A stretch of 64,000 nt of DNA from positions 296 through 64,295 of the forward strand of contig CAZHYZ010000002.1 of assembly GCA_964537195.1 (NCBI GenBank), written 5' to 3'. This stretch comes from an uncultured Methanosarcinales archaeon. Its GTDB lineage: Archaea; Nanobdellota; Nanobdellia; Woesearchaeales; GW2011-AR15. Position 1 is the first letter of the stretch, and each line of letters opens with the position of its first letter. Of the stretch, positions 1 through 64,000 are shown piece by piece. A program made the translations under genes and the position numbers. The notes beneath the pieces are model-generated. The model did not search any database. It saw nothing but the letters and a program-made list of their open reading frames with translations, and was not told the DNA's origin.

Positions 1-1041
1 ACCATTTAATGCTTGTAAGAATCCTTGTGGATTACCTTGAGGACCAAACCCCCCTGGAAAACAGTATGGTGTGTTTTCAAACAACCAGCAAATTGCCTGT
101 TCTGTTCCTATCCAGTTCTGCAGTAATCTCATCCATAATTGGACTGTAGCAAATAATGAAGATACAAGAATAATTGGCATGACGCTTGTATAAATAAATT
201 GGAGAGGCCACCTTATTCCGTGTCCTCTCACACGACCAAAAGAAAGTGGAATCTCAACTTTCATTGCTTGTGCATATACAGCTATAACCAAAACAATTAA
301 TGTGGCTACAATAGTAATTATTGATGCCAAAACCACTGTAAGGTCTGGTTGTGAACCAAACATAAAAATAATAATTCTCCATATGTGACCAACTATCTGT
401 TGGCTTTGGAATCCTTGTTCCCAGATTAGTGTTCCATTTGCATCTGAAAAGGAAAATAATTGTATAAATATCTGTTTGCTTATTCCTGCTGCAATAAATA
501 ACGAAATTCCAGATCCAAACCCCCATTTACTTACAATCTCATCCATAAATAATACAATCATACCCCCTAAAAATAATTCAAATATTAACAATAATTGATA
601 TTGAAAAGCTACAGAACTTGTTGCAAGTTCTGTTGGTAGAGAAATTCCCCCCATCACTACATAAATGAATGCTTCAACTATGATAAAAAGAACTGAAACA
701 ATCTTCTGTATTCCTTGATATCTTTGTTTCCCTTCATGAGTATTTAAATCAAAACTCACTATTCCTGAACCATTTAGAAGCTGTAATATGATTGAGCCTG
801 TTACAATCGGGCCTATTCCTAAAGACAATAGGCTTCCAAATTGTGCCCCCAAGATAATAGAAAGATACTCGAATCTCTGTAGTGTGCTTGGACCAATAGG
901 CCAGAGGGGCACCATTCCAAGTATGAAAAACAAAACAAGAACTATAATTGTCCACTTTAGTCTATCATTGAAAGGTAGTTTTTTTTGTTTAGGTGATTCT
1001 ACTTCGGGAAGAACAGAAATTATCGTGTCTATCAAACTCAT
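1..1041 (-). CDS. secY: Preprotein translocase subunit SecY (partial, runs off the window start)
   Basis: Not in the ORF track. Manual translation from the ATG at 1041 gives MSLIDTIISVLPEVESPKQKKLPFNDRLKWT...LGIGPIVTGSIILQLL...DEIVSKWGFGSGISLFIAAG, open to base 1. It sits at the canonical position after rpl15. Confidence 0.96.
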   Translation of the reverse strand, partial: MSLIDTIISVLPEVESPKQKKLPFNDRLKWTIIVLVLFFILGMVPLWPIGPSTLQRFEYLSIILGAQFGSLLSLGIGPIVTGSIILQLLNGSGIVSFDLNTHEGKQRYQGIQKIVSVLFIIVEAFIYVVMGGISLPTELATSSVAFQYQLLLIFELFLGGMIVLFMDEIVSKWGFGSGISLFIAAGISKQIFIQLFSFSDANGTLIWEQGFQSQQIVGHIWRIIIFMFGSQPDLTVVLASIITIVATLIVLVIAVYAQAMKVEIPLSFGRVRGHGIRWPLQFIYTSVMPIILVSSLFATVQLWMRLLQNWIGTEQAICWLFENTPYCFPGGFGPQGNPQGFLQALNG

Positions 1042-1051
1042 TTTTTCAAAA

Positions 1052-1504
1052 CTAATCCTCGGATTTCTTCAAAAGGACTATTTCCCCGCCAGAACTAGTG
1101 ACTTTATCAATGGCCCTCTTGCTGGCGTTTTTGACAGAGATTCTCATTTTTTCTGTTACACTGCCTTTAGATAATAATTTATCATATCCAAATTTATCTA
1201 AATTTATTTCATAAATTTCTTTCTTTTTTTCTATTTTTCCTTCTGCTAAAAGCATATCGAGTTTGGTCTGCAAAGTTTTTAGGTTAATAATTTTCATTGG
1301 TTTCGTCTGAGAAGTAAACCCTTGTTTTCCTAAATTTCTAATTCCTCCAGTAATCTTCATAAGTTTGGCATCTCCTCTTTTTCCTGCTCCTGATTTTCCA
1401 CGGCCCCCCCTGTGCCCAGCACCTCGATTTTTCTTTTTTGAACCATGTCCGGCAGTTATCTTTGATGCCCTGTTCCTGGATCGTTTAGATCTTTTTCTTT
1501 GCAT
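1052..1504 (-). CDS. rpl15: 50S ribosomal protein uL15
   Basis: GHGSKKKNRGAGHRGGRG motif, INL and KLLSKG motifs; operon position. Confidence 0.96.
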   Translation of the reverse strand: MQRKRSKRSRNRASKITAGHGSKKKNRGAGHRGGRGKSGAGKRGDAKLMKITGGIRNLGKQGFTSQTKPMKIINLKTLQTKLDMLLAEGKIEKKKEIYEINLDKFGYDKLLSKGSVTEKMRISVKNASKRAIDKVTSSGGEIVLLKKSED

Positions 1505-1505
1505 T

Positions 1506-1985
1506 TTACATCATCCGACTTATTAAGTCCTCAATTTCTTTCCCTCTATATCCCAAAGCTCCTCCTTTAGAAAAAGGTGTCTTAATTCCTTTTCTTCCAT
1601 ATCCTTTCTTAGGTGGAGATAACCTAAAAAATTTCTTATATTTTTTCTTGTTGAATAAAAAGAAATTACTCTGTTTTATCTTGTTTTTCTCTCCCTGTAA
1701 TTTTGGCTTGAACACTTCACCTTTTTCTTTTATTATTTTATCAAAAGATTCTTCAGAAAGTTCTCCCCAAGTAACATAATCCTTTACTTTAACTATCATT
1801 CCTCTCATAGAGTCGTTGTCTGGAACAACTGAACACCAATTTTTGTTATGAAGATTAAGCATTTCTAACGTTCTTTTAATTGGGTTTGTAAGATGTATTT
1901 TTCCTCTAACTCTAACTACAGCAATTAATCCCTTTTTCTTCTTCTCTGTTTTCTTATCTTTCTTACTTTTTTTCTTCTTTGTCAT
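1506..1985 (-). CDS. rpl30: 50S ribosomal protein uL30 (archaeal long form)
   Basis: IAVVRVRG...TLEMLNL...GMIVKVKDYVTWGE, RLSPPKKGY, GGALGYRG. Confidence 0.95.
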   Translation of the reverse strand: MTKKKKSKKDKKTEKKKKGLIAVVRVRGKIHLTNPIKRTLEMLNLHNKNWCSVVPDNDSMRGMIVKVKDYVTWGELSEESFDKIIKEKGEVFKPKLQGEKNKIKQSNFFLFNKKKYKKFFRLSPPKKGYGRKGIKTPFSKGGALGYRGKEIEDLISRMM

Positions 1986-2727
1986 CTTTTCTTCCTTCTA
2001 TTATTATAAGTTTCTTATAATGCTCTTCTTTAATCTTTGTACTCATTAATTTCTTTAATGCATCTTCGGTAGCTTTAATCAAATTCATCTTTGTCCTTGA
2101 TTTGCCTTGCATTTCCGACCATATGTCCCCTACCCCAGCCAACTCTAAAATCTTTCCGACTTCCTTATCAACTTTTAATCCTGTTCCTTTTGGGGCGGGT
2201 ATTAATTTCAGTCTTACTGATCCACACTTTCCTTCTACTGCAAAAGGAATTGTGTGGGGTTCTGGATAAATGCCTCTCCAAGAACCTCTTCGAATTTTAA
2301 ATATGTTAAGCTTGGCGTTTCTAAATGCCTTTTCCCTTGCCGGCACAGTTTCCTTTGATTTTCCATATCCCAAACCAACTAGACCATCTCTATTACCTAC
2401 AACAGCCATTGTACCAAATCTTGGTTTATTGCCTTCTCTAGTTTTCTTTTGTGTTTGTCTGAAGACACGTCTTTTTCCCCCTCCAAACTTCCCTTTTGCC
2501 TGGCCTATATTTAACAAATCGTTTTCCAACTCTGGTACAAGAAGTTCTACTACTTCCTTCTCCATGATGTTATACCCATTATCTAAAATGACCTCAATAT
2601 CTTTAATTTCACCTGAAGACACTTTTTTCCCTAGTTCTGTTTTTGGTGCCCATTGTTCTTCCGCCACAACAACAGGTTGTTCTTCTTCTTGTTCAACTAT
2701 TGTTTCTTTTTCTTTTTTCCTTACCAT
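1963..2727 (-). CDS. rps5: 30S ribosomal protein uS5
   Basis: WAPKTELGKKV, VGNRDGLVGLG, GKCGSVRLKLIPAPKGTGL. Confidence 0.97.
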   Translation of the reverse strand: MVRKKEKETIVEQEEEQPVVVAEEQWAPKTELGKKVSSGEIKDIEVILDNGYNIMEKEVVELLVPELENDLLNIGQAKGKFGGGKRRVFRQTQKKTREGNKPRFGTMAVVGNRDGLVGLGYGKSKETVPAREKAFRNAKLNIFKIRRGSWRGIYPEPHTIPFAVEGKCGSVRLKLIPAPKGTGLKVDKEVGKILELAGVGDIWSEMQGKSRTKMNLIKATEDALKKLMSTKIKEEHYKKLIIIEGRKDDKEEKK

Positions 2728-2729
2728 TT

Positions 2730-3236
2730 TTATTTCCCCGACAGTATCTTCTCTTTAGTTTTCTCAAAAATCTCCAGAATACCTTTTTTTTCAAAATCTT
2801 TTATGTGCTTACCGATGATTCTATCTTCGCTTGGCACAACAGACTCATTAAAATTTATTTTTAGTCCTCCCTCACTTGCGCCCTTCAAAACAGCAAATAT
2901 TCTTGCTCCTCTTTTAGGTGACTGTAGCCCGATATCTAATATCGCATCTTTTCCCTTTGCTTTCACCCCAATGAGAAGCCCCACAAGATAAGCAGAAGGG
3001 ATATTCCCTTTGTTCTGTTTCCATCCATATTTTTCTAGGTGCTTTGAAGTTATAGTAAACAAAACTTTGTCTCCTTTTTCATCATATTTAACAAGCTGCG
3101 CCATAATGTTCTTGTTAGATTTTCTTACAACTAACCGTGGCTTTTTACTTTTGAGATGTCTCAATCTAGCATTATAGTCTGTTTTTCCTTCTCTCTTCCT
3201 TTTGAAAGGAATTGTAAATACTTTTTTGTTTGCCAT
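2730..3236 (-). CDS. rpl18: 50S ribosomal protein uL18
   Basis: KRKREGKTDYNARL, RLVVRKSNK, GNIPSAYLVGLL, AILDIGL. Confidence 0.97.
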   Translation of the reverse strand: MANKKVFTIPFKRKREGKTDYNARLRHLKSKKPRLVVRKSNKNIMAQLVKYDEKGDKVLFTITSKHLEKYGWKQNKGNIPSAYLVGLLIGVKAKGKDAILDIGLQSPKRGARIFAVLKGASEGGLKINFNESVVPSEDRIIGKHIKDFEKKGILEIFEKTKEKILSGK

Positions 3237-3237
3237 T

Positions 3238-3687
3238 TTATTTCTTGAATAACCCGTGTTCGTTCAAATATAATTTTATGTGACGTTCGCTCCTAAAAAA
3301 TCCTCCTTTGGATTTTGCATACATTTCTTTATAGACTTTTTGATTTATCTTGTTGTTCTCTTTTAATTTCTTCAAAAATTCTCTTTGTCTTCTTATCTTG
3401 TTTATCCATCTTCTTTTTCTTGGAAGCCTTGCGTTTGCTTTTCCTTTTCTGGTTCCTTGCCCCTTTTTTCTCCCTCTTACTTTCTGTTTCTGATTTTTCT
3501 TTGCTCTCGCCCTAGAAACTCCTTTGTTCTGAGATATTTTAATTGCACCATCCCTAATTAATCCTTTTATATCTTGCCTTGTTATTGCCTCAGTAATCTC
3601 TTCTAATCTAGTAGGGTCTAGCTTGACCTTTTTCCTACTTTTTCCTGAGATTTTTGACGCTAATTTTTTTTGTATTCTTGATTTCAT
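3238..3687 (-). CDS. rpl19e: 50S ribosomal protein eL19
   Basis: QKKLASK, AITRQDI, GRKKGQGTRKG, WINKIRRQR, KGGFF. Confidence 0.96.
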   Translation of the reverse strand: MKSRIQKKLASKISGKSRKKVKLDPTRLEEITEAITRQDIKGLIRDGAIKISQNKGVSRARAKKNQKQKVRGRKKGQGTRKGKANARLPRKRRWINKIRRQREFLKKLKENNKINQKVYKEMYAKSKGGFFRSERHIKLYLNEHGLFKK

Positions 3688-3689
3688 TT

Positions 3690-4256
3690 TTATCTCTTCT
3701 TTGTAAGCAATTTATCTATCTCTTTTTTCTCTATTTTCTTCTTTTCTTCATCAGAGAGTTTATCCTCAATTGATTTTTCTTCTTTGAGTTTTTCTTTCTT
3801 CTCTGTCTTTTTCTTTTCATCTGTTTTCTTGGTCTGTTTCTTTGTTTTCTTTAATTCTTCTTCCTTAATATTAATAAATTCTTCTGGATTTGGAATGTTT
3901 AGTATAGTTATTTTCTTCTTAACAAGTTCTTTCAAAATTGGAATTCTTTTTCTTAGTCCAATCTTCCCAGAAACAATTACTCCCTGTGTCTTTGGATTTA
4001 TCTGCTCAACTTGTACAATTGAAGCTAAATAAATTATGTCTAACCCAGAAAAATGCTTCCCTCTTAATTCTTTTGGTGTTCCATATCCTGGACCAACAAG
4101 GGGTTGATTCCTTATTCTGTTTCTTTGTTTAGAGTGCTCTCCTCTTGGTTTTCTCCATTTTTTAGAGAGTCTCTTTTTCTTATTTGCGTCTTGCCTGATA
4201 AAATTAGGATTTTTCTTCCTCTTCTCCTTCTTTGTGTCAACTAGATTTTTAGTCAT
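3690..4256 (-). CDS. rpl32e: 50S ribosomal protein eL32 with a charged C-terminal extension
   Basis: PNFIRQD...WRKPRGEHSKQR, VGPGYGTPKELRGKHFSG; about 55 extra K/E-rich residues at the C-terminus. Confidence 0.93.
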   Translation of the reverse strand: MTKNLVDTKKEKRKKNPNFIRQDANKKKRLSKKWRKPRGEHSKQRNRIRNQPLVGPGYGTPKELRGKHFSGLDIIYLASIVQVEQINPKTQGVIVSGKIGLRKRIPILKELVKKKITILNIPNPEEFINIKEEELKKTKKQTKKTDEKKKTEKKEKLKEEKSIEDKLSDEEKKKIEKKEIDKLLTKKR

Positions 4257-4810
4257 ATTTTTTTACCTGCTTTTTCAGTTATATAAATCCCGTCTTGAAA
4301 TATTCTTTTATCAAAACCTGGTCTTCTTGTTCTCTGTTCGATGTCCGCAGAAACTTGTCCTGCCAAATCCTTATCGGGAGACTCAACCATTATTTCATTT
4401 CCTTTAACTGTTACTTTCGCGCCTTGCCTTATTTCAACCTTTCTAGGAACCTTTTCCCCAAGGAAATTCTTTATTATTAAAACATTATTGGACACACTAA
4501 CATTCATTGGAAAATGTCCTGAACAAATTTTTAGCTTATACATATATGGTTCTTGTACACCTTTTATTCCTTTTAACAAATGTGCTTTATAAGTATTAAT
4601 CATTGCTTTCTCTCTTTTTGTTTGTCTGGAAGTTTCTAAAATAATTTCATCGGCCTTAACATTTATAATAACGATGGGGCTGTCTAGTTTTTTCTTTACA
4701 CTTCCCCCAAGTCCTTCAATTACTACCAACTCTCCCTCTTTTCTGATTGTAATTCCGTCCGGGATTTCTATCTTTTCTTGAATCTTTTCGTTTGCCATTT
4801 TAATAAACAT
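4253..4810 (-). CDS. rpl6: 50S ribosomal protein uL6 (likely start 4798)
   Basis: HFPMNVSV, NFLGEKVPR, DKRIFQDGIYIT. Confidence 0.97.
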   Translation of the reverse strand: MFIKMANEKIQEKIEIPDGITIRKEGELVVIEGLGGSVKKKLDSPIVIINVKADEIILETSRQTKREKAMINTYKAHLLKGIKGVQEPYMYKLKICSGHFPMNVSVSNNVLIIKNFLGEKVPRKVEIRQGAKVTVKGNEIMVESPDKDLAGQVSADIEQRTRRPGFDKRIFQDGIYITEKAGKKI

Positions 4811-5192
4811 ATGCTATTAGATTTCCACCTAATTTTTTTTCAATTGCCTCTTCATGTGTCATTAATCCTTTGTTTGTTGAGACAACCAATAACCCGAATC
4901 CGTGGGCTGGAAGATATCTTTCTTCAAATTTAGGATACTCGTCGAGCGAAACGCCGTATCTCGGCTTAATTACGCCAACCTTATTTATGCCACCAAAGAG
5001 ACTCACAACCAATTTTTTCCCTTTGGCCTCTTTTAATTCTTTGTATTCTCCGAGGTATTTGTTGTCTTTCAATAAGTCAAGGACTTTTTTTATTAATTTA
5101 GAGGTTGGTCTAACTATTGCTTCTGATCTGCCTTTTTTTTCAGCAGCCATTATTTTTGATAATACGTTTGATAGTGGGTCGTTTAAGCTCAT
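4800..5192 (-). CDS. rps8: 30S ribosomal protein uS8
   Basis: DPLSNVLSKI, INKVGVIKPR, LVVSTNKGLMTHEEA. Confidence 0.97.
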   Translation of the reverse strand: MSLNDPLSNVLSKIMAAEKKGRSEAIVRPTSKLIKKVLDLLKDNKYLGEYKELKEAKGKKLVVSLFGGINKVGVIKPRYGVSLDEYPKFEERYLPAHGFGLLVVSTNKGLMTHEEAIEKKLGGNLIAYVY

Positions 5193-5199
5193 TTTTTCA

Positions 5200-5436
5200 T
5201 CAACTATATTTTTTAAAACCTAATTTGGGTGCAATTTCTCTAAAGCAACATCTGCAAAAGTTTAGGTTGTATTGACTAACAAATCCTCCTACACCTGTTC
5301 TTCCACATCTGGAACATTTTGCTTTTTGCCTACCACAAGATCTCTCTTTCGGTAAATTGTACTTCTTGAACCTCTTTAATTTCTGAGGCTTCTTCTTTAA
5401 TTGTTTTAACATTTTTTTTGGATTTGAAGTTGTCAT
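5200..5436 (-). CDS. rps14: 30S ribosomal protein uS14, Zn-binding type with N-terminal extension
   Basis: CSRCG...[18 protein letters not shown]. Confidence 0.95.
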
Positions 5437-5948
5437 TGATTATCCTCCACAACCACACCATATTTTCTCTTGAAAAACTCAACACTGTCTTCTTGTGTTA
5501 TTTGGTGTTTTTTTCCTATTTTTCTTCTCATTTTTCTTCTCGTTTTGACTCTAAAACCTGGTCTCATAAGTGTTATTGAAACTTGAAACCCCATAATTCC
5601 AATTGAAGCATCATATTCAAGTCCTTGGACATCTATATATTCCGGTATCCCAAACGATATATTTCCATTCTGATCAAAATTACTGGTTTCCAGTTTGTTT
5701 TCTTTTGCCACCAAAACTCTCTTCAAAATTTCTTCGGCCTCTTTCCCTCTAAGAGTCAATTTACATCCAAGAGGCAATCCTGGTCGGACACCCCAACTTG
5801 GAATTCTCTTTTCACTTATTGTTTTTACTGAATCTTTTCCTGTAAGATTCTTCAATAATTTTATGCCTTTCTTAAGGACTTCTTGATTTGTTCCTGCTCC
5901 TACATTTAAGGTAAGTTTCTCTATCCTTATTTCTTTCATTGAATTCAT
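5433..5948 (-). CDS. rpl5: 50S ribosomal protein uL5
   Basis: [35 protein letters not shown]. Confidence 0.97.
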
Positions 5949-6640
5949 TTTTCTAAAGTTATGGCAAGACCTTTGTTTCCAACAACAAAGACAAACTTAA
6001 TTGGTGTTTCAAAAGTCTCTTTTTTTGTTTTAATCGTAGCGACACCTTTTTTTTCATCCGTATTAGTAATTTCTCCATAATCACCTGTGTGGCTTCCTCC
6101 AGTTAAGAAAGCATAGTTTCCTTTTTCGATCTTAAAATGGTCTTTAATTTTTTGAGAAGGCATCTCCAACAGCACACTGTCTCCAACAACATATTCCTTA
6201 TCCTTTACAATCATATTTCTACCATCGAACAAATTTAGTTGGGTTTTTCCCCCTTTCAATAATGTCTTCCCTTCAATTTTACAAACTTTTAATTTAGCTT
6301 CCTTTTCATTTATAGGCAATAAATAAAGTTTCTTGTTCATATTAATTAATAAGCGATAATCTTGTTTTAGTTTTGGTATGGAGATAACTTCCATGATTCC
6401 TAGAGGATATTTTGGATCTTTCCTTCTCTTCCCGTCCACCAAGATTTCATTTTCATTTAAAACGTATTTGACTTCTTTTAAGGTTTTACAAGATTTCAAC
6501 ATTTTTTTGAACACCAATGCAAGAGGTATACTCATTTCAAATGATTTGCCCGGATTTGGTCTAATAATAAATTTATTCTTCTTTCTATCTATCGGCCAAG
6601 AAACTGGTGCTGTTATTGTCTTCATGTGTCTTTTTCCCAT
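5945..6640 (-). CDS. rps4e: 30S ribosomal protein eS4
   Basis: HMKTITAPVSW, VDGKRRKDPKYPLG, QLNLFDGRN, GGSHTG. Confidence 0.96.
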   Translation of the reverse strand: MGKRHMKTITAPVSWPIDRKKNKFIIRPNPGKSFEMSIPLALVFKKMLKSCKTLKEVKYVLNENEILVDGKRRKDPKYPLGIMEVISIPKLKQDYRLLINMNKKLYLLPINEKEAKLKVCKIEGKTLLKGGKTQLNLFDGRNMIVKDKEYVVGDSVLLEMPSQKIKDHFKIEKGNYAFLTGGSHTGDYGEITNTDEKKGVATIKTKKETFETPIKFVFVVGNKGLAITLEK

Positions 6641-6641
6641 T

Positions 6642-7016
6642 TTATTTCCTCTTCAAAGCTTCTTTTCTCATTTTATCATCAAGATTTAATTCCATTATCA
6701 TAATCTTGGACGGAACAATTGGATATTTTACCTTTGTACCATCTTTTTTCTGGATTTCTACCCCTTCAATGAATATTCTCCCTTTCTTTATATCTACACT
6801 TTCAACCTTGCCCGTTTTTCCTTTAAACTGTCCTTTCATAATCTTAACTCTATCTCCTTTTCTAATCCTAAATGTTCTTTTTCCATGTTTCTGTCTCAAA
6901 TTTTCTGAGAGATGGGCTTTCATAAATTTCCCTTTTATATGTAAAGGTGCATTTTCTCTATAATTCCTTTGTTTTCTTGGTTTCTTACTTTTTTTCCATG
7001 TTGTTGAAAATTTCAT
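6642..7016 (-). CDS. rpl24: 50S ribosomal protein uL24 (start set at 7016, behind an AGGTGA Shine-Dalgarno)
   Basis: KKPRKQR..NAPLH, IRKGDRVKIMKGQFKG KOW motif. Confidence 0.96.
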   Translation of the reverse strand: MKFSTTWKKSKKPRKQRNYRENAPLHIKGKFMKAHLSENLRQKHGKRTFRIRKGDRVKIMKGQFKGKTGKVESVDIKKGRIFIEGVEIQKKDGTKVKYPIVPSKIMIMELNLDDKMRKEALKRK

Positions 7017-7024
7017 CTTTTCAC

Positions 7025-7426
7025 CTATATAATTATGCTCGCTATTTTTGCCACTGCAGGCCATCTCTGCGTGGCCTCTTTTGCAATTGGTCCCTTGAAA
7101 ATAGTGCCTTTGGGATTTCCTTTTTCGTCTTTCAATACAACAACTGCATTGTCTTCAAATTTTATCCTCATACCGTTTGGACGTCGATACTCTTTTTTCT
7201 GTCTTACTATGATGGCTAAAACCTTTTGTCTCATCATATCCGGGCGTCCTTTTTTGACTGAAACCATCACTATGTCTCCTACACCAGCTCTTGGTTTCCT
7301 TCTCTTTACCCCTTTATACCCTTGAACAGAGATTATCTCCACCACTTTTGCACCAGAGTTATCACATGTAGGAACTCTTGAGCCTACAGATAATCCTTTG
7401 GTAACATTTGCTTTGACGGGTTTCAT
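7025..7426 (-). CDS. rpl14: 50S ribosomal protein uL14
   Basis: CDNSGAK, AGVGDIVMVSVKKG, VRQKKEYRRPNG, FEDNAVV. Confidence 0.97.
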   Translation of the reverse strand: MKPVKANVTKGLSVGSRVPTCDNSGAKVVEIISVQGYKGVKRRKPRAGVGDIVMVSVKKGRPDMMRQKVLAIIVRQKKEYRRPNGMRIKFEDNAVVVLKDEKGNPKGTIFKGPIAKEATQRWPAVAKIASIII

Positions 7427-7725
7427 TTTTTTATGACCTCAGTTATGATGAACTTCTTTGTTTTGCTTAAGGGCCTACATTCTTTAATTATAACTATGTC
7501 CCCCTCCTTTGCAGATATCTCTATGGGGTTGTGGGCTTTCACTCTACTCCTCTTAGAGAGATATCTTTCATACTTGGGAACATAAACACGCCTATCCCAT
7601 TCTACTGTAACTGTTTTCTGCATTTTGGCACTAACAACTTCTCCTCTAAACGTTCTTCCCCTTGTTGATATCTTTGTGTTGGGGTTCTCTTCTTTTTCTT
7701 TCTTTTTCTTTACCATCTTCAACAT
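7423..7725 (-). CDS. rps17: 30S ribosomal protein uS17
   Basis: RGRTFRGEVVSAKMQKTVTV, YERY, ECRPLSKTK. Confidence 0.97.
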   Translation of the reverse strand: MLKMVKKKKEKEENPNTKISTRGRTFRGEVVSAKMQKTVTVEWDRRVYVPKYERYLSKRSRVKAHNPIEISAKEGDIVIIKECRPLSKTKKFIITEVIKK

Positions 7726-7943
7726 ACTTTTATTCTTTCTTCTGGCCTCTTGTTTATTTCTTTTCCGTCGATTCTATTATCTTCAATTACAACCACTGCA
7801 TTGGTTTTTATGATTTTCTTAACTCCTCTTCTTGTTTCAATAAAGAATAGGTTTTTTGTCTCATCGATAATCTTTCCAGTAAAAAAAGTTCCATTATACT
7901 GTATGTCTGCTTTTTTTCCAATGAATTCTTTTTTTTTTATCAT
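7719..7943 (-). CDS. rnp1: RNase P protein subunit Rpp29/POP4
   Basis: GKIIDETKNLF, IDGKEINKRPEERIK; canonical position between sui1 and rps17. Confidence 0.88.
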   Translation of the reverse strand: MIKKKEFIGKKADIQYNGTFFTGKIIDETKNLFFIETRRGVKKIIKTNAVVVIEDNRIDGKEINKRPEERIKVC

Positions 7944-8245
7944 TTTACATTTATTGTCTCGGACGGGAATCCAAGTTTTGTTAATTCTTTTTTTACTTGA
8001 TATTTATGATCTCCCTGAAGTTCGACTTTACCTTCTTTGGCTGTTCCTCCACAAGCAAGCTTATTTTTCAGCTTTTTTGCCAAGTCTCTCAGGTCTATTT
8101 GTTTAGTGTCAATGCCACTTATAACTGTGTTCTTTTTTCCGAATTTTTTTCGGATCGTGTAAATTCTTATCTCTTGACTCTCCTTTGCGATGTTCTCACA
8201 AACGCAAAGGTCTTTTGGTAAACCACAAGTGTTACATATAGTCAT
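7940..8245 (-). CDS. sui1: Translation initiation factor aIF1/SUI1
   Basis: CGLPKDLCVC, LKNKLACGGTAK, VELQGDH. Confidence 0.96.
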   Translation of the reverse strand: MTICNTCGLPKDLCVCENIAKESQEIRIYTIRKKFGKKNTVISGIDTKQIDLRDLAKKLKNKLACGGTAKEGKVELQGDHKYQVKKELTKLGFPSETINVK

Positions 8246-8427
8246 TTTTTCTTCAGTTCTGTTAATAACCTCGCAATTGTTTTTTTTGTATTTTTTAGTT
8301 TCCCAGGACTTTTCAAAGTGGTCCCTGTTGCAACCTGGGTATTCAATTTAATAAGTTCCTTTCTTAACTCTATTAATTGTGTTCCCTTTTCCTCTTTTGA
8401 CATTTTTTTAATATCTTTATTTTTCAT
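8242..8427 (-). CDS. rpl29: 50S ribosomal protein uL29
   Basis: LIELRKEL...PGKLKNTKKTIARLLT. Confidence 0.93.
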   Translation of the reverse strand: MKNKDIKKMSKEEKGTQLIELRKELIKLNTQVATGTTLKSPGKLKNTKKTIARLLTELKKK

Positions 8428-9169
8428 CTTCTTTCTTTTCTGTTTTCTTTGGCTTTTTCTGTCTTGGTTTGTTCTCTTCTTTTTTTACTTCTTTTTCTGT
8501 TGTCTTATCTTTAATTTCTTCCTCAACTTTCTTTGACTCTTCATCAGAAACTTCTTCAACTGTTGATTTATCTGGCTCTAAAAAGGTAACATCATCTGGC
8601 AATCTGACATCCGGTGGCATAATGCTGACTTTTACTCCAGCAATTCCTGATTTTAGTTTGGCTCTTGCATATGCAATATCAACTTGAGTTAAGGCAACAT
8701 GACCGCATTTTTTAATATATCCTTGATAAAATCTCCATGTTCTGGCTCTTGAACTTGGTATCTTCCCAGAAATTAATATTTCTACTCCTTTTGCTCCTGC
8801 ATTTAAAACATCTGCCATTGTCTTGTGTCCTATGCCTTTAAATCTCATTGTTCCGAATCTTTCAAGGCCAGATGCTATTCTTTCTGCTACCACAGAGGCG
8901 ACAAGATTCACATTTTCAACTTCATTAATCTCTATTTGCGGATTCTCCAAATCAAATTCTTTCTTTAGTTGGTTCGTTAATTTCTTTATGTTGCTTCCAC
9001 CGCTCCCAATGACTAACCCCGGCCTAGCGGCATAAATAATTATTTTTTCACCAAGAGGTGTTCTTTGAATCTTTATATGACTGAGTCCTGCTCCGCCTAA
9101 TTGACTCCTTATAAATTCTTGTATTTCAAATTCTTTCTTATTTCTTGATACAAAGTCTCTCTCAATCAT
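8417..9169 (-). CDS. rps3: 30S ribosomal protein uS3 with a charged C-terminal tail
   Basis: KH domain RPGLVIGSGG, GAKGVEILISGK, GIAGVKVSIMPP. Confidence 0.97.
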   Translation of the reverse strand: MIERDFVSRNKKEFEIQEFIRSQLGGAGLSHIKIQRTPLGEKIIIYAARPGLVIGSGGSNIKKLTNQLKKEFDLENPQIEINEVENVNLVASVVAERIASGLERFGTMRFKGIGHKTMADVLNAGAKGVEILISGKIPSSRARTWRFYQGYIKKCGHVALTQVDIAYARAKLKSGIAGVKVSIMPPDVRLPDDVTFLEPDKSTVEEVSDEESKKVEEEIKDKTTEKEVKKEENKPRQKKPKKTEKKEDEK

Positions 9170-9633
9170 TTTTTCTTCCCCGTTGACTCTTTCTTTTCTT
9201 TTTTCATCTCAGCAACAATAATCTCAACATGAGATCTTTTGGCTTTTCTTCTCCTTTGCCTCCCATAACGCCAAGGCCTTGAAGCTCTATTAGCTGCTAT
9301 GTGTTCTATAACCAAATTAGATGTTGATAGCCCTTTGTTCTGGGCGTTTGTTTCTACACTTTTTAATATCCTTAAAATTGCTTCTGCAGCATTAATGGGA
9401 TATTTTCCTGCCGCCATTCCTTTTTTATGTGCTGTATCTCTATAAAATCTTCTCATTCTGATGGGTTCTTCCTTTTTAATAACCTTACTAAGCAACTGTT
9501 TAGCTTTTTTTAGAGGCATTCCTCTAAGTTGGTTACAAATTTCTATTGCATGTTTTGTAGATATTCCTATGTCTCTGCCATGTGCTTTAGCAATATTCTC
9601 TTTTTCACCTTGATAGGAATATTTAATTTTCAT
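9166..9633 (-). CDS. rpl22: 50S ribosomal protein uL22
   Basis: ISTKHAIEIC..LRGM, GKYPINAA, NAQNKGL, HVEIIV. Confidence 0.97.
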   Translation of the reverse strand: MKIKYSYQGEKENIAKAHGRDIGISTKHAIEICNQLRGMPLKKAKQLLSKVIKKEEPIRMRRFYRDTAHKKGMAAGKYPINAAEAILRILKSVETNAQNKGLSTSNLVIEHIAANRASRPWRYGRQRRRKAKRSHVEIIVAEMKKEKKESTGKKK

Positions 9634-9635
9634 TT

Positions 9636-10019
9636 TTATCTCACTGATACGCTAGCGCTACTTCTTGTTGCACCAACACCGGGTGCATTGTGTTGTATCC
9701 TCTTCCTTGTTAGGGCAAATTCTCCCAAAAAGTGGCCGAGCATCTCTGGTTGTATGATAATTGGAATAAATTCCTTTCCAGTATGTATCATGATTTTCTT
9801 ATCTAACATTAACGGAATTATAACCATATCTCTAACATGTGTCTTAATGTTGTTCTGATTAGTTTCAATCTTTTCAATAAGTTTCTTCTGTTCTGAAGTG
9901 AATCCTCTTTTTATACTCTTTCTCGCTCTGCTCGGAATTAATTTTGAAAATTCTTTTATCGACATCTTTTTCAATTCATCAATGCTCTTTCCGCGATATG
10001 AAAATTCTTTCTTTGCCAT
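9636..10019 (-). CDS. rps19: 30S ribosomal protein uS19
   Basis: FSYRGK, KTHVRDMVI, EMLGHFLGEF, PGVGATRSS. Confidence 0.97.
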   Translation of the reverse strand: MAKKEFSYRGKSIDELKKMSIKEFSKLIPSRARKSIKRGFTSEQKKLIEKIETNQNNIKTHVRDMVIIPLMLDKKIMIHTGKEFIPIIIQPEMLGHFLGEFALTRKRIQHNAPGVGATRSSASVSVR

Positions 10020-10021
10020 TC

Positions 10022-10735
10022 TTACCTCTTCTTACCTGTTCTTCTTGGTCTAATTTTACCAACTTTGGCTCCTGGGGGGGCGTTCCTTCTTGCAATTGTT
10101 GGGCGCCCTTTTTTAGATGAACGTGAAGTACCATATGGATGATCTACTGCATTCATTGCCTGTCCTGATGTTTGAGGATATAATTTGTTTTTTGCTTTCA
10201 TTTTATAATGCCTTTTTCCGGCTTTCATAAATGGTTTGTCTTTTCTACCAGAACCTGCAATTACTCCAACCGTTGCACGACATTTTGGATTGAATATTTT
10301 CTTTTTCTTTGAGGGCAATAATACTTCGATCTCTCCTTTTCTCTTGCCAACTATTTTTGCAAAACAACCCCCACTTCTCACAAACTTTCCACCATCTCCT
10401 GGATTGGATTCTATATTAAATATTGATGTCCCAACCGGTACATCTTCTAAAAAGAGTGTGTTTCCATTTTCTTTTGGTGCCCGAGTACCTATTTTTACAG
10501 TGTCTCCAACCCTTATTCCTTCTGCAGCAACAACAAATGTTTCTTCACCATTTTCATACTTAATTTTAGCTAAAGGACTTGAATGTCCTCTACATTTTAC
10601 AAAATCAACTATTGTTCCTTTGTTTGCTTCCCTAGGATATTCAACTTTGGCTTTATATTTAAAACTAGGTGCTCTGTATCTGGGTCCGCCTTTCCCCCTT
10701 GCCTGTTGAATTAAGTTTTTTCCCATTATTATCAC
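10022..10735 (-). CDS. rpl2: 50S ribosomal protein uL2
   Basis: QQARGKGGP, GDGGKFVRSGG, AMNAVDHPYG, PPGAKVG. Confidence 0.98.
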   Translation of the reverse strand: MIIMGKNLIQQARGKGGPRYRAPSFKYKAKVEYPREANKGTIVDFVKCRGHSSPLAKIKYENGEETFVVAAEGIRVGDTVKIGTRAPKENGNTLFLEDVPVGTSIFNIESNPGDGGKFVRSGGCFAKIVGKRKGEIEVLLPSKKKKIFNPKCRATVGVIAGSGRKDKPFMKAGKRHYKMKAKNKLYPQTSGQAMNAVDHPYGTSRSSKKGRPTIARRNAPPGAKVGKIRPRRTGKKR

Positions 10736-10983
10736 ATCAATCCTAGTCTTGTAGCTAAATCAATTGCAGGAGTCTCCTCTGAAAACCTAATATATGCTTT
10801 TTTTCTTCCCTTAGAATCAATTGAAGTATTTACTTTTTCAACTTTGACCCCATATAGTTCTTCTATGTCTTTTTTGATTTCTGTTTTATTAGATTTTATG
10901 TCCACAATAAATATTAAAGAGTTGTCTGACTCCATCATCCTAATTGCTTTTTCAGTTGATAAAGGATATTTTATGATGTTCAT
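10732..10983 (-). CDS. rpl23: 50S ribosomal protein uL23
   Basis: IKYPLSTEKA, VEKVNT, KKAYIRF, AIDLATRLG. Confidence 0.97.
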   Translation of the reverse strand: MNIIKYPLSTEKAIRMMESDNSLIFIVDIKSNKTEIKKDIEELYGVKVEKVNTSIDSKGRKKAYIRFSEETPAIDLATRLGLM

Positions 10984-11942
10984 TTTTTAGTAGCTTTCTT
11001 GGTTGTTTTAATCTTTTTTTTTGATTTGGTTGGTTTTTTCTTCTTGTTGGATTTTGTTTTCTCTTTTTTGGGTTTTTTTCCTTCTTTTTTATTATTTTTA
11101 GTTTCTTTCTTGAAAAGGTTTGTAAAAAGTTTCTTTTGTTCCAAAAGTTTGATCGCATCCTCTGTATAGATTGTTAGTCTGCCAACATCTGTTCCTGGAG
11201 CAAGCATTTCAACATTCAAACTTCTTACCTCAACAACATCTACGCCTGGTATGTTTGATGAAGATTTCATTAAATCACATTTTTTTGACACAACAACCAA
11301 AGGACCTACTGCTTTTTTGTACTTTCTTCCTCTCCTCTTTGCTCTTCCTCTTTTTTCAGACTTTCTTTCTGACCTCTTTAATTCATCCCTTAAACCAATT
11401 TTCTCAAACATGGTAATTACTTCTGCTGTCTTTTTTATGTTTTCCACAGAAGTTTCCAAAACAAAAGGATAGTCCTTTACTACATGTCCTCTATTTATCA
11501 CCATCTCTTTTTTCACTGATGCTGCCATAGCAGACCTTATTGCTTTTTGTCTTTCTTTTTTATTAATCTTCTTTGAATAATCTTTCTCGACTTTTGGTGG
11601 ATGAGACTGTCTTCCTCCCCTTGTATTTGGAGCAGTTGCTCCCTCCCAATTGAATCTTGATCCTCTGTAATTTAATATCTTTCTTGGCACTCTTGAAATT
11701 CCAATCCCATACGCTCCCTTATAATCCCTTCTTCTTCTTGAGAGTTTTGAAGAATATTTCTTTCCTGCTTCTGGGTCTGTTCCTCTTGGTTGGATTTTAT
11801 GACTTTGGATTGCCAAAAAAGCCCTCTTAATTAAGTCTGGACGAATCTCCTCTTCAAACTGAATAGGAAAATTAATGCTGCCTTTTTTTGTTCCTTTTGG
11901 GGAGATTATGTCTGCTTTCATTTTAATTTCCTTGTTTCTCAT
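10980..11942 (-). CDS. rpl4: 50S ribosomal protein uL4 with a Lys-rich C-terminal tail
   Basis: IRPDLIKRA, GIGISRVPR, APNTRGGRQSHPPK, LAPG...GRLTIYTE. Confidence 0.97.
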   Translation of the reverse strand: MRNKEIKMKADIISPKGTKKGSINFPIQFEEEIRPDLIKRAFLAIQSHKIQPRGTDPEAGKKYSSKLSRRRRDYKGAYGIGISRVPRKILNYRGSRFNWEGATAPNTRGGRQSHPPKVEKDYSKKINKKERQKAIRSAMAASVKKEMVINRGHVVKDYPFVLETSVENIKKTAEVITMFEKIGLRDELKRSERKSEKRGRAKRRGRKYKKAVGPLVVVSKKCDLMKSSSNIPGVDVVEVRSLNVEMLAPGTDVGRLTIYTEDAIKLLEQKKLFTNLFKKETKNNKKEGKKPKKEKTKSNKKKKPTKSKKKIKTTKKATKK

Positions 11943-12903
11943 CTACATTAATTTTTGTAATTGTTGGTAAGACTACCTTTTTTTTACCTGGCCTACTAGC
12001 AGAATTTAAAACTACAACTCTTTTTCTCGGACCTGCTACAGAACCTTTAATAAGTGCACAAGTGTTCTTGACCTTCCCATATTTAACAAATCCTCCCTTC
12101 GGAATAATCTCTTCTGGGTTTTCAATAATCTTCAGAATCTGCTTGTTGTATTCTGTTCTTTGATGATGTCCCATTTTTCCTGCGTGAGGAACACGATACA
12201 TAATATGGCCCTGGCCTTTCCATGGTCCCAATGATCCTGGGTTTCTTATTGCTTTTTCAGACTTTGCCTGTCTTATACTGATTCCAAACCTCTTCACAGG
12301 CCCTTGGAACCCCTTTCCTTTTGTAACTGCTTTTATATCAACAAGGTCACCTTCTTTCAAAATCTGTTGAAGCAGTATTTCCTTGTCCTTGTTTTCCTTA
12401 ACAAAATTAATTTTTTCTTCTATAGATCCTGCTAAGAAAAGCTCAAAAAGCTCTGGTTTTTTCTTTCCGGTAGATGTCAAATGAGGTTGTGTATAAACCA
12501 CAACCTTAACTTCAGCGTATTCTTCTGGCCCTAGTTTATCAAGTTCTGTTTTATTAGATTTTTTTGGAATGTTGGTCTTTTTTGAGAGAATCTTATCATT
12601 ACTAAAGAAAATTTCATTATCAACTTTCAATCCTTTGTTGTCTTTCTTATACAATCTGACAGAAGCAATCTTCATTGGTGGACACTCCAGAATTGTGACT
12701 GGAATTGATATCTCCTCCCCTTTCAAAGGTGAGTGTTTGTCTGTTTCCACCGCCTGAACATGTGTCATTCCGACTTTATACCCGGGAAATCCTGAAATGC
12801 CTTTAACACTAAAACCAGTCCTTATTCTAGGATAATGTCTTTTGGCTCTTTTTCTTGGCCAATACTGCATTGAACCGGATCTAGGTTGTCTTACGTTCGG
12901 CAT
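11923..12903 (-). CDS. rpl3: 50S ribosomal protein uL3
   Basis: PRSGSMQYWPRKRA, GYKVGMTH, TKGKGFQGPVKRFG, GKMGHHQRTEYNK. Confidence 0.98.
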   Translation of the reverse strand: MPNVRQPRSGSMQYWPRKRAKRHYPRIRTGFSVKGISGFPGYKVGMTHVQAVETDKHSPLKGEEISIPVTILECPPMKIASVRLYKKDNKGLKVDNEIFFSNDKILSKKTNIPKKSNKTELDKLGPEEYAEVKVVVYTQPHLTSTGKKKPELFELFLAGSIEEKINFVKENKDKEILLQQILKEGDLVDIKAVTKGKGFQGPVKRFGISIRQAKSEKAIRNPGSLGPWKGQGHIMYRVPHAGKMGHHQRTEYNKQILKIIENPEEIIPKGGFVKYGKVKNTCALIKGSVAGPRKRVVVLNSASRPGKKKVVLPTITKINVDEKQGN

Positions 12904-12929
12904 TTTATCTAGTTTTGATTCTTGATAAC

Positions 12930-12982
12930 GAGCCTATTGTTGGACCTTTAACAGAAAAGTTGTCTAAAGTCCTTTTCAGGCC
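12930..12982 (-). promoter_or_regulatory. Candidate structured 5' leader of the rpl3 superoperon
   Basis: GGACTTTAG(12972-12964)...TAAAGGTCC(12950-12942) hairpin, extendable by GGCCT/AGGCT; TATA-like TTTATAAA near 13040-13047. Confidence 0.4.
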
Positions 12983-13103
12983 AAATAAACACAATTTCTA
13001 TGCTTATTGTCGTGCGTAATCTGATGGAAATATAAATGGTTTATAAATGTTGTGTCTCTGTACAGAGGAAAGTTTTAAATAGTTTTTTCATAAATTTAGA
13101 AAT

Positions 13104-13982
13104 ATGGTACTAGAATCTCTTCTCTCTCCGTTGAAAGCAGAAGCACACCCATCAATTGCTTTAATAATGGGTGCTGGGTATGCTACTCTTGGATTAGGAC
13201 TTAGTGCATGGATATTTATAAATGATAATCCTTCACTGATGATGGTCTTTCTCACTACCATGGCTGCAATTCCCTTAATATATAATTTAATTAAAATAGA
13301 AGAAAAAAAAGATTTAAAGAATTTAGATGAAAAAAACCTGTTAAAAGAACATTCTCGTGCCTTGCTAGTTTTTCTAAATTATTTTGTTGGAGTTACTTTA
13401 GCTTTTGCATTCTTGTACGTTATTATTCCAATACTCTTTCCAAATTTTAGGAGTTCGGATCTTTTCCAAGTACAAATCAATACCATTACTGCAATTAGGT
13501 CAAATGTGACGGGAAACGCATACTCGAGTCTTGGTGTTTTTACAAAAATATTGTCAAATAACCTAAGAGTTTTGATATTTTGTGTTTTCTTTTCATTTCT
13601 TTTTGGTGTCGGGGCCATATTTATACTTACATGGAATGCATCAGTAATAGGTGTAGCTATCGGAGACACAATCAGATCCGGGCTACTTGGTCTGGGGAAA
13701 CAATTCCATATCGCACTATCTCCAAGCTATGCACACATTACCAGTTGTGGGTTGTTCCAATATGCCATCCATGGAATTCCTGAGATTGGTGCTTACTTTA
13801 TTGCTGGACTAGGTAGTGGAATAATTTCTGTGGCGGCAATAAGACACGATTTTGGTACGAAGAAATATGTTTCAATAATCATGGATAGTTCTCTTCTACT
13901 GCTATTAAGTCTAATAATTTTAGTAATAGCTGCTTTTTTAGAAGTATATGTTACACCCGGGCTAGTAGGTATTTTTTGTTGA
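13104..13982 (+). CDS. SpoIIM/DUF95-family multi-pass membrane protein
   Basis: Multiple hydrophobic segments; ILSNNLRV, ILTWNASVIG, IHGIPEIGAY motifs. Confidence 0.85.
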   Translation: MVLESLLSPLKAEAHPSIALIMGAGYATLGLGLSAWIFINDNPSLMMVFLTTMAAIPLIYNLIKIEEKKDLKNLDEKNLLKEHSRALLVFLNYFVGVTLAFAFLYVIIPILFPNFRSSDLFQVQINTITAIRSNVTGNAYSSLGVFTKILSNNLRVLIFCVFFSFLFGVGAIFILTWNASVIGVAIGDTIRSGLLGLGKQFHIALSPSYAHITSCGLFQYAIHGIPEIGAYFIAGLGSGIISVAAIRHDFGTKKYVSIIMDSSLLLLLSLIILVIAAFLEVYVTPGLVGIFC

Positions 13983-13986
13983 TTTT

Positions 13987-14643
13987 CTATTCTAGAAGCT
14001 TTACTTTTCCTGGAGACAACTCAAAAATTTCTCCTTCCTCAACTAAATTTTTTATTATTTGATCACAATTATCTATGTTCACATGCTTAACAATGTCTTC
14101 TATGTCTGCACCATCTCCTTTGTCCAAAATAGCAACAACATTAAGGATTTTCTGATAGGGTCCTGTTTCTATTGTTTCCTCTTCGGGAGAGTCTTCAACT
14201 GGCAAAACAATTGAATTTGTCCTTTTCTGTAATTTTATTTCTAAGTTTCTTACTTCTAGCCACTTTTTGTTTTCTATTTCTTTTATTATCTCTGGGACAA
14301 CGTATTTTGTGGCATTCCATTCTCTTGGTCTACCTATGACATTAACTACTCTTCCAACAACAAATTTTTTTAGTCTTGGATCTTCTTCAAAAAACCTTAT
14401 CATTATGTTTCCTGTTCCATCATCAATCAAAAAATTATTTTCTTCCTCTGTTATCCCAACAATTACTCCAATCAAATTGACACGAGCAATTTCTCCATAT
14501 TTTGTCAATATTCCGCTCGGTTCCCATCCAGGTCTCTTAATATAAGTTCCTGTTAGAATGTCATTTATCAGAACTTTTTTGGCAACTTTTCTCTTGTTGT
14601 TGGCCAATTCAGATTTTTGAGATGTATCCTTTTCTTGGCTCAT
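13987..14643 (-). CDS. OB-fold protein with C-terminal winged helix (RPA2/RPA32-like)
   Basis: RVNLIGVIV, IDDGTGNI, VNVIGRPRE OB fold; C-terminal LVEEGEIFELSPGK winged helix; overlaps the end of mcm. Confidence 0.75.
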   Translation of the reverse strand: MSQEKDTSQKSELANNKRKVAKKVLINDILTGTYIKRPGWEPSGILTKYGEIARVNLIGVIVGITEEENNFLIDDGTGNIMIRFFEEDPRLKKFVVGRVVNVIGRPREWNATKYVVPEIIKEIENKKWLEVRNLEIKLQKRTNSIVLPVEDSPEEETIETGPYQKILNVVAILDKGDGADIEDIVKHVNIDNCDQIIKNLVEEGEIFELSPGKVKLLE

Positions 14644-16630
14644 ATATGTCTCCAGACCTTTTTAGTTTTTCAACTACTTCAAGTACTTTATCTTCGGATA
14701 ACCCTTTTGACTCAGCTTCTATAACAATATCTTCAACAGGAATTGTCTTTCCAACTTTTCCTTCTATCTCATTAATTATTTCTCTGACAACAACTATGTT
14801 TCCTCTTTCTGAAGCAGTCACACCAGAACTAATTCTATCAATGTCAAATTTCCCTGTTTCAGGATCTAGACCAATCTTTGTCAAACAATAATGTACTAGT
14901 TCAATTGCTCTTTCTGCGTCTTTTCTTGAAACTTTATCAGCTAATCTTGCTTTTGCAGATGCCTCTGCTAGCCTTACCAATGCTTCAAGTTGTCTTGCAG
15001 AGATTGGAATTGTTTTTATGACGCCGTCCTCGGTTGACCCAGAGGTTCTCATTCTAACATAATAATCTTTTATGTTCTCTATTGCTGCCTCCGACAAGAC
15101 AGGCTTTATGTTTTGTCTAGCATATGCAAAATATTTTTTCAACATCTCAGACTCTATTTCTGTAGTAATTTCTGTTGATTCTTTATGAAGACTTAATATG
15201 AAAGATGCCATTTTTTCATCTTTTGATTCATCTGGCAAATCTTTAATAGGAAAAATAAGATCAAATCTGTTGATAAGTGTACTTGGCAAATCAATCTGTC
15301 TAGCTATGACTTCATACGGATCAAACCTACCAAACTTTGGGTTTGCTGCTGCCAACACTGTTGTTTCTGCTCGCAAGGTTGCTTGAATATTTGCTTTTGA
15401 TATTGTAACTGTCTGTTGTTCTAGTGCTTCGTGCATTGCACTTCTATCTTCTTTAGTCATCTTATCAAGCTCATCAATACAACAAATACCTCTGTTTGTT
15501 AAAACTAGTGCCCCTGCTTCTAATGCATATCCACGAATGAATTCATCTTTTACGACTGTTGCTGTTAATCCTGCTCCTGATGCTCCTTTACCAGAAATGT
15601 ATCTGGCTTTTGGCACCACTTGTGAGATTCTTTTTAACAATTGGCTTTTTCCTGCTCCTGGATCACCAATTAATAAAACATGTATGTCTCCCCTCGTTGC
15701 AGAACCTTCTTTTCTTTTTTTTCTAACACCGCCAAGTGCCTGTAAAATAAGTGCTTCCTTAATTTTATCATGACCAAAGATGGTTGGTGCGATAGAATTA
15801 ATTAATTTGTCATACACTTTTGGATCATTTGCAATTTCTGAGATTTCTTCCTCCTCTTCCTTAGAAATTTCAAGTTGCATAAAATCTTCTTCAATCGGTT
15901 CTATGTAATTGGATTCAATCATTAAATCAAATCTCGTTAATCTGCCCCCGTCTCTAGCTGGAATTGGGACTTCCTTCAGAACTCCGTGAACTTTAATCTT
16001 GCTACCCGGATTAGTCTTTCTTTCTGACATTGGAGAGACTAAATCTGCTTTAAGGAAGACATCTAGTCTCTTTGGTTGCTCACCTCCCTGTAAATCTTCT
16101 GGTGCTTCTTCCAGAACAATCTTCTGAGCATCAACAAGCTCCTTGCTCAATAACCTGAATTTTCCTCTTCTTCCACACCCACATCTATCTGGTTCTTTGA
16201 ATTTAGAATCTAGTTGCAAGATTGTTATCACATTCCCACAACTAGGACATTCAAAACGAGCACTAGTAACTTGGGGTCTAACGTCTGATTTTTGTCTGAC
16301 AAGTCCTGTTACATAAATAAATTTATTTATGTGTTCGCTTCTTATGTATTTAATTGGTACTTCCATATCCTCTGGAAGATTTTTTATTCTTACTCTAAAG
16401 GTCTTAATATCTCCTTCAGTCTCAAAATGTTCTACAGCCAACTCTCCCGCTTTGATTACCTCGTCTGGATTCTCAAGAAGCTCATCTGCCAAGGCAGGAC
16501 TATGCATAGAAAGTTTTCTGAAATCTATAACAAGAAATTTCTCTCCTTTTCTGACTTTTTCAGCTATTTCTGTCTTGTGGTTCTTCTCCAGATATTCCTG
16601 GAATTTTTTAATTGTTTCTGTTGGATCCAT
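14609..16630 (-). CDS. mcm: Replicative helicase MCM
   Basis: CPSC...CGC Zn finger, GDPGAGKS, IDELDKM, AAANPKFGRF, ISARQLEAL; no intein. Confidence 0.98.
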   Translation of the reverse strand: MDPTETIKKFQEYLEKNHKTEIAEKVRKGEKFLVIDFRKLSMHSPALADELLENPDEVIKAGELAVEHFETEGDIKTFRVRIKNLPEDMEVPIKYIRSEHINKFIYVTGLVRQKSDVRPQVTSARFECPSCGNVITILQLDSKFKEPDRCGCGRRGKFRLLSKELVDAQKIVLEEAPEDLQGGEQPKRLDVFLKADLVSPMSERKTNPGSKIKVHGVLKEVPIPARDGGRLTRFDLMIESNYIEPIEEDFMQLEISKEEEEEISEIANDPKVYDKLINSIAPTIFGHDKIKEALILQALGGVRKKRKEGSATRGDIHVLLIGDPGAGKSQLLKRISQVVPKARYISGKGASGAGLTATVVKDEFIRGYALEAGALVLTNRGICCIDELDKMTKEDRSAMHEALEQQTVTISKANIQATLRAETTVLAAANPKFGRFDPYEVIARQIDLPSTLINRFDLIFPIKDLPDESKDEKMASFILSLHKESTEITTEIESEMLKKYFAYARQNIKPVLSEAAIENIKDYYVRMRTSGSTEDGVIKTIPISARQLEALVRLAEASAKARLADKVSRKDAERAIELVHYCLTKIGLDPETGKFDIDRISSGVTASERGNIVVVREIINEIEGKVGKTIPVEDIVIEAESKGLSEDKVLEVVEKLKRSGDIYEPRKGYISKI

Positions 16631-16677
16631 TTTAAGAAATTCCTATTTCAGTAAAAAAAGAATAAAAAATTAATTTA

Positions 16678-17220
16678 TTAATTTACTTTTTTTAGATTAA
16701 TAATTAATTTATCTAGTGCTTCATGCACTTCATCTTCACTCTTTGTTCCTGTACACACTATTTTTCCATTGCTGAACAACAGAAAGGTTGCCTTTGCTTC
16801 ATCCAATTTATATACTAATCCTGGAAATTGCTCTGGTTCATATTCTGTATTTTGCAATTTCATAGCTAAAACATTTAGATTAAGATCCATACCCACGCTA
16901 CCAGAAGCAACTATGTTTTGTATGCTAATTTTTGGTTTAATCTTGATTTCGATACCTATTTTCTTTAGGCTTTCTATTATCTTAACAATTGATTCTTCCA
17001 CCTTGTCCATACTTCTTGCACCGGTACACACGACCTTTCCAGAGCTAAATATTAATGCAGAGGTTTTTGGATCTCTTATTCTTATAACTAATCCTGGAAA
17101 TTGTTCTGGATTATATTCTGTGTTACTTAATGTTGCTGCCATTTTCTCTAATGGAATGTCATGTTCTAGACTTGTAGAAACTACAATATTTACAACTTGT
17201 ATATTTTTATTATCTGACAT
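16678..17220 (-). CDS. tbp: TATA-box binding protein
   Basis: Two repeats, YNPEQFPGLV...LIFSSGKVVCTGA and YEPEQFPGLV...LLFSNGKIVCTGT; GGGGGTG Shine-Dalgarno upstream. Confidence 0.98.
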   Translation of the reverse strand: MSDNKNIQVVNIVVSTSLEHDIPLEKMAATLSNTEYNPEQFPGLVIRIRDPKTSALIFSSGKVVCTGARSMDKVEESIVKIIESLKKIGIEIKIKPKISIQNIVASGSVGMDLNLNVLAMKLQNTEYEPEQFPGLVYKLDEAKATFLLFSNGKIVCTGTKSEDEVHEALDKLIINLKKVN

Positions 17221-17283
17221 AAAATTACACCCCCGTGCAGATTTTTCATTTATAAAGAAACCAGGTATTATTTATAAATACTA

Positions 17284-18075
17284 TCATTTTGTAAAACGCC
17301 AAATTTCATCTATCATCTCATATGTTGTATAACCATATCCTTTCTGTTTAAACATATATTCTCCAAGCTTTCCATTGATTTGAGCTGCTTTCCTTGCGGA
17401 TTCAAAAAGATTGTCAGAAAGAGCAACGTAGCCCGCACACAGCCCCGCAAGGACATCTCCAGTACCACCCATCGTCATACTGTCATGGCCCGTTTTGTTG
17501 ATATGCCTTCTGTGTTTAGTGAAAATTGTGTCATACGTTCCTTTCAGCAAAATAACGTTTTCATCCATCTTCTTTTGTATGTTCTTAATATTAATCTCCA
17601 TGTCCAATTCATCATAGGGAATTCTTTTAATTGTGTTCTGGAATAAAATTTCAAATTCCTTTTCATGTGGTGTCAAAATAGAATTAGATACTGTCTCTAA
17701 ATTAATCACTTTTATGGCATCCGCATCTAGAACAAAGGGTTTTTTTATTTCTCTCAGCAACTTTAAAACAAAGTCTTTATTTCTTCCGAGACCGTTGCCA
17801 AGAACAACTACATCAGAGAGTTCACTGAGTGAAATAATTTCTTTTGTATGTGTCAAACTCAATTCATCGCCCAACAATTTCTTTGTTATAATGTCTGGAC
17901 TATATGTATTAATTGTCCACGCTACTTTTTCAGGAGCACAGACAGTAACTAAATCCACCCCACACCTTAGTGCTGCAAGAGCTGCAAATGCAGGAGCTCC
18001 AACATAATCTTTGCTGCCTCCAACAACCAACACTTTACCATTCTGTCCTTTTTTACTTCCTCTGTGTATTCTCAT
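17284..18075 (-). CDS. nnrD: ADP-dependent NAD(P)H-hydrate dehydratase (stand-alone YjeF-C)
   Basis: KGQNGKVLVVGGSKDYVGAP, GNGLG, LDADA, LTPHEKEF, GGTGDVLAG. Confidence 0.93.
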   Translation of the reverse strand: MRIHRGSKKGQNGKVLVVGGSKDYVGAPAFAALAALRCGVDLVTVCAPEKVAWTINTYSPDIITKKLLGDELSLTHTKEIISLSELSDVVVLGNGLGRNKDFVLKLLREIKKPFVLDADAIKVINLETVSNSILTPHEKEFEILFQNTIKRIPYDELDMEINIKNIQKKMDENVILLKGTYDTIFTKHRRHINKTGHDSMTMGGTGDVLAGLCAGYVALSDNLFESARKAAQINGKLGEYMFKQKGYGYTTYEMIDEIWRFTK

Positions 18076-19699
18076 TGTCTTTTTTGGATGCTTTTTGTTT
18101 TTTTAATTTTTGCCTATGTTTTTTTCTCATCTCTTTTTGTTTTTTTGTTAACTTTTTTCTTTTTTTCTTTTCTTTATTCTTTTGGCTATAAAGAACTTTG
18201 GCATAGGTAACAGGATTATTATATCTAGAAGTTATATTTTCTGGATCTTCTATTTGTAAATCCTTATATATCCCAGTAACATAGTTTGGTGGAGGAACCT
18301 TTTCTTTGTTTGTCTTTGCATATCTAAGTTGACCGATTATGTAATTTTCTTTAAGGGGCTCGGGATTTTTCTCGTTCCATTTCCATACAATCTCCTCTAT
18401 TTTAGCATGTGTCCAACCTAAGGTAGATAAAAAATTTATTAGAATAAATAAAAACCGTTTTCGGCCGTCTTCTAGACCCTGTAATCCTTTTTTTATGCTC
18501 GGGGGAAAATATTCTTCTGGGATTGCTGTTTCGGGAAGTTCATATTCTTTTTCCTTATGGGTTTTTTTGTCCGCAAAGGAGTCTCTGAAAAGAATCTCCT
18601 CTTTCCTAAAATCAAAGGCATTAATCATAAGTTCCTGTGCTTCATCTGGCTCACATCTTGAACCATCTAAAAACACAAATGTTTTGTTAACTTGCACTTT
18701 TTTTGGATTTGCTTGTTTTTTCTCAAACTGCATTACTTTTTCTGGGTTTATGGGTAGAGATACCAAACGGGATTTTTCGTGCATACTATATGGTGCTCGG
18801 TACATATGTCTTGAGGATATCAATAATGTATCAACATCAATAATGCTTAAGGGGTCAAACATTCTCTTTGGTGGTTTTTCAGAACCACAAGCACAATTTT
18901 TTAGTTTGTATTCTTTTTTTTCCATAAGAACATTACATTTTGGACAAACTAGTATTTTGGTTTCATCTTCCTTTACTATTCTTGTCTCGCATTTTGGACA
19001 GATGAATTCTTTTTTTACGCTTGAAGAAAAATTAGTGACTTCTTTACTACAATCTGGACAAACAAATTTACTTAACTCGCTTTGGTCTTTGCCTGTCAAT
19101 TTTGCTATTTTTTCAATTGTTGTTTTGTATTTCTTATCAAATATGATTCCCCCTGTTTCTGAAACATCTATTAAATTATTTGAAATATAATCAAGAAGAT
19201 ATAGTGTTATTTCTTTTGGTCCTTCTGGAAAATGCTTCTCAACCAAGATGTTGTTAACTTCTTTAGGAAATGCTTCGAAGGGAACTGCAATATGAAACCC
19301 TTTGTTGCCTGAAAATTTGCAACTTATTGACACCAACCCGTGGTTCATTAGTGCTTTAACAAAGAGATGGGCACTCAGTTTTGAATATCTCCAATAAGGA
19401 CAGTCTATATCTAGAACAAGATCCCATCCCTTTCTTAATTCGTCCAGTTCTTTCTTTCTCATTCCTGCAGATAGTTGCATTGGGTTGCGCCATCTTTCTT
19501 CAGAAACATGAAAACTGGAAGCGCCTTTCTTGACTGAGTCTAATATGTCGTTAGCATACATCAGTACATCGGGCCTTTTGCCAAATCCTCTTTCAGCATA
19601 TTTTATTCCAACTTCTCTATCTCTTGCAGAATCAACTATTGCTTGTTGGATCTCTCTTTGTTTATAGTAGAGAAGCCGATTACTTAATTCGTGCATCAA
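18053..19699 (-). CDS. priS: Fused archaeal DNA primase (PriS catalytic domain plus PriL C-terminal-like domain)
   Basis: WDLVLDID, SGNKGFH, SRHMYRAPYSMHEKS AEP motifs; C-terminal FPP.I...DGRKR.LFIL...PPPN...NPV PriL-CTD pattern. Confidence 0.88.
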   Translation of the reverse strand: MMHELSNRLLYYKQREIQQAIVDSARDREVGIKYAERGFGKRPDVLMYANDILDSVKKGASSFHVSEERWRNPMQLSAGMRKKELDELRKGWDLVLDIDCPYWRYSKLSAHLFVKALMNHGLVSISCKFSGNKGFHIAVPFEAFPKEVNNILVEKHFPEGPKEITLYLLDYISNNLIDVSETGGIIFDKKYKTTIEKIAKLTGKDQSELSKFVCPDCSKEVTNFSSSVKKEFICPKCETRIVKEDETKILVCPKCNVLMEKKEYKLKNCACGSEKPPKRMFDPLSIIDVDTLLISSRHMYRAPYSMHEKSRLVSLPINPEKVMQFEKKQANPKKVQVNKTFVFLDGSRCEPDEAQELMINAFDFRKEEILFRDSFADKKTHKEKEYELPETAIPEEYFPPSIKKGLQGLEDGRKRFLFILINFLSTLGWTHAKIEEIVWKWNEKNPEPLKENYIIGQLRYAKTNKEKVPPPNYVTGIYKDLQIEDPENITSRYNNPVTYAKVLYSQKNKEKKKRKKLTKKQKEMRKKHRQKLKKQKASKKDNENTQRK

Positions 19700-19747
19700 T
19701 GCCTAAAAACCAACATATATTTATATTGTTTTTTGATAATCATAAGA

Positions 19748-20086
19748 ATGGGGGCTCCAGAAGAGTTAGATAAAGAAATAGAGAAACTAAAACATGTCCC
19801 GATGATAATTGTCGAAGGAAAAAAAGACATTAATTCCTTAAATGAATTTGGAATCACTAATGTAGTAGAGATTCGGGGTCCAATTTATTTATTCTGTGAA
19901 GATATTGCAAAAAAACACAAAATGGTTGCAATTCTTACTGATTTGGATAAAGAGGGAAAGAAGTTATATTCTAAATTAAAAAAAGGTCTGGAAAAAAACG
20001 GAGTTAAGATTGATGATGTTTTCAGAAATTTTCTGTTTGAAGAAACCAAGATAACTCAGATTGAAGGATTATCTAATCTTCTTTAG
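19748..20086 (+). CDS. Small Toprim-domain protein (RNase M5/small primase-like); start set at ATG 19748
   Basis: IIVEGKKD and ILTDLDKEG Toprim motifs. Confidence 0.85.
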   Translation: MGAPEELDKEIEKLKHVPMIIVEGKKDINSLNEFGITNVVEIRGPIYLFCEDIAKKHKMVAILTDLDKEGKKLYSKLKKGLEKNGVKIDDVFRNFLFEETKITQIEGLSNLL

Positions 20087-22042
20087 TTTTATTATTGCAA
20101 ACACAATTAAGCAACCAACACCAATTATCAATCCTGGAAGAATGTTTTTTGATTTTTCTGAAGAGGATTCATAAATGACATTAGATGTAATTGGGTTGGT
20201 GTTGTTCATGTTATCTTTTTCTCCATTCAAATCATTATCTTCTTTTTTTTGTATAACATTCAATGTTTTTGTAATTTCAAATGGTGTTTTTCTTCCTTGT
20301 TTTTTTAGTTTAATCTTTATTTTATACTCCCCTTCATCAATTTCTAACAAATCATTCTCTAAGATTATAATTTTATTAGTGTTGTTCAAGACAACAAGGG
20401 TTTTTTTGTTGGCTTCTCTTTCTGCCGGATAGGATTTTGGTCCCCTAAAAACATAACTCCAGACAGAATAATTAAGAGGGTAATTCTCTTTGTTAAATAT
20501 TTCAATAACAGAGAACACAATGTTTCCTGTAATGTTTCCAGAATAAGCAAGCAATTGAACTTCTGGGTGTGCCTTGTTTTTTTCCTCCTCTGTTACACAT
20601 TCTACTATATTATCAATATCAACTCCAACTTGTGTTTTTACATCAAGTCCTTCAACAAATAAAGTATATGTTCCTGACTCATATTTACAATCTTCTTTAA
20701 GTTGTATTGGAAGAGTAATATCGTGGGTTCTGAAAGTCTCATAGATGTTAAAATAAGTTGTATAACTAACTCGTTCTCCATCATTTTCAACGTATGCTTT
20801 TATTGAGTTCTTAGATGTGTCTCCTTTGTAAACAGACACTCTTGATTTGATTGGCGTTCCAAAAACAATTTCATTAGATACTGAATAAACATTAAGAATC
20901 TCGATTTTAGATTTGTTTTCTTTTATTCCTTTAAAAACAACTATTTTTTCTTGAACTGTGTTGTTGTTTGAATTATTACATATTGCAGTGGTCAAATTTG
21001 ATTTTACAATAAATACTTTTTCTAGTTTGTCAAAGTTTGGTGTGAATTTCTTTGTGTTTGTGTTTTGAGTTATCCTTTTGTTTTTAACAACATTACCAAA
21101 CAGATCTTCCACCCAATATTCTATTTGAAAAGGAAATGTTTCGTTAGAGATTTTATTTATTATACTAATCGTTTCTCCTTGACCATAGATTATTTTATCT
21201 GTTTCCATCTCTAAAAAAACATGACACGGAATGTTCCTGCTCTCGATTGCCGAAATGTTTTGACAGTATCTCAGAGAGGAGTTTTTAAAAAAAAGTTCCC
21301 CACAAATAACATATTCACCAGAGACACTTATATTAATTGTACCTGTTTTGGTGGTATAACTAATAAAGGTGTGTTGAGAGACGTCCTCCCAAAAAAAAGA
21401 TGTGTTGATGGCAGTTAAGTTTTTGTAAAGGGACACATTAACCTTTTCTTTATTTTCTGGATAATTTAGCTTCTTAATTTTGAAAGGGGACAGATAAATA
21501 ACTTCTGTAAAGATCTTTGGGGGAAGAATAAACTCTAACGCTATCTTTGGTTCCGATGGTTTTTCTTTGTTTTCTATAAAAAAACCTAACGGTGTGGGCT
21601 CTGTAACAACCCAGGACCCATTAATCAGCGAAATAGATTTACCTTTTTCAACATTCAGTGAATAAGTTTGATTAATAACTGTTTTGTTCCCCTTAATTAA
21701 CATGATCTTATCGCCTTTGTTTCCAAGACCGTTGCCTAACTCATTATCGTCTACACAAAAATATAATGAGTTGTTTTGTTTTGAAAACGTGTTACTTTGA
21801 TCAAGAAGGAGAAAAAAGTTGTTTTCTGGAACAGACAAATTACATTTTTGATGACCACAACAAGTAAGGGTATCTTTTTGATAATTGTCCATAAAGTAAT
21901 ATTTTGAGAGATTAATCTCTGTATCTGTATATATTTCGACCCACTCATTCCCGTCTGTTGGATTATACATTATTTCTGTCAATTCAATAGCGGAGACACT
22001 AAAAGAAAACAGGAGAAACACAACTAAAAAAAGCTTTTTCAT
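20069..22042 (-). CDS. Secreted, membrane-anchored surface protein with an N-terminal lamin-tail domain
   Basis: Signal peptide; IELTEIMYNP...EWVEIY...LGNKGDKI lamin-tail motifs; beta-rich middle domains; C-terminal TM helix followed by KLKKIR. Confidence 0.75.
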   Translation of the reverse strand: MKKLFLVVFLLFSFSVSAIELTEIMYNPTDGNEWVEIYTDTEINLSKYYFMDNYQKDTLTCCGHQKCNLSVPENNFFLLLDQSNTFSKQNNSLYFCVDDNELGNGLGNKGDKIMLIKGNKTVINQTYSLNVEKGKSISLINGSWVVTEPTPLGFFIENKEKPSEPKIALEFILPPKIFTEVIYLSPFKIKKLNYPENKEKVNVSLYKNLTAINTSFFWEDVSQHTFISYTTKTGTINISVSGEYVICGELFFKNSSLRYCQNISAIESRNIPCHVFLEMETDKIIYGQGETISIINKISNETFPFQIEYWVEDLFGNVVKNKRITQNTNTKKFTPNFDKLEKVFIVKSNLTTAICNNSNNNTVQEKIVVFKGIKENKSKIEILNVYSVSNEIVFGTPIKSRVSVYKGDTSKNSIKAYVENDGERVSYTTYFNIYETFRTHDITLPIQLKEDCKYESGTYTLFVEGLDVKTQVGVDIDNIVECVTEEEKNKAHPEVQLLAYSGNITGNIVFSVIEIFNKENYPLNYSVWSYVFRGPKSYPAEREANKKTLVVLNNTNKIIILENDLLEIDEGEYKIKIKLKKQGRKTPFEITKTLNVIQKKEDNDLNGEKDNMNNTNPITSNVIYESSSEKSKNILPGLIIGVGCLIVFAIIKLKKIR

Positions 22043-22178
22043 GTCTTCTGTTCATCTTCTCTATTTTATATATTTTACTAAAATATTAGTATTAATAATA
22101 TGGAGTAGGTTGTTTTTTGTTGTTTTTCTACAAACAAAAAGCTTTAAAAAGTCTAATAAACTTATTTCTGGTAAGAAA

Positions 22179-23018
22179 ATGGGGTTTTTTGATAGTTTTA
22201 AAAAAAAGGCAGGTGAACAGAGTAATAAAGAGTCTTCTGAACAAATGCCACCTCCACCTAAAGCCAACATACCAAATGTGATTAAACCTCCAGAAAATTC
22301 TCAAATGCCGGCGCCTCCTCAAAAAAAAGAAGTTCCTGGAACTCCCGAACAACAAATTCCGCCCTTGCCACAGTCTAACCAACTAGAGAATCCTCCAAAA
22401 ATGCCTTCTCAATCTGCACCATACCTGAAAAAAGCAATCGCACCTGCTAAAAAAACAGACCTCCCATCACTTCCTCAACAAAATCCTGATCCTTTGTTCC
22501 AACCCTCGCCAGTAACTTCCCAAACCGCACCTTCTTCACCAAGTTTGCCAGAAGAAAAGAAACGTTCTGGTGTCCAGAAAGATCTTACTAATCTGCCAGC
22601 AAGAAACAATATTCAAAACCTGCCCCCTAGATTGCCCGAATTGCCTCAAAAGCTAATAAAAAGAGAGCTCCCAAAATATAATGTAAAGGAGATACCTTCT
22701 TTTGATATTGAACAAGAAATAGAAATGCCTATTCTTGAAGATCTTCCTTTACTAGATGTTGAGGAAAGAGAAGAAATTTATAAGAATTACAGACACAAAC
22801 ACATAAATAAACCTCTTTTTATTAGAACAGACGAATACAAAGAAGTTTTAGAGACTGTAAACAATTTTAAGAACTACTTATCTAATTCATTAGAGATGTT
22901 ATCCTCATTAGAAACACTGAAGAGAAACACAGACATGGAGCATAAAACATACAAAGAATCTCTTGAAGATATTCAAAGAAAACTAATTTATGTAGATAAA
23001 ACCCTTTTCAGTAGTTAG
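22179..23018 (+). CDS. Pro-rich protein with C-terminal helical hairpin (start set at ATG 22179, MGFFDSFKKK)
   Basis: Amphipathic N-terminus, long P/Q-rich linker, C-terminal domain similar to the next gene. Confidence 0.7.
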   Translation: MGFFDSFKKKAGEQSNKESSEQMPPPPKANIPNVIKPPENSQMPAPPQKKEVPGTPEQQIPPLPQSNQLENPPKMPSQSAPYLKKAIAPAKKTDLPSLPQQNPDPLFQPSPVTSQTAPSSPSLPEEKKRSGVQKDLTNLPARNNIQNLPPRLPELPQKLIKRELPKYNVKEIPSFDIEQEIEMPILEDLPLLDVEEREEIYKNYRHKHINKPLFIRTDEYKEVLETVNNFKNYLSNSLEMLSSLETLKRNTDMEHKTYKESLEDIQRKLIYVDKTLFSS

Positions 23019-23030
23019 GAGGACAAATTC

Positions 23031-23258
23031 ATGAAAAAAGACAAAAATGTGTTCGTGAAAATCGATGAATATAATGATATCCTTGATATTATTGCACTTG
23101 TGAATGCAAAAGTCAAAGAAGCTAGAACCACACTAAATAAAATCTACGACTTAAAGAATCAGGAAGATTCGGAACTTGAATCCTGGCAAGAAAGCTTAGA
23201 TGAAGTAGAAAGAAAACTAAAGTACATTGATCAAACCTTGTTTGAACCGAGATATTGA
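23031..23258 (+). CDS. Small helical-hairpin/coiled-coil protein of unknown function
   Basis: GGAGG Shine-Dalgarno upstream; VFVKIDEY...RKLKYIDQTLF is paralogous to the C-terminus of the upstream gene. Confidence 0.75.
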   Translation: MKKDKNVFVKIDEYNDILDIIALVNAKVKEARTTLNKIYDLKNQEDSELESWQESLDEVERKLKYIDQTLFEPRY

Positions 23259-23261
23259 AAA

Positions 23262-23597
23262 ATGAGCAAAGATTTTTTTGTTGGAATCTACGATCCCGTG
23301 GATGTTAGGAGAAACCTTCTTGAAAGTTCTAAATGTATTATTAAATCTCTTAAATCCTCAGATGAACTTAGTAACATAAGGGAAAAAAAGTTAAAATATT
23401 ATAAAAGGATGAGAAGAACGATGGAAGAACTTCACATTCTCATAGATAAATTAAAAGAACAATTGCCCAGGTCATATTTTGAAGAATCTGAGACAGGAAA
23501 GGGGGGGAAAAAAACAAAATCCAAAGTAACAAAAGAGCTTGAAAAATTAGACAAACAACTACAACAAGTCGAAAAAGAGCTTTCTTCGCTCAAATAA
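23262..23597 (+). CDS. Small coiled-coil protein of unknown function
   Basis: FFVGIYDP beta-start followed by long helices; tightly packed with the two preceding genes. Confidence 0.7.
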   Translation: MSKDFFVGIYDPVDVRRNLLESSKCIIKSLKSSDELSNIREKKLKYYKRMRRTMEELHILIDKLKEQLPRSYFEESETGKGGKKTKSKVTKELEKLDKQLQQVEKELSSLK

Positions 23598-23633
23598 ACA
23601 AATATAAAAATACAATCTAGATTTCTCTAATTA

Positions 23634-24305
23634 ATGAAGACTTTTGTAATTATCCCTGCTTACAATGAAGAAAAAAGAATTGGTTCTGTACTTAAAGAGT
23701 TAAAAAAGAGATACAAATTTGTTGTTGTCGTGGATGATGGATCTAAAGACAAGACTTACCTTATTTCAAAAAAACACACCCAATATGTTCTGCGGCATGT
23801 TATAAACAGGGGGCAAGGAGCTGCCCTAAAAACAGGTATTGATTTTGCTCTAGAAAACGGTGCAGACATAATCGTAACGTTTGATGCTGATGGACAATTC
23901 CTTGTAAAAGAAATAAAAGACCTAGTAAAACCAATTAAGAAAAAAGAAGTAGACGTTGCGCTTGGCTCTAGGTTTCTAGGAAAAACCATTAACATGCCCT
24001 TTCTTAAAAAAGTTGTTTTAAAGATTGGTGTTGTTGTCATATTTGTTTTATATGGTATGAGAATTACAGACTCGCAATGTGGTTTTCGTGCTTTCTCAAA
24101 AACTGCTGCTAGAAATTTGGAGATAAAAGCGGATAAAATGGAACATGCTGGAGAAATACTCTCCGAAATAATGAGAAAGAAACTTAAATATAAAGAGATA
24201 CCTATAACTGTAATATATGATGAGTACTCTTTAGAAAAAGGCCAAAGTTGGTCGAAGAGTATTGCACTCGGCATAAGAATGTTGTTTAAGAGGTTAGTTA
24301 AATAA
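23634..24305 (+). CDS. Glycosyltransferase family 2 (DPM-synthase-like)
   Basis: IIPAYNEE, VVVDDGSKD, NRGQGAA, FDADGQ, DSQCGFR. Confidence 0.93.
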   Translation: MKTFVIIPAYNEEKRIGSVLKELKKRYKFVVVVDDGSKDKTYLISKKHTQYVLRHVINRGQGAALKTGIDFALENGADIIVTFDADGQFLVKEIKDLVKPIKKKEVDVALGSRFLGKTINMPFLKKVVLKIGVVVIFVLYGMRITDSQCGFRAFSKTAARNLEIKADKMEHAGEILSEIMRKKLKYKEIPITVIYDEYSLEKGQSWSKSIALGIRMLFKRLVK

Positions 24306-24306
24306 A

Positions 24307-24648
24307 ATGATTACTCCTGTACAAATAATCGCTTTAATCTTTGTAACTTTTGCTGCCAGTAGGGCCATACTTCGAGCAAAGGACAAAAAAATCACTTTTG
24401 GAGAATTAATTTTTTGGTTAGGCATATGGAGCGGACTTGTTTTTGTGGTATTCTTCCCAGATGTAACAACTCGAATTGCTAAACTTGTTGGAATAGGGAG
24501 GGGGATTGATGTTATAGTTTACATAAGTATATCCCTTTTATTCTATCTAATTTTTAGGTTATATGTGAAAATCGAAGAAACAGAAAGTGAGATAACAAAG
24601 CTTGTAAGAGAGATCTCATTGATGGATAAAAAAAAGAAGAAAAAATGA
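24307..24648 (+). CDS. DUF2304-family small membrane protein
   Basis: Three TM segments with GIGRGID motif and C-terminal EITKLVREI; usual partner of GT2. Confidence 0.85.
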   Translation: MITPVQIIALIFVTFAASRAILRAKDKKITFGELIFWLGIWSGLVFVVFFPDVTTRIAKLVGIGRGIDVIVYISISLLFYLIFRLYVKIEETESEITKLVREISLMDKKKKKK

Positions 24649-25799
24649 ATGTCTTACTTTTGACAGAATATTTTCCTGCTTCTCTAAAAGGAGAAATAAC
24701 TGGGGGTGTCGAATCAAGGGTATTTAACATTGCTAAGGGCCTGGCCAAAAAACACAAAGTAAGAATAATGACTTCTTGGAGAAACAACCTAAAAAGACAT
24801 GAGTTTTTTGAAAATATTGAAGTGATCCGGGTTGGGCCGGAGCACAAATACTCTAACTATGGGGGATTTGTTTCTAGGTTGTTATTTGCGCGTGCTGTTT
24901 GTAAAAAGGGGGCCTCTTTAGAAAACGTTGAACTGGTACATGGTTTCAACTTTACAACATACCTGCCAGCATACAAAATAGCAAAAAAAATAGATAAAAA
25001 AGTTGTGATTACATATCACGAAACCTGGGTAAATGAATGGATTAAGAATAAGGGGTTGGTCTCTGGTTTTCCATACGAATTATATGAAAGATTTCTTTTG
25101 AAACTAGACTATGATTCTATAATCAGTGTAAGTGAATTCACAAAAAAAAGATTGATTCGGGCCGGAATCCACAAAAAAAAGATTGAAGTTATTCCTAATG
25201 GAATTGATTTTTCTTATCTGAATAATTTGAAATCAAAGAAATATAACTCCCCAACTATTTGTTTTGTTGGAAGATTAGTTAAAACAAAAAATGTTGAAGT
25301 TCTCATCAATGCAATAAAAATAATAAAAGCTAGAATTCCAGACATTAAGTGTAAAATAATTGGAAAGGGGCCTGAGGAAAACAAACTAAAAAATTTGGTT
25401 AAAAGATTAAACTTGGTTAATACTATTGAATTTCTTGGTTTTTTGCCAAATTATGAGGATGTTGTAAAAACATTGCGTTCGTCACATATTTTCTGCTTCC
25501 CTAGTACTGTGGAGGGGTTTGGGATTGTAATGATAGAATCCATGGCACTAAAGACCCCTTATGTTTGCTCAGACATTCCGGTTCTAAAGGAGATAACGCA
25601 AAACGGAAAGGGCGGGGAAATTTTCAAGAAGAACGAGTCTAATGACTTAGCAAAAAAAGTACTGAGTCTCTTAACAAATAAAAAAGAATATAGAAAAAAA
25701 CAGAAAGAAGCAGAAGAACTAGCTAAGAAGTATGATTGGAAAACTGTTGTAAAAATGGTTGAAAAAAGATACGAAAAAGTAATCAAGACAAAACAATAA
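24645..25799 (+). CDS. Glycosyltransferase family 4 (GT-B)
   Basis: GGVESRV, VIPNGID, FVGRLVKTKNV, PSTVEGFGIVMIESMA. Confidence 0.93.
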   Translation: MNVLLLTEYFPASLKGEITGGVESRVFNIAKGLAKKHKVRIMTSWRNNLKRHEFFENIEVIRVGPEHKYSNYGGFVSRLLFARAVCKKGASLENVELVHGFNFTTYLPAYKIAKKIDKKVVITYHETWVNEWIKNKGLVSGFPYELYERFLLKLDYDSIISVSEFTKKRLIRAGIHKKKIEVIPNGIDFSYLNNLKSKKYNSPTICFVGRLVKTKNVEVLINAIKIIKARIPDIKCKIIGKGPEENKLKNLVKRLNLVNTIEFLGFLPNYEDVVKTLRSSHIFCFPSTVEGFGIVMIESMALKTPYVCSDIPVLKEITQNGKGGEIFKKNESNDLAKKVLSLLTNKKEYRKKQKEAEELAKKYDWKTVVKMVEKRYEKVIKTKQ

Positions 25800-25844
25800 A
25801 ACTTAAATATCTCTAAAACATAACTATGTTATAGCACATAAAAT

Positions 25845-25970
25845 GTGCTGGGTGGGGGGAGGTAAGCTCGATCCTGGAGCCCATGCCAATTTTCAAACAT
25901 GAAAAACATGTGTAGAACTTTGGTTTAATGCCCAGGCGGGATGTGAAAAATCCTATGTGGGCTTCCCCAC
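25845..25970 (+). ncRNA. Candidate structured non-coding RNA of unknown class
   Basis: GC-rich stretch in AT-rich DNA with nested pairings (GTGGGG/CCCCAC, AAGCTC/GGGCTT, CCTGG/CCAGG, ACATG/CATGT, GGAT/ATCC); TATA-like CTTAAATA at 25802-25809. The strand is inferred. Confidence 0.4.
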
Positions 25971-26621
25971 TTTTAATATTATTACTAATTCTCCTTTTAT
26001 TTTTCTGCCCTTAATTGTTTCATGTACATCTTTTGCAGGTCCCCTAATAAATTCCTCGAATTTTTTTGTGAGTTCCCTAGCTATTACAACTTCTGCATAA
26101 GGTAACTCTTTTGAAAGTAAACTCACAGTAGAAGCTATCCTGTGAGGTGATTCAAAAAAAACAGCGGTCTCTAAACGTTTTTTAAACAGATTAATTAAGT
26201 TTTTTTTCCCAGATTTTTTCTTTGGGAAGAATCCATAAAAAGTAAATCTGTCTGTTGGTAATCCAGAACACACAAGTCCTGCTAATATGGCTGAAGGACC
26301 CGGAACAGGAGATACAACAATGTCTTTTTTTATGCATGCTCTAATTAAATAAAAACCTGGGTCGCTTATTCCGGGAGAACCGGCATCACTCACCAAAGCA
26401 ATATCATGTCTCCTCAGATCTTCCAAAATCCTTGGTGTCTTTTTCTCTTTGTTATGGTCATTATAGGACACAAGTTTATTTTTTATATCGTGTCTTAATA
26501 AAAGTTTTGCAGTTCTTCTTGTGTCTTCCGCCAATACATAATCAACACAATTTAGTATGGATAACGCTCTATGTGTGATGTCCTCCATATTCCCGATGGG
26601 TGTAGAAACTACATATAACAT
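25953..26621 (-). CDS. rsmI: 16S rRNA (cytidine1402-2'-O)-methyltransferase, bacterial type
   Basis: LYVVSTPIGNMEDI, AEDTR, LVSDAGSPGISDPG, FFESPHR, RELTKKFEE. Confidence 0.94.
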   Translation of the reverse strand: MLYVVSTPIGNMEDITHRALSILNCVDYVLAEDTRRTAKLLLRHDIKNKLVSYNDHNKEKKTPRILEDLRRHDIALVSDAGSPGISDPGFYLIRACIKKDIVVSPVPGPSAILAGLVCSGLPTDRFTFYGFFPKKKSGKKNLINLFKKRLETAVFFESPHRIASTVSLLSKELPYAEVVIARELTKKFEEFIRGPAKDVHETIKGRKIKGELVIILKVGKPT

Positions 26622-26649
26622 GTGTGTATGAAAATGTGTTTTGTTTTTA

Positions 26650-26844
26650 TTATTTTATGAATTTATAGAAATACTTGTTACCTACCAGTTTGAATTCAAG
26701 TGTTTCTTTCTCTGTTTTTCTAAGTTTTTTCAGATTATTAGTTACAGAACCTAAAGAAACATTTAATCCCTGTGCTATTTGTTTGGAAGTATACCACTTT
26801 CCTTTGTGATTTTTGAGAAAAGTGTAGACTTCTTGTTGTCCCAT
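26650..26844 (-). CDS. Small winged-helix DNA-binding protein
   Basis: 64 aa; TSKQIAQGLNVSLGSVTNNLKKL helix-turn-helix plus wing. Confidence 0.75.
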   Translation of the reverse strand: MGQQEVYTFLKNHKGKWYTSKQIAQGLNVSLGSVTNNLKKLRKTEKETLEFKLVGNKYFYKFIK

Positions 26845-26942
26845 GAAGTAAAATATGAGATAAGTGATTAATAAACTTTTGTAGTAATTGTGTCTGAGTA
26901 AAAAAACAAAGTTTTTTAATCGCTCATATGTTTTAATTATGT

Positions 26943-27389
26943 ATGAAATGTCCTTATTGTGAAAGTGAGAAGACTCGGGTTGTAGACAAAAGAGAAACAG
27001 ATAATGGTTGTGTTACTAGAAGAAGAAGAGAGTGTCTTGTCTGTGAAAAAAGATTCACAACTTATGAAAGAGTTGAAACAATTCCTTTGTTTGTGGTGAA
27101 AAAAGATGGTGCTAGAGAGGAATTTGAAAAAACTAAGATAGAAAGAGGCATTCTCAAGGCCTGTGAAAAAAGGCCTGTGAGTGCAGAAGAAATACAAAAT
27201 ATTGTAAATGAAGTAGAATCACATCTTATAAATAGAGACTCCCCTGAAATCCCCACCCACATTATTGGCAGAATGGTGATGCATAGATTAAAGAAATTGG
27301 ACAAAGTTGCGTATATTAGGTTTGCCTCAGTATATAAGGATTTCAAGGATCCTGAAGAATTTGAGGAGGAACTTGATAAATTAAAATAA
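26943..27389 (+). CDS. nrdR: Transcriptional repressor NrdR
   Basis: MKCPYC...VVDKR...RRRRECLVCEKRFTTYE Zn ribbon, ATP cone, VAYIRFASVY. Confidence 0.96.
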   Translation: MKCPYCESEKTRVVDKRETDNGCVTRRRRECLVCEKRFTTYERVETIPLFVVKKDGAREEFEKTKIERGILKACEKRPVSAEEIQNIVNEVESHLINRDSPEIPTHIIGRMVMHRLKKLDKVAYIRFASVYKDFKDPEEFEEELDKLK

Positions 27390-27418
27390 GCTGATTCTTT
27401 AGTTAATTTTATAAAATA

Positions 27419-27432
27419 TTAACAATTGTTAA
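27419..27432. promoter_or_regulatory. Perfect 14-bp palindrome, candidate operator of the suf operon
   Basis: TTAACAATTGTTAA directly downstream of TATA-like TTTTATAAA (27407-27415) and abutting the regulator start. Confidence 0.55.
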
Positions 27433-27795
27433 GTGACTATGAAGACCCCTCAAGAAATACAAGTTTGGCATATTCTTCCTGCATTAAGAAAACACATTGC
27501 ACTTGGACTGAAAGAAAAAAAACTGAAACAAAAAGATATAGCTTCCCTGCTCGGGCTAACCGAGTCTGCTATCAGTCAATATCTTAAAAAAAAGCGAGGA
27601 AATGAAATAATTTTTCCAAATGAAATAAAGAAAGAGATATCTTTGTCTGTGGAAAAGATTTCAGAAAACAAAACAACTGTTCACAAAGAAATACAAAAAC
27701 TAATTAGAAAAATGGATCGCTCTGGGTTTTTGTGCAATATTTGTCACTGTTATCTGGGAACAGATATTTCTTGTGATGTATGTCATGAAAGGTGA
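27433..27795 (+). CDS. XRE-type HTH transcriptional regulator with a C-terminal Cys/His cluster
   Basis: QKDIASLLGLTESAISQYL HTH; CNICHC...CDVCH tail; first gene of the suf operon. Confidence 0.8.
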   Translation: MTMKTPQEIQVWHILPALRKHIALGLKEKKLKQKDIASLLGLTESAISQYLKKKRGNEIIFPNEIKKEISLSVEKISENKTTVHKEIQKLIRKMDRSGFLCNICHCYLGTDISCDVCHER

Positions 27796-27800
27796 GAGAT

Positions 27801-28544
27801 ATGCTTGAAATAGAAGATTTACATATTAATGTTGATGGGAAAGAAATTATTAAAGGATTAGACTTAAAAATTAAAAAAGGAGAAATCCATGCTCTAATGG
27901 GGCCAAATGGTTCTGGAAAAAGTACTTTGGCTTTTGGTCTTATGGGACACCCGAAATATGAAATAACTAAAGGTAATGTTGTGGTTGATAAAACCAATGT
28001 GCTCGATTTAGATGTGAGCCAAAGAGCAAAAGCAGGGTTGTTTTTGTCTTTCCAATATCCAAGTGAGATATCTGGTGTTTCTCTGGCAAACTTTCTAAGA
28101 ACTGCCTACAATCAAGTCAAAAGTAAGGATAAAGATGACAAGATTGGTGTTATGGATTTTATGAAACTGTTGTATGAGAAAATGGATCTTCTCAAGATGG
28201 ACAAAGAATTTGCCAAAAGACATGTAAATGTAGGTTTTTCGGGAGGAGAAAAGAAAAGAACAGAAATTTTACAAATGGCTGTTCTAGAACCCAAATTTGC
28301 AATCTTAGATGAAACTGATTCTGGATTAGACATTGATGCACTAAAAGTTGTTGCAGATGGTGTACAAAAATTGGTTGGACCAACGATGGGAGTACTTATT
28401 ATTACCCATTATCAAAGAATTCTTCACCACATAAAACCTGACAAAGTACACGTTCTTGTTGATGGTAAAATTGTAAAAACCGGCGGACGAAAACTTGCAG
28501 AAGAAATTGAAGAAAGAGGGTATGAAGATTTGCAAAAAAGGTGA
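27801..28544 (+). CDS. sufC: Fe-S cluster assembly ATPase SufC (start set at 27801 after AGGTGA)
   Basis: MGPNGSGKST, FLSFQYPSEI, GFSGGEKKR, ILDETDSGLDID. Confidence 0.97.
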   Translation: MLEIEDLHINVDGKEIIKGLDLKIKKGEIHALMGPNGSGKSTLAFGLMGHPKYEITKGNVVVDKTNVLDLDVSQRAKAGLFLSFQYPSEISGVSLANFLRTAYNQVKSKDKDDKIGVMDFMKLLYEKMDLLKMDKEFAKRHVNVGFSGGEKKRTEILQMAVLEPKFAILDETDSGLDIDALKVVADGVQKLVGPTMGVLIITHYQRILHHIKPDKVHVLVDGKIVKTGGRKLAEEIEERGYEDLQKR

Positions 28545-28550
28545 ATTGGT

Positions 28551-29966
28551 GTGAGTTCAAAAGAAAGTGAAGAGATAAAAAAATTTCTTGGAAATGAATA
28601 TAAGTATGGTTTTAGAGATCCTGAAAAATTTTCTTTCAAGACTAAGAAAGGACTTAATGAAAAAATAGTCAGACAAATTTCAGAAATAAAAAAGGAACCT
28701 AAGTGGATGACTGAGATGAGACTAAAAGGATATAAACATTTCAAAGAAAGGCCACTTCCTTTGTGGGGTGCAGATCTCAGACAAATTGATTTTCAAGACA
28801 TCTATTATTATGGAAAACCAGAAGGTGAACAAAGTAGAAGCTGGGATGATGTTCCCGAATATATAAAAAAGACATTTGATAGACTTGGAATTCCTGAGGC
28901 CGAAAAAAAATTTCTTTCGGGTGTGGGTGCGCAATATGAATCAGAAGTTGTATATCACAATCTGAAAAAAGATCTTGAAAAGAAAGGTGTTATCTTCTTA
29001 GATATGGACGGTGGATTAAGAGAACATCCCAAACTTGTGAAAAGGTGGTTTGGAAAAATCATACCCTATAATGATAATAAACTGGCAGCATTAAATACTG
29101 CTGTCTGGTCCGGAGGTTCTTTTATTTATGTTCCTCCCGGAGTTAAAGTGGATTTGCCTTTGCAGGCATATTTTAGGATAAATGCAAAAAACATGGGGCA
29201 ATTTGAAAGAACCTTAATTATTGCAGACAAAGGAGCACATGTTCATTATGTAGAGGGCTGTACTGCCCCCGTATATGCTTCTGATTCTCTACATAGTGCA
29301 GTAGTGGAACTTATTGCTATGGAAGGCTCTACCATAAGATATACAACAATCCAGAATTGGTCCAATAATGTGTTTAATCTAGTAACTAAGAGGGCAATTG
29401 CTCATAAAAATTCTCGCGTTGAATGGATTGACGGAAATCTTGGAAGCAAAATAACAATGAAATATCCTGCTATTATTTTATTAGAAGAGGGTGCACACGG
29501 AGAGGTAATTTCTGTTGCATTTGCAGGAAAAGACCAACATCAAGATGCTGGTGCAAAAATAATTCACTTGGCACCAAAGACAACTTCACAAATAATATCT
29601 AAATCAATATCTAAGGATGGGGGAAGGGCATCCTATAGAGGCTTGTTGAAAGTAGAAAAGGGTTGTAAAGATGTTAAGTCAAGTGTTGTTTGTGATGCCT
29701 TGATCCTAGATGAAAAGTCTGCTTCTGATACTTTCCCTTATATGGAAATAAAGGAAAAAGATGTTTCTATAGGTCATGAGGCGTCTGTTGGAAGGGTTTC
29801 TGAAGAACAGTTATTTTATCTTATGTCTAGGGGGTTTGATGAAGAACAGGCGCTAGGAATGATTGTAAGGGGATTCATGGATGAATTTGTTAGAGAACTT
29901 CCTATGGAATATGCCATAGAACTAAATCGGCTCATTGAATTGAATATGGAGGGCTCTGTAGGATAA
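28551..29966 (+). CDS. sufB: Fe-S cluster assembly protein SufB
   Basis: [42 protein letters not shown]. Confidence 0.97.
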
Positions 29967-29968
29967 AC

Positions 29969-31180
29969 ATGACAAGTATATATGATAAATCTATATTAAA
30001 AAAGATTAAACAAAGTACTGTTGAACCTAAAACAATGTATGAAAAAAGGCAACTTGGCTTTCAATTATTTAAAAAATTGCCCCTTCCTTCTCAAAAATCA
30101 GAGGGCTGGAAATACACGGACATAAAAGACCTCAATTTAAATGAATTTCTGCCAGGAAAACAAAAAGTAGAATTTATTGGGCAAAACAAGGAATTAGAAA
30201 AGAAAGGTGTTATTTTTACAGACATAAGAACCGCATTAGAAAAACATTTTGATATTATTAAAGAATGTCTGCCAATGTCTCTGGTATCATACAAAGAAGA
30301 TAAATTCACTGCTATGCACGCAGCTTTTTGGAACGAAGGTGTTTTTATTTATTTGCCTAAAAACATAAAATTGGAGTTGCCTTTGAGAAACAGATTTTAT
30401 ATTAGCAGAAAAGGTGGTTTTTTTAATCATGCTTTAATTATCTTAGAACAAAACTCTTCGTTGAAATATATTGAAGAACACGTTTCTGAAGAAGGAGATT
30501 ATGTCGCATTAAGAAGCGATGTTGTTGAGATTTATGCTAAAGAAAATTCTTCTCTGGATTTTCACAACCTACAAAATTGGGTGGACAATGTTATTAACTT
30601 TTCAAACTGGTCAGCAAATTTAGAAAGAAACAGCAAAGTCAATTGGTTTTTTGGACAATTTGGAGGAAAGATAAGTAGAGTAAAAATTGACTCTTTTTTC
30701 AATGGGCCAGGATCTGAATCACATAATTGTGGGGTTTTTTATGGGAACAAAAACCAGCATTTTGATATTACTACAAATGCGCATCACATTGAACCACATA
30801 CTACCGGAAACATAATTGTTAAAGGTGTTCTAGACAACCATTCTACTTCTGTGTATAGAGGGAAAATAAAAATAGATAAAACTGCCCAAGACACAAACTC
30901 TTATTTATCTGATCACTCATTAATTTTAAGTGAACATGCTGTCTCAAATTCTGTACCTACTTTAGAGATTGATGCTAATGAAGTATCAGCTAGTCATAGT
31001 GCTACACTTGGTAGACCAGATGAAGAAGAAATATTCTATCTAATGTCTCGCGGTTTATCTAGAAAAGAAGCAGAAAAACTTATAATTTTGGGGTTCTTTA
31101 GTGAGATAACTGAGAAAATAGAGATTGATGATTTAAGACTGGGATTTGAAAAAAGTCTTCAAAAAAAGTATTTTAGATAA
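29969..31180 (+). CDS. sufD: Fe-S cluster assembly protein SufD
   Basis: EGWKYTD, GKIKIDKTAQDT, PTLEIDANEVSASHSATLG, YLMSRG. Confidence 0.94.
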   Translation: MTSIYDKSILKKIKQSTVEPKTMYEKRQLGFQLFKKLPLPSQKSEGWKYTDIKDLNLNEFLPGKQKVEFIGQNKELEKKGVIFTDIRTALEKHFDIIKECLPMSLVSYKEDKFTAMHAAFWNEGVFIYLPKNIKLELPLRNRFYISRKGGFFNHALIILEQNSSLKYIEEHVSEEGDYVALRSDVVEIYAKENSSLDFHNLQNWVDNVINFSNWSANLERNSKVNWFFGQFGGKISRVKIDSFFNGPGSESHNCGVFYGNKNQHFDITTNAHHIEPHTTGNIIVKGVLDNHSTSVYRGKIKIDKTAQDTNSYLSDHSLILSEHAVSNSVPTLEIDANEVSASHSATLGRPDEEEIFYLMSRGLSRKEAEKLIILGFFSEITEKIEIDDLRLGFEKSLQKKYFR

Positions 31181-31181
31181 A

Positions 31182-32411
31182 ATGTATGATATAAAAAAAA
31201 TTAGGAAAGATTTTCCAATACTTGGTAGGAAAATCAGAAGTAAAAAACTGATATATCTAGATAACGCAGCAACAACACAAAAACCAAAACAAGTTCTTGA
31301 AAGCATAAAAGAGTACTATGAAAAAAATAATGCCAACATACATAGAGGAGTGCATTTGTTATCTGAAGAAGCTACTGAAATGTATAATGAAGCACATGGA
31401 AAGGTTGGATTATTTGTCAATTCTGAGTTTCCTAATGAAGAGATTATTTTTTTAAGAAACGCAACAGAAGGAATAAATCTCGTAATGTATGGTTGGGCTT
31501 TTCAAAATTTAAAAAGTGGAGACGAAGTCGTTTCGACCATTATGGAACACCACAGTAATTTTGTTCCATGGCAACAATTAGAGAAAAGAGGAATAAATGT
31601 CAAATACGTTGATATAAATGATGGGGGCGTCGTTGATATTGAAGACCTAAAAAGAAAAATAACTGAAAAAACAAAACTTGTTAGTTGTGTCCATGTCTCA
31701 AATGTTCTTGGAACCATAAATCCTGTTGGAGAAATAGCAAAAATTGCACACGATGCAGGAGCACTTTTTCTTTTAGATGCTGCCCAATCCGTTCCTCACA
31801 TGTGTGTTGATGTGAGAAAAATTGATTGTGATTTCATGGTGTTTTCTGGTCACAAAATGTTGGCTCCGACTGGAATTGGGGCATTATATGGAAAAAAGCA
31901 TCTCCTTGAAAAAATGTCTCCTTTTCTTTTTGGTGGAGATATGATAAAAGAAGTTACAACTAAAAAAAGTACGTGGAATGACTTGCCATGGAAATTTGAA
32001 GCAGGAACCCCAAATATTTCGGGAGGAATTGCCTTTGGTGCTGCAGTTGATTACTTAAACGGGCTTGGTATGGAAAATGTGGAAAAACATGTTTCTTCTC
32101 TCACAGAATATGCGGTAAACATGTTAAATGAGATAGAGGGAATAAAAATATATGGGCCAACCAATCCAGAATTAAGAAAAGGAGTTATTAGTTTTGATGT
32201 TCGAGGCATTCATCCACATGATGTTGCAAGTATCTTAGATACAGAGTATGGTGTTGCTGTTCGAAGTGGTTATCACTGTGCACAACCCCTGCATGAAAGG
32301 TTGAAAGCAAAAACAAGTACTCGAGCCAGCTTCTATATTTACAATACAAAAGAAGAAATTGATGTTTTAATAAAAGGACTAAAAAAAGTGAAGGGAGTTT
32401 TTAGAAAATGA
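31182..32411 (+). CDS. sufS: Cysteine desulfurase SufS (start set at 31182)
   Basis: YLDNAATTQKP, EHHSN, LDAAQSVPH, SGHKM, RSGYHCAQP. Confidence 0.97.
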   Translation: MYDIKKIRKDFPILGRKIRSKKLIYLDNAATTQKPKQVLESIKEYYEKNNANIHRGVHLLSEEATEMYNEAHGKVGLFVNSEFPNEEIIFLRNATEGINLVMYGWAFQNLKSGDEVVSTIMEHHSNFVPWQQLEKRGINVKYVDINDGGVVDIEDLKRKITEKTKLVSCVHVSNVLGTINPVGEIAKIAHDAGALFLLDAAQSVPHMCVDVRKIDCDFMVFSGHKMLAPTGIGALYGKKHLLEKMSPFLFGGDMIKEVTTKKSTWNDLPWKFEAGTPNISGGIAFGAAVDYLNGLGMENVEKHVSSLTEYAVNMLNEIEGIKIYGPTNPELRKGVISFDVRGIHPHDVASILDTEYGVAVRSGYHCAQPLHERLKAKTSTRASFYIYNTKEEIDVLIKGLKKVKGVFRK

Positions 32412-32803
32412 GTATTGATATGTACCAAGAAAACATTTTGGATCATTATGAAAATCCAAGGAATTTTGGACATTTAAAGAAGTATGATATAAATATAGGT
32501 GATTCTAATCCTGTTTGTGGAGACAAATTTAATTTTGAGATGAATTTTGAAAAAAATAAAATAAAAGATGTGAAGTTCTCGGGGCATGGTTGTGCTATTT
32601 CTACTTCGTCTGCTTCCATGTTAAGTGAAAAAATTAAAGGTCTTCCTTTGAAAGAAATAAAGAAGATGGAGAAGAAAGACATAATAGACATGATGGGTAT
32701 CCCTATAAGTCATGTCAGAATAAAATGTGCGATGCTTCCTTTGAAAATTATAAAATTAGGCATTTATGATTACTTAAACAAAAAAACTGAAAAACAGAGT
32801 TAG
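32408..32803 (+). CDS. sufU: SUF system sulfur-transfer protein SufU
   Basis: ILDHYENPRN, NPVCGD, GCAISTSSAS, RIKCAML. Confidence 0.95.
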   Translation: MSIDMYQENILDHYENPRNFGHLKKYDINIGDSNPVCGDKFNFEMNFEKNKIKDVKFSGHGCAISTSSASMLSEKIKGLPLKEIKKMEKKDIIDMMGIPISHVRIKCAMLPLKIIKLGIYDYLNKKTEKQS

Positions 32804-32817
32804 TTTTCTATAGAAGT

Positions 32818-33207
32818 ATGAAAATATATGTCTTGGGAAATCCTTTGGTAGAAATTGATTCTCTTCCCATTAAATTACTGCTCAAACTAGAGGATATGTT
32901 TCCAAAAATACAATTCATAGAGTTAGATCCTAGCGAAGATTTCGACACTTCTGAAAAAACATTAAATCTCTTGGACACTGCACTTGGTCTAAAAAAAGTT
33001 CAGTTGATAAAGGACATAGATAAAATTGTTGTTGAAAGGGCTTGTTCACTACATGATTTTGACCTTGGCCACAATCTGAAAATAATGAAAAAGTTTGGCC
33101 TTATAGAAGAAGTAAATATAATTGGTGTTCCTCCAAAAATGAATGAAATGGTCGCAATAAAACAAATAAAAGAAATTATAACCAATTTATTTTCAAGAAG
33201 TGAGTAG
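32818..33207 (+). CDS. Hydrogenase maturation protease-like protein
   Basis: LGNPL...D, LLDTA, SLHDFDL and IIGVP match the HycI/HyaD pattern; adjacent to the large subunit. Confidence 0.72.
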   Translation: MKIYVLGNPLVEIDSLPIKLLLKLEDMFPKIQFIELDPSEDFDTSEKTLNLLDTALGLKKVQLIKDIDKIVVERACSLHDFDLGHNLKIMKKFGLIEEVNIIGVPPKMNEMVAIKQIKEIITNLFSRSE

Positions 33208-34465
33208 CACAACTCATGCAGGGATCATACGCTCTTATTATTTTTTCAATTTCTAGTGCCATTTTTTGTTTTTCCATATCAAGATTCTTTTCAACAAATA
33301 ATTTTATGTCTTCCTCAATATTAATCTGGTTTTGTTGTGTGGGTACGATAACGTCTACGTGAGTTACTGTTCCCTTTTCATCTAAGTCTACTTTATAATA
33401 TAATGTTCCTCTGGGTGCTTCGATTACTCCTATGCCTGATGATTTCTTTGGTTTTAGTATGTTTAGTTTCTCTTTCTCGAATCTGGTGTTTTCCAAGAGT
33501 TCTATAGAATGGTCTATTGCATGAAGTGTCTCTATTGCCTGAGCTAAATTGTTATCAAAAACATTCTTGCTTGGAAACCATTTCAAAAAGTCTGCTGCGT
33601 CTCTTTTTGTGTTTTCGTGGAGTGCTTCTTTGTTTAGGTTAATTCTTGACAACGAACCGACAAAATAATTTCCCCCTTCAAACATGTATCCTGTTGCAGT
33701 AGAGTAAGGAATTACTGTTCTTTCGAGGTGCTGTATGTAATCTGGTTCTTCTATTGTTGTGTTGTTGGATGTTTTTATCTTTCCGTCCATAAAACTAAAA
33801 TCCTTGGAAATTTGTGCCACAAACGTTGTGTCTCTTTGCAATGTTTGATCCCATTCTTGAAATATCTTCATTAATCTGATTACTTTGGGCCTTACTTCTT
33901 TTAGTTCCTTAATGGATTTTTTGATTGAATCTGGTTCTGGAAATTTAGAAAATCCACCGACCATTGGATATGGTGCATGGACGGCTTTCCCTGCAACTGC
34001 TATGCTTAAGTTGTTTCCTGCAGATTTAACTGCAAAAGCATCATGAACCAAATCATGTTCTTCTGGATTCTTTTGGTCAAATTCTAACACAGAATCTTTG
34101 TTGAAAACATCTGGCAAAGTAAAGAAATACAAGTGGAGTGCATGGTCTCTAATCATCATACCATATGTTGTTAATTTTCTTAATATCTTGATTTGTTCAC
34201 TTGGTTCGTGGCCGAGTGCATTCTCAATGGCTTTAATACAACAAAGTAAATGTGCTATACTGCAGGTTCCACAAATACGCGACATCCGAGATGGCGCGGC
34301 AATAAATGGTTTTCCTTCTATTGCTGTAGTATAAAATCGTTTGTTTTCTGTTATCTTAAATTTAATGTCTTCTACTTTGCCATCCCTTACTTTAAGATCT
34401 AGTTCTCCATGTCCTTCTATTTTACTCAATTTATCAATACTTAAATCTATGTCTACGTTATGCAT
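33176..34465 (-). CDS. [NiFe]-hydrogenase large subunit (group 3-like)
   Basis: KIEGH, RICGTCSIAH, HALHLY, EAPRGTL, VPTQQN, DPCMSCATH plus a 7-aa cleavable tail. Confidence 0.92.
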   Translation of the reverse strand: MHNVDIDLSIDKLSKIEGHGELDLKVRDGKVEDIKFKITENKRFYTTAIEGKPFIAAPSRMSRICGTCSIAHLLCCIKAIENALGHEPSEQIKILRKLTTYGMMIRDHALHLYFFTLPDVFNKDSVLEFDQKNPEEHDLVHDAFAVKSAGNNLSIAVAGKAVHAPYPMVGGFSKFPEPDSIKKSIKELKEVRPKVIRLMKIFQEWDQTLQRDTTFVAQISKDFSFMDGKIKTSNNTTIEEPDYIQHLERTVIPYSTATGYMFEGGNYFVGSLSRINLNKEALHENTKRDAADFLKWFPSKNVFDNNLAQAIETLHAIDHSIELLENTRFEKEKLNILKPKKSSGIGVIEAPRGTLYYKVDLDEKGTVTHVDVIVPTQQNQINIEEDIKLFVEKNLDMEKQKMALEIEKIIRAYDPCMSCATHFLKINWL

Positions 34466-34946
34466 TTACAACACCAAATTCTTTTAGATATTTAGTTAGT
34501 ACTTCAATGAAAACCTCTTCCTTCATTGGACAGCCATCTACTTCATCATCAACATCGACAACTTCTTTTACTGTCTTAACATTTTCTGCAAGACCCCATC
34601 TTTCTATTATTGGGATTATGCTCTTTTTCTTATCCTCCGAAAATTCGTTTCTTTGTGCAGAGGGAGTACCCTTAACTGCACACGACCCTATTGCCACTAA
34701 TTTTTTCGAATTTTTTCTAATCTCCTGCAACTCTTTGGAGTCTTTATCAGATGCAATAGCGCCCTCTACAAAAGCAACATCAATGTCTGAAAGTTCATTT
34801 TTTGATTGGAGCACGTTTGCATGCCTAAACTCTAATAAAGGAAGCCATTCCTTGTAATGATCATTAAGAAGTTCCATAAAAACAATTGTAGAATCTTCAC
34901 AGCATGAAAATGAGAACCAACCTATTTTTAGTTTTTTGTCTGCCAT
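34458..34946 (-). CDS. [NiFe]-hydrogenase small subunit, proximal-cluster domain only
   Basis: SCCEDS, FVEGA, AIGSCA, DGCP (NuoB/20-kDa family); 162 aa. Confidence 0.87.
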   Translation of the reverse strand: MADKKLKIGWFSFSCCEDSTIVFMELLNDHYKEWLPLLEFRHANVLQSKNELSDIDVAFVEGAIASDKDSKELQEIRKNSKKLVAIGSCAVKGTPSAQRNEFSEDKKKSIIPIIERWGLAENVKTVKEVVDVDDEVDGCPMKEEVFIEVLTKYLKEFGVVNA

Positions 34947-35018
34947 AATTTAATTCAATTTTGAAAGGTATTTAAAATTTGTGTAAAAAATATAAACATA
35001 CTCACTATTTAGAAAAAC

Positions 35019-35231
35019 ATGTGCCTACAAATCCCTGGAAAGGTTGTCTCTGTTGAAAAAAACAAGGCCGTGATTGATTATGACTTAGAGAAAAGAGAAG
35101 CTGTTATTGCTGATGTTAAGTGTGATGTTGGAGACTGGGTTCTTGTTGTTGGACAATTTATAGTAGAGAAAGTCCCTTCAGATGTTGGAAGAGAAAGCCT
35201 TAATCAGTGGAAAAAAATCCGGCTTGATTAA
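35019..35231 (+). CDS. hypC: HypC/HybG/HupF hydrogenase chaperone
   Basis: MCLQIPGKVV N-terminus, VGDWVLV. Confidence 0.9.
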   Translation: MCLQIPGKVVSVEKNKAVIDYDLEKREAVIADVKCDVGDWVLVVGQFIVEKVPSDVGRESLNQWKKIRLD

Positions 35232-35937
35232 GTGCATCTATGTTTGCTTGTGTATAGGTGTTTATATTTGAGATTTCTCTTTTTGTAAGTATTCTACAAG
35301 CATGATCCCAATGTATGCCAATTTCGTATCCTTTTTTTGGAGATAAAAAAGTGTTCATGATTTCTTTTTTCTCTTTTTCTGCAAAGATAAGTTTTCCTTT
35401 TCTAATTTGAAGGGGGTTTTTTTCTATAATTAGTTTGTTTTCCTTTATTTCTAATACTTGGCCTATTGAAACTATGCAGTTATTCATCGTAACTATGTTT
35501 GTCGGGACAGAACCACTCGTCATGCCTACACCAACAAAGAGTACATTAAACGTGTGGTGTGGATTCATTTTCTCTGGAAGCTTTTTTTTAAGTCTCTGGG
35601 CATACATTTCAGGAAGGCCCCTTTTTACTAGTGAGTCTATTATGTCTAAATGGTCTTTTTTAGAAAAATTATCTAGAAGGTTGTTTCCAAGCCAATAGCT
35701 TTCGATAACCTCGTAATCAAAGGGGGTTTTTTTGTTCTTTTCTGCTATTTTCTTTAGATAGATATATAGGCCTTCATATTTCTCAAAATGGTTAATTACT
35801 TTATCCTTATTATAGTCTTTGTCATTAAGAAGTTTCCATAATTCTTTATATGATCCATTGGGTCCACAATAATTCAGCTTGTTTGTAATATAAGAAAAAC
35901 TAGCTAAAAGCTCTAGTGCTTTGTCTTGGACAACCAT
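35200..35937 (-). CDS. DUF6390-like protein
   Basis: NKLNYCGP, EGLYIYL, VIESYWLGN, PHHTFNV, NNCIV, IHWDHAC; family recalled from memory. Confidence 0.7.
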   Translation of the reverse strand: MVVQDKALELLASFSYITNKLNYCGPNGSYKELWKLLNDKDYNKDKVINHFEKYEGLYIYLKKIAEKNKKTPFDYEVIESYWLGNNLLDNFSKKDHLDIIDSLVKRGLPEMYAQRLKKKLPEKMNPHHTFNVLFVGVGMTSGSVPTNIVTMNNCIVSIGQVLEIKENKLIIEKNPLQIRKGKLIFAEKEKKEIMNTFLSPKKGYEIGIHWDHACRILTKREISNINTYTQANIDALNQAGFFSTD

Positions 35938-36827
35938 AGTTCTGAAACCTTTTTGAGATTAAACTGTGATGTAGAATTCATGAAAACAACAATCCCTGCA
36001 ATTATTAGTACCATGCTTGTTGCATTAGTTAGTGTTAGTGGTGTTCCTGTCGTAAATTTCAATAAAGTTGTAATAGGCGATCCCAGTAATAAGATAGCAG
36101 AAGCCAAAGACACAGGTACTTTTTTGAGGCCATTATACCAAGTGAAAACATACAAGAAAAGCATTCCTGATGTAATAAATATCCATGTTAATTGTGGTGT
36201 CGTAATGGTCTGTATAATTACAAATTTTTCTGTTGCTGCAAGATAGATTAATATGAATAATGAACCAAAAAACATTCTGCCAAAGGCCACCATATTTCCA
36301 GAAAGCTCTATTAATGTGTGTTTGGAAATTATATTTTCTGCTGCCCACAAAATTGTAGCAACCAAAATCATCAAATCTCCATAATTAAAACTCCAAGAAG
36401 GTCTCAATAGAAGATAGTTTCCTGTTATCAACAACATAGACGCGGCAATAACTTTTTTGTCAAGTTTTTCCTTCAGAAAAATTATTGCAAACATGGTCAC
36501 AAATATGAAAAGTGATTTATGAATTAATGCTGCACTTGCCCCAGTTGTCAATTGGAGTCCTCTGAAAAACAAAAGAAAGGGAACAGAACCCCCTACAAGA
36601 CCAATTAAGACAATTTTAAACCAGTCTTCTTTCTTTAATTGTGAAAATTCTTTAAGGTTGTTTAATCCAAAAATTAGTGAGAACAAGAAAATTGCAACAA
36701 CGAAATTTTTTGAAAAGGTGAATACACCCGAGTCTATACCTGTGACTCCATATTGATTAAGAAAAATGGAAACTCCACTAATAACTGCGGTAGACAAAAC
36801 AAGTAATAAATGTTTTTTATTTTTCAT
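35913..36827 (-). CDS. EamA/DMT-family transporter
   Basis: About 10 TM helices in two EamA repeats; IFLKEKL, YGDLMILVATILWA. Confidence 0.9.
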   Translation of the reverse strand: MKNKKHLLLVLSTAVISGVSIFLNQYGVTGIDSGVFTFSKNFVVAIFLFSLIFGLNNLKEFSQLKKEDWFKIVLIGLVGGSVPFLLFFRGLQLTTGASAALIHKSLFIFVTMFAIIFLKEKLDKKVIAASMLLITGNYLLLRPSWSFNYGDLMILVATILWAAENIISKHTLIELSGNMVAFGRMFFGSLFILIYLAATEKFVIIQTITTPQLTWIFITSGMLFLYVFTWYNGLKKVPVSLASAILLLGSPITTLLKFTTGTPLTLTNATSMVLIIAGIVVFMNSTSQFNLKKVSELWLSKTKH

Positions 36828-36834
36828 AAATTAC

Positions 36835-36846
36835 TACAAATTTGTA
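36835..36846. promoter_or_regulatory. Perfect 12-bp palindrome in the divergent promoter between the DMT and FNR genes
   Basis: TACAAATTTGTA, 7 nt upstream of the DMT start codon. Confidence 0.3.
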
Positions 36847-36943
36847 AATTATAAAAGTTTTACTATATTGTGTAAGTGTAGATATTTTTATAAATCATAT
36901 AGACAATTATACTGAACATATCCTGAAAAGAGGTGTTTTTAAC

Positions 36944-37633
36944 ATGCACAAATCAAAAGTAATTAAACTAATTAAAGAAACTCACGATACTTGGACAATA
37001 CAGTTTGAAAGGCCAGAAAATTTTGATTATAAGCCCGGACAGTATTGTATCTTTGAGAAAAAAATGGGTGACGAATTAATTAGGAGATCTTATTCGTTGT
37101 CTTCTTCTCCAACTGAGGAATTCCTTCAGATAACTGTTAAACACATACCCAATGGAAAAATGTCTACCTACCTTACTCAATGCTCTTCTGGAGAGGTGTT
37201 GAAATACAATGGCCCTATTGGAAAATTTGTGTTTGATGAAACTTATAATAATGTGGTTTTTATTGCGGGAGGCTCTGGCATAAGTCCTTTTAGAAGCATG
37301 CTTAAGTACGTTTTAGATAAAAAATTACAAACAAAAGTAACTGTGATTTATGGTTCAAGATCTCCAAAAGACATTATTTTAAAAGAGGAGTTAGAAGAAC
37401 ATAACAAAAGAGAGAATGTTAACCTATATTTGACTGTGGATTATCCGGACGAAGAATGGAAGTTTCATTCTGGATTTATTGATATAGATTTCATAAAAGA
37501 AGCAACAAAGAATGACTTGTTTGATAAGGATTATTTTCTAATAGGGCCACCACCCATGGTAACTAATGTAAAAAACGGTCTCATGAAAGCAAATGTCCCA
37601 GAACCCCAGATTCATGTTGATGCATGGGGTTAG
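36944..37633 (+). CDS. FAD/NAD(P)-binding oxidoreductase (ferredoxin-NADP reductase-like, no Fe-S domain)
   Basis: YKPGQY, RRSYSLSS, GKMSTYL, FIAGGSGISPF, GPPPMV; GAGGTG Shine-Dalgarno. Confidence 0.9.
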   Translation: MHKSKVIKLIKETHDTWTIQFERPENFDYKPGQYCIFEKKMGDELIRRSYSLSSSPTEEFLQITVKHIPNGKMSTYLTQCSSGEVLKYNGPIGKFVFDETYNNVVFIAGGSGISPFRSMLKYVLDKKLQTKVTVIYGSRSPKDIILKEELEEHNKRENVNLYLTVDYPDEEWKFHSGFIDIDFIKEATKNDLFDKDYFLIGPPPMVTNVKNGLMKANVPEPQIHVDAWG

Positions 37634-37698
37634 GCATTATAATGCCCTTATAATGGTGTTATAATGCATTATATAATGCGTTATAATGCATTATAATT
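37633..37698. repeat. Helically phased TTATAATG repeat array with embedded palindromes
   Basis: Units at 37637, 37648, 37659, 37671 (variant), 37681 and 37691 (variant); palindromes GGCATTATAATGCC (37633-37646) and GCATTATATAATGC (37666-37679). Confidence 0.85.
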
Positions 37699-37709
37699 GA
37701 TCTTGTCTT

Positions 37710-38408
37710 TTAAAAATTAAACAAAGTCTTAACTAACTCAGAATTCTTTATTGTAAATATCTTTTGTCCGTTCGGACCTTTAAACTCATCTATTATTCCT
37801 TTTTTTGATTTTAAAGAGTTCATATATACTCTAATTGAATTTACAGACTTATTTTGCTTCTGTGCTATGTTTTTATATGTTAAAGGCTTATTTTCGTTAA
37901 AAAGAAGGCTTAAAAGCTCTTTTTCTGGGTTGGTTAATTCTGTTGGAGCATTATAATGTGTTATGTTATTAACATCTGTTTCTTCAAAGTCATTAATAAT
38001 GGGTTCATATTTTGGTGTGTCAAGCTCATTAAGTATGTCTTCCTTCAAGGTGTCGTGTTTTGGAACTTCTTCTAACCTATGTTCTAGATATTGAACCAGA
38101 ATCTTATGATATTCTTCAAAATCCTTTTTTAAAGAGGCCCTTATGTCTCTCTTGAGCGTTGAAAGCTCTTTCTTAAGGGTTATGTGTGAATCATTTAGGT
38201 GTTCTATCCATTGCGATATGTTGTCTATTTTTTTGATGATCTCTTTTTTATGTTTTGTATTGCTCTCAGAAATGTATTTAGTATAACCATGTAAATTTTT
38301 ACTAAAATCATGTAATTGATTCAACCACTTGTCTTGTCTCGATAATTCTCTTTGCAAATGAAAAAAATCCTCCTTCGGCTGTGTTGTCTTAAAAAACTTC
38401 CCTCCCAT
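37710..38408 (-). CDS. Coiled-coil protein with C-terminal winged-helix domain (start set at 38408)
   Basis: N-terminal heptads; LTNPEKELLSLL...LTYKNIAQKQNKSVNSIRVYMNSLKSK wHTH. Confidence 0.75.
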   Translation of the reverse strand: MGGKFFKTTQPKEDFFHLQRELSRQDKWLNQLHDFSKNLHGYTKYISESNTKHKKEIIKKIDNISQWIEHLNDSHITLKKELSTLKRDIRASLKKDFEEYHKILVQYLEHRLEEVPKHDTLKEDILNELDTPKYEPIINDFEETDVNNITHYNAPTELTNPEKELLSLLFNENKPLTYKNIAQKQNKSVNSIRVYMNSLKSKKGIIDEFKGPNGQKIFTIKNSELVKTLFNF

Positions 38409-38480
38409 ATCATTATTGCTTATTTTGAAATTTATATTATTTTCTATAAATTTAATAATCAAGTTTTCTTTCGTGGCGTT

Positions 38481-39365
38481 ATGGAAAAACAAATGTGTGT
38501 TGTTTGTGGAAAAAAACCAGTACTAAATAAACCTGTGTATTGTAAAAAACACTTCATTAATTATTTTGAAAAGAAGGTTAAAAAAACAATTAAGAAATTT
38601 AATTTGATTAAAAAAACAGACAAAGTTGTTGTTGGTGCATCGGGCGGAAAGGATTCTATGGCTGTTTTGCACGTGCTTAATAAACTTGGTTATAATGTCA
38701 CTGCATTGGCAATCAATGAAGGAATTAAAGACTATAGGGACAACACAATTAAATTATTAAAAGAATATTGTAAAAAGCAAAAACTTCCTCTTAAAATTGT
38801 GTCTTTTAAAGAAGATTTCAATAAAAACTTGGATGAAATTATTGAAGAAAAAGATTTGCGTCCTTGTACTGTATGTGGTGTGTTTAGAAGATATTTATTA
38901 AATAAATATGCTGATGGTTTTGACGTGTTGGCAACCGGACATAACTTGGATGATGAAGCTCAAGCAGTACTAATGAATTTGACAAAGAGTAACATTGGTG
39001 CATTAAAAAGACAGGGACCAGTATCTGGAATTAGAAAAAATGACAAGTTCACAAAAAGAGTTAAACCACTATATTTCTGCTCTGAAAAAGAAATAATGTT
39101 TTATTCCTCAATTAAAAAGTTGGTCATTGATTTTAGTTGCTGCCCTAACATAAGTGATTCATTTAGATTAAGATATAAACGTTCCCTTAATGCTTTAGAA
39201 AAAAAGTTTCCAGAAATAAAAGAAAATCTTGTTGGTTGGTATATTAACTACAAAAAAGGATTAGAACTTCCTAGTGAAGATATAGGAACATGTAAAAGAT
39301 GCGGACAGCCCAGTACAAACGATGTATGTAATGCATGTGTTTTTGCTGAAAAAATAAGCGCATGA
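38481..39365 (+). CDS. tRNA 2-thiolation protein (TtuA/NcsA/Ctu1, TIGR00269-like); start set at 38481
   Basis: CVVC...CKKHF, SGGKDS PP-loop, CTVCG, TGHNLDD, CCP, CKRCG...CNAC. Confidence 0.9.
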   Translation: MEKQMCVVCGKKPVLNKPVYCKKHFINYFEKKVKKTIKKFNLIKKTDKVVVGASGGKDSMAVLHVLNKLGYNVTALAINEGIKDYRDNTIKLLKEYCKKQKLPLKIVSFKEDFNKNLDEIIEEKDLRPCTVCGVFRRYLLNKYADGFDVLATGHNLDDEAQAVLMNLTKSNIGALKRQGPVSGIRKNDKFTKRVKPLYFCSEKEIMFYSSIKKLVIDFSCCPNISDSFRLRYKRSLNALEKKFPEIKENLVGWYINYKKGLELPSEDIGTCKRCGQPSTNDVCNACVFAEKISA

Positions 39366-39374
39366 TTTAATAAA

Positions 39375-39932
39375 TTGCTTAACTTTCTCTCACATATGTT
39401 TATAGATGTTTGTTTTCCAAATAAAAATGAAAAGAAATTCTTAGAGATAGCTAAAAGTATTTCAACAGAGGATCTTCTTTTTTTATATAAATCAAAGAAA
39501 GACGAAGAGAATTATTTTGGTTATCTGGGTGGTGATTCAAAAAAGATTGCAATAAAACTAAAGCCATTGGAGAGAGTTCTTTCTAAAGACCAAAAACAAC
39601 ATTATTTCTATTGTGATGATAAAAAAGGTACGTTTCATGCTCCTACAAAAAAAGTAAACCAGGTTGTGTTTAAAGAGCTTGCTGAGAAAAATAAATTTCT
39701 TGTATTGCCTTTTTCTTGTTTATTGAAAAACCACCCAAGACATGTTGAGCAATTAGCTTTTGTTGTTGGTTTGTGTAAGAAATATGGTGTTAATATGTTC
39801 TTTTCTAGCTTTGCAACAACACCTTACGAATTAAGAAGTAAATATGAGCTACTATCTTTTGCCAAATTAATGGGGGCGGATAGAAAAAACCTAAAAATAA
39901 ATTTGGATATGTTTGTAGATTTTCTTAATTAA
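39375..39932 (+). CDS. RNase P subunit Rpp30-like PHP-fold protein
   Basis: C-terminal SFATTPYELRSKYELLSFAKLMG resembles the Rpp30 signature; the N-terminal half is divergent. Confidence 0.62.
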   Translation: MLNFLSHMFIDVCFPNKNEKKFLEIAKSISTEDLLFLYKSKKDEENYFGYLGGDSKKIAIKLKPLERVLSKDQKQHYFYCDDKKGTFHAPTKKVNQVVFKELAEKNKFLVLPFSCLLKNHPRHVEQLAFVVGLCKKYGVNMFFSSFATTPYELRSKYELLSFAKLMGADRKNLKINLDMFVDFLN

Positions 39933-39973
39933 ATCCACAACTTTTTTATATCTTGTTGCTTTTTAATGAGACT

Positions 39974-41119
39974 ATGTCCAAGATAGAAACTGGTGTTGAT
40001 AAATTAGTAGAATTAATAAATACTGGGGAAAAAATTTCTGTTGAAGACGCTGCAAAAAAATTAGGGATTAGTAAGGTTGTTGTTCAGGAATGGGCTTCTT
40101 TTTTAGAGGAGGAAAAGATAATTAGTATAGACTATAAATTCTCAAAAACATTCTTAATACCTAGAAAACTTACAGAAAAGGAAGTAAAAGAGAAGAAAAA
40201 AGAGTACACTTCTGAAAAAGATGCTTTTGTCAGAAAAGTAGAAAGTAGTTTAAAAAGTTTAGATAGTGATTCTCTTGGTCTAGAAAAAATAAAAAATGAG
40301 TTCAAAAATTTAAAGAAAGACATAGGTGGTGAACTTGCGAGTGTAAAAACAGAGGTCGAGCAACTTGAGAAATATGAGTATTTGAAAAAAAATCTGGACA
40401 AAGACATAGAAAAACAGGTTCAACAATTTAATGAAATACTGGACAAATCTCACGAACAAATTAATATTGAGCAGAAGAAACATCAACAATTGGTTGAACA
40501 GCTTGATATACAAAAAAGGGATCTAGAAGTAAAGGAACACAGATTATTAAATCTGGAAGAAAAGGAAAAAGAACTGTATGACAGAATCCAAAGCATGGTT
40601 GATCTTTCAAAAGAAATTGAAAAAAAGCTTCAGAGTGAAAAATCCGACATAGATGTGTCTGAAGACCGTGTATTAAATTTGCAAAAATCTGTCAGAGAGA
40701 TTGAAAAACAAATAACGAACAAGAAGAAATCACTTGAACCTTTAATCAATAAAGCAAAAAAGCATGAAGAAGAAATTTTGAAACTGCAGGAAGAGATACT
40801 TAAAAAGGCTAGCCAAAAAACTGCTGAGATACAAGCTAAGGTAGAAGAAGGAGGCAAGGCCATGCAAAAGTTTGAGAAGTTTTTTGAAAAAAAGACAGAA
40901 ATAGAATCATTTATATCAGATATTGAAAAAGAGCAAGAAGGACTAAAAGAAGATTATGAATCGCTGAAGAAAAAAGCTCTTTCTTTTGATCTGGCATCTA
41001 AATCAAATACTATCAACACACATGTAAAGGAAATGGAGAAACAACTTGAAGGTGTCAATCAAAAAAAGGGAAAGTTTAAGGAAGATTTAGAAAAATTAAT
41101 AAAGCTGATAAAAGGATAA
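39974..41119 (+). CDS. Winged-helix plus long coiled-coil protein leading the pilus operon (start set at 39974)
   Basis: ETGVDKLVELI...ISVEDAAKKLGISKVVVQEWASFLEEEK wHTH, then about 300 aa of heptads. Confidence 0.75.
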   Translation: MSKIETGVDKLVELINTGEKISVEDAAKKLGISKVVVQEWASFLEEEKIISIDYKFSKTFLIPRKLTEKEVKEKKKEYTSEKDAFVRKVESSLKSLDSDSLGLEKIKNEFKNLKKDIGGELASVKTEVEQLEKYEYLKKNLDKDIEKQVQQFNEILDKSHEQINIEQKKHQQLVEQLDIQKRDLEVKEHRLLNLEEKEKELYDRIQSMVDLSKEIEKKLQSEKSDIDVSEDRVLNLQKSVREIEKQITNKKKSLEPLINKAKKHEEEILKLQEEILKKASQKTAEIQAKVEEGGKAMQKFEKFFEKKTEIESFISDIEKEQEGLKEDYESLKKKALSFDLASKSNTINTHVKEMEKQLEGVNQKKGKFKEDLEKLIKLIKG

Positions 41120-41138
41120 TGTATTAAAAGAGGTGAAG

Positions 41139-42668
41139 ATGGCAAAAACTTCTTCTAAAAAAGAGAGTAAAGAAACTCCAAAAAAAGAAGTTACTGGAAA
41201 AGTAATAGACAAATATAAATTCGTGTCTAAGAACATCCCTATTGAGATTTCGGTTGTTACGACAAGCGAAGAGTTTGTTCCTAAATATGTTGTTTCTATA
41301 TCTCAAATAAGCAAAACCACAGAATTAATTTTAGAGAAAATAAGAAAACAGTTGATTGAAGAAGTTTCGCTGGGTGCCGTAGAATTAACTGATTTAAAGA
41401 AAACAGGAGAAATTGAGGATAAATTTAAACACACCATAGCTGTTCTCATAGACAAATACTTCCCAGATATGGAAGAAAACACAAAGGGCTTTTTGACAAC
41501 ATATTTAATCCAAAAAAGCCTCGGCCTCGGTAATCTTGAAATAATGCTGAATGATGATCTCTTAGAAGAAATTGTTATTAATTCTGCTCAAGAGCCTGTG
41601 TGGGTCTATCATAAAAAACATGGGTGGCTTAAAACAAATCTTGTTGTGCCAGATGAAGACAGAATAAGACACTATGCCACAATGATTGGGAGGCGCGTAG
41701 GAAGACAAATTAGTGTTTTAGAGCCTTTGTTAGATGCACATTTAAACAAAGGGGACAGAGTAAACGCCACATTATTTCCTATATCTACTCAAGGAAACAC
41801 AATCACTTTTAGAAAATTCTCAAGAAATCCTTTTACAATCACTCATTTTTTAAGAATGGGTACAATGACTGCAGAAGCCGCCAGCCTGATCTGGATAAGT
41901 ATGCAATATGAGTTGTCTGCTCTTATCGCAGGAGGAACAGCTTCTGGTAAAACTTCCACACTTAATGTTCTAGCAACATTTTTTCCACCAAACCAGAGAG
42001 TCCTTTCTATAGAAGATACTAGAGAAGTTAGATTGCCTAAATTCTTACATTGGGTGCCTATGAGTACACGATTGCCAAATGCAGAAGGAAGAGGAGAAAT
42101 CTCAATGGAAGACCTCTTGGTTAACTCATTAAGAATGAGACCAGACAGAATCTTGGTCGGTGAGGTAAGAAGAAAAAGGGAGGCTGAAACATTATTTGAA
42201 GCAATACACACCGGACATAGTGTTTATGCTACCTTTCACGCAAACAGTGCCAAAGAAACTGTCCAGAGATTAACTAACCCGCCAATAGACGTTCCTAAAA
42301 CAATGTTGCCTGCTATTGCCTTGATAATTTTACAATACAGAAACAGAAGAACAGGAAGGAGAAGAACCTTTCAGATAGCAGAGATACTTGAAGACGCTTC
42401 TGAGAACATATTGCTGCAATACGACCCAAAAAAAGATGTTTTGAAAAAACAAAACAGTTCCAAGAGACTTATGGAAACTCTGCGTTTATTCACTGGTTTC
42501 ACAGAAGCAGAAATAAATAAAGATCTCAAGGAGAAACAAAAAATCTTAAAGTATTTAGTAGAGCAAAACATTGATACGGTGGACGGTGTCGGAAGAGTGA
42601 TGGCAGAATATTATACAAACAAAGAAAATTTGCTGAAATATGTAAAGGCAAATAAAAGGATTGGGTGA
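41139..42668 (+). CDS. Type II/IV secretion (pilus) ATPase, TadA/CpaF/FlaI family (start set at 41139 after GAGGTGA)
   Basis: EEIVIN, GGTASGKTS, SIEDTRE, RMRPDRILVGEVR, TGHSVYATFHA. Confidence 0.95.
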   Translation: MAKTSSKKESKETPKKEVTGKVIDKYKFVSKNIPIEISVVTTSEEFVPKYVVSISQISKTTELILEKIRKQLIEEVSLGAVELTDLKKTGEIEDKFKHTIAVLIDKYFPDMEENTKGFLTTYLIQKSLGLGNLEIMLNDDLLEEIVINSAQEPVWVYHKKHGWLKTNLVVPDEDRIRHYATMIGRRVGRQISVLEPLLDAHLNKGDRVNATLFPISTQGNTITFRKFSRNPFTITHFLRMGTMTAEAASLIWISMQYELSALIAGGTASGKTSTLNVLATFFPPNQRVLSIEDTREVRLPKFLHWVPMSTRLPNAEGRGEISMEDLLVNSLRMRPDRILVGEVRRKREAETLFEAIHTGHSVYATFHANSAKETVQRLTNPPIDVPKTMLPAIALIILQYRNRRTGRRRTFQIAEILEDASENILLQYDPKKDVLKKQNSSKRLMETLRLFTGFTEAEINKDLKEKQKILKYLVEQNIDTVDGVGRVMAEYYTNKENLLKYVKANKRIG

Positions 42669-43492
42669 TTGAAATTTCTTTTATAAGGTATGTGGCAAAA
42701 AAGTTCCCGGACCTGCCTCATCAACTAAAAAAAGCCAATATGAATCTTTCTGATGAGGTTTTTGTAAAAAGAACTCTCATTAGTGCGGGATACACTACAG
42801 CATTTATTATTTTTATAGCATTTCTTTTCCTGCTAAATGTTCTTGAAACCTTGCAATTAATTGTTGTGTTGGTTCTTATGGTTCCTTTTGTTTTTGTTGT
42901 GTTGTTCTTTTATTTTTTTCAACTGCCTGTCATAAAGATAGCGGGAGCGGGCAAAGAAATAGAAAAAGAGATAGTTTTTGCAGGAAGATTTTTGGCGGTG
43001 GAGCTTGAGTCAGGAGTCACATTATATGATGCAATGAAAAATGTCAGCAAGAATTATCAATTTATTGGGAGATATTTTAATGACATAATAGAAAAAATAA
43101 ATCTTGGAACGCCTATTGAAGATGCAATAACTGAGGCGATAGATTTGAGTCCAAGCGATTCTTTTACAAAGATGTTGTGGCAAATCTCCAATTCGTTGAG
43201 AACTGGAAGTGATATAGCAGAACCATTAAAAACAGTTATTGACACTTTAATAAAAGAACAACAAATTGCTGTCGAGGAATATGGTCGTAAATTAAATCCT
43301 TTGGCCATGTTTTATATGATGATAGCAATTATTTTGCCAAGTCTTGGTGTAACTATGTTCACCATCTTAGCAATTTTCATAGGTCTTGAGTTGAACTTGC
43401 TTATTTTGTTGGTTATAGCCGGCATGATTGGTTTCATACAATTTATGTTTATAGCAATGATAAATTCAATTAGACCTCCTGTAGAATTGTAA
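42665..43492 (+). CDS. Type II secretion system F / TadB-C inner membrane protein
   Basis: TM pattern; ELESGVTLYDAM, QISNSLRTGSDI, YGRKLNPLAMFYM. Confidence 0.88.
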   Translation: MIEISFIRYVAKKFPDLPHQLKKANMNLSDEVFVKRTLISAGYTTAFIIFIAFLFLLNVLETLQLIVVLVLMVPFVFVVLFFYFFQLPVIKIAGAGKEIEKEIVFAGRFLAVELESGVTLYDAMKNVSKNYQFIGRYFNDIIEKINLGTPIEDAITEAIDLSPSDSFTKMLWQISNSLRTGSDIAEPLKTVIDTLIKEQQIAVEEYGRKLNPLAMFYMMIAIILPSLGVTMFTILAIFIGLELNLLILLVIAGMIGFIQFMFIAMINSIRPPVEL

Positions 43493-43493
43493 A

Positions 43494-44678
43494 ATGGGTA
43501 AAGCAAAAGAAAAATTAGACAAACTGAGAGAGGAAAAAAAGAAGTTAAAGGAGATTAAAGAAAGAGTTAAGAAGAAAAAAAAATTGAGAAAAAAGCTTGA
43601 GAAAAAAGAAAACAAGAAATTAGCTCCAAAAGAAGTTATAGAGAAAGTAAAGAAAAAAGAAGATAAGAAACACAAAATATCCAGCTATGCTCAAAAAAAA
43701 AGGTTTTCTAATTTTATCGGTAAGGCTGGGTTTGAGACAGATTTTGCAGAAGTAAATAAAAAAATAATGTATGGTGTTGGTGCAATTATTGTTGCAACAA
43801 CCCTCTACCTTTTAATTACCTTTTTTATTAATAAGACTTTTTTTAGTGAAGCTATAAAGTTTCTTCTCTTTGCTTGGGTTCTTGGTTCTCTTGCTCTCTA
43901 TTTTGCAGCATGGATATCTTTTTTTATTTATATCGATCTGAAAATACTGCAAAGAAAAAAAGAAATTGAACGGGTTTTTCCGGACTTTTTACAATTAACA
44001 GCTGCAAACATTAATGCAGGAATGCCGATAGACAGGGCATTATGGTTTGCTATACGCCCTAGATTTGGAATTCTAGCAAAAGAAATGGAAACTGTTGCAA
44101 AGGCAACAATGGTAGGAGAAAGTTTACCTAGGGCGTTGCTAGATTTCACTGAAAAGTATGACTCAATGACCGTGAAAAGATCTATCAGTCTTCTATTAGA
44201 GGGCCTTGAATCTGGTGGAGAAGTAGGTGAATTACTAGTTAAAGTTGCAAACAACATAAGAGACACAGAGATGATAAAAAAAGAGATGGCTTCCTCTGTA
44301 ACTACATATGTTATATTTATCTTGTTTGCTACGTTGGGGGCTGCTCCGTTCCTTTTTGGTTTAACTACTGAATTAATTTTAGTGATGCAGACTATCATTG
44401 GTGATATTAACCTTGGAGATAGTGCACAGAGTTTTGGAGGTGTTGGTTCCATGATGACTATGTCTCCAGATGCTATCTCATTAACAGATTACAAAATTTT
44501 TGCTGTTATCAACATATGTATGTCTTCCGTGTTTGCTGCTATATTAATTAGTGTTATACAGAAAGGTAATGCTACTGAAGCTGTGAAAAAAGCTCCTATT
44601 TATATTATACTTGGGTTACTTATTTATTTTATCTCATTCACAGTATTAAGTCATGTGTTGGGTGGATTTTTAGTGTAA
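43494..44678 (+). CDS. Type II secretion system F / TadC inner membrane protein
   Basis: FPDFLQLTAANINAGM, LESGGEVGELL; K-rich N-terminus. Confidence 0.88.
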   Translation: MGKAKEKLDKLREEKKKLKEIKERVKKKKKLRKKLEKKENKKLAPKEVIEKVKKKEDKKHKISSYAQKKRFSNFIGKAGFETDFAEVNKKIMYGVGAIIVATTLYLLITFFINKTFFSEAIKFLLFAWVLGSLALYFAAWISFFIYIDLKILQRKKEIERVFPDFLQLTAANINAGMPIDRALWFAIRPRFGILAKEMETVAKATMVGESLPRALLDFTEKYDSMTVKRSISLLLEGLESGGEVGELLVKVANNIRDTEMIKKEMASSVTTYVIFILFATLGAAPFLFGLTTELILVMQTIIGDINLGDSAQSFGGVGSMMTMSPDAISLTDYKIFAVINICMSSVFAAILISVIQKGNATEAVKKAPIYIILGLLIYFISFTVLSHVLGGFLV

Positions 44679-44769
44679 ACTAGTATACAAAAACGTAACA
44701 TTTATATACTTCACATTACACATGTTAATTTATCCTAATAGATTTTCCTAGGAGAAAGAGGTGAAAATT

Positions 44770-45315
44770 ATGAAAAAGAAAGGACAAGCAGCCATGGAGT
44801 TCTTAATGACTTATGGTTGGGCAATTTTAGTAGTTGTTGCAGCAATTGCAGTTCTGGCTGCCTCAGGAATTTTGAATTTATCTGGTTTCCTTCCCGAGAA
44901 ATGTCAATTTCCTGTAGAGATGAGTTGTGTAGGTGGAAAGGCCGCTATACTTCAAGAGAACTCCGCAACAAGCTCAAGTACAATAACAATACCTTTAAGA
45001 AACAGTATTGGATATAAAGCCAACATTATTGACGCAGAAATGGTTAATGATGAAGGTACAGAAGTTTGTGCTAGTGGTGGTAATCCACAAATACAGAATG
45101 CCGGAAATCTCACAACTGGTGATTGGGATGACCTTGATGGAACACCTAGAGAAGTTGCCAATGAAGAGGTTTTCAGAATAAGATTCCAAGATTGCGGCTT
45201 TGGTGAAAATGAAATAGGTAGCAAATTCATTGGTACAGCAACTGTAACCTACGAAAACCAAGAATCAGGTATAGAACTACCAGCTGTTGGTGATATTAGC
45301 GGAAGAATAGCCTAA
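44770..45315 (+). CDS. Type IV pilin with class III signal peptide (start set at 44770)
   Basis: KKKG/QAAMEFLMTYGWAIL processing site followed by a hydrophobic helix; own TATA-like TTTATATA near 44701 and GAGGTGA Shine-Dalgarno. Confidence 0.9.
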   Translation: MKKKGQAAMEFLMTYGWAILVVVAAIAVLAASGILNLSGFLPEKCQFPVEMSCVGGKAAILQENSATSSSTITIPLRNSIGYKANIIDAEMVNDEGTEVCASGGNPQIQNAGNLTTGDWDDLDGTPREVANEEVFRIRFQDCGFGENEIGSKFIGTATVTYENQESGIELPAVGDISGRIA

Positions 45316-45317
45316 AA

Positions 45318-45347
45318 CTATTCTTTTTTATTTCTTTTTTTCTTTTC
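45318..45347 (+). terminator. Oligo-T terminator after the pilin gene
   Basis: CTATTCTTTTTTATTTCTTTTTTTCTTTTC directly after the stop codon. Confidence 0.55.
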
Positions 45348-45383
45348 AAAAAATATTTATAGTTTCATTCTCCACAAAATAAC

Positions 45384-46946
45384 ATGAAAAAATATTTGCT
45401 ATTGTTTTTACTCTTATTGCCTGTTGCTGTATCTTTATATGATTTAGAGTTGTATGATGGTTGGGTTACGTCTGGAACATATTTTGATATAGATGGAGAT
45501 ACATATCGTGCAATATACATTAGAAATGACAACACTTCTGTGTTTTATCTGCCTTATGGTGTAACTGCCGTAATACACTTGAAAAACGAAACGTGTGTCA
45601 GAGAGTGGCTATATGAAGTGTGTCAAGAAGACATTAAATTTGAAAAAAATGGAGAGGAAGTCCCTCCAACCATCCATGACAAGTACATTAACATCTCTAT
45701 GTTGGTTACTATAACCTTTTCTGACGTTCGTTTAGAAGTTAACAGATCTTTTGACAAAGAAGAACTTTACTTGCAAGAAAACACCGATGTCCGAGTAGAC
45801 ATAATAAAACACGGAAAAGAAGATGTAACAAACATCACATATATAGATCGTTATAACAGCGACTTTGTCATAACTCCTTTGTCTGGATGTAATAGGAGAG
45901 GAAACAACATAATTTGGAAAGGAGACCTAAACAATAGCAATAGACATGTCTGCATATACAATATAAGGCCTGTAAGAGAAACTTCTTTTGAAAACAATGT
46001 TACTCTATCTTACACTTTGTTAGAAAAATTCAGAGAAGAAAACTATGCAAAGCAATTTGAAGTCCAAGAAACGCCTCTCTTATTTGAATCTAGTTATAGA
46101 GAAAAAGCACACACTGGAGACGATGTAGATTTCAACTTATCGTTAGATGTACTAAAAGATATTGAAATTAAGGAACTAAGAATAACTTATCCAAAAATAT
46201 TCACTCTCAAAAACAAATCTAAAGAGTTCCAAACAATCGAGAACAGACTACAATGCAGAGACAAACTATTAGAAGAAGACACAGAAAAAGACTTCTTTTT
46301 TATATTAAACACAGGACATATAGGAGAACATGTCGTAAACTTGTCTCTTGTTTATACTTACAATAATGCTCTTAAAAAAATAAATCAACTGTATAAAATA
46401 AATTATACTGGAGACATATTTCATGTCACTTTATTAAACGCTACAAATCGTTCCATAATAAGATTAAGTAATCCAGAGAACATATTATATGAAAGGATTC
46501 AGGTGTTTGTTGGTGGACATGAATTTTACCTGGCAAAACTAGAAAAAAGGCGATTCAAAGAATTTGGTTTTCCTCTGATGGAAAATGGAACTCACTCTGT
46601 ACTTGTCAAATTTGATTCAATTTATGGCCAAAGGGTCGCAGAAACCTATCATTTGGAATATGGGCAATCAACTTATGTTACTGATGAAGAACTAGAAGAA
46701 CAGATTGTAGAACCGCCAGAAGAGGAAACAGAAGAAAGAAAGTGGTTTGATATAGATTTCAATATTGACACCAAAAAAATAATCGTTGGTGTGTCTGTGT
46801 TTGGTGGGTCCCTCTTGATTATAGGCATCATAACTCTAATAAAAAACAAGTTCTCTAAGTCAGATATTGAAAAAGAAATTGCAGAATTAAGAAAGCAAGA
46901 AGAGTCTCTTGATGAAGAATTGCAAGAAGAGACAGAAGAAGAATAA
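45384..46946 (+). CDS. Secreted, membrane-anchored multidomain protein (S-layer/adhesin-like)
   Basis: Signal peptide, beta-rich domains, TM helix near the C-terminus, acidic tail. Confidence 0.65.
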   Translation: MKKYLLLFLLLLPVAVSLYDLELYDGWVTSGTYFDIDGDTYRAIYIRNDNTSVFYLPYGVTAVIHLKNETCVREWLYEVCQEDIKFEKNGEEVPPTIHDKYINISMLVTITFSDVRLEVNRSFDKEELYLQENTDVRVDIIKHGKEDVTNITYIDRYNSDFVITPLSGCNRRGNNIIWKGDLNNSNRHVCIYNIRPVRETSFENNVTLSYTLLEKFREENYAKQFEVQETPLLFESSYREKAHTGDDVDFNLSLDVLKDIEIKELRITYPKIFTLKNKSKEFQTIENRLQCRDKLLEEDTEKDFFFILNTGHIGEHVVNLSLVYTYNNALKKINQLYKINYTGDIFHVTLLNATNRSIIRLSNPENILYERIQVFVGGHEFYLAKLEKRRFKEFGFPLMENGTHSVLVKFDSIYGQRVAETYHLEYGQSTYVTDEELEEQIVEPPEEETEERKWFDIDFNIDTKKIIVGVSVFGGSLLIIGIITLIKNKFSKSDIEKEIAELRKQEESLDEELQEETEEE

Positions 46947-46978
46947 GTTTTAAAAGTGAATTGTTTTTCTCAACACCC

Positions 46979-47377
46979 ATGGATTATGATGAATTATTAA
47001 AAAAGGCTCAGAAAGAACTTCCCAAAGATGTTTTTGAATCTGAACGGTTTAAAATTCCTAACATAAAAGGACACATAGAAGGAAATAAAACTGTTTTAGC
47101 AAATTTTTTCCAGATTGGAGATGTCTTAGGAACTGATAAAGATCACTTTCTCAAGTATATGTTAAAAGAATTAGCTACCCCTGGAGACACAAAAGGAAGA
47201 AGGGTTGTTCTAGGAAGAAAAGTTTCTGCATCCCGAATTAATGAAAAAATTAAGGAATATGCTACCAAATATGTTATATGTAAGGAGTGTGGAAAGCCCG
47301 ATTCTAAAATAACTAAACAGAACAGGATACTTTTCTTTAAATGCAATGCCTGTGGAGCTAGATATCCTGTGAGTTAA
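46979..47377 (+). CDS. eif2b: Translation initiation factor aIF2 beta (start set at 46979)
   Basis: YDELLKKA, ERFKIP, KELATPG, CKECGKPD, CNACGA. Confidence 0.94.
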   Translation: MDYDELLKKAQKELPKDVFESERFKIPNIKGHIEGNKTVLANFFQIGDVLGTDKDHFLKYMLKELATPGDTKGRRVVLGRKVSASRINEKIKEYATKYVICKECGKPDSKITKQNRILFFKCNACGARYPVS

Positions 47378-47378
47378 A

Positions 47379-47681
47379 ATGATTGTTAAAAAACATTATC
47401 ATGATGACAAATTGGTTTTGGCTGTTTGTGACGAATCATTAGTTGGAAAGATTATTGAAGAAAACAAACAAGTTCTGGATCTTTCTTCAGAGTTCTATAA
47501 AGGTGAAAAAGTAAGTGATGAAGATCTCATTAAATTATTAAACAGAGCATATATAATAAATGCAGTAGGGAAAAAAGCAGTTGAATTTCTGATTGAAAAA
47601 AAGATTATAACTGAAGAATCTACTAAACACATAAATAAGGTTCCTTATTCACATGTTGTTTTCGAAGGAAAAAAAGATTAA
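47379..47681 (+). CDS. DUF424-family protein
   Basis: VLAVCDESLVGK, FYKGE, INAVGKKAV. Confidence 0.85.
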   Translation: MIVKKHYHDDKLVLAVCDESLVGKIIEENKQVLDLSSEFYKGEKVSDEDLIKLLNRAYIINAVGKKAVEFLIEKKIITEESTKHINKVPYSHVVFEGKKD

Positions 47682-50600
47682 CCAAACCACTTTCCGAGGC
47701 CTTCTTGTCTCTCTTTTTCCTTTCCTAAGACAGACTCTATTTGTTTTTGTAAAAGTTCTAGGTTCTGCATTAAGTATGGGGAAACTTGATATTTTTTAGC
47801 CAAACTTAAACTGGGCTCTAAATATTTTATTATGCTACCTTCAGATATTGTAAAAATTATTCTTCCTCCACAAACAGTACATTTCCCAACCAAGGGTGGC
47901 CTTCTATATTTTGTGTTGCATTTTACACATCTGAATTGCTGCATTGAGAATTTCCTTAAGTTGCCTTTTATATCTTTCAAAAAATGCTTTTCAATCACTA
48001 ATGAAGCAACTTCTTTTGTGCTTACTGCACTTATTTTTTCCGCCAGTAGCATTTGGCCCTTAAGTTTTTCTTGCATTGTTGGGAGTGTTTTGTATGCTGA
48101 ACAAAGCGAACCTGAGTTCATGTTTTCAACTGGGTGAGTAAATCCCTGGCCGGTGTATTCTTTCGGGGTGTTGAGGACATCGTCTATTTGTTTTATATCT
48201 ACTTCCCAAGGGTATTTATATTCTTGTGCTGCCTCATATAACTCCAAAGGATATTGCCAAACAATATCCATCCCGTGTACTTCATCATCCACTTCACTAG
48301 GTACTAAGGTAGACGTCAAAACAAGAGGAGCATCCATTGTTCTAGATCCTCTCTTGTCGGGCAGATAAGATCTTGAAAAATTTAACAGTGCATCCATCAG
48401 TAAAATCACACACGCTTCGTCTCCATCACAATTTCTCCTCATCGCCGCATGAAATAATGGATGTGCAAACATTCCTTGGGTTTTTGAAAATCCAATTATC
48501 CTCCCAACAGTTCCTGCGCTTGTGTGTGGCGCTAACCCCACCACAAGCTGACCTACCAAATCTTCTGGTAAATTAAGATTATAAAAAGGTGGAAGACCAT
48601 AGAGTATATGAAGAAGATCATCCACATATTTGGTTACTCTAAACAACACAGCATCAGCTGTTTCATCTGTTGATTCCTGAGCAGATGGCAAAACAAGATC
48701 CTGTGGAAATATTTCTATAACTTGGTCTCTCTTTGTTATTTGGTTTCCGTGTATGTCTTTTTCATATCCTAATTCTCTAAGTTTCTCAATTGAAGTTCTA
48801 ATCTCTTTTGGTTTGAAATGTGTTATTGGCATTTCTATCATGTCATATCTTGTTGTTCCGTCTTTGTTGACAAAAACATTGTGTTTTGCTCTAAGTACCC
48901 CTTTAATCATGTGCTCTGGAACATGATCTTTATTACTTGTTCCCCTGACGCCTTTAATCAAATCAGGAAATATCTTTATATTATGTTTGTCTAAAATTTT
49001 TTTGAAAATCTTGTTTATGTCGATTTGTTTTTCTCTGTAATTAAAAACATAATCATGAACACATTTTTTTGGAACTAGACCACACTTTTTACAATAGTAT
49101 GCTTTTCTCGTCCTACTTCCACAATTTTCACAAACAGAAAAAATTGTTTCGTGTTTACATTTATCACAAACAAAAATAGGAAATTCAGCAGTAATCTGGC
49201 CTTCTTCAAGTGCAGACTGTATACTTCTCATGCGTCCGCCTTCTTCACCTACTGGAAATAAAAAATGGGGGCTTCCTGAAAGTTTACGCATTTTTGCTTT
49301 TTCAGGTCTGCCCATTCTTGCTCCAATAAATGTTCCTGCTTTGTCCCTTACTTTAATCGTTAGTATTTTCTCAAGAGATTCTAGAACATCTGAAGATTCT
49401 TCTATTTTGGTTTTTAGATTAGACAGTGTTTGTTGTAAAAAAATCTTATGAATTATGTTTGCATGCCCTTCTTTTATAACTACAAATTCTTTATTAACTA
49501 ATAAATGAGGAAGACCTATCTTTTCTAAAATCTCTTTTTCTTCAGACACCCTCAATATAATTTTTTCAATTCTATCATTTTCTTTTTTTGTGTTTGATTT
49601 CTCCATCCAGATAGCTAATTTGTACAAATCTTCTTTAGTTATGTTAGTCCAAAAATAAGTAAAATAAGGATGCAAGGGAATCTTGAAATTATTTGATATT
49701 TTAAAAGCCAGCCTCGAAGAAATCTTGACTGATAAGGGGTTCCTAAACAAAAGGTGTATGTGGTCTGTTTTGACCCCGAGTAGTTCTGACACTTTATCAA
49801 GATTGATCGTTCCAAACAACTCCACTATTGCTTTTTCAAATTCTTTTATCCACCATTCTTCACAATAACCAACCGGAACAAGACGGTGTCCGTTTTCTGA
49901 AAAATCTCCGTAGTTAAACAAAATGTCTCCCAAAAACAAAATCTCTTCTATATTCTCTTTGTTTATCTTATCGTTGTTCTCTAATCTTATAACTGATCCG
50001 TCTTTTGTCTTTATTATTGGTCCATCAATCGTGTCACAAGAAACAATAGCGGCCGCCTTCCCTGGTCTCTCTAATTTTAATTGGGTTCCTGTTGCAATGA
50101 AATCATCTAAGGCCTCCATGGTTAAAGGACTTATGGCCGCTGCAGCCAACCCAGTTGTCCTTGTTCTACCATACCTCAATCTTAATCCTCCATATCTCAT
50201 TGGAAAACTTAATACTGGCCGGCCTGCTACCAAATCTTTTATATAAGTGTAATTGGGTGATATTTTTGTTTTTGTTTTCTTAATTGTACCCAGAGCCTTT
50301 GCTTGTTTTTGTATCTCTAAAAATTCTGTTAAAAACTCCCATCCTACCCCAAAGGTGTCTCCCCATTTTTTCAATTGTTTATTTAGTTTTAGAGCTTTCT
50401 GTGCTACTCCTTCTGCCAAAACAAGACAGACACCACCTCTAATTCTGTTTGTTTCCACTCTTTCAAGATCTTTGTAATTAGACACTTCAATTTCCTCTGT
50501 AGGGTCTCCATTGATTTCTACTGGAAGGTTTCTCAAAAGAAATTCAACTTCTTTTTCAGAAGGCAAATATTGTAAATTAGTTACGCGTTCGTGATAATCT

Positions 50601-51169
50601 CTTATTTCCGTGCAAATTCTTTTTATCTCTTTTTCTGTTGGATCGTATGGAAAATATCCTGTTTTTTTTCTTACATAATCTGCAATAATAACTGAGACAG
50701 CTTCTGCAGTGCCTCCTGCTGCCCTTATTGGTCCAGCATAAAAAACAGAAAGATATTCTTTCCCGTCTCTCCTCTTTTTAATCCTGAGTTCTATGAACCC
50801 TTCAAGCGGTGCAGAAATGACTCCTAGTGTAATATATGCTAATCCAACCCTTATTCCTGTCTCCAATGCTTTTTGTTTAGTTTTGAACTTACAAAATTTC
50901 TGTTGCGCTACCTCTTCTGCAATTTTAAGTCCCACCCTCCAATCTAAAGAACCATACTGCTTTTCTAATTTGATTATTCTTTCTGCTACCCCTGACTTCA
51001 TTATTTGAGGGGTTGCTGCACTGATTAGGCCTTCAACACGCTGAGCAATACCTTTTGCTAAAGGAATATCAACTCTATTTTCTGGATCAAACCCCTTTTC
51101 ACGAGCAGATTTGGCAATAGCATATTGTTCCTTTATATCTTCATCTATTGCTTGGAAATATTTTTTCAT
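47678..51169 (-). CDS. polC: DNA polymerase II (PolD) large subunit DP2
   Basis: YAGPIRAAGGTA, RLRYGRTR, FIGARMGRPEKA, RRNCDGDE, C-terminal Zn fingers; no intein. Confidence 0.98.
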   Translation of the reverse strand: MKKYFQAIDEDIKEQYAIAKSAREKGFDPENRVDIPLAKGIAQRVEGLISAATPQIMKSGVAERIIKLEKQYGSLDWRVGLKIAEEVAQQKFCKFKTKQKALETGIRVGLAYITLGVISAPLEGFIELRIKKRRDGKEYLSVFYAGPIRAAGGTAEAVSVIIADYVRKKTGYFPYDPTEKEIKRICTEIRDYHERVTNLQYLPSEKEVEFLLRNLPVEINGDPTEEIEVSNYKDLERVETNRIRGGVCLVLAEGVAQKALKLNKQLKKWGDTFGVGWEFLTEFLEIQKQAKALGTIKKTKTKISPNYTYIKDLVAGRPVLSFPMRYGGLRLRYGRTRTTGLAAAAISPLTMEALDDFIATGTQLKLERPGKAAAIVSCDTIDGPIIKTKDGSVIRLENNDKINKENIEEILFLGDILFNYGDFSENGHRLVPVGYCEEWWIKEFEKAIVELFGTINLDKVSELLGVKTDHIHLLFRNPLSVKISSRLAFKISNNFKIPLHPYFTYFWTNITKEDLYKLAIWMEKSNTKKENDRIEKIILRVSEEKEILEKIGLPHLLVNKEFVVIKEGHANIIHKIFLQQTLSNLKTKIEESSDVLESLEKILTIKVRDKAGTFIGARMGRPEKAKMRKLSGSPHFLFPVGEEGGRMRSIQSALEEGQITAEFPIFVCDKCKHETIFSVCENCGSRTRKAYYCKKCGLVPKKCVHDYVFNYREKQIDINKIFKKILDKHNIKIFPDLIKGVRGTSNKDHVPEHMIKGVLRAKHNVFVNKDGTTRYDMIEMPITHFKPKEIRTSIEKLRELGYEKDIHGNQITKRDQVIEIFPQDLVLPSAQESTDETADAVLFRVTKYVDDLLHILYGLPPFYNLNLPEDLVGQLVVGLAPHTSAGTVGRIIGFSKTQGMFAHPLFHAAMRRNCDGDEACVILLMDALLNFSRSYLPDKRGSRTMDAPLVLTSTLVPSEVDDEVHGMDIVWQYPLELYEAAQEYKYPWEVDIKQIDDVLNTPKEYTGQGFTHPVENMNSGSLCSAYKTLPTMQEKLKGQMLLAEKISAVSTKEVASLVIEKHFLKDIKGNLRKFSMQQFRCVKCNTKYRRPPLVGKCTVCGGRIIFTISEGSIIKYLEPSLSLAKKYQVSPYLMQNLELLQKQIESVLGKEKERQEGLGKWFG

Positions 51170-52695
51170 TTTTCGGCAAAATTTAATATTTTTGTCTCTC
51201 TAGTGTGTAAATCCACACATATTGCTCTGCTAGGTTGTGGCTCCAAACCTCTTTTTTCTTGGTATGGTGTTTGACTAATCCAACACGAACAGTTCAACAT
51301 AGAAATGTTTCTATAGTTTTTTACAGAAGTTCTATGAATGTGGCCCGTAACAAAGAAATCAGGAACAGTCTTAATTAATAGTGGGTCGTTCTGGTAACTC
51401 AGTTGATATCTTGTTGAACCGTGTGTAGGTGCTAAATGTCTTTTCTTTAGTAAGTACTCCATTATGTTTTCTGTTTTTTTCAGCCCTCCTTTGAGACGTA
51501 TTGATTCTATATTATTTGCATAAAAAGGAAAAGAATATCCGTGATACATCAAAACATCTAATCCTGAAAAGTCTTCTGTCTCACCTATTTTTATGAAAGA
51601 AGGGCTTGATACAAAATAGAGATTAGGTAAATCTTTTATCTCCTCTATTAGTTCTTCTGGAACCCTTGGCTGTGGTTCTGCTATTCTTACAGGATCGTGA
51701 TTTCCAGGACAGATAATCACACTAATGTTTTGAGGGATTTTTTTAATATATTCGCAAAATTCTTTAAATTGGCCGTAGATGTCTTTAATTTCTAAGTCCT
51801 TTTCATGTCCTGGATAAATTCCTATCCCTTCCACCAAATCTCCAGCTATGAAAAGGTATTTTACCCTTTTCACCAGCTCTCTTTGTTCTGGTGTTCCTGT
51901 TTCTCCCCTTATCCAATTTATGAATTTCTCAAAATCTTTTCTCAAGAAAGCTTTAGAGCCTAGGTGTATGTCACTAATAAAAACCGCCACTTCTTTCAAA
52001 GGAGATTTTTTAAGTTCTTTACTTAAGGGTATTTCAGGAACAATGATTTTGTTGATAAATACAATTCTGTCTCCTTTTGCGCCGACAACACCAATCGTTT
52101 CATCAAGCGTTAAGTTTTTTCCAACGTCTATTAATTCCTTGTTTTTTTTATGAATAAGTGCTTTTGTTGTTCCTGTTTGATCTTCCAGAAGCAACATGAT
52201 ATGGTTGTTTTTTGTTGTTCTCTTTTCTAAAATTAATGCCACAAAACTTACTGTCTCATTATTTTTTGATGTTTTTATTTTTCTTATTGTTCTTGCCCCT
52301 TGTAGTTCTTGTCTTTGAATAAGTGTTTTTTGAAGAGTGAGATATCTGTTATTGTATAAATTAACAAAATCATTTATAGAAATTTTAGAATTGATGTCTT
52401 CGTAAGAATCTATTATTTTTACTTTTTTCTCTGTTATTGGTTTTGGAAGCAGGTCAAATTCCTCTGTTTTTTTCTTCCCTGCCTTTTCTGAATCTACTTT
52501 TTTTTTATCATATTCTCCCCATTTTACCTGTTCTAAATTTTTATTATTTAAATTTCGTAAAGTAGATAAATCAAAGACAACTGGTTTGTTTTTTTTTGTT
52601 TTTAGTAGAAATTCATCTAGATTAAATTCTTTATCAAGTATTTCTGGGCTTATTAATATTCCTTCAACAAGTAATTTCCTTATTTTTTTATTCAT
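51166..52695 (-). CDS. polB: DNA polymerase II (PolD) small subunit DP1
   Basis: OB fold; SDIHLGS, GDLVEGIG, PGNHD, YHG, GHIH phosphodiesterase motifs. Confidence 0.96.
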   Translation of the reverse strand: MNKKIRKLLVEGILISPEILDKEFNLDEFLLKTKKNKPVVFDLSTLRNLNNKNLEQVKWGEYDKKKVDSEKAGKKKTEEFDLLPKPITEKKVKIIDSYEDINSKISINDFVNLYNNRYLTLQKTLIQRQELQGARTIRKIKTSKNNETVSFVALILEKRTTKNNHIMLLLEDQTGTTKALIHKKNKELIDVGKNLTLDETIGVVGAKGDRIVFINKIIVPEIPLSKELKKSPLKEVAVFISDIHLGSKAFLRKDFEKFINWIRGETGTPEQRELVKRVKYLFIAGDLVEGIGIYPGHEKDLEIKDIYGQFKEFCEYIKKIPQNISVIICPGNHDPVRIAEPQPRVPEELIEEIKDLPNLYFVSSPSFIKIGETEDFSGLDVLMYHGYSFPFYANNIESIRLKGGLKKTENIMEYLLKKRHLAPTHGSTRYQLSYQNDPLLIKTVPDFFVTGHIHRTSVKNYRNISMLNCSCWISQTPYQEKRGLEPQPSRAICVDLHTRETKILNFAEK

Positions 52696-53911
52696 TTGAG
52701 GTAATGTTTAATTGGTCTGTAAGAATCACATGTATTTTCTGCTTGATTGTAGTTCCCATGCCTGAACGAATTTCTCTTGTCCTTCCGTATCTCCCCTTAG
52801 AAACCACGGTGGCATTTATAATTCCCAACATATCTAACTCCCCTATTATGTCGGAAATTCTTCGCTGAGTAAGCGGTCTTAGGTCTGTTTTTCTACATAA
52901 TTTTTTATATACTTCATAAACGTCTCCAGTATATATCTTGCTTTTTCCTTTTTCAAATAAATGTAATATGCTATATAATGCTACTTGTGATTGTTTGGGT
53001 TGTGTTTTTACAATCTCTAATATTCTTTCCTTTTCTATTTTTTCTTCTGCATCATCTAAATGGTCCATCCTTACTTTTGATAGGCCTCTTCTTTCTGCTA
53101 TCTCTCCCGCAACCCTTAATAATTCTAATGCTCTTCGTGCATCTCCGTGTTCCCTTGCTGCATATGCCGCACATTTTTGAATGACTCCTTGTTCAATTGC
53201 TTTTTCCTTGAATGCCTTCTCTGATCTATTTAATAATATGTCTTGTATTTGTAGTGCATTATAGGGTGGAAAAACCACTTCTTCTTCGCTCAATGAGCTC
53301 CTAACTCGGGGATCCATCGCATCAGTAAAAACAAGATTATTACTAATCCCTACTAAAGATATTTGTGTCTTATCGTTCTCTGCATTAATTCTTGTTAAAT
53401 TATATATCACTTCATCTCCTGCTTTTTTTATTAGTTGATCTATTTCATCTAATATAATAATTATGTTCTCTTCCTTTGTTTTATCAATCATATCAAAAAA
53501 GATGTTGTAAACTTCGTCTGTAGGAAGACCTGTTGCAGGCACAGAACTTCCCATTTCTTTAATGAGCTGGGCCACCAACCTATATTCTGTGTCTGCTATT
53601 CTCTTCATCTTACAATTTAAGTAGATTATTTTCAAAGATATTTTTCTTTCTCTTGCTATATCTTTTATGTGGTTGGAGACGTGTTTAATGCATAAAGTTT
53701 TTCCTGTTCCTGTTTTTCCATACATAAATAGATTAGAAGGTTTCTCTCTTCTTAATGATGGAGCCAGAATGCTTGCTATATTTTTTATTTGACCATCTCT
53801 ATGTATAACTTCATTAGGAGTATATGATGCTTGTAATGCCTTCTTATTGTTAAAGATAAGATTTTCATCAAGGTATTTTTCAAAAAAACCAGAAAGTCCT
53901 TTTTGTGTCAT
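52688..53911 (-). CDS. cdc6: Orc1/Cdc6 replication initiator
   Basis: GKTGTGKT, ILDEID, FPPYNALQI, GDARRALELL, C-terminal wHTH GRYGRTR. Confidence 0.97.
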   Translation of the reverse strand: MTQKGLSGFFEKYLDENLIFNNKKALQASYTPNEVIHRDGQIKNIASILAPSLRREKPSNLFMYGKTGTGKTLCIKHVSNHIKDIARERKISLKIIYLNCKMKRIADTEYRLVAQLIKEMGSSVPATGLPTDEVYNIFFDMIDKTKEENIIIILDEIDQLIKKAGDEVIYNLTRINAENDKTQISLVGISNNLVFTDAMDPRVRSSLSEEEVVFPPYNALQIQDILLNRSEKAFKEKAIEQGVIQKCAAYAAREHGDARRALELLRVAGEIAERRGLSKVRMDHLDDAEEKIEKERILEIVKTQPKQSQVALYSILHLFEKGKSKIYTGDVYEVYKKLCRKTDLRPLTQRRISDIIGELDMLGIINATVVSKGRYGRTREIRSGMGTTIKQKIHVILTDQLNITSNE

Positions 53912-53970
53912 TTTATCTCCAAATGAAATAGAGGTTTATAAAGATTTGTATACTATAAATAAGTACCCTG

Positions 53971-54151
53971 ACCCCCCTTCACTTCAGATGGAAACTTTTT
54001 TTAATTAAAAAGTTATGTAATAGATTTTCTTTTATTTGTAAATATTAAGTTTTTATCAAAATATTTTCTTTATATTTATTTACAATATAGTAAATAATAA
54101 AACATATCTTTTATTATTTTTATTTATAGGTTCCAATAGAAAAAGAGGGGT
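53971..54151. other. Probable chromosomal replication origin (oriC)
   Basis: Two inverted ORB-like boxes with G-strings (GTTTCCATCTGAAGTGAAGGGGGGT on minus 53995-53971; GTTCCAATAGAAAAAGAGGGGT on plus 54130-54151) flanking a very AT-rich segment, directly upstream of cdc6. Confidence 0.8.
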
Positions 54152-54254
54152 ATGGGTATTGCCATTACTAAATGATAGTAAAAAACAACAAGTTTTAAAT
54201 ATAAGTTGTCTTTGCCTACTCACACTAATTACAAAAATAATAAGGGATGAATAA

Positions 54255-55025
54255 ATGATAGTTGATAAAAAAACACTTTCAAAATTAAAACAATTTGGAT
54301 TGAATTCATATGAAAGCAAGGTCTGGGCAGCACTACTTTCAAGAGGAGTTTCTACAGCAGGAGAATTATCAGACATAGCAAATGTTCCTCGTTCAAGGAG
54401 CTATGATGTTTTAGAATCTTTGGAAAAGAAAGGTTTTGTTATAATGAAGATAGGCAAACCTATAAAATATATTGCAGTACCTCCAACAGAGGCAATAGAA
54501 AGAGTCAAAAAAAGAATTCAAAAAGAAGCAGAAGAGGAAGAAAAGATACTTGAAGAATTAAAAAACAGTGAAGTTCTTGAGGAATTAGTATCATTACATA
54601 CACAAGGAATAGAAACACACGACCCTTCAGAAATTACAGGTAGCATAAAAGGAAGAGACAACATATATGATCATTTAGCGTTCCAAATAAAAACTGCCAA
54701 GGAAAACATAGTCTTTTCTACAACCGAAGAAGGCCTAAAAAGAAAAACAAGCAAATTAACAAGATATTTGAAGAAGGCCAAGGAAAACGGAGTCAAGATC
54801 ACTTTTGCAGCACCCTTGTCTGAAAAAACCAAGAATTACCAGAAAAAAATGGGAGAACATGCAGAACTAATTGATAAAAAAACCACACCATCACGTTTTT
54901 GTATTGTGGACGAAAACAAGATTACATTGATGTTGACAGATGATAAAGAAGTACATCCTAGTTATGATTTGGCAGTTTGGATGCACTCTCCATACTTAGC
55001 AAAAACACTTCTTTCTTCAATTTAA
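54255..55025 (+). CDS. TrmB-family transcriptional regulator
   Basis: FGLNSYESKVWAALL, ANVPRSRSYDVLESLEKKG, IVDENK PLD-like C-terminal domain. Confidence 0.92.
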   Translation: MIVDKKTLSKLKQFGLNSYESKVWAALLSRGVSTAGELSDIANVPRSRSYDVLESLEKKGFVIMKIGKPIKYIAVPPTEAIERVKKRIQKEAEEEEKILEELKNSEVLEELVSLHTQGIETHDPSEITGSIKGRDNIYDHLAFQIKTAKENIVFSTTEEGLKRKTSKLTRYLKKAKENGVKITFAAPLSEKTKNYQKKMGEHAELIDKKTTPSRFCIVDENKITLMLTDDKEVHPSYDLAVWMHSPYLAKTLLSSI

Positions 55026-55091
55026 TAAAACAAAAGGTTTATATAGCAATTTTCTTATTTTTATTCTCAAATAACAAAGAGAGGTGTAAAA

Positions 55092-55307
55092 ATGGCACTA
55101 ACAGACGCAGAACAAATTATTTTGGTCATTATTGTGGGAACCCTCGCAGCTATTGTCTATTCATTGAGGATTCTTGTTTTAATGGAGAGGAGAATGGCAA
55201 GAGTAGACGCCAACATAGAAAAATTAGTTAAATCTGTCTTAAAAGAAGAAAAGAAGATAGAAGAAGAAGAAAAAAAAATCGAGAAAAAGATATTTAATAA
55301 AAAGTAA
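55092..55307 (+). CDS. Small single-TM protein with coiled-coil tail
   Basis: GAGGTG Shine-Dalgarno; hydrophobic helix followed by ERRMARVDANIEKLV. Confidence 0.7.
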   Translation: MALTDAEQIILVIIVGTLAAIVYSLRILVLMERRMARVDANIEKLVKSVLKEEKKIEEEEKKIEKKIFNKK

Positions 55308-55308
55308 A

Positions 55309-56136
55309 ATGGAAAAATACTTGGACCCAAAGGTTCTTAGTTATTATAATCAAGATATTTATGCAAAAACAGCAGCATCTGTTCTATATGATTTTTCTAA
55401 AGAAGGCAGTCTAAAAAAAATAACAGAAGCAAAAGAAATACTCTTAAAAAAACATGTTCATAATGTGGTTGTAAAAAATGCAATATATTTCTTTTTATAT
55501 AAACTAGACCCTACACAATTAGAGAAGAATGCAAGGAAAAAACATCAAGAACTGATTAAAAAATTAAACCAGGCCAACAAGAAGGTAGCAATACACACAG
55601 CAAAAAAAATTAAACCAGGCTCAACAGTCTTTGCACATTCTCTCAATAATCAAGTATTTGAAGCACTCTTAGAAGCTGTAAAATATAAAGAGTTTAGAAT
55701 AAATTTATTAGACCATGAACCTTTTTCTCTTGGTAAATCAGCAGCAAAAAAATTAAAAAAACAAGGAATAACTCTTAATACTTTTCCAGACATATCTTTA
55801 AATCATGCGATACAGGAAGCAGACCTTTGTTTAATAGGAGGGGAGGCAATAATCAAAGAGGGAGCCATTGTAAAACAAGGTTCTAAGATTGTGACAGCCC
55901 AGGCAAAAAAACACCAAATTCCAGTATATGTCTGTGCACATTCTTTAAAGTATGATTTTGAAGGAAGCACAACAATGTTACAACATGAACATAACCACAC
56001 AGACCACCATCACAAAAAAGTTTATGAATTTTTAGATAAAAAAGAATTTTATGCATATGTGTGTGAGTATGGAATTTTTAAACCTCAATACATAGTTAAT
56101 GAAGTCCTTTTTCATAACAAATGGATGATTAGATAG
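55309..56136 (+). CDS. Divergent eIF2B/ribose-1,5-bisphosphate isomerase-family protein
   Basis: IKPGSTVFAHS, FPDISL, ADLCLIGGEAI, KQGS...AKKHQIPVYVC..SLKY. Confidence 0.68.
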   Translation: MEKYLDPKVLSYYNQDIYAKTAASVLYDFSKEGSLKKITEAKEILLKKHVHNVVVKNAIYFFLYKLDPTQLEKNARKKHQELIKKLNQANKKVAIHTAKKIKPGSTVFAHSLNNQVFEALLEAVKYKEFRINLLDHEPFSLGKSAAKKLKKQGITLNTFPDISLNHAIQEADLCLIGGEAIIKEGAIVKQGSKIVTAQAKKHQIPVYVCAHSLKYDFEGSTTMLQHEHNHTDHHHKKVYEFLDKKEFYAYVCEYGIFKPQYIVNEVLFHNKWMIR

Positions 56137-56536
56137 ACATAATAAGATCTTCAAAAGACAACCCAAATTTTTCTGAATTTTTTTCTGCAAAAGCATAACT
56201 AGAAGGTGTTTCTTCTAAATCTTCAGGATTAATAAAAACCCAGTCTCTTCTAAAAAACTTAATTGCTATCCAAGCCTCTGCACCAAAATAACTTGTAAAG
56301 GCAAAGAGTTGTTTTATTTCATCTTTTGGAAAATATTTTTTTTTGCTTTTTGTTGCTTTGACTTCCAATGCCATAACTCTTATTTTATTACTTACAAGGA
56401 GATCTGGAGAAGGATAATGCATCGATCCAGATCCGGCTACCCTAACCGCACCCCATTTTTTTTCCCAAAACATCCTTATTAATTCTCTCTCAGCATTGCT
56501 TCCTTTTGATTTTGACATAATAAAAATATAAATCAC
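56129..56536 (-). CDS. hjc: Holliday junction resolvase Hjc
   Basis: KGSNAEREL, VRVAGSG, PDLL, ALEVK. Confidence 0.93.
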   Translation of the reverse strand: MIYIFIMSKSKGSNAERELIRMFWEKKWGAVRVAGSGSMHYPSPDLLVSNKIRVMALEVKATKSKKKYFPKDEIKQLFAFTSYFGAEAWIAIKFFRRDWVFINPEDLEETPSSYAFAEKNSEKFGLSFEDLIMSI

Positions 56537-56571
56537 AAGGTTTTTATAATTGTTGCTTTCTATATTAACTA

Positions 56572-56778
56572 ATGAAATACAAACTTCCTATTCTTGTAAT
56601 GGAAAAAATATTGAAGAAATCAGGTGCAAAGAGAATCTCTGAAAACTCAAAAAAGGAATTAAGGAAACAGCTTGAGAAAAAGGCTATTGAAACCTCAGAA
56701 AAAGCTAAGCAAGCGGCAGAACATGCAGGAAGAAAAACCGTCAAGGAGGAAGACATAAATTTAGTCCTTGAAAACTAA
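56572..56778 (+). CDS. Archaeal histone
   Basis: LPILVMEKILK.SGAKRIS...AEHAGRKTVKEEDI histone fold. Confidence 0.92.
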   Translation: MKYKLPILVMEKILKKSGAKRISENSKKELRKQLEKKAIETSEKAKQAAEHAGRKTVKEEDINLVLEN

Positions 56779-57665
56779 ATCTTTATTTTCATTAAATCAT
56801 AAGAAGCAATAGAATTTTCAAAAACAGTTTTTGCTTCATTAAGTAATTCTTCTGTTGTTTTATATCGCTGGGAAAAATGTGTTAATACAAGTTTTTTTAC
56901 ATTGTTTTGTGAAGCCATTTGTGCAGCTTGTTTTGCAGTTAAATGTTTGTATTTTTCAGCTTTTTCTATAAGGCTAGAAAGATAAACAGCTTCAGCAATT
57001 AACAAATCAGAATCTTTCGCCAAATCATAAGCAAAATTACAAGGCAATGTGTCCAAAATTATCGCAACTTTTTTTCCTTTCACAAGGTATGTGGCATCTT
57101 TCGGAGAGACTTTTTTTCCTTTCCACACTATTTGTTTGTTGTTTTGGAGCTTTCCAAGCAAAGGTCCCTCAGGAATCCCGATTTTTTTTATATAATCCAC
57201 TTTTATTTTCCTCTTGTCTTTTTCCTTAATTGAATATCCTAATGTAGGGATACTGTGGTTTAATGGAGCACCTACCACAACAACATCATCAAAGGTAAAA
57301 ATTTTCTTTGCTTCAATTTCTTTTATTGAATAAGGAAACCCTATATCAAAAGAAAATGTTTCTAATAATCTCTCTATACTTTTTTTTGTATTTTTTGGAC
57401 CATATATTTCTAGGGAAGAATCATATTCAGATGAACTCATGGTTTGTAAAAGACCAGGTAAACCAAAAACATGGTCTCCGTGCCAATGAGAAATAAAAAT
57501 TTTAGTAATCTTTGTGGGTTTTATTCCGGCAATCTTTAATTGTCTTTGAGTACCTTCACCACAATCAAACAATAGTCCTTCCCCTTTATGAGTTATCAAA
57601 ATAGATTGGTGGTTTCTTTCTTTTGTTGGTACCATACAACTCGTACCTAAAAAAGTTATTTTCAT
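56775..57665 (-). CDS. rnz: Ribonuclease Z
   Basis: FLGTS, FDCGEGTQRQ, ISHWHGDHVFG, exosite GPLLGKL, LTHFSQRY. Confidence 0.97.
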   Translation of the reverse strand: MKITFLGTSCMVPTKERNHQSILITHKGEGLLFDCGEGTQRQLKIAGIKPTKITKIFISHWHGDHVFGLPGLLQTMSSSEYDSSLEIYGPKNTKKSIERLLETFSFDIGFPYSIKEIEAKKIFTFDDVVVVGAPLNHSIPTLGYSIKEKDKRKIKVDYIKKIGIPEGPLLGKLQNNKQIVWKGKKVSPKDATYLVKGKKVAIILDTLPCNFAYDLAKDSDLLIAEAVYLSSLIEKAEKYKHLTAKQAAQMASQNNVKKLVLTHFSQRYKTTEELLNEAKTVFENSIASYDLMKIKI

Positions 57666-57814
57666 ACAGAATCGGAACCCGAATGAGTTTTTATAGATTT
57701 TGCAAAATGTTTTCTATATTGAAAAGAATATTTTTCAATCAAAAAATTAAATATTCATCATATTAAAAATAAAATTTCATAACCTTTTTATAGAATTTCA
57801 AACTTCAGATAAAC

Positions 57815-58348
57815 ATGGTTAAAAAAACAAAAGTTGAAGCGAGATATTATCCAAACACAATTCTTACTGAGAACTCAGATGAAACAAGAGAAATTTATAA
57901 TCAGGGCAGGTATGGGAATATTAAGGACGACAAACTAAATCTGTCATTGATAGAAGGGCTTTATTTGATGGAAAAAGACAAATTAGAAATATATGATGGC
58001 AGAAGGCACAAACTTTCTACAAAAGAGTATATGAAAAAAGCAACAAAACAAGAACCAAATTTTTGGGTAAGATATCAAGTTTACAAAGATTTGCGAAACA
58101 GAGGGTACATAGTAAAGACAGCACTAAAATTTGGAGCGGATTTTAGGGTTTATGACAGAGGTGTCAAACCAGGAGAAGATCATGCTAAATGGGTAGTTTA
58201 TCCTGTACACGAAGGATCTACCTTAACATGGTATGAATTTGCAGCAAAGAACAGGGTGGCGCATTCTACAAAGAAAAGGCTTTTGCTTGGTGTTGTAGAT
58301 GATGAAGGAGACGTCTCTTTTTGGGAGTGTCGTTGGCTGAGACCATAA
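57815..58348 (+). CDS. endA: tRNA splicing endonuclease (single-unit alpha type)
   Basis: LSLIEGLYL, VYKDLRNRGY, KFGADFRVY, H and K of the catalytic triad present. Confidence 0.95.
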   Translation: MVKKTKVEARYYPNTILTENSDETREIYNQGRYGNIKDDKLNLSLIEGLYLMEKDKLEIYDGRRHKLSTKEYMKKATKQEPNFWVRYQVYKDLRNRGYIVKTALKFGADFRVYDRGVKPGEDHAKWVVYPVHEGSTLTWYEFAAKNRVAHSTKKRLLLGVVDDEGDVSFWECRWLRP

Positions 58349-58382
58349 TCTTTATATAACTACAAACAAATTATTCTAACAG

Positions 58383-59240
58383 ATGATTGATAAAAACTCT
58401 GTTCTATCTATAGTTAGAGAAAAAGGCCCTGTGCTTCCTAGACATGTAGTTAAAGAATTGGGAGGAGACACATTTATGGTGGGAGCAGTTCTAAGTCAAT
58501 TAGTAGATAACAAAGAGATAAAAATAAGTCATGCAAAGATAGGAGGAAGCCCTGTTTATTATGTCCCAGGCCAAGAAGAAAAGCTTTCTTCTTTGTATGA
58601 ACATCTTCACGAGAAAGAAAAAAAAGCATATGATTTATTGAAAGAAAAAAATATAATTAGAGATAGTACAGCAGAACCAGTTATTAGGGTAGCCTTAAGA
58701 CATATTAGAGATTTTGCAAAACCACTAGAAGTTAATTTACATGGAAAGAAAGAAATCTTTTGGAAGTGGTATCTTTTACCAAATTCAGAAGCAGAGGAAA
58801 AAATAAAAAAAATTTTAGATATAAAGGTTCCACCAAAACAAAAAGAGGAAAAACCAAAAAAAGAAGAAAAAGAAACTTCAAACATAGAAGAAGCAGAAGA
58901 AAAAAGTGAAGATGAAAAGAAGAGGTCAGAAGACACATTACTTGAGAAAGTACAAAAAATATTTGATGAAAAAGACATAGAGATTTTGGAAACAGAAGTA
59001 ATCAGAAAAAACACAGACATTGAAATGGTTATTAAAATACCGAGCAGAGTTGGGAAACTTAGATACTTTTGTAAAGTCAGAGACAAGAAAAGGTGTAATG
59101 ATAAGGATTTAAGCAGTGCTTTTGTTCAGGGACAGATGAGAAAACTTCCGGTATTGTTCGCTATGACAGGCAAATTCACAAAGAAAGCAGAAGAAATGCT
59201 GGACAAAGAATTTCAAATGATATCTTTATTAAAAATTTAA
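58383..59240 (+). CDS. Hypothetical protein with N-terminal winged helix and C-terminal alpha/beta domain
   Basis: KGPVLPRHVVKELG...GAVLSQLV wHTH; charged linker; 1-nt gap to fen. Confidence 0.65.
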   Translation: MIDKNSVLSIVREKGPVLPRHVVKELGGDTFMVGAVLSQLVDNKEIKISHAKIGGSPVYYVPGQEEKLSSLYEHLHEKEKKAYDLLKEKNIIRDSTAEPVIRVALRHIRDFAKPLEVNLHGKKEIFWKWYLLPNSEAEEKIKKILDIKVPPKQKEEKPKKEEKETSNIEEAEEKSEDEKKRSEDTLLEKVQKIFDEKDIEILETEVIRKNTDIEMVIKIPSRVGKLRYFCKVRDKKRCNDKDLSSAFVQGQMRKLPVLFAMTGKFTKKAEEMLDKEFQMISLLKI

Positions 59241-59241
59241 A

Positions 59242-60267
59242 ATGGGAACACAATTAGGAGATATGATAGAGTCAGAAGAGATTTCTTTATTAGGACTTAC
59301 GGATAAAAAACTTGTAATAGATGCTTATAATATACTGTATCAATTTTTAACTACAATACGCCAAAGAGATGGCACACCTTTAATGGATTCAGAAGGAAAC
59401 ATTACAAGTCACTTGTCAGGATTGTTTTTTAGGACCATAAAACTGATGAATAATAATTTGAAACTTGCTTTTGTTTTTGATGGCAAACCCCCAGAGCTGA
59501 AACAAGAAGAAAGAGACAGAAGAAGAGAACTAAAACAAGATGCACAAAGGAAATATGAATTAGCAGTGGAAAAAGGAGATTTAGAATTAATGAGAAAATA
59601 CGCATCAAGAACTTCTGTTTTAACTAAGGAGATGGTTGAGGAATCAAAACAACTTTTATCAGTACTGGGCATTCCAGTAATCCAAGCACCAAGCGAGGGA
59701 GAGGCACAGGCGGCACATATGGTTAAAAAAGGAGAATTTTATGCTCTGGTTAGTCAGGACACAGATGGCTTGTTGTTCGGTAGCCCAAGAATTATTAAAA
59801 ACTTATCAATAACAGGGAGGAGAAAAAAGACAGGCACCTCAGTATATGAATCAATTAATCCTGAAATAGTTTATTTAGAAAAGAATCTGGACAAATTAAA
59901 TATAGACAGAGATCAACTAATAGTCATAGCGATGCTTTGCGGAACAGATTTTAATGTGGGGGGCATAAAAGGGATAGGACCAAAAACCTCTTTAAAACTT
60001 ATAGAAAAACATGGCCAGAATTTCGATGCTCTTTTCAAAGAAGCTGAATGGGATAAACATTTTGATTATAGTTGGGAAGAAATCTTTGAAATTATAAAGG
60101 ACATGCCACATACGAACAAGTATGATTTAATATGGGGGAAAATAGAAAAAGACAAAATTAGAGAGCTGCTGGTTGAAAAGCATGATTTTTCCGAAAAAAG
60201 AATAAATAATGCGTTAGAGGAGTTAGAAAAACAAAAGAAGCAGAAAGGACTATCAGACTTTTTCTAA
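59242..60267 (+). CDS. fen: Flap endonuclease 1
   Basis: IDAYN, FVFDGKPP, QAPSEGEAQAA, SQDTD, GTDFN, GIGPK, C-terminal PIP box QKGLSDFF. Confidence 0.98.
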   Translation: MGTQLGDMIESEEISLLGLTDKKLVIDAYNILYQFLTTIRQRDGTPLMDSEGNITSHLSGLFFRTIKLMNNNLKLAFVFDGKPPELKQEERDRRRELKQDAQRKYELAVEKGDLELMRKYASRTSVLTKEMVEESKQLLSVLGIPVIQAPSEGEAQAAHMVKKGEFYALVSQDTDGLLFGSPRIIKNLSITGRRKKTGTSVYESINPEIVYLEKNLDKLNIDRDQLIVIAMLCGTDFNVGGIKGIGPKTSLKLIEKHGQNFDALFKEAEWDKHFDYSWEEIFEIIKDMPHTNKYDLIWGKIEKDKIRELLVEKHDFSEKRINNALEELEKQKKQKGLSDFF

Positions 60268-60302
60268 TTAATTATTTAAATTTTAGTTATCTTCTTTTTT
60301 AT

Positions 60303-61313
60303 ATGAAAGCATTTAAGGTTGATTTAAAACATGCAGAAAAAGCAAAAAAAGAACTTCTTGAAGAAGGAATTTACCATAAAGAATATTTACCGAAAAAAGA
60401 GAAATCTAAAATTTTTTTCCCAGTAAAAAAAGAGAAAGAAATTAATGTTAAAGGCCAGTTTGTAGAAACAGTTCTTCAAAAAACAGAAAAATTAAACACA
60501 TATAAAGAACTCTTAGAAGACCTTCCAGAAAAAAAACGAGATAAACTTCCTAGTTCTTACGACATAATAGGAAACATAATTATTATTGAAATACCTGATG
60601 AATTAAAAGACACAGAGAAAAGAATAGCTAAAGCAATTCTTGAAACACATTCACAAGTGAAAACCGTACTAAAAAAAGCAAGCACACATTCCGGAGAATT
60701 TAGAACACAAAACACAAAGCATTTGGGTGGCGAAAGGAAGAAAGAGACAACATATAAAGAAAACAACACAACTCTAAAATTAGATGTTGATAAAACTTAT
60801 TTTTCATCGAGACTAAGCACAGAAAGAAAGAGGATATATTCACAAGTAAAAAAAGGAGAATCAATCTTAGTTATGTTTTCAGGTGTAGGTTCATATCCAT
60901 TAACAATAGCTAGAAATTCAAAAGCAAAAAGAATTGTAGGTATAGAAAAAAACCCTGTTGCGCACAAGTATGCAGAAGAGAACAAAAAGTTGAACAAATC
61001 AATAAACGTTGAATTTATAGAAGGAGATGTTAGAAAAGTTGTTCCTACACTAACTAATAATTTTGATAGGATAATAATGCCTTTGCCAAAAGATGCAGAG
61101 AAATTTTTAGATTTGGTTCCGCAAGTTGCAAAAGACCAAACAATAATACACATATATGTTTTCAATGAATCTCTAAAAGATGCAGAGAGGACAATTAAGC
61201 AGGAATGTAAGAAACAGAAAATAAAATGTAATATAATCTCGTCTGTAGTATGTGGCCAGTATTCTCCTTCTACTTATAGAATCTGTGTGGATTTTAAAGT
61301 GCATGCTCATTAG
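60303..61313 (+). CDS. trm5: Trm5/Met-10-family tRNA methyltransferase
   Basis: SYDIIGNI, KTYFSSRLSTER, MFSGVG, DRIIMPLP. Confidence 0.88.
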   Translation: MKAFKVDLKHAEKAKKELLEEGIYHKEYLPKKEKSKIFFPVKKEKEINVKGQFVETVLQKTEKLNTYKELLEDLPEKKRDKLPSSYDIIGNIIIIEIPDELKDTEKRIAKAILETHSQVKTVLKKASTHSGEFRTQNTKHLGGERKKETTYKENNTTLKLDVDKTYFSSRLSTERKRIYSQVKKGESILVMFSGVGSYPLTIARNSKAKRIVGIEKNPVAHKYAEENKKLNKSINVEFIEGDVRKVVPTLTNNFDRIIMPLPKDAEKFLDLVPQVAKDQTIIHIYVFNESLKDAERTIKQECKKQKIKCNIISSVVCGQYSPSTYRICVDFKVHAH

Positions 61314-61372
61314 TTACTACCGACTATCATCTCCTTTCGGATCAATTGGTGTTCACTTAATCATCGCATGCA
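61300..61372 (-). ncRNA. Candidate C/D-box guide sRNA with variant boxes
   Basis: UGCAUGC/GCAUGCA terminal stem, C AUGAUUA, D' UUGA, UCC-GAAA-GGA hairpin, C' AUGAUA, D AUGA, two 12-14 nt guide spacers; TATA-like TTTTTAAA about 20 nt upstream. Confidence 0.68.
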
Positions 61373-61402
61373 AGAAACTATAATTAGAAAGAATTTAAAA
61401 AT

Positions 61403-62545
61403 TTAGCCAAACATGTTCATAAAATCCTGTCCTTCTGAAAGTTCGTCTTCTTTTACTTTTTTTATTGCTTTTTTGAAGTCTTCATTATTTACTATTGTTC
61501 TGTCATCTCTTATAGCAAAATAACCGGCTTCCGTGCACACTGCTTTTATTTCTGCACCTGAAAAATCTTCCATTGAATATAAGAGATTCTCAACTTCAAC
61601 CTCTTTTAATGTCATTCTTTTTGTATGGATCTTGAATATCTCTCTTTTTCCATCTTTATCAGGCAATGGAACATGTATTAATCTATCCAATCTCCCTGGC
61701 CTCAAAATTGCAGGATCAAGGATGTCTCTCCTATTAGTACATCCAATTACTTTAACGTTTCCGAGCGATTCAAAACCATCTATTTCAGCAAGTAATTGCA
61801 TAAATGTTCTTTGAACTTCCCTTTCTCCTGAAGTTCCAATATCGACCCTTTTTGCAGCCAGCGCATCTATTTCATCAATATAGATTATTGAAGGACCCTT
61901 TTCTTTTGCCAACGAAAAAATCTCCTTTACAAGTTTTGCTCCTTCTCCTATAAATTTTTGTACCAGTTCAGAACCTACAACTTCAATAAAAGTACTATCG
62001 GTAGCATTTGCTACTGCTTTAGCAAGCAAAGTTTTTCCTGTCCCTGGCGGACCATATAATAAGATGCCTTTTGGTGGTTGAATACCTATTGTTCTAAACA
62101 AACCAGGTTTTTTTAAAGGAAGCTCAACAACTTCTTTTATTTCTAAAATTTGTTTATGTAATCCACCAATATCTTCAAAAGAAGTATCTGGTTTTTCCAT
62201 TATTATAAATTGTTGAACATTAAATCCTTTTGTTTTTGTAAACTTTCTAATTATATTTAGGTTTTTTTGGTCGACAAGAACAGAATCCCCGGCTTTCAAA
62301 GGATCACATGTTTCAGATATACAGACAAAAAATTGATTTCCGTTTGGAACCTTAATAATAGCATTATTATTTACAACTTCCCTTACTTCACATAACATCA
62401 GAGGAGGAGTTCTTAGCCGATCTATTTCGTTTTTTAAATGGTTAATGGTTTCTTTTAGAATTCTGTTTTCTTCTTCTAATTCACTTATGTTAGATGAATA
62501 AGTAAACATTATGTTTGCAAGTTCTTTACTGCTATTACTGTCCAT
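61403..62545 (-). CDS. pan: Proteasome-activating nucleotidase (start set at 62545)
   Basis: Coiled coil plus OB fold, GILLYGPPGTGKT, IDEID, RPGRLDR, C-terminal HbYX-like MFG. Confidence 0.95.
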   Translation of the reverse strand: MDSNSSKELANIMFTYSSNISELEEENRILKETINHLKNEIDRLRTPPLMLCEVREVVNNNAIIKVPNGNQFFVCISETCDPLKAGDSVLVDQKNLNIIRKFTKTKGFNVQQFIIMEKPDTSFEDIGGLHKQILEIKEVVELPLKKPGLFRTIGIQPPKGILLYGPPGTGKTLLAKAVANATDSTFIEVVGSELVQKFIGEGAKLVKEIFSLAKEKGPSIIYIDEIDALAAKRVDIGTSGEREVQRTFMQLLAEIDGFESLGNVKVIGCTNRRDILDPAILRPGRLDRLIHVPLPDKDGKREIFKIHTKRMTLKEVEVENLLYSMEDFSGAEIKAVCTEAGYFAIRDDRTIVNNEDFKKAIKKVKEDELSEGQDFMNMFG

Positions 62546-62597
62546 CTTTACGCAAAGACAGGTAATGAAATATATTAATAAATCTTGTGGAATAAGC

Positions 62598-64000
62598 TTA
62601 AATAACAAACGATCCGTTTTTGATTATCCATTTCTTTTTATTTTCATTACCTATCCCATAAATATCAAGTTTTTGTCTAGGAGAATCTATAACAACATCC
62701 ATATGATATTCTGTTGCTGTATCTGGTTCAAAACCTGCACCAAATGCTATGTGAATCATGTTGGCAATTTTTTCATTTATTATCAAATAATCACATAATG
62801 AAGCATTCGGGTTGGTGTTTATGGCAAATTCTCCTATCTGGTCGAAATTGTTTTTCTTTAGTTCTATAATTTTTTTTGGTAGACTCTTGTTTTTTTCCTG
62901 CTCTCTTATGTTTTCCCAAGCTTCTTTTTTTCTTTTATTGAAGGCCTCAACAACTTTCTTAGGGCCTGAGAAGAGTTTATAACCTTCTTTATCTACCGTT
63001 GCAATAAATGGATTATTTTCATTTAATCTATAGCTCTTATCTATATTTATTACAACATCCCCAACTATCTTTCCTTTTACATGAGCAGGAGTAGTAAACG
63101 CCTCTCCGCCAGGAATGTTGGCCATCATGCCCATATCTTTTCCAGTTTCCTTTTTTATTCTCGGATTAATTAAGAAACGAGTATCTGAATCACTATATAA
63201 TATAAGTCTCCTTTTTCCATTTTTGATGAGACCAACTTCAAAATCGCAGCCATCTTTTATATTGCTTTTTACAACAACTTTCTCACACCCTTCTAATATA
63301 TCTCCTATCTGTTTGTTTCTTTTTCTCATCTCTTCATAATTTATTAAAGTAGATTCAATTAATTTGTCAATAGGAACAGTGGAAGTGAAACTTACCCTGC
63401 TCTTTGGTGGTCTTTCTTCTTCCCAGGATTGAGGATACCAATGAAACTTATAGATCATTTGTGCCGGAGAATTCCAAGTGCTTTTCATGTTCTTAGTAGG
63501 ATAACCTATCTTTTCACCAAAAAGGTGTTTACCATGATATCCCTTTGAAGATATGAAGAAAGTTGCTTCTGCTAATTTTAGTCTGTTTAGATACAATTCT
63601 TTTGACACCTTTTTGAAATCTATGAAGGGTTGTTTTGAAATTTCTTTCTCAAGTTCTAGACCAAGCAAAGTTGTAATCAACTCAGATATTTTTTCTGGTT
63701 CATCCCGTTGTCCTTCTCTTAATGTACCTGCTTTAATAGTAACTTTCTTGCACTTGTCTTTTGAACTAAAATACATAGAGTCACATATAGCATAAGAATC
63801 TAAATAGTCTTGTAATGGGTCCTGCAGCAATTTTTTATTAGGAATTAAAGCAAAACCAACTGAGAAAAGTTCGTTATTCTTTAATGCAAAAACTTCTTTT
63901 ACAATTCTGTTGGTTGTTTTTCTTAGTTTTTGCTCCATAAACGGAACAAACCAATCCCCCTTATAATCTAAATTTATATTTCCTTCAAATTTAGATTTTT
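62598..64000 (-). CDS. Aminopeptidase, M29/AmpS family (partial; the frame stays open to the window end)
   Basis: NIPGGEAF, GEFAINTN, NEKI...HIAFG, HMDVV; no in-frame stop between 63938 and 64000. Confidence 0.85.
   Translation of the reverse strand, partial: KSKFEGNINLDYKGDWFVPFMEQKLRKTTNRIVKEVFALKNNELFSVGFALIPNKKLLQDPLQDYLDSYAICDSMYFSSKDKCKKVTIKAGTLREGQRDEPEKISELITTLLGLELEKEISKQPFIDFKKVSKELYLNRLKLAEATFFISSKGYHGKHLFGEKIGYPTKNMKSTWNSPAQMIYKFHWYPQSWEEERPPKSRVSFTSTVPIDKLIESTLINYEEMRKRNKQIGDILEGCEKVVVKSNIKDGCDFEVGLIKNGKRRLILYSDSDTRFLINPRIKKETGKDMGMMANIPGGEAFTTPAHVKGKIVGDVVINIDKSYRLNENNPFIATVDKEGYKLFSGPKKVVEAFNKRKKEAWENIREQEKNKSLPKKIIELKKNNFDQIGEFAINTNPNASLCDYLIINEKIANMIHIAFGAGFEPDTATEYHMDVVIDSPRQKLDIYGIGNENKKKWIIKNGSFVI

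Follow-up and report, generated by a model that had tools for sequence, protein, structure and literature searches.

A conserved three-gene operon of Woesearchaeales with the predicted layout of a membrane-tethered coiled-coil complex

What is made by three short, closely packed archaeal genes, one of which encodes a protein laid out like a membrane tether? Few DPANN archaea can be grown, and almost nothing is known of their cell biology for that reason. Here, we describe a computational analysis of such a locus in a stretch of 64,000 nucleotides (the window) from an uncultured archaeon of the order Woesearchaeales. An earlier note, made from the DNA letters and their open reading frames, had read the locus as a triad of related helical-hairpin proteins, one of them on a membrane anchor with a proline-rich tether, which could form an undescribed hetero-oligomeric filament or membrane-remodelling module. 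Three adjacent open reading frames on the plus strand occupy exactly 22179-23018, 23031-23258 and 23262-23597, and their products are called P1, P2 and P3. The features used below are as follows.

20069-22042, minus strand: divergent gene for a secreted protein of 657 aa with a signal peptide and a C-terminal transmembrane anchor
22143-22150, plus strand: TATA-like box TTTAAAAA, read from the sequence, about 30 nt upstream of the MGFF start codon
22179-23018, plus strand: gene 1, encoding the tether protein P1 (279 aa)
22179-22208, plus strand: P1 residues 1-10, MGFFDSFKKK, a hydrophobic and polybasic motif, the putative membrane-binding tip
22209-22805, plus strand: P1 residues 11-209, a Pro/Gln/Glu-rich disordered arm (19% Pro in the window copy)
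22245-22259, plus strand: P1 residues 23-27, MPPPP, closely following the tip and part of a conserved short linear motif ([LM][DE]hPPPP)
22806-23015, plus strand: P1 residues 210-279, the C-domain, a strand-like PLFIRTDEY followed by one long heptad helix ending in KTLF
23018-23022, plus strand: GGAGG, a Shine-Dalgarno-like site overlapping the gene 1 stop codon, 8 nt before the gene 2 start
23031-23258, plus strand: gene 2, encoding P2 (75 aa), a free-standing copy of the P1 C-domain
23262-23597, plus strand: gene 3, encoding P3 (111 aa)

The triad (22179-23597, plus strand) is one operon of real genes. In the window the intergenic gaps are 12 nt (P1-P2) and 3 nt (P2-P3), and all three genes share one reading frame; over 81 loci the median gaps are 5 nt and 2 nt. 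The synteny on which the earlier reading depended is strongly conserved, the complete, tightly spaced triad being present in 77 of 85 loci. The TATA-like box is a candidate archaeal promoter of the operon. The P1 start at 22179 is favoured over the first ATG of the open reading frame (22041) because of the position of this box and because homologues conserve an MG[FLI][FL] N-terminus. The GGAGG site that overlaps the gene 1 stop codon is consistent with translational coupling of P1 and P2.

The relatedness supposed for the three proteins holds for two of them. BLASTP gives the ungapped alignment seen earlier between the P1 C-terminus and P2 (P1 210-277 against P2 4-71, 32% identity, 65% positives, E 2e-12), and alignment of the two families with hhalign returns a probability of 99.5% (E 1.3e-22); by this similarity, the last 70 residues of P1 are clearly a paralogue of the 75-residue P2. 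Homology of P3 to either was rejected, as BLASTP of P2 against P3 was not significant and hhalign gave the P3 family a probability of 8.8% with the family of P2 and of 0.6% with that of the P1 C-domain. In multiple alignments, MAFFT tended to place the P3 N-terminus on that of P2.

The helical hairpins of the earlier note gave way to single helices: AlphaFold2 predicts one continuous helix of about 55-60 residues per domain, and a hairpin core of the ESCRT-III/PspA type was predicted for none of the domains. P2 modelled alone (143 sequences) is one 61-residue helix (residues 11-71, mean pLDDT 89.8, about 98 over residues 21-60), with an a/d heptad pattern unbroken from residue 14 to 70, through the conserved K42 and E45. 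The P1 C-domain forms a single helix at residues 217-273 in a read-through fusion model described below. The 123 P2 homologues are 69-89 aa long and 53-83% identical; Y14 and W52 are invariant, and K42, N43, E45, D46 and E48 are at least 90% conserved. P2 is much more conserved than the P1 C-domain or P3, which hints at a further conserved partner that our preferred reading, given below, does not contain. The P2 centre carries a net charge of about -3.

P3 opens, as had been noticed, with an FFVGI-type stretch ahead of long helices, and this stretch is conserved as FFVGIxDP. FFVGI itself occupies residues 5-9. The first helix (residues 12-67) is long, has heptad periodicity and is basic at its centre (R40, K43; net charge about +1 to +2). 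A Lys-rich linker (residues 68-86) leads from it to the C-terminal helix (residues 87-110, ELEKLDKQLQQVEKELSSL), which is acidic and conserved. Both helices appear in the AlphaFold2 fusion, the C-terminal one at pLDDT of about 84-92. Across the family the linker has 25% Lys and a net charge of +13 per 100 aa, 33 homologues carry a basic N-terminal tail of at least 10 aa, and a C2H2 zinc finger is inserted in the linker of 2 of 87 homologues only.

P1 has the layout of a membrane tether, with a tip, a disordered arm and a C-terminal domain. The tip motif is found in 72 of 86 P1 homologues. Its sequence is as first read, but its supposed amphipathicity is only moderate, with a hydrophobic moment of 0.56 compared with 0.89 for the SepF of this genome, and a family median of 0.50 compared with 0.43 in linker controls. 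"Hydrophobic plus polybasic" is the better description of this N-terminus, which has only about three hydrophobic residues. In style, MGFFDSFKKK resembles the way in which SepF proteins from this order begin, for example MAGFFSKLKDKL and MRRFFDKVKDRV. Scanning the whole genome for the motif returned P1 only in its strict form, and SepF together with many unspecific matches in its loose form. From its sequence, we infer that the tip binds the membrane.

The P/Q-rich linker of about 170 residues is confirmed in the window copy (residues 11-180, 21% Pro, 10% Gln). Family-wide, the linker is 17.7% Pro and its net charge is -7 per 100 aa; its median length is 118 aa, and the arm varies greatly, from 30 to 300 aa. 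P1 homologues span 108-387 aa in a constant layout that always ends in the conserved domain; the ten longest contain no Pfam domain, and no domain fusions were seen among the longest P1-type proteins. A PPxP-type motif lies inside the first 90 aa in 66 of 86 homologues.

These features bear on whether the complex touches the membrane at all. It might be a soluble coiled-coil complex, a regulatory or chaperone-like assembly in which the P1 N-terminus would serve another purpose and the Pro-rich arm would be a platform for protein-protein interactions. The weak amphipathic moment of the tip fits such a complex, as do the conserved hPPPP motif, which suggests a proline-recognition partner, and the absence of any visible transmembrane segment in the P1, P2 and P3 sequences. 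However, the class as a whole conserves the tip but lets the arm vary freely, the tip closely resembles the SepF membrane-targeting sequences of the same genomes, and no proline-binding domain was identified; we consider a soluble complex very unlikely.

Searches against known families agree with the earlier view that these proteins belong to none yet described. No Pfam or NCBIfam model was matched above its cut-off, and the matches in PDB, PHROGs and PADLOC were all weak and of the coiled-coil type. Foldseek against the PDB returned only generic coiled coils (best E 0.15), among them Vipp1 at only E 0.24-0.33. Snf7 matched neither P1-P3 (Pfam) nor anything in the genome, and a genome search for the MIT domain (PF04212) at E<=1 was also negative. 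In Pfam scans at E<=10, neither the SepF core (PF04472) nor the PRC barrel, which in CdvA stands at the N-terminus before a coiled coil and an ESCRT-III-binding tail, matched P1, P2 or P3, and hhalign of the three families against 27 SepF sequences of the same order gave probabilities of 0.6-0.9%. None of the Dip/Arco domains (Ras-like GTPase, DUF2073/OapB, zinc ribbon) was found in P1-P3 by Pfam or NCBIfam. The triad proteins are not SepF, ESCRT-III, CdpC or Dip/Arco. Two resemblances were considered and set aside. Kinship with SepF through idEY.DiLDI/leDFsDiKpILD was rejected, this being a match over 13 columns only with a probability below 1%; an ESCRT-like reading, which took the C-terminal helix of P3 for a MIM1-like element and the PPxP motif of P1 for a MIM2-like one, was dropped because the genome has neither Snf7 nor the MIT domain of the Vps4-type ATPase that would be required as a partner.

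The filament or membrane-remodelling module proposed at the outset found no pointer in these results. As a self-assembling cytoskeletal or membrane-remodelling polymer, the triad would be a hetero-oligomer that repeats into a filament, or into a lattice beneath the membrane; P3, for example, could dock with its acidic C-terminal helix on the basic centre of the next unit. The long heptad helices would suit such a polymer, as would the separation of the acidic P3 helix from the basic one by a flexible linker and the universality of the module, which is expected of a structural element. The invariant W52 and the beta-branched residues in the core point to a bundle of higher order than a dimer, which would also suit it. 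However, there is no similarity to ESCRT-III or PspA, the Foldseek matches are generic, the proteins are short (75-111 aa) and nothing computed indicates polymerisation; a polymer of this kind is, in our judgement, very improbable.

A hetero-oligomer, as supposed in the earlier note, is plausible because single long amphipathic helices cannot stand alone and because the charges of the helix centres are complementary. The complex was modelled as a pseudo-multimer, using AlphaFold2 on a fusion that reads through the two stop codons with 31 alignment rows read through in the same way; the resulting model has a pTM of 0.45 and a pLDDT of 66.6, and its antiparallel topology is forced, as the fusion linkers are too short for a parallel bundle. 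Sequences were also checked by eye for a SNARE-like central polar layer and for an RhxxhE trimerisation motif, with no support for either.

Our preferred reading is that the triad is a membrane-tethered heteromeric coiled-coil adaptor with DNA as its cargo, to which as a whole we assign a probability of about one in three. Taken separately, the architecture of a membrane-tethered heteromeric coiled coil is probable, and DNA as the cargo is a tentative assignment, less likely than not. The long helices would bundle into a heteromeric coiled coil in which the acidic P1 C-domain/P2 centre packs against the basic P3 centre, the flexible arm of P1 would suspend this bundle at the inner face of the membrane, and the Lys-rich segments of P3 would hold a polyanionic partner, which could be DNA or a division protein. 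As the cargo we favour a nucleic acid, chromosomal DNA or another, with an FtsZ filament as the main alternative; with the former, the complex could serve as a membrane-to-nucleoid tether in segregation and division. In favour of this adaptor, the operon lies amid informational genes in many loci (among 80 loci, ScpB in 12, PCNA in 19, RNase J in 29 and a TrmB-like wHTH protein in 26), and P3 has its Lys-rich linker, basic N-terminal tails and rare C2H2 insertion. Counted against it are the modest hydrophobic moment of the tip, the restriction of the zinc finger to so few P3 homologues, and the finding that the operon has no constant companion among genes of known function. The partial synteny with ScpB and PCNA may be simple block conservation, and Lys-rich linkers, a frequent feature of AT-rich genomes, could have acidic lipids or the acidic tails of proteins as their ligands in place of DNA.

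How widely the operon occurs bears on how basic its role may be. Within the phylum, a P2-domain profile matches 336 of 401 genomes and 245 of 281 genera, every one of them belonging to the same order or class, and a broader profile gained matches in 14 of 20 apparent absences. The family comprises 3,987 clusters at 50% identity (E<=0.001), and the best 150 matches of a representative search all belong to the close family. In the DPANN class to which Woesearchaeales belongs (GTDB Nanoarchaeia/Nanobdellia), the operon is part of the core and near-universal, being present in more than 85-90% of the high-quality genomes. This ubiquity, together with the place of P2 among the most conserved small proteins of the lineage, makes it very likely that the operon does something basic. 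Because other orders of the class carry only P1-like and P3-like genes, P2 is a later duplication: the two-gene form is ancestral, and P2 arose in Woesearchaeales. A viral or defence origin was also considered and rejected, since no relatives were found in viral contigs (IMG/VR) and PADLOC and PHROGs gave noise only.

The most conserved neighbour of the operon in Woesearchaeales is the gene for the 657-aa secreted protein, homologues of which lie divergently upstream in 43 of 80 loci. Relatives of this protein are annotated with a lamin-tail domain; the window copy has no Pfam match at E<=0.001. We treat it as context, its membership in the system being unproven. Since no other neighbour is nearly as common, the complex could work with the divergent surface protein, and in this lineage also with the products of the GT2 and DUF2304 genes that lie 3' of the operon in the window and in AR15-like genomes, and might organise or anchor the surface layer from the cytoplasmic side. 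Yet the surface-protein gene is absent beside the two-gene form of other orders, which is flanked by TFE, an S2P-like protease and AlaRS; moreover, the cytoplasmic tail of the surface protein after its anchor is only about 4-6 residues long, and the GT2 neighbours are limited to a few families. Such an envelope-linked role is highly unlikely.

The remaining alternative replaces the DNA cargo with the division ring. P1 would then be a functional analogue of CdpC, SepF or ZipA, with its tip on the membrane, its arm spanning the gap and a coiled-coil head of the P1 C-domain, P2 and P3 binding FtsZ, most likely FtsZ1. In archaea with two FtsZs, SepF anchors only FtsZ2 (bioRxiv 10.64898/2026.07.16.738847), which speaks for such an anchor, as do the order of tip, long disordered linker and C-terminal binding domain, matching the CdpC layout (same source), and the likeness of the P1 tip to the SepF membrane-targeting sequence. 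The very high conservation of P2 would fit a slowly evolving partner such as FtsZ. FtsZ is present in this genome and in 43 of 43 relatives, mostly in two copies, and SepF in 39 of 41 genomes; however, the co-occurrence check with ftsZ, when run, was uninformative because FtsZ, SepF and the module are all near-universal in the class. There is also no synteny with ftsZ, sepF or dip genes among the annotated recurrent neighbour clusters, and no homology to a known FtsZ binder (no Pfam match; below 1% against SepF by hhalign). P1 has no zinc ribbons because it has no cysteine, and distant multi-zinc-ribbon relatives, reported from Nanobdellota (bioRxiv 10.64898/2026.07.16.738847), could take that role instead. 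We hold a Z-ring anchor to be unlikely.

With its cargo left as either DNA or FtsZ, the adaptor is a concrete candidate for FtsZ1 membrane anchoring outside Halobacteria and for coupling chromosome, membrane and division in tiny DPANN cells. A stronger form, in which a lineage-specific and essential heteromeric coiled-coil head on a proline-rich membrane leash anchors FtsZ1 or the chromosome to the membrane in Nanoarchaeia, a task for which other archaea would use unrelated proteins, is doubtful. Even if the operon encodes only a minor lineage-specific scaffold, it defines a large unnamed family of about 4,000 clusters at 50% identity that merits definition.

Comparison with known systems places the triad beside several of them. 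CdpC (HVO_0399), the membrane anchor of FtsZ1 in Halobacteria (bioRxiv 10.64898/2026.07.16.738847), is like P1 in layout only: a membrane-binding element at its N-terminus is followed by a long disordered linker that evolves fast and, at the C-terminus, by a conserved binding domain, and both proteins are lineage-wide and change fast in sequence. In contrast, both ends of CdpC are zinc ribbons with essential zinc fingers while the P1 C-domain is a heptad helix, there is no sequence relation, and CdpC is a single protein and not two or three co-encoded helix proteins. If the stronger form given above is true for FtsZ1, the operon would supply the anchor that is missing outside Halobacteria, by convergence with CdpC. 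Dip/Arco positions the divisome in archaea and is tied to FtsZ1-based division (PMC13228585; bioRxiv 10.64898/2026.07.23.738820); its parts are a Ras-like GTPase, a SepF-like protein of the DUF2073/OapB type and a protein with a zinc ribbon. Like the triad, it is a three-gene archaeal operon with membrane-binding and disordered components, membrane binding being putative in the triad; this genome encodes an OapB/DipB homologue with a zinc-ribbon neighbour on another contig.

SepF (PF04472), the FtsZ membrane anchor of archaea and Gram-positive bacteria, shares with P1 the style of its tip and a linker leading to a C-terminal oligomerising domain, which for P1 is predicted. P1 differs in having no alpha/beta core, and the canonical SepF of this genome is encoded elsewhere. 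The likeness to ZipA, the bitopic FtsZ tether of E. coli, is one of layout only, as the earlier note held: a P/Q-rich flexible arm lies between a putative membrane anchor and a C-terminal domain, and no Pfam family reached the cut-off for P1. P1 has neither the true transmembrane helix found at the N-terminus of ZipA nor its globular domain for binding FtsZ. ZapB of E. coli is an 81-aa protein made of one long coiled-coil helix that homodimerises and bridges ZapA/FtsZ to MatP-bound DNA. The triad proteins gave no sequence similarity to it, and it was absent among the Pfam matches of P1-P3 at E<=10; P2, with 75 aa, is likewise predicted to be essentially one long heptad helix, and would be expected to form a hetero-complex with its membrane-tethered paralogue, unlike the ZapB homodimer. 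By analogy, the ZapB bridge between division and segregation may be the closest functional picture for P2, and if the stronger form given above is true for the chromosome, the operon would provide a membrane-nucleoid linkage convergent with ZapB-MatP or RacA-DivIVA.

The source genome is that of a DPANN archaeon (1.24 Mb, 97% complete), and the window is AT-rich, with a G+C content of about 33%. Three plus-strand open reading frames, for proteins here called P1, P2 and P3, form an operon at the positions that the earlier note had assigned to them, with intergenic gaps of 12 nt (P1-P2) and 3 nt (P2-P3):

About 30 nt upstream of the MGFF start, + strand: TATA-like TTTAAAAA, read from the sequence
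22179-23018, + strand: P1, 279 aa
Overlapping the P1 stop codon, + strand: GGAGG, read from the sequence
23031-23258, + strand: P2, 75 aa
23262-23597, + strand: P3, 111 aa

For P1, the start at 22179 is favored over an upstream ATG at 22041 because of the TATA-like box and the conservation of an MG[FLI][FL] N-terminus among homologues. All three genes lie in one reading frame, separated by TAG plus four codons and TGA plus one codon; this seems accidental, being common to just 4 of 85 related loci, and it made a read-through fusion possible for structure prediction.

The C-terminus of P1 matches P2 without gaps, as previously proposed: P1 residues 210-277 and P2 residues 4-71 are 32% identical in a pairwise alignment (E 2e-12), and the family of this P1 C-terminal domain (P1C, residues 210-279) matches the P2 family by hhalign at 99.5% (E 1.3e-22). 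Kinship of P3 with the other two did not hold up, with BLASTP of P2 against P3 not significant and profile comparisons of the P3 family at 8.8% to the P2 family (limited to the P3 C-terminal helix) and 0.6% to the P1C family; the resemblance of P3 to P1C and P2 lies in the gross pattern, a long helix that comes after a short hydrophobic segment. An AlphaFold2 model of P2 alone (143 sequences) consists of a single helix spanning residues 11-71, and pLDDT is about 98 for residues 21-60. Modeling the three domains joined by read-through of their stop codons gave one long helix per domain (P1 217-273, P2 14-71, P3 12-67) and a separate P3 C-terminal helix (87-110); neighboring helices are forced antiparallel in this fusion (pTM 0.45), which supports secondary structure only. 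Neither model supports the helical hairpins of the earlier note. Between residues 14 and 70, the hydrophobic a/d positions of P2 follow a 3-4 spacing without a break, and core positions are taken by K42 and E45, which are invariant or nearly so.

Among 86 P1-type proteins, 72 begin with a tip such as MGFFDSFKKK (P1 residues 1-10), MGLFQKKSKG or MALFKNKK, and 66 have an [LM][DE]hPPPP-like motif shortly after it. The linker that follows is very variable in length in P1-type proteins (17.7% Pro, net charge -7 per 100 aa) and is P/Q-rich in P1, as first described (21% Pro and 10% Gln over residues 11-180); the C-terminal helix ends in ...IQRKLIYIDKTLFE, and no Pfam domain was found in the ten longest members. 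The P1 tip resembles the membrane-targeting sequences that SepF proteins have in the same order (MRRFFDKVKDRV, MAGFFSKLKDKL, MGFFGKIKEMI), yet its hydrophobic moment is modest (0.56, and 0.50 as the family median, compared with 0.43 in linker controls and 0.89 in SepF), so that the claimed N-terminus is present but only modestly amphipathic, and membrane binding by P1 through the tip is likely but unproven. None of the three proteins is itself a SepF: comparison of their families with same-order SepF by hhalign stays below 1%, and a canonical SepF is encoded elsewhere in the source genome, as are two FtsZ genes. One P1 subclade (L101, L108, L115, L121, L122, L124, L129 and L136; genes end near 3970) carries a conserved block, MGWLFGKRK..VP.P....ALRFP....ERVIEP..VKEAVG, in place of the PPPP motif, and its P3 partner has Gln for the otherwise invariant Arg40 (aligned in L115, L121, L129 and L136).

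P3-type proteins, frequently with a basic N-terminal tail, share the N-terminus FYVGIxDPxxVRRxxLES, a helix whose center carries the invariant R40 and the near-invariant K43 and which ends in LPKTxLR, a linker with 25% Lys (net charge +13 per 100 aa), and a conserved acidic heptad helix, ELEKLExELxxIExKLxxL, at the extreme C-terminus. A C2H2 zinc finger lies within the Lys-rich linker of 2 of 87 P3 homologues (L033 978-1490, - strand, and one locus of L059-L138; e.g. FKCDRCDKEFKSRQSLTKHHKLH).

Relatives carry the database labels Woesearchaeota, Nanoarchaeota or Nanobdellota. Close P2 homologues number 123 (69-89 aa, 53-83% identity), nearly all unnamed or 'hypothetical', and the few names attached look spurious; P3 and P1 gave 12 and 2 matches, counting the query itself, and evolve faster than P2. 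A P2-domain profile matched 336 of 401 genomes sampled across the phylum (245/281 genera), every match falling in the same order or class, and a class-wide profile gave matches in 14 of 20 apparent absences, at least 10 of these convincing and several with P1 and P2 adjacent. A library search over 1.84 billion representatives yielded 3,987 clusters with the domain (E<=0.001); among the matches listed it either stands alone or forms the very C-terminal end of a protein of 100-390 aa. A search of viral contigs gave no relatives. The full triad is present in 77 of 85 loci retrieved from named genomes and metagenomes (median gaps 5 and 2 nt). In other orders of the class, the loci examined have a single P1-type gene with the domain (135-250 aa), after which a P3-type gene usually comes, and they lack a separate P2; the ancestral module is thus P1 with P3, and P2 arose as a duplicate of P1C in the Woesearchaeales lineage. 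Contigs that bear this Woesearchaeota-type operon but are deposited under other names, L120 (DATILO010000028.1) as 'Candidatus Binatia bacterium' and many CAY*/CAZ* records among L059-L138 as 'uncultured Methanosarcinales archaeon', are probably mis-binned or mislabeled.

Neighbors of the operon are not constant among the loci compared. In the window they are:

19751-20086, + strand: stand-alone Toprim-domain protein, ~111 aa, between the fused primase and surface-protein genes
20069-22042, - strand: secreted protein, 657 aa, with signal peptide, many N-x-S/T sites and a C-terminal transmembrane anchor, divergent from the operon
23634-24648, + strand: GT2 glycosyltransferase (PF00535), then DUF2304 membrane protein, directly after the operon

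A divergent gene for such an anchored secreted protein is the commonest neighbor in Woesearchaeales (43/80 loci); homologues have a weak lamin-tail domain annotation, and the window copy has no Pfam match at E<=0.001. RNase J (29), a TrmB-like wHTH protein (26), PCNA (19) and ScpB (12) also recur at these 80 loci, and TFE, an S2P-like protease and AlaRS flank the operon in other orders. The GT2-DUF2304 pair also follows the operon in the AR15 genome (L004) and is missing in more distant relatives.

P1, P2 and P3 match no Pfam or NCBIfam family above its cut-off (weak matches are coiled-coil noise), PDB profile searches gave nothing specific, Foldseek gave generic coiled coils (best E 0.15), and PADLOC and PHROGs gave noise only. 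Comparison with ESCRT-III, also raised earlier, likewise led nowhere: the source genome has no Snf7 or MIT domains, ruling out an ESCRT-like reading of the P3 C-terminus and P1 proline motif.

A 60-residue amphipathic helix is not stable alone, so P1C, P2 and P3 would have to form coiled coils. Strict co-encoding, tight coupling and complementary helix centers suggest that the three bundle together into one; the main sequence argument for a hetero-bundle is that the P1C/P2 center is acidic (K-x-E-E-D-x-E-L-x-x-W, net about -3) whereas that of P3 is basic. P1 would hang this bundle from the membrane by its flexible arm, and P3 would expose Lys-rich segments. The favored cargo would be a polyanion, most likely DNA, given the Lys-rich linker and tails, sporadic zinc-finger insertions and informational-gene surroundings.

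The triad is genuine and represents a large protein system without a name. It is unrelated to the Dip/Arco positioning system (PMC13228585; 10.64898/2026.07.23.738820), which appears to be encoded separately in the source genome. There, at L188 1020-1848 (C12:~30100-30900, - strand), an OapB/DipB (DUF2073, PF09846) homologue (132 aa, E 1.3e-21) adjoins a 129-aa DipC/ArcoC-like protein with an N-terminal zinc ribbon; contig C12 stops just past these genes, so that no DipA GTPase was seen. The 2026 Dip preprint reports Dip within DPANN in Nanohaloarchaeota only. The main rival to DNA tethering by the bundle is a Z-ring anchor. Co-occurrence with ftsZ, suggested earlier as a check, carries no signal, since FtsZ is found in 43/43 genomes, usually in two copies, and SepF in 39/41. 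[quoted passage not shown] P1, however, has no cysteine, so it is not a CdpC, and this weighs against an anchor of that type. Were the triad the FtsZ1 anchor or the membrane-chromosome link of these archaea, its interest would rise from moderate to high. The layout of the triad is convergent on known membrane tethers, and P1 could be a convergent counterpart of CdpC.

Follow-up and report, generated by a model that had tools for sequence, protein, structure and literature searches.

Positions 25832 to 25974 (+) of the 64-kb window, i.e. the whole stretch of DNA that was analysed, very probably hold an independent gene whose product is a small structured non-coding RNA and which is vertically inherited within a single family of the Woesearchaeales. 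Judged from the comparison of genome sequences, it represents an RNA family that is absent from Rfam and found only in that one Woesearchaeales family. The initial annotation had proposed an orphan structured RNA gene at this place, and our analysis upholds the proposal with a promoter, a conserved fold and no matching family in Rfam. The host assembly is a 1.24-Mb, 97%-complete DPANN genome. DPANN archaea have very small genomes, and to our knowledge hardly any non-coding RNAs have been described from them apart from the universal ones. The finding adds a well-supported RNA family missing from Rfam, with a minimal core of ~58 nt and natural variants of up to 226 nt, and this clear core together with the size variants makes synthesis and probing easy. 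The gain is a better annotation of the Woesearchaeales and a defined loop motif with which a binding partner could be sought. Since the family is narrow and the RNA dispensable, the impact should be moderate, unless the loop mimics a ribosomal site or has an activity of its own.

Genomic context and anatomy of the element

The element lies on the + strand between the gene of a GT4 glycosyltransferase (24645-25799, +) and the convergent rsmI gene (25953-26621, -), which encodes an RsmI-type methyltransferase and whose ORF is recognized by Pfam as TP_methylase. ORFs and Pfam domains bear out what had been said of these two neighbours and of the 3' end of the RNA being antisense to the last rsmI codons. 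Six codons of rsmI lie within the RNA gene. The predicted rsmI product ends in ..KVGKPT* in this genome, ~5 residues longer than in the relatives (..VILIN*, ..LVLVIN*), so that the ORF extends into the 3' strand of the RNA gene and the two genes overlap by 18 nt. In the relatives the rsmI stop codon adjoins the T-run of the RNA, and any overlap is confined to that T-run. The element had also been called GC-rich; its G+C content is indeed higher than that of the surroundings (~30%), but only modestly so, with a peak at 48%.

The RNA would be transcribed from its own promoter. The TATA-like box noted earlier at 25802-25809 (+) is present (CTTAAATA), with its end 23 nt upstream of the 5' hairpin. 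In 9 of the 10 homologues such a box is found at a comparable spacing, 19-24 nt upstream of the hairpin (its position was read by eye in G002, G003, G012, G013 and G018), and in G018, where the hairpin is marginal, it stands 21 nt before the G-run. The spacing equals that of the tRNA promoters of this genome, and hence the base of the hairpin should be where transcription starts. If the TATA spacing sets the start and the oligo-T run the end, the whole transcript would be ~143 nt long (25832-25974, +). This is the layout of a stand-alone archaeal non-coding RNA gene, i.e. a TATA box ~23-30 nt before the start and an oligo-T stop.

Two inverted repeats had been pointed out upstream of the folded region, and both are there, but only one of them is conserved. 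The repeat GCACAT-AAA-ATGTGC is the 5' hairpin of the RNA, whereas AACATA-AC-TATGTT (25817-25830), which sits between the TATA box and the putative RNA start, has no counterpart at the nine homologous loci and may be a chance repeat or a genome-specific operator. The 5' hairpin (AGCACAU-AAA-AUGUGCU, 7 bp; 25833-25849, +) has a counterpart in 9 of the 10 homologues, which ends 0-1 nt before the G-run. The hairpin sequence differs between genomes, and in 8 of 10 genomes the hairpin is more stable than 96% or more of its shuffles. G.U pairs in the hairpins of G012 and G013 point to an RNA rather than a DNA palindrome.

Downstream of the hairpin, the 5' strand of helix P1 (25851-25870, +) is made of the G-run GGUGGGGG, a bulge GAGGUA and AGCUCG. 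It pairs with the 3' strand, UGGGCU UCCCCACU (25958-25971, +), in a fold constrained by the core, with the outer helix GUGGGG (25852-57)/CCCCAC (25965-70) and AAGCUC (25864-69)/GGGCUU (25959-64); the 3' strand has an alternative local pairing, GUGGG-CUUC-CCCAC. The G-run follows the consensus GGGGWGG in all 10 homologues and pairs with a pyrimidine-rich 3' strand. The 5' strand of P2 (25873-25880, +) reads CCUGG, followed by a bulged A (A25878) and two G-C pairs (25879-80), and is matched by GC and CCAGG (25932-36) in the 3' strand (25930-25936, +); the two strands covary, with four of the seven pairs varying on both sides across the ten genomes. An asymmetric internal loop comes next. Its 5' side is CCAU (25881-25884, +; consensus YYAU in alignment A3, with A and U invariant) and its 3' side UUAAU (25925-25929, +; consensus UNAAY in the same alignment, with U and AA invariant). 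The P3 arm (25885-25924, +) has a GCCAA/UUGGU base, an inner 3-bp helix and an ACAUG-AAAAA-CAUGU tip (25897-25911), and four of the five pairs of its foot vary on both sides.

The third arm of the junction, a GGGAU-GUGAAAA-AUCCU hairpin (25938-25954, +), folds but is seen in this genome only; the relatives have other inserts at its position or merely an A-rich linker. A pairing of its loop with UUUUCA at 25890-95 is conceivable but not significant (p about 0.1). The gene closes with an oligo-T stop signal (25971-25974, +). In 8 of the 10 homologues P1 is followed by a run of 4-7 T; in G018 (AATT) and G013 (TATTTT) the run is broken. All helices named in the initial annotation were found at their places when the sequence was read directly.

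We found no conserved reading frame when the 10 homologues were inspected by eye. The frames that begin at the conserved AUG of the internal loop have 3 to 20 codons and encode unrelated peptides, and the arm lengths differ by numbers that are not multiples of three, which together argue against a conserved ORF.

Homologues, synteny and distribution

A BLAST search of 60 relatives with the element yielded short seeds only, two of which lay just downstream of rsmI in G001 and G002. We therefore ran a synteny search with the RsmI protein across the 20 species genomes of the same GTDB family, read the DNA 3' of each rsmI, and then built and searched a covariance model of the core. The model gave one strong match per genome, plus two further copies (G008 and G017). 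The copies in G002 and G003 were spotted by eye; the model scored the former only weakly (15.7 bits) and missed the latter. In total, 10 of the 20 genomes, from at least seven genera, carry one copy each (G000, G001, G002, G003, G004, G008, G012, G013, G017 and G018). The homology search in DPANN genomes with covariation testing that had been suggested earlier thus yielded homologues in nine other genomes, with compensatory changes among them.

All 10 carriers have the RNA gene at a common locus, i.e. the tail of an nrdR / small HTH / rsmI block, and G005 and G006 have apparent decayed remnants there. This distribution indicates, as far as gene order and sequence comparison tell, vertical inheritance at one locus with repeated loss. 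As half of the family lacks the RNA, its function must be non-essential and the RNA dispensable.

Outside the family no copy turned up. With the core model, 301 genomes of the order gave family members only, plus a few low-scoring matches within coding sequence, and 401 genomes of the phylum gave no further members, the matches in L169 and L170 also lying in coding sequence. In 185,579 species genomes, a pattern of the short form matched the four minimal forms already known and, apart from these, six chance sites only, and no copy was found at 80 metagenome rsmI loci (RsmI identity 46-61%).

The close neighbourhood of the two genes raises the possibility that the element is a cis-antisense or stop module, which damps or ends the convergent rsmI through the overlap of their 3' ends. 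The arrangement is tail to tail in 8 genomes with overlaps of 0-18 nt, and in this genome the third arm, read on the minus strand, puts a T5 run just past the rsmI stop codon. However, the presence of the RNA follows neither rsmI nor the neighbouring HTH gene across the family. In G008 and G017 the RNA gene and its promoter are kept beside the HTH gene though rsmI was not found (G017 is 71% complete), which makes a role linked to rsmI unlikely. Besides, the relatives overlap only at the T-run, archaeal transcription stops need only oligo-T, and such a module would not account for the fixed internal loop and the covarying helices, which are 60-100 nt distant from the rsmI gene. We consider such a module very improbable.

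The homologues differ widely in size, from 58 to 226 nt between G-run and T-run, the shortest being those of G017 (58 nt) and G018 (65 nt). At its smallest the P3 arm is a 3-bp hairpin (G017, G018), at its largest it is long and branched (G001, G002); the linker between P2' and P1' varies from AAAA to ~75 nt. The order of the core elements is P2 (4-6 bp), the bulged A, two G-C pairs, YYAU, P3, UNAAY, two G-C pairs and P2'.

Covariation and coding strand

Covariation was tested for 12 core pairs on the ten natural core sequences, aligned with plain MAFFT and not fitted to any structure. We observed that 93.9% of the cells of these pairs are paired versus 75.9% in shuffles, and that 8 of the 12 pairs vary on both sides. 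The covariation score is 0.557 versus 0.231, and none of 500 shuffles scored as high. When the partners were slid by 1-3 columns, pairing fell to 21-50%. RNAalifold independently recovered the same core helices. These statistics rest on few independent changes, as they come from ten sequences of one family. For P1, the single-sequence shuffle p ranges from 0.005 to 0.5 and the support is mainly its complementary composition; P1 and the long-range contact described below are less firmly supported than P2 and P3.

Several observations place the gene on the + strand, i.e. the position of the promoter, the T-run, the five G.U cells of the core with no A.C cells, and a P1 duplex that is stabler on this strand than as its reverse complement in 9 of 10 genomes.

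We also considered that there might be no RNA gene at all, and that chance repeats, a DNA palindrome site or plain terminator hairpins fill the space between convergent genes. A terminator-like hairpin with a T-run does exist at 25957-25970, and AT-rich spacers often hold repeats. The compensatory changes across at least seven genera largely refute this reading, and strand-specific G.U pairs, the conserved position of the promoter and the fixed loop sequence speak against it too, as does the distance of 8 to >60 nt between the arms of the helices. A mobile repeat is unlikely with one copy per genome. Taken as a whole, the absence of an RNA gene is extremely improbable, and we continue with the RNA gene.

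Folding energy and the conserved fold

The 125-nt core folds at -47 kcal/mol, with z = -3.0 against shuffles. With the 5' hairpin included (143 nt, 25832-25974), the energy is -55.4 kcal/mol with z = -4.87, and none of 200 shuffles was as good, so the comparison with shuffled controls that had been proposed as a check came out in favour of the RNA (z = -4.9 when rounded). The opposite strand folds more weakly (-38.1).

The fold of lowest energy is not the conserved one. Taken alone, this copy has a four-arm cloverleaf of ~120 nt as its minimum-energy fold. When only both G-C pairs and P3 pairs 1-3 are fixed, it adopts a three-way junction, whose energy of -43.9 kcal/mol is 3 kcal/mol higher than that of the cloverleaf. 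Folding of the homologues showed that the cloverleaf cannot form in the relatives, and since the core-constrained fold gives the junction here, we take the junction as the conserved fold. The three-way junction of the initial annotation thereby stands, its long CCUGG/CCAGG arm and outer helix being supported by covariation in the relatives and the lower-energy cloverleaf being unconserved. The case also illustrates that a minimum-energy fold of a single sequence can mislead, and that comparison of relatives finds the real fold.

The cloverleaf, together with the many intron-laden tRNA genes of this genome, was our reason to examine a tRNA reading closely, in which the element would be a tRNA, possibly with an odd intron and of the Glu-UUC type, or a decayed tRNA-like gene. 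The cloverleaf has a D-arm-like GCUC-GAUCCUG-GAGC and an end helix of 7-9 bp, its UUUUCAA loop could hold a Glu anticodon, and too few tRNAs are detected in the genome. Against this, ARAGORN with and without introns found nothing, the Rfam tRNA model (RF00005) had no match at E<=10 on 401 nt, and the locus is absent from its 23 genome-wide matches at E<=1. Every tRNA match of the genome has a GGTTC[GA]A T-loop, whereas the element has no such string, be it the short GTTCRA or the longer GGTTCRAnTCC, and its end helix and D-like arm are separated by 7 nt, not 2. The likeness is also limited to this genome, as homologues of 58-80 nt are single hairpins that cannot form a cloverleaf, and the covarying P2 clashes with the cloverleaf helices and excludes D-like and T-like stems. 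We give the tRNA reading virtually no chance.

Comparison with known RNA classes

A cmscan of the whole window against Rfam 15 at gathering scores gave no match to any family, and positions 25700-26100 searched at E<=10 gave nothing relevant. The earlier statement that the element does not fit tRNA, 5S rRNA, SRP RNA, RNase P RNA or the TPP riboswitch agrees with Rfam, with ARAGORN and with the true genes found elsewhere; for HDV, which had been named too, the comparison is that of the Rfam scan. The sole 5S rRNA match of the genome is at C2:67709-67856 (56.4 bits), with none at this locus, while the true SRP RNA (RF01857) is at C1:192885-193152 (131.6 bits) and the true RNase P RNA (RF00373) at C2:127549-127845 (144.7 bits). 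With these genes sited elsewhere, the element is none of the three. It resembles 5S rRNA (RF00001) in its length of ~120 nt, its three-way junction and the string CCCAUGCC, which resembles loop C of bacterial 5S rRNA; here, however, this string spans an internal loop and a helix and not a hairpin loop.

Other classes fared similarly. Box C/D and H/ACA RNAs were looked for in the 10 aligned sequences, which have no conserved RUGAUGA, GA.AG tandem or terminal ACA; CUGA occurs only in some copies, within helix P2, and no Rfam guide-RNA family rose above noise. No riboswitch model, either TPP (RF00059) or any other in Rfam, matched at E<=10, and the + strand downstream is antisense of rsmI only. 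A bulge-helix-bulge motif is absent from the conserved fold by eye, as P1 has one 6-nt bulge, the P2/P3 loop is 4 x 5 nt and there is no 4-bp central helix. A weak alpha_tmRNA match in G003 (21.7 bits) was gone on rescan. Further likenesses failed the inspection of pairing or the Rfam search, i.e. loop C of 5S rRNA as above, domain V of group II introns (GAGCCGUAUGC), the P4-P5 hairpin of TPP, the yybP-ykoY Mn riboswitch (GGGGAGUAG, GUGAG/CUCAC), the pistol ribozyme and the K-turn.

In its overall character the element is closer to RNAs recognized by composition or comparison. Klein, Misulovin and Eddy reportedly found the Hgc RNAs in 2002 as G+C-rich islands in AT-rich methanogens, and raiA-type orphan motifs are structured RNAs found by comparative genomics. 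Common to these and the present RNA are a stand-alone promoter, an AT-rich genome, raised G+C, covarying helices and no ORF. The present RNA differs from them in having no sequence or model match (all of Rfam 15) and in being confined to one Woesearchaeales family.

Possible functions

Our data suggest, tentatively, that the RNA binds a protein, as the scaffold of a small RNP or as a decoy, which we rate at somewhat under an even chance; the combined picture of an RNA gene with a predicted protein-binding role we regard as about evenly balanced. The RNA would be transcribed from its own TATA promoter, begin with the short 5' hairpin and stop at the oligo-T run. Its G-rich 5' strand pairs with the pyrimidine-rich 3' strand as P1, which closes the ends of the RNA. 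The conserved heart consists of P2 with its bulged A and two G-C pairs, the asymmetric and nearly fixed loop, and P3. All other parts are variable add-ons, namely the extension of the P3 arm, the linkers and, in this genome, the third arm. The fixed loop, clamped by G-C pairs, may serve as the recognition site for the protein, with P1 and the 5' hairpin protecting the ends and the add-ons stiffening the fold.

This proposal draws on the pattern of conservation. Among the unpaired positions, only those of a single internal loop, with strands of 4 and 5 nt, are nearly fixed. Fixed unpaired letters confined to one loop, helices that vary freely and an elastic periphery are the signature of a specific recognition site carried by a stable closed hairpin, a protein being its simplest ligand. 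The arrangement of this loop plus helix occurs once in the 1.24-Mb genome. As the fixed letters lie within a helix loop and the motif is unique in the genome, a protein site is favoured over a seed for base pairing. A comparable design is known from helix 8 of bacterial 4.5S / SRP RNA, with which the element shares paired ends, a long irregular hairpin, a conserved asymmetric loop near the tip and a variable periphery; it differs in having no helix-8 loop sequences and no GNAR tip, and in being dispensable.

A different role would be that of a trans-acting sRNA, which pairs with mRNAs after P1 opens, either via the G-run GGGGWGG or via the 3' strand, which is anti-Shine-Dalgarno-like (CUCCUUUU, CCUCCCC). 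The G-run sequence is kept in 10 of 10 copies and is partly bulged or unpaired in several genomes, and the 3' strands resemble the 16S tail of the family (..CACCUCCUUUU). Yet the two candidate seeds pair with each other in every homologue, the middle letter W of the G-run is U in half of the genomes and breaks the match to CCUCC, and the best-conserved letters are in the internal loop rather than in the G-run. We hold an sRNA function to be rather unlikely, and return to a protein-binding RNA as the preferred reading.

The fixed asymmetric loop between G-C helices would also suit an RNA that takes up a compact tertiary fold and catalyses a reaction, binds a ligand or mimics a factor, e.g. a new small ribozyme, an aptamer or a mimic of the decoding-site loop of 16S helix 44. 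In most copies the loop of the 5' hairpin is A-rich or GNRA (GAAA in G008 and G017, GUGA in G004) and could dock on the internal loop, which partly resembles the 11-nt GNRA-tetraloop receptor (UAUGG/CCUAAG). Both that receptor and the loop of 16S h44 are, like the loop here, A-rich, asymmetric and G-C clamped, with a fixed AU facing U and AA, but the present loop is larger (4 x 5 nt), and the likeness is a lead only. The arm tip may also make a long-range contact with the 3' linker, through CGUGAG/CUCACG in G001 and G002, UGUGAG/CUCACA in G004 and UGGG/CCCA in G003, the first two forms differing by one compensatory change. It is suggestive in five genomes, though each pairing alone is not significant (p 0.08-0.2), and the minimal forms of 58-65 nt do without long-range pairing. 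Moreover, no ribozyme or riboswitch model of Rfam matches at E<=10, there is no downstream gene to control, the RNA persists where rsmI was not found, and these resemblances emerged after many motifs had been tried. A compact RNA of this kind is in our view distinctly unlikely.

One special form of it concerns the ribosome. The decoding-site region of helix 44 contains C1402, the target of RsmI, and A1408, A1492 and A1493. The fixed loop and the adjoining GCC/GGC helix might imitate this region, and the RNA would then act as a decoy for, or a sensor of, a factor, a toxin or a small molecule at the decoding centre; more broadly, it might be a functional RNA of a new, compact kind, with docking through the 5' hairpin loop and through contact between loops, and not just tether a protein. 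The loop and P3 foot of four genomes read CAUGCCAA..UUGGCUUAA, near the CAAGCCAA..GGGCUAAG of 16S rRNA. Seven genomes of the family contain that part of 16S, and the six with full coverage do not differ in its decoding-site stretch. Such mimicry has, to our judgement, a very slim chance of being right, and a protein-binding RNA is still the reading we prefer.

Other observations at rsmI, tRNA and rRNA loci

Two Woesearchaeota-like contigs (L077, Ga0187827_10004694, and L079, Ga0209541_10036771) share a different, conserved and hairpin-rich stretch 3' of rsmI, ..CCTTTTATTGAAGC..GAAACAGT...ACTGTACTGAAAA..CTTCTTTTCAGGCTTGTTT, which may be another small RNA at a similar site. In G017, a standard tRNA gene (L054 41-111, +; 61 bits) lies ~150 nt upstream of the RNA gene, and the spacer between them holds repeated TATA-like boxes (..CCATATAAA.. 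/ ..CTATATAAAG..). The record CAYMPC010000006.1 (L156 = G012:C6) is titled 'uncultured Methanosarcinales archaeon'. Since G012 groups with the GTDB family of Woesearchaeota MAGs and has the nrdR-HTH-rsmI-RNA locus, this title is probably a mislabel.

Only 16 tRNA matches pass the Rfam cut-off in the 97%-complete genome studied here, none of them within the window, and several tRNAs, such as Glu, Asp, Val and, outside the rRNA spacer, Ala, were not detected. Many of its tRNA genes have long or non-canonical introns in the D-loop, T-loop or anticodon loop, e.g. C1:117452-117550(-), C17:13293-13400(+) and C8:6315-6438(-). The 16S-23S spacer contains, at C15:26190-26290 (+), a tRNA-like gene whose anticodon region is interrupted by an intron; its score of 26.9 bits does not reach the cut-off. 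The 5S rRNA gene at C2:67709-67856 (-), 3.4 kb beyond the end of the window (L027 1501-1648), has a 35-nt insertion in loop C directly behind the conserved CCCAU. The 3' end of the 16S rRNA of this genome reads GGAUCACCUCCUUUU.

Follow-up and report, generated by a model that had tools for sequence, protein, structure and literature searches.

A candidate autoregulated repressor with a C-terminal cysteine motif at the head of a suf operon in DPANN archaea

To our knowledge, next to nothing is established about how archaea regulate the biogenesis of Fe-S clusters. The 64,000-nt stretch of DNA analyzed here over its full length (the window; 33% G+C, from a source genome of 1.24 Mb) carries a suf operon whose first gene encodes a 118-residue protein with a putative helix-turn-helix (HTH) and a cysteine-containing tail, and whose promoter region harbors a palindrome. 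The locus therefore raises the question of whether this protein represses its own operon through the palindrome and, if so, which signal it would respond to. On balance, we favor the reading that the 118-aa protein is an autoregulated, cluster-sensing repressor of the regulator-sufCBDSU operon, and a member of a large, unnamed DPANN-wide family dedicated to this role. The confidence we place in its parts differs, as set out below.

The regulator gene, its product and its genomic setting

The regulator gene heads the suf operon, as the initial annotation had proposed, with sufC, sufB, sufD, sufS and a NifU_N/SufU gene downstream (Table 1). The 49-nt spacer that separates nrdR from the regulator ORF accommodates both a TATA box and a perfect 14-bp palindrome, which begins 2 nt 3' of the TATA box and ends 6 nt 5' of the regulator ATG; the sequence of this palindrome and its placement between TATA box and start codon, both pointed out beforehand, were confirmed. 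We prefer ATG 27439 over GTG 27433 as the regulator start because orthologues begin with MDTPQE or METPQE. The center of the TATA box lies ~27 nt upstream of this ATG, so the regulator-suf mRNA is probably leaderless, in which case the palindrome would span positions of about −20 to −7. At the other end of the gene, the TGA stop codon is embedded in AGGTGA, 5 nt before the sufC ATG, and thus falls within the sufC ribosome-binding region, as had been claimed. Further downstream, ATG 31182, located directly after the sufD stop codon, is a more likely start of sufS than the listed TTG at 31146.

Table 1. Features of the regulator-suf locus (positions within the window)
Feature	Position	Strand	Basis or remark
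nrdR	26943-27389		gene 5' of the regulator spacer
TATA box TTTATAAAA	27408-27416	+	regulator-suf promoter; read from the sequence
Operator palindrome TTAACAATTGTTAA	27419-27432	unstranded	perfect, 14 bp; family consensus TTAACnATnGTTAA
Regulator gene, 118 aa	27439-27795	+	long N-terminal helix, XRE-like HTH, three more helices, C-terminal ligand motif
HTH, residues 31-49	27529-27585	+	alignments, AlphaFold2 helices, sub-threshold HTH_3 match (residues 24-53)
Ligand motif C99-x2-C102-x9-C112-x2-C115	27733-27786	+	alignments
AGGTGA, Shine-Dalgarno-like site of sufC	27790-27795	+	sequence; includes the regulator stop TGA (27793-27795)
sufC, ABC ATPase	27801-28544	+	ORF and domain match
sufB	28551-29966	+	SUFBD_core, 1e-87
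sufD	29969-31180	+	SUFBD_core, 6e-78
sufS, cysteine desulfurase	31146-32411	+	Aminotran_5, 9e-148
sufU / NifU_N scaffold or sulfur-transfer protein	32408-32803	+	NifU_N, 1e-29; final operon gene

AlphaFold2, supplied with a 67-sequence alignment, modeled the regulator as an all-helical protein (pLDDT 93, pTM 0.85) with helices at residues 4-26, 31-38, 42-49 (the recognition helix), 61-75, 81-95 and 97-106. The recognition helix comprises T41-E-S-A-I-S-Q-Y-L, of which T41, A44, S46, Q47 and Y48 are kept in at least 90% of the family members; P4, E6, V9, W10, P14, R17, Q31, A35, K52 and R53 are further invariant or near-invariant residues. No Pfam or NCBIfam model reached its cut-off for the window protein, which yielded weak, generic HTH matches only, its score against HTH_3 (PF01381) being 21.6 bits for a cut-off of 23. 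Nonetheless, 57 of the 67 members match HTH_3 at E<=1e-3, the best of them at 9e-8, and in its HTH alone the window protein can probably be placed, as a remote relative, in the XRE/Cro-C1 HTH superfamily. The C-terminal 60 residues are not covered by Pfam in any of the 67 members, and neither Pfam nor the AlphaFold2 model revealed a second sensor domain in the 118-aa protein. A Foldseek search against the PDB returned no significant match (best E=0.75, TM<=0.35, with XRE-type HTH proteins faintly among the hits), so no structural homologue hints at a cofactor, and a sequence search of solved structures recovered generic HTH matches only.

The C-terminal tail reads C99-N-I-C102-H-C104-YLGTDIS-C112-D-V-C115-H-E-R, which amounts to a C-x2-C-x9-C-x2-C pattern plus the extra residues H103, C104 and H116. 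It had been described as CNICHC-x6-CDVCH; the cysteine tail itself stands, but the spacer counts seven residues rather than six. Of the seven Cys/His residues in the tail, four characterize the family: C99 and C112 never vary in the alignment, C115 is kept in at least 90% of members, and position 102 is occupied by His in 133 and by Cys in 17 of 156 members, whereas C104, H103 and H116 are not conserved. In a third group, position 102 is Tyr and a Cys four residues further on compensates for it (C-x2-Y-x3-C-x6-8-C-x2-C), and four ligands are therefore retained in each of the C-x2-H, C-x2-C and C-x2-Y-x3-C variants found across the family. The window protein has the C-x2-C form, which accompanies sufC-first operons (nine loci in addition to the window); the C-x2-H form occurs with operons that are IscS-like or begin with sufB. 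The model puts C99 and C102 into helix 97-106 and leaves C112 and C115 to the C-terminal loop, an arrangement unlike the classical two-hairpin ribbon; the pattern of paired C-x2-C/H knuckles is compatible with Zn-ribbon or ZAS-type Zn sites.

A word-indexed search identified 10 relatives. Profile searches retrieved 2,197 proteins at E<=1e-3 and 1,021 at E<=1e-10 from 1.8 billion representatives, nearly all of them 115-130 aa long, and 4,969 clusters from a 90%-identity collection. Among 301 genomes (0.5-2 Mb) sampled from the phylum of the window, which belongs to the DPANN archaea, 211 encode the regulator, almost always as a single copy, and ~30% are devoid of it. Named hosts of family members are Woesearchaeota, Nanoarchaeota, Aenigmarchaeota, Micrarchaeota and Diapherotrites, and a search for cultured hosts that started from a divergent member of the TTCAC type returned DPANN proteins only. 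The candidate is small, easily expressed, equipped with a defined 14-bp operator and present in ~70% of the genomes of its phylum. Tandem-duplicated relatives of 214-237 aa had been expected to represent single-chain dimers in Fe-S loci, an expectation rejected upon examination of one such locus, which is placed between rhodanese genes and has neither the C-terminal motif nor the TTAAC palindrome; these proteins are a diverged branch and lend no support to the main claim.

We scored the association of the regulator with Fe-S assembly genes by tblastn, with the Suf proteins of the window and one IscS/IscU pair as queries, on 80 loci of different species. SufCBDS(U) or IscS/IscU-type genes were located within 4 kb of the regulator in 76 of them: in 55 loci the Fe-S genes (sufCBDS, sufBDSU or IscS-IscU) follow the regulator immediately and on its strand, in 21 they are placed upstream or in divergent orientation, and the remaining 4 have none or run into a contig end. 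The linkage of orthologues to suf and the preservation of their cysteines, on which the initial annotation had made its proposal depend, were both borne out, the latter in the form of the four-ligand motif. Metagenomic relatives with 36-43% identity show similar neighborhoods, namely regulator, cysteine desulfurase and NifU_N in P0007 and P0006, regulator, small ORF and cysteine desulfurase in P0011, a regulator divergent from sufB in P0010, and DUF1858 followed by the regulator in P0005. In P0046 (506 aa), a single cluster representative, the regulator domain is fused to a cysteine desulfurase; this fusion could be an assembly or frameshift artefact.

The candidate operator and its pairing with the regulator

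Perfect 14-bp palindromes are no rarity in this DNA: the window contains 8, where first-order Markov simulations average 7.9, and matches to the pattern or the exact word with up to two mismatches are not enriched in the window over expectation. We consequently dropped the argument from the palindrome alone; the significance of this candidate operator rests on its position and conservation. In 603 kb of orthologous loci, the perfect TTAAC-N4-GTTAA pattern occurs 56 times, against 2.4 expected by chance, and all 56 sites map to promoter positions of Fe-S operons, be it 5' of the regulator, 5' of a small leading ORF, in the divergent sufB/regulator spacer (L005) or 5' of IscS in IscS-IscU-regulator operons (L035, L059, L076, L082 and L089). 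Within 150 nt upstream of the regulator, 36 of 85 loci have a perfect site and 45 of 85 a site with at most one mismatch, and the perfect ones nearly always abut TTTATAAATAA. The central bases, although left unconstrained in the search, are A-T in 57 of 57 aligned sites, and the true motif is therefore TTAACnATnGTTAA; a TTTATAAA-like box ends 3-4 nt 5' of the operator in 31 of these 57. The check that had been suggested at the outset, conservation of the palindrome 5' of orthologues, thus turned out positive, with the site directly following the TATA box even where the relative is distant. Several promoters carry two abutting tandem sites, and half-site variants (TTCAC..GTGAA and TTTAC..GTAAA) appear in a few lineages. 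Recognition-helix residues (SQY, SHY, CQY) and half-sites (TTAAC, TTTAC, TTCAC) showed no clean covariation, and one regulator clade located downstream of IscS has no palindrome directly 5' of the regulator.

Whole-genome counts of TTAAC-N4-GTTAA were similar to those of a reversed-pattern control. The loose pattern was hence rejected as uninformative genome-wide, in contrast to strict sites (central A-T) placed in promoters, which alone carry information. Strict sites are present in 15 of 20 high-quality genomes bearing the regulator, with a total of 20 sites (3 for the reversed-pattern control), at least 8 of which lie within ~100 nt of the regulator gene. By comparison, 6 of 20 regulator-less genomes have one strict site each (control, 4), and none of these six sites adjoins an Fe-S gene. 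This difference in the number of genomes with strict sites (15/20 vs 6/20; Fisher's exact p=0.01) supports a pairing of the regulator protein with the TTAAC-type site, as judged from genomic co-occurrence.

The source genome contains two strict sites, one at the suf promoter and the other at positions 4246-4259 of contig C39. The second site is identical (TTAACAATTGTTAA) and also adjoins a TATA box; it is flanked by a leaderless gene for a 187-aa membrane protein and by an ORF-poor stretch followed by a gene for a 64-aa membrane protein. Neither of the two membrane proteins belongs to a Pfam family, and the region yielded no RNA by Rfam and no tRNA by aragorn.

Other sites occur upstream of genes for oxidative-stress defense. 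In four genomes of the same family (G036, G304, G246 and G051), the operator is found 5' of an Fe/Mn superoxide dismutase (SOD) gene, and in one same-family genome it lies 194 nt 5' of a peroxiredoxin gene. Across the order, a perfect site is located within 200 nt upstream of the SOD gene in 3 of 30 loci (chance p ~2e-6), and one more locus has a site with a single mismatch. The SOD gene of the source genome (C23:5552) has no operator within 200 nt, and SOD was rejected as a target in the source organism, the link being limited to its relatives. That SOD genes were recruited repeatedly indicates that the physiological signal is probably oxidative cluster damage, and suggests how the mostly fermentative, host-dependent DPANN cells may handle oxygen. 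In genomes of uncultured DPANN archaea, the operator could further mark Fe-S and oxidative-stress regulons for annotation.

Proposed mechanism and nature of the signal

We consider it very likely that the regulator binds the palindrome and represses transcription, that is, that the two constitute a repressor-operator pair. The gene heads or joins an Fe-S assembly operon and carries a conserved dyad over its own core promoter, an overlap from which autoregulation is predicted. The autorepressor reading of the initial annotation accordingly gains from both operon linkage and the conserved promoter operator, and autorepression of Fe-S assembly can be regarded as a well-supported prediction, which would extend to both SUF-type and IscS/IscU-type operons. 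Mechanistically, a homodimer would bind TTAACnATnGTTAA via its XRE-like HTH, with an operator geometry close to the phage 434 type, consisting of 5-bp outer half-sites and a 4-bp A/T-rich center. Blocking of RNA polymerase recruitment is the usual mode of repression in archaea. Located at about −20 to −7, the site separates the TATA box from the leaderless start, so that the bound regulator would likewise admit TBP/TFB but block recruitment of RNA polymerase, and hence repress.

As for the signal, we propose that the very machinery under the regulator's control loads an Fe-S cluster onto the C-x2-(C/H)-x9-10-C-x2-C site and that the holo-protein is the repressing form. When iron or sulfur runs short, when oxidative stress sets in or when the demand of apo-proteins for clusters is high, the cluster would be lost and the regulator released from DNA; Fe-S assembly would then be induced, together with superoxide dismutase in several relatives. 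The feedback logic would be that of IscR and SufR, implemented on an unrelated fold. In IscR, the [2Fe-2S] cluster is held by a Cys3His ligand set. We invoke a cluster in the regulator because of this analogy with IscR/SufR and because of its own four-ligand set, and give an Fe-S cluster an even chance of being the signal.

The main rival to a cluster is a Zn-thiolate redox switch, an unlikely reading in our estimate, which keeps the same repressor and operator but places Zn(II) on the Cys3(Cys/His) site. Oxidants would form a disulfide (e.g., C112-C115), expel the Zn and free the DNA, and the protein would then sense oxidative stress instead of Fe-S supply, in the manner of ZAS anti-sigma factors (such as RsrA) or Hsp33. 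Paired C-x2-C/H knuckles are indeed typical of Zn sites, C-H-C-C is, by general knowledge, the ligand set of ZAS proteins, AlphaFold2 models the tail confidently without a cluster, and an oxidative-stress signal would account for SOD, and in one genome perhaps a peroxiredoxin, being controlled along with Fe-S assembly. On the other hand, Fe-S assembly genes are the universal and nearly exclusive targets, SOD being an occasional one (3/30) that is absent in the source genome, a pure redox switch would lack feedback from Fe-S supply, and the C-x2-H first pair of most members cannot make a disulfide. In a further reading, which we judge quite improbable as a whole, the same tail would be a structural Zn knuckle or a dimerization element in a protein that responds to some other signal. 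This signal could be contact with SufS/IscS, IscU or SufBC as a partner, a persulfide, or free iron bound in a rubredoxin-like Fe(Cys)4 site; in the extreme form, the regulator might be a constitutive autoregulator that serves only to buffer expression. The C-x2-C/H...C-x2-C arrangement has the classic spacing of zinc knuckles and folds confidently without ligand in the AlphaFold2 model, and the ligand positions shift within the family, which a simple metal site would tolerate more easily. The desulfurase fusion in P0046 suggests physical contact with a partner, and the tandem-duplicated branch between rhodanese genes provides a link to sulfur trafficking. That fusion is, however, single and could be an artefact, the 118 residues include no second sensor domain, and the four ligands are strictly kept in a regulator dedicated to Fe-S assembly, mirroring the cluster-using IscR, SufR and RirA.

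Two further readings take the palindrome away from the regulator altogether, in that a different factor would bind it, with the regulator gene as a passenger, or it would be a promoter or initiator element; we deem them very improbable. Both could draw on the AT-richness of the palindrome, on its proximity to the TATA box and on the fact that perfect 14-bp palindromes are not rare by chance. Yet across genomes the sites go together with the regulator gene, promoters of genomes without the regulator are free of them, and their dyad symmetry and 14-bp length suit an XRE-type HTH dimer. A general promoter element is likewise at odds with sites that are restricted to Fe-S (and SOD) promoters and that number two of strict consensus in a 1.24-Mb genome.

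Relation to known regulators

The window protein has no match to Rrf2 (PF02082) at E<=0.01 in Pfam or E<=1 in NCBIfam, none of the 20 genomes examined from its family (20/20) encodes an Rrf2 protein above cut-off, and no SufR-type model of Pfam or NCBIfam matched it either. The earlier statement that the protein is not IscR/Rrf2- or SufR-like in pattern therefore holds at the sequence level. Functionally, the likeness to IscR is considerable. IscR is encoded by the first gene of a self-repressed Fe-S operon, which establishes negative feedback, and the regulator likewise heads a suf operon; IscR places its Cys3His ligands over ~16 residues in the C-terminal half, and a Cys3His composition is common to both; and IscR acts as a small homodimer on a palindromic operator at its own promoter, a dimer being also predicted for the regulator. 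The differences are no less clear, since the Rrf2 winged-helix fold is unrelated to that of the regulator, the ligands are spaced C-x5-C-x5-C-x2-H in IscR but C-x2-(C/H)-x9-10-C-x2-C in the regulator, which lacks the IscR-type spacing, and the regulator sits at an archaeal TATA/TFB promoter.

SufR (COG2345, [4Fe-4S]) occurs in cyanobacteria and actinobacteria, for instance as Rv1460 in M. tuberculosis (PMC6034842; bioRxiv 10.64898/2025.12.26.696629). It resembles the regulator, as predicted here, in being a dedicated, autoregulated repressor at the head of a suf operon with C-terminal Cys ligands, and its derepression on cluster loss or oxidative stress is what we propose for the regulator as well. 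However, SufR is a protein of ~215-240 aa with a winged HTH and another Cys spacing, whereas the regulator has 118 aa and is all-helical and wingless in its model; the regulator family, unlike SufR, also heads IscS/IscU-type (MIS-like) operons. Length, predicted fold and ligand spacing hence set the regulator outside both the IscR and the SufR families.

Our search of the literature on regulators of Fe-S biogenesis recovered bacterial ones only, none from archaea, and no description of the regulator. A 2026 review covers the bacterial IscR, SufR, NsrR, SoxR, RirA and FNR only (PMC13066941), and current reviews treat the archaeal SMS, MIS and SUF systems with no regulator being named for them (PMC13066941; see also PMC8593673). 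Public sources refer to the family members exclusively as 'hypothetical protein', 'helix-turn-helix domain-containing protein' or 'transcriptional regulator'. Generic names and a silent literature are in line with the initial suspicion of an undescribed protein. The regulator with its operator looks like the missing archaeal counterpart of IscR and SufR. A broader proposal, which we advance tentatively and rate slightly below an even chance, is that it typifies a third structural class of Fe-S-cluster-sensing regulators, DPANN-wide and possibly archaea-wide and with no relation to Rrf2/IscR or SufR, in which a minimal Cro-like 118-aa dimer with a labile cluster on its Cys3(Cys/His) tail would act through TTAACnATnGTTAA on SUF operons, IscS/IscU operons and, in many lineages, SOD, and so tie their expression to the state of the cluster. 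If this proposal is true, Fe-S biogenesis in Archaea would have its first known regulator. Were a cluster indeed bound, the regulator would represent a third, independently evolved answer to the same feedback problem, and its HTH and 20-residue ligand tail would make a compact module in which to study how cluster occupancy is converted into DNA binding.

In DNA recognition, the regulator resembles the XRE repressors, i.e., the phage 434 and P22-type Cro and cI proteins and the controller (C) proteins of R-M systems, whose HTH is probably a distant relative of its own and whose operators have the 14-bp dyad with outer half-sites and the A/T-rich, non-contacted center in common with the candidate operator. 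The best, though weak, fold and sequence matches of the regulator are HTH_3, C.Esp1396I and the lambda-repressor-like 28tn. Only ~30 residues match, however, and these repressors have no counterpart to the long N-terminal helix of the regulator or to its 60-residue C-terminal helical/Cys module. The archaeal repressors MDR1, LrpA, Phr, TrmB and NrpR belong to other protein families and answer to other signals, none of them controlling Fe-S assembly. Nonetheless, in all of them an operator just downstream of TATA/BRE blocks the recruitment of RNA polymerase, and the regulator would act alike from its site next to the suf TATA box.

Further copies of the operator and other palindromic boxes

Beyond the suf promoter, the TTAACnATnGTTAA operator also stands immediately 5' of genes for Fe/Mn superoxide dismutase in a number of relatives' genomes (loci L113, L115, L116, L118, L137, L139 and L140); the superoxide dismutase gene of our own genome (contig C23:5552) is not preceded by a TTAACnATnGTTAA operator. 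Our genome does carry a second copy of TTAACAATTGTTAA on contig C39, identical to the operator in the window. This copy is flanked on one side by a leaderless minus-strand gene encoding a 187-aa His-rich membrane protein and, on the other, by ~300 nt devoid of ORFs followed by the gene of a 64-aa membrane protein. At three loci of our genome, the TATA box is preceded at a short distance by a second type of conserved palindromic box, TTA(C/T)TAATTAGTAGTAA. This box was found again in related genomes with 85-97% identity; it is probably the operator of a regulator other than that of the suf operon. Finally, half of the window's eight perfect 14-bp palindromes belong to a single cluster based on TATAATGCATTATA and GGCATTATAATGCC.

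Locations of additional palindromes and regulator-linked genes
Feature	Coordinates	Context
nrdR (Zn-ribbon and ATP-cone)	window 26943-27389	upstream of the regulator-suf operon
Second TTAACAATTGTTAA copy	C39:4246-4259 (L013:1501-1514)	own genome, outside the window; adjoins a TATA box
TTA(C/T)TAATTAGTAGTAA box	C39:~4281-4315; C28:5553-5587; C34:275-310	own genome, all outside the window
TATAATGCATTATA / GGCATTATAATGCC cluster	window 37633-37695	overlapping perfect palindromes
DUF1858 gene	L006:109-333	one relative
Small ORF (~50-56 aa)	L071:3757-3924; also in L031, L062, L066, L069, L075, L092	one clade; between operator and regulator

Genes associated with the regulator and its operons

The DUF1858 gene, whose product is akin to the N-terminal domain of ScdA/RIC, sits between the predicted operator and the regulator and would therefore be co-regulated with the latter. 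The small ORF of the L071 clade encodes a Ser/Gly/Tyr-rich product with the C-terminal end TCCGA[KR][KR]FGQxCSDCP[AG] and no match in Pfam, and travels together with the C-x2-Y-x3-C variant of the regulator and IscS-like genes; it may belong to the regulon as a short peptide that binds metal or sulfur. In several DPANN genomes (L028, L070, L090 and L091), tblastn matches to sufB fall into two blocks ~1 kb apart, which suggests that the predicted SufB proteins are interrupted by an intein or another large insertion. On the upstream side, nrdR is located ~0.05-3 kb from the operon, in a synteny kept in the closest relatives (L015, L016, L018-L020, L022 and L026). Because NrdR is a regulator found mainly in bacteria, its conserved copy in these DPANN archaea deserves attention.

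Tandem-duplicated and fused members of the regulator family

Tandem duplications of 214-237 aa (representatives P0012, P0163 and P0168) make up one branch of the family; they have a C-R-I-C motif in helix 5 and are devoid of the C-terminal motif. At L163, the sole tandem-duplication locus examined, the P0168 gene (4001-4681) is flanked by two rhodanese-domain genes, and there is no TTAAC palindrome. P0046, a 506-aa metagenome protein, apparently fuses a regulator domain (residues 9-121) to a full cysteine desulfurase, but this arrangement could be a sequencing or assembly artefact, since it is known from a single cluster representative.

Taxonomic labels of the related records

The titles of MAG records named 'uncultured Methanosarcinales archaeon' (L016, L018, L020, L026 and similar) are misleading as to taxonomy: their contigs and site coordinates recur in genomes that GTDB places in the family of our own DPANN genome, with matching genome pairs such as G388 and G036 or G391 and G051.
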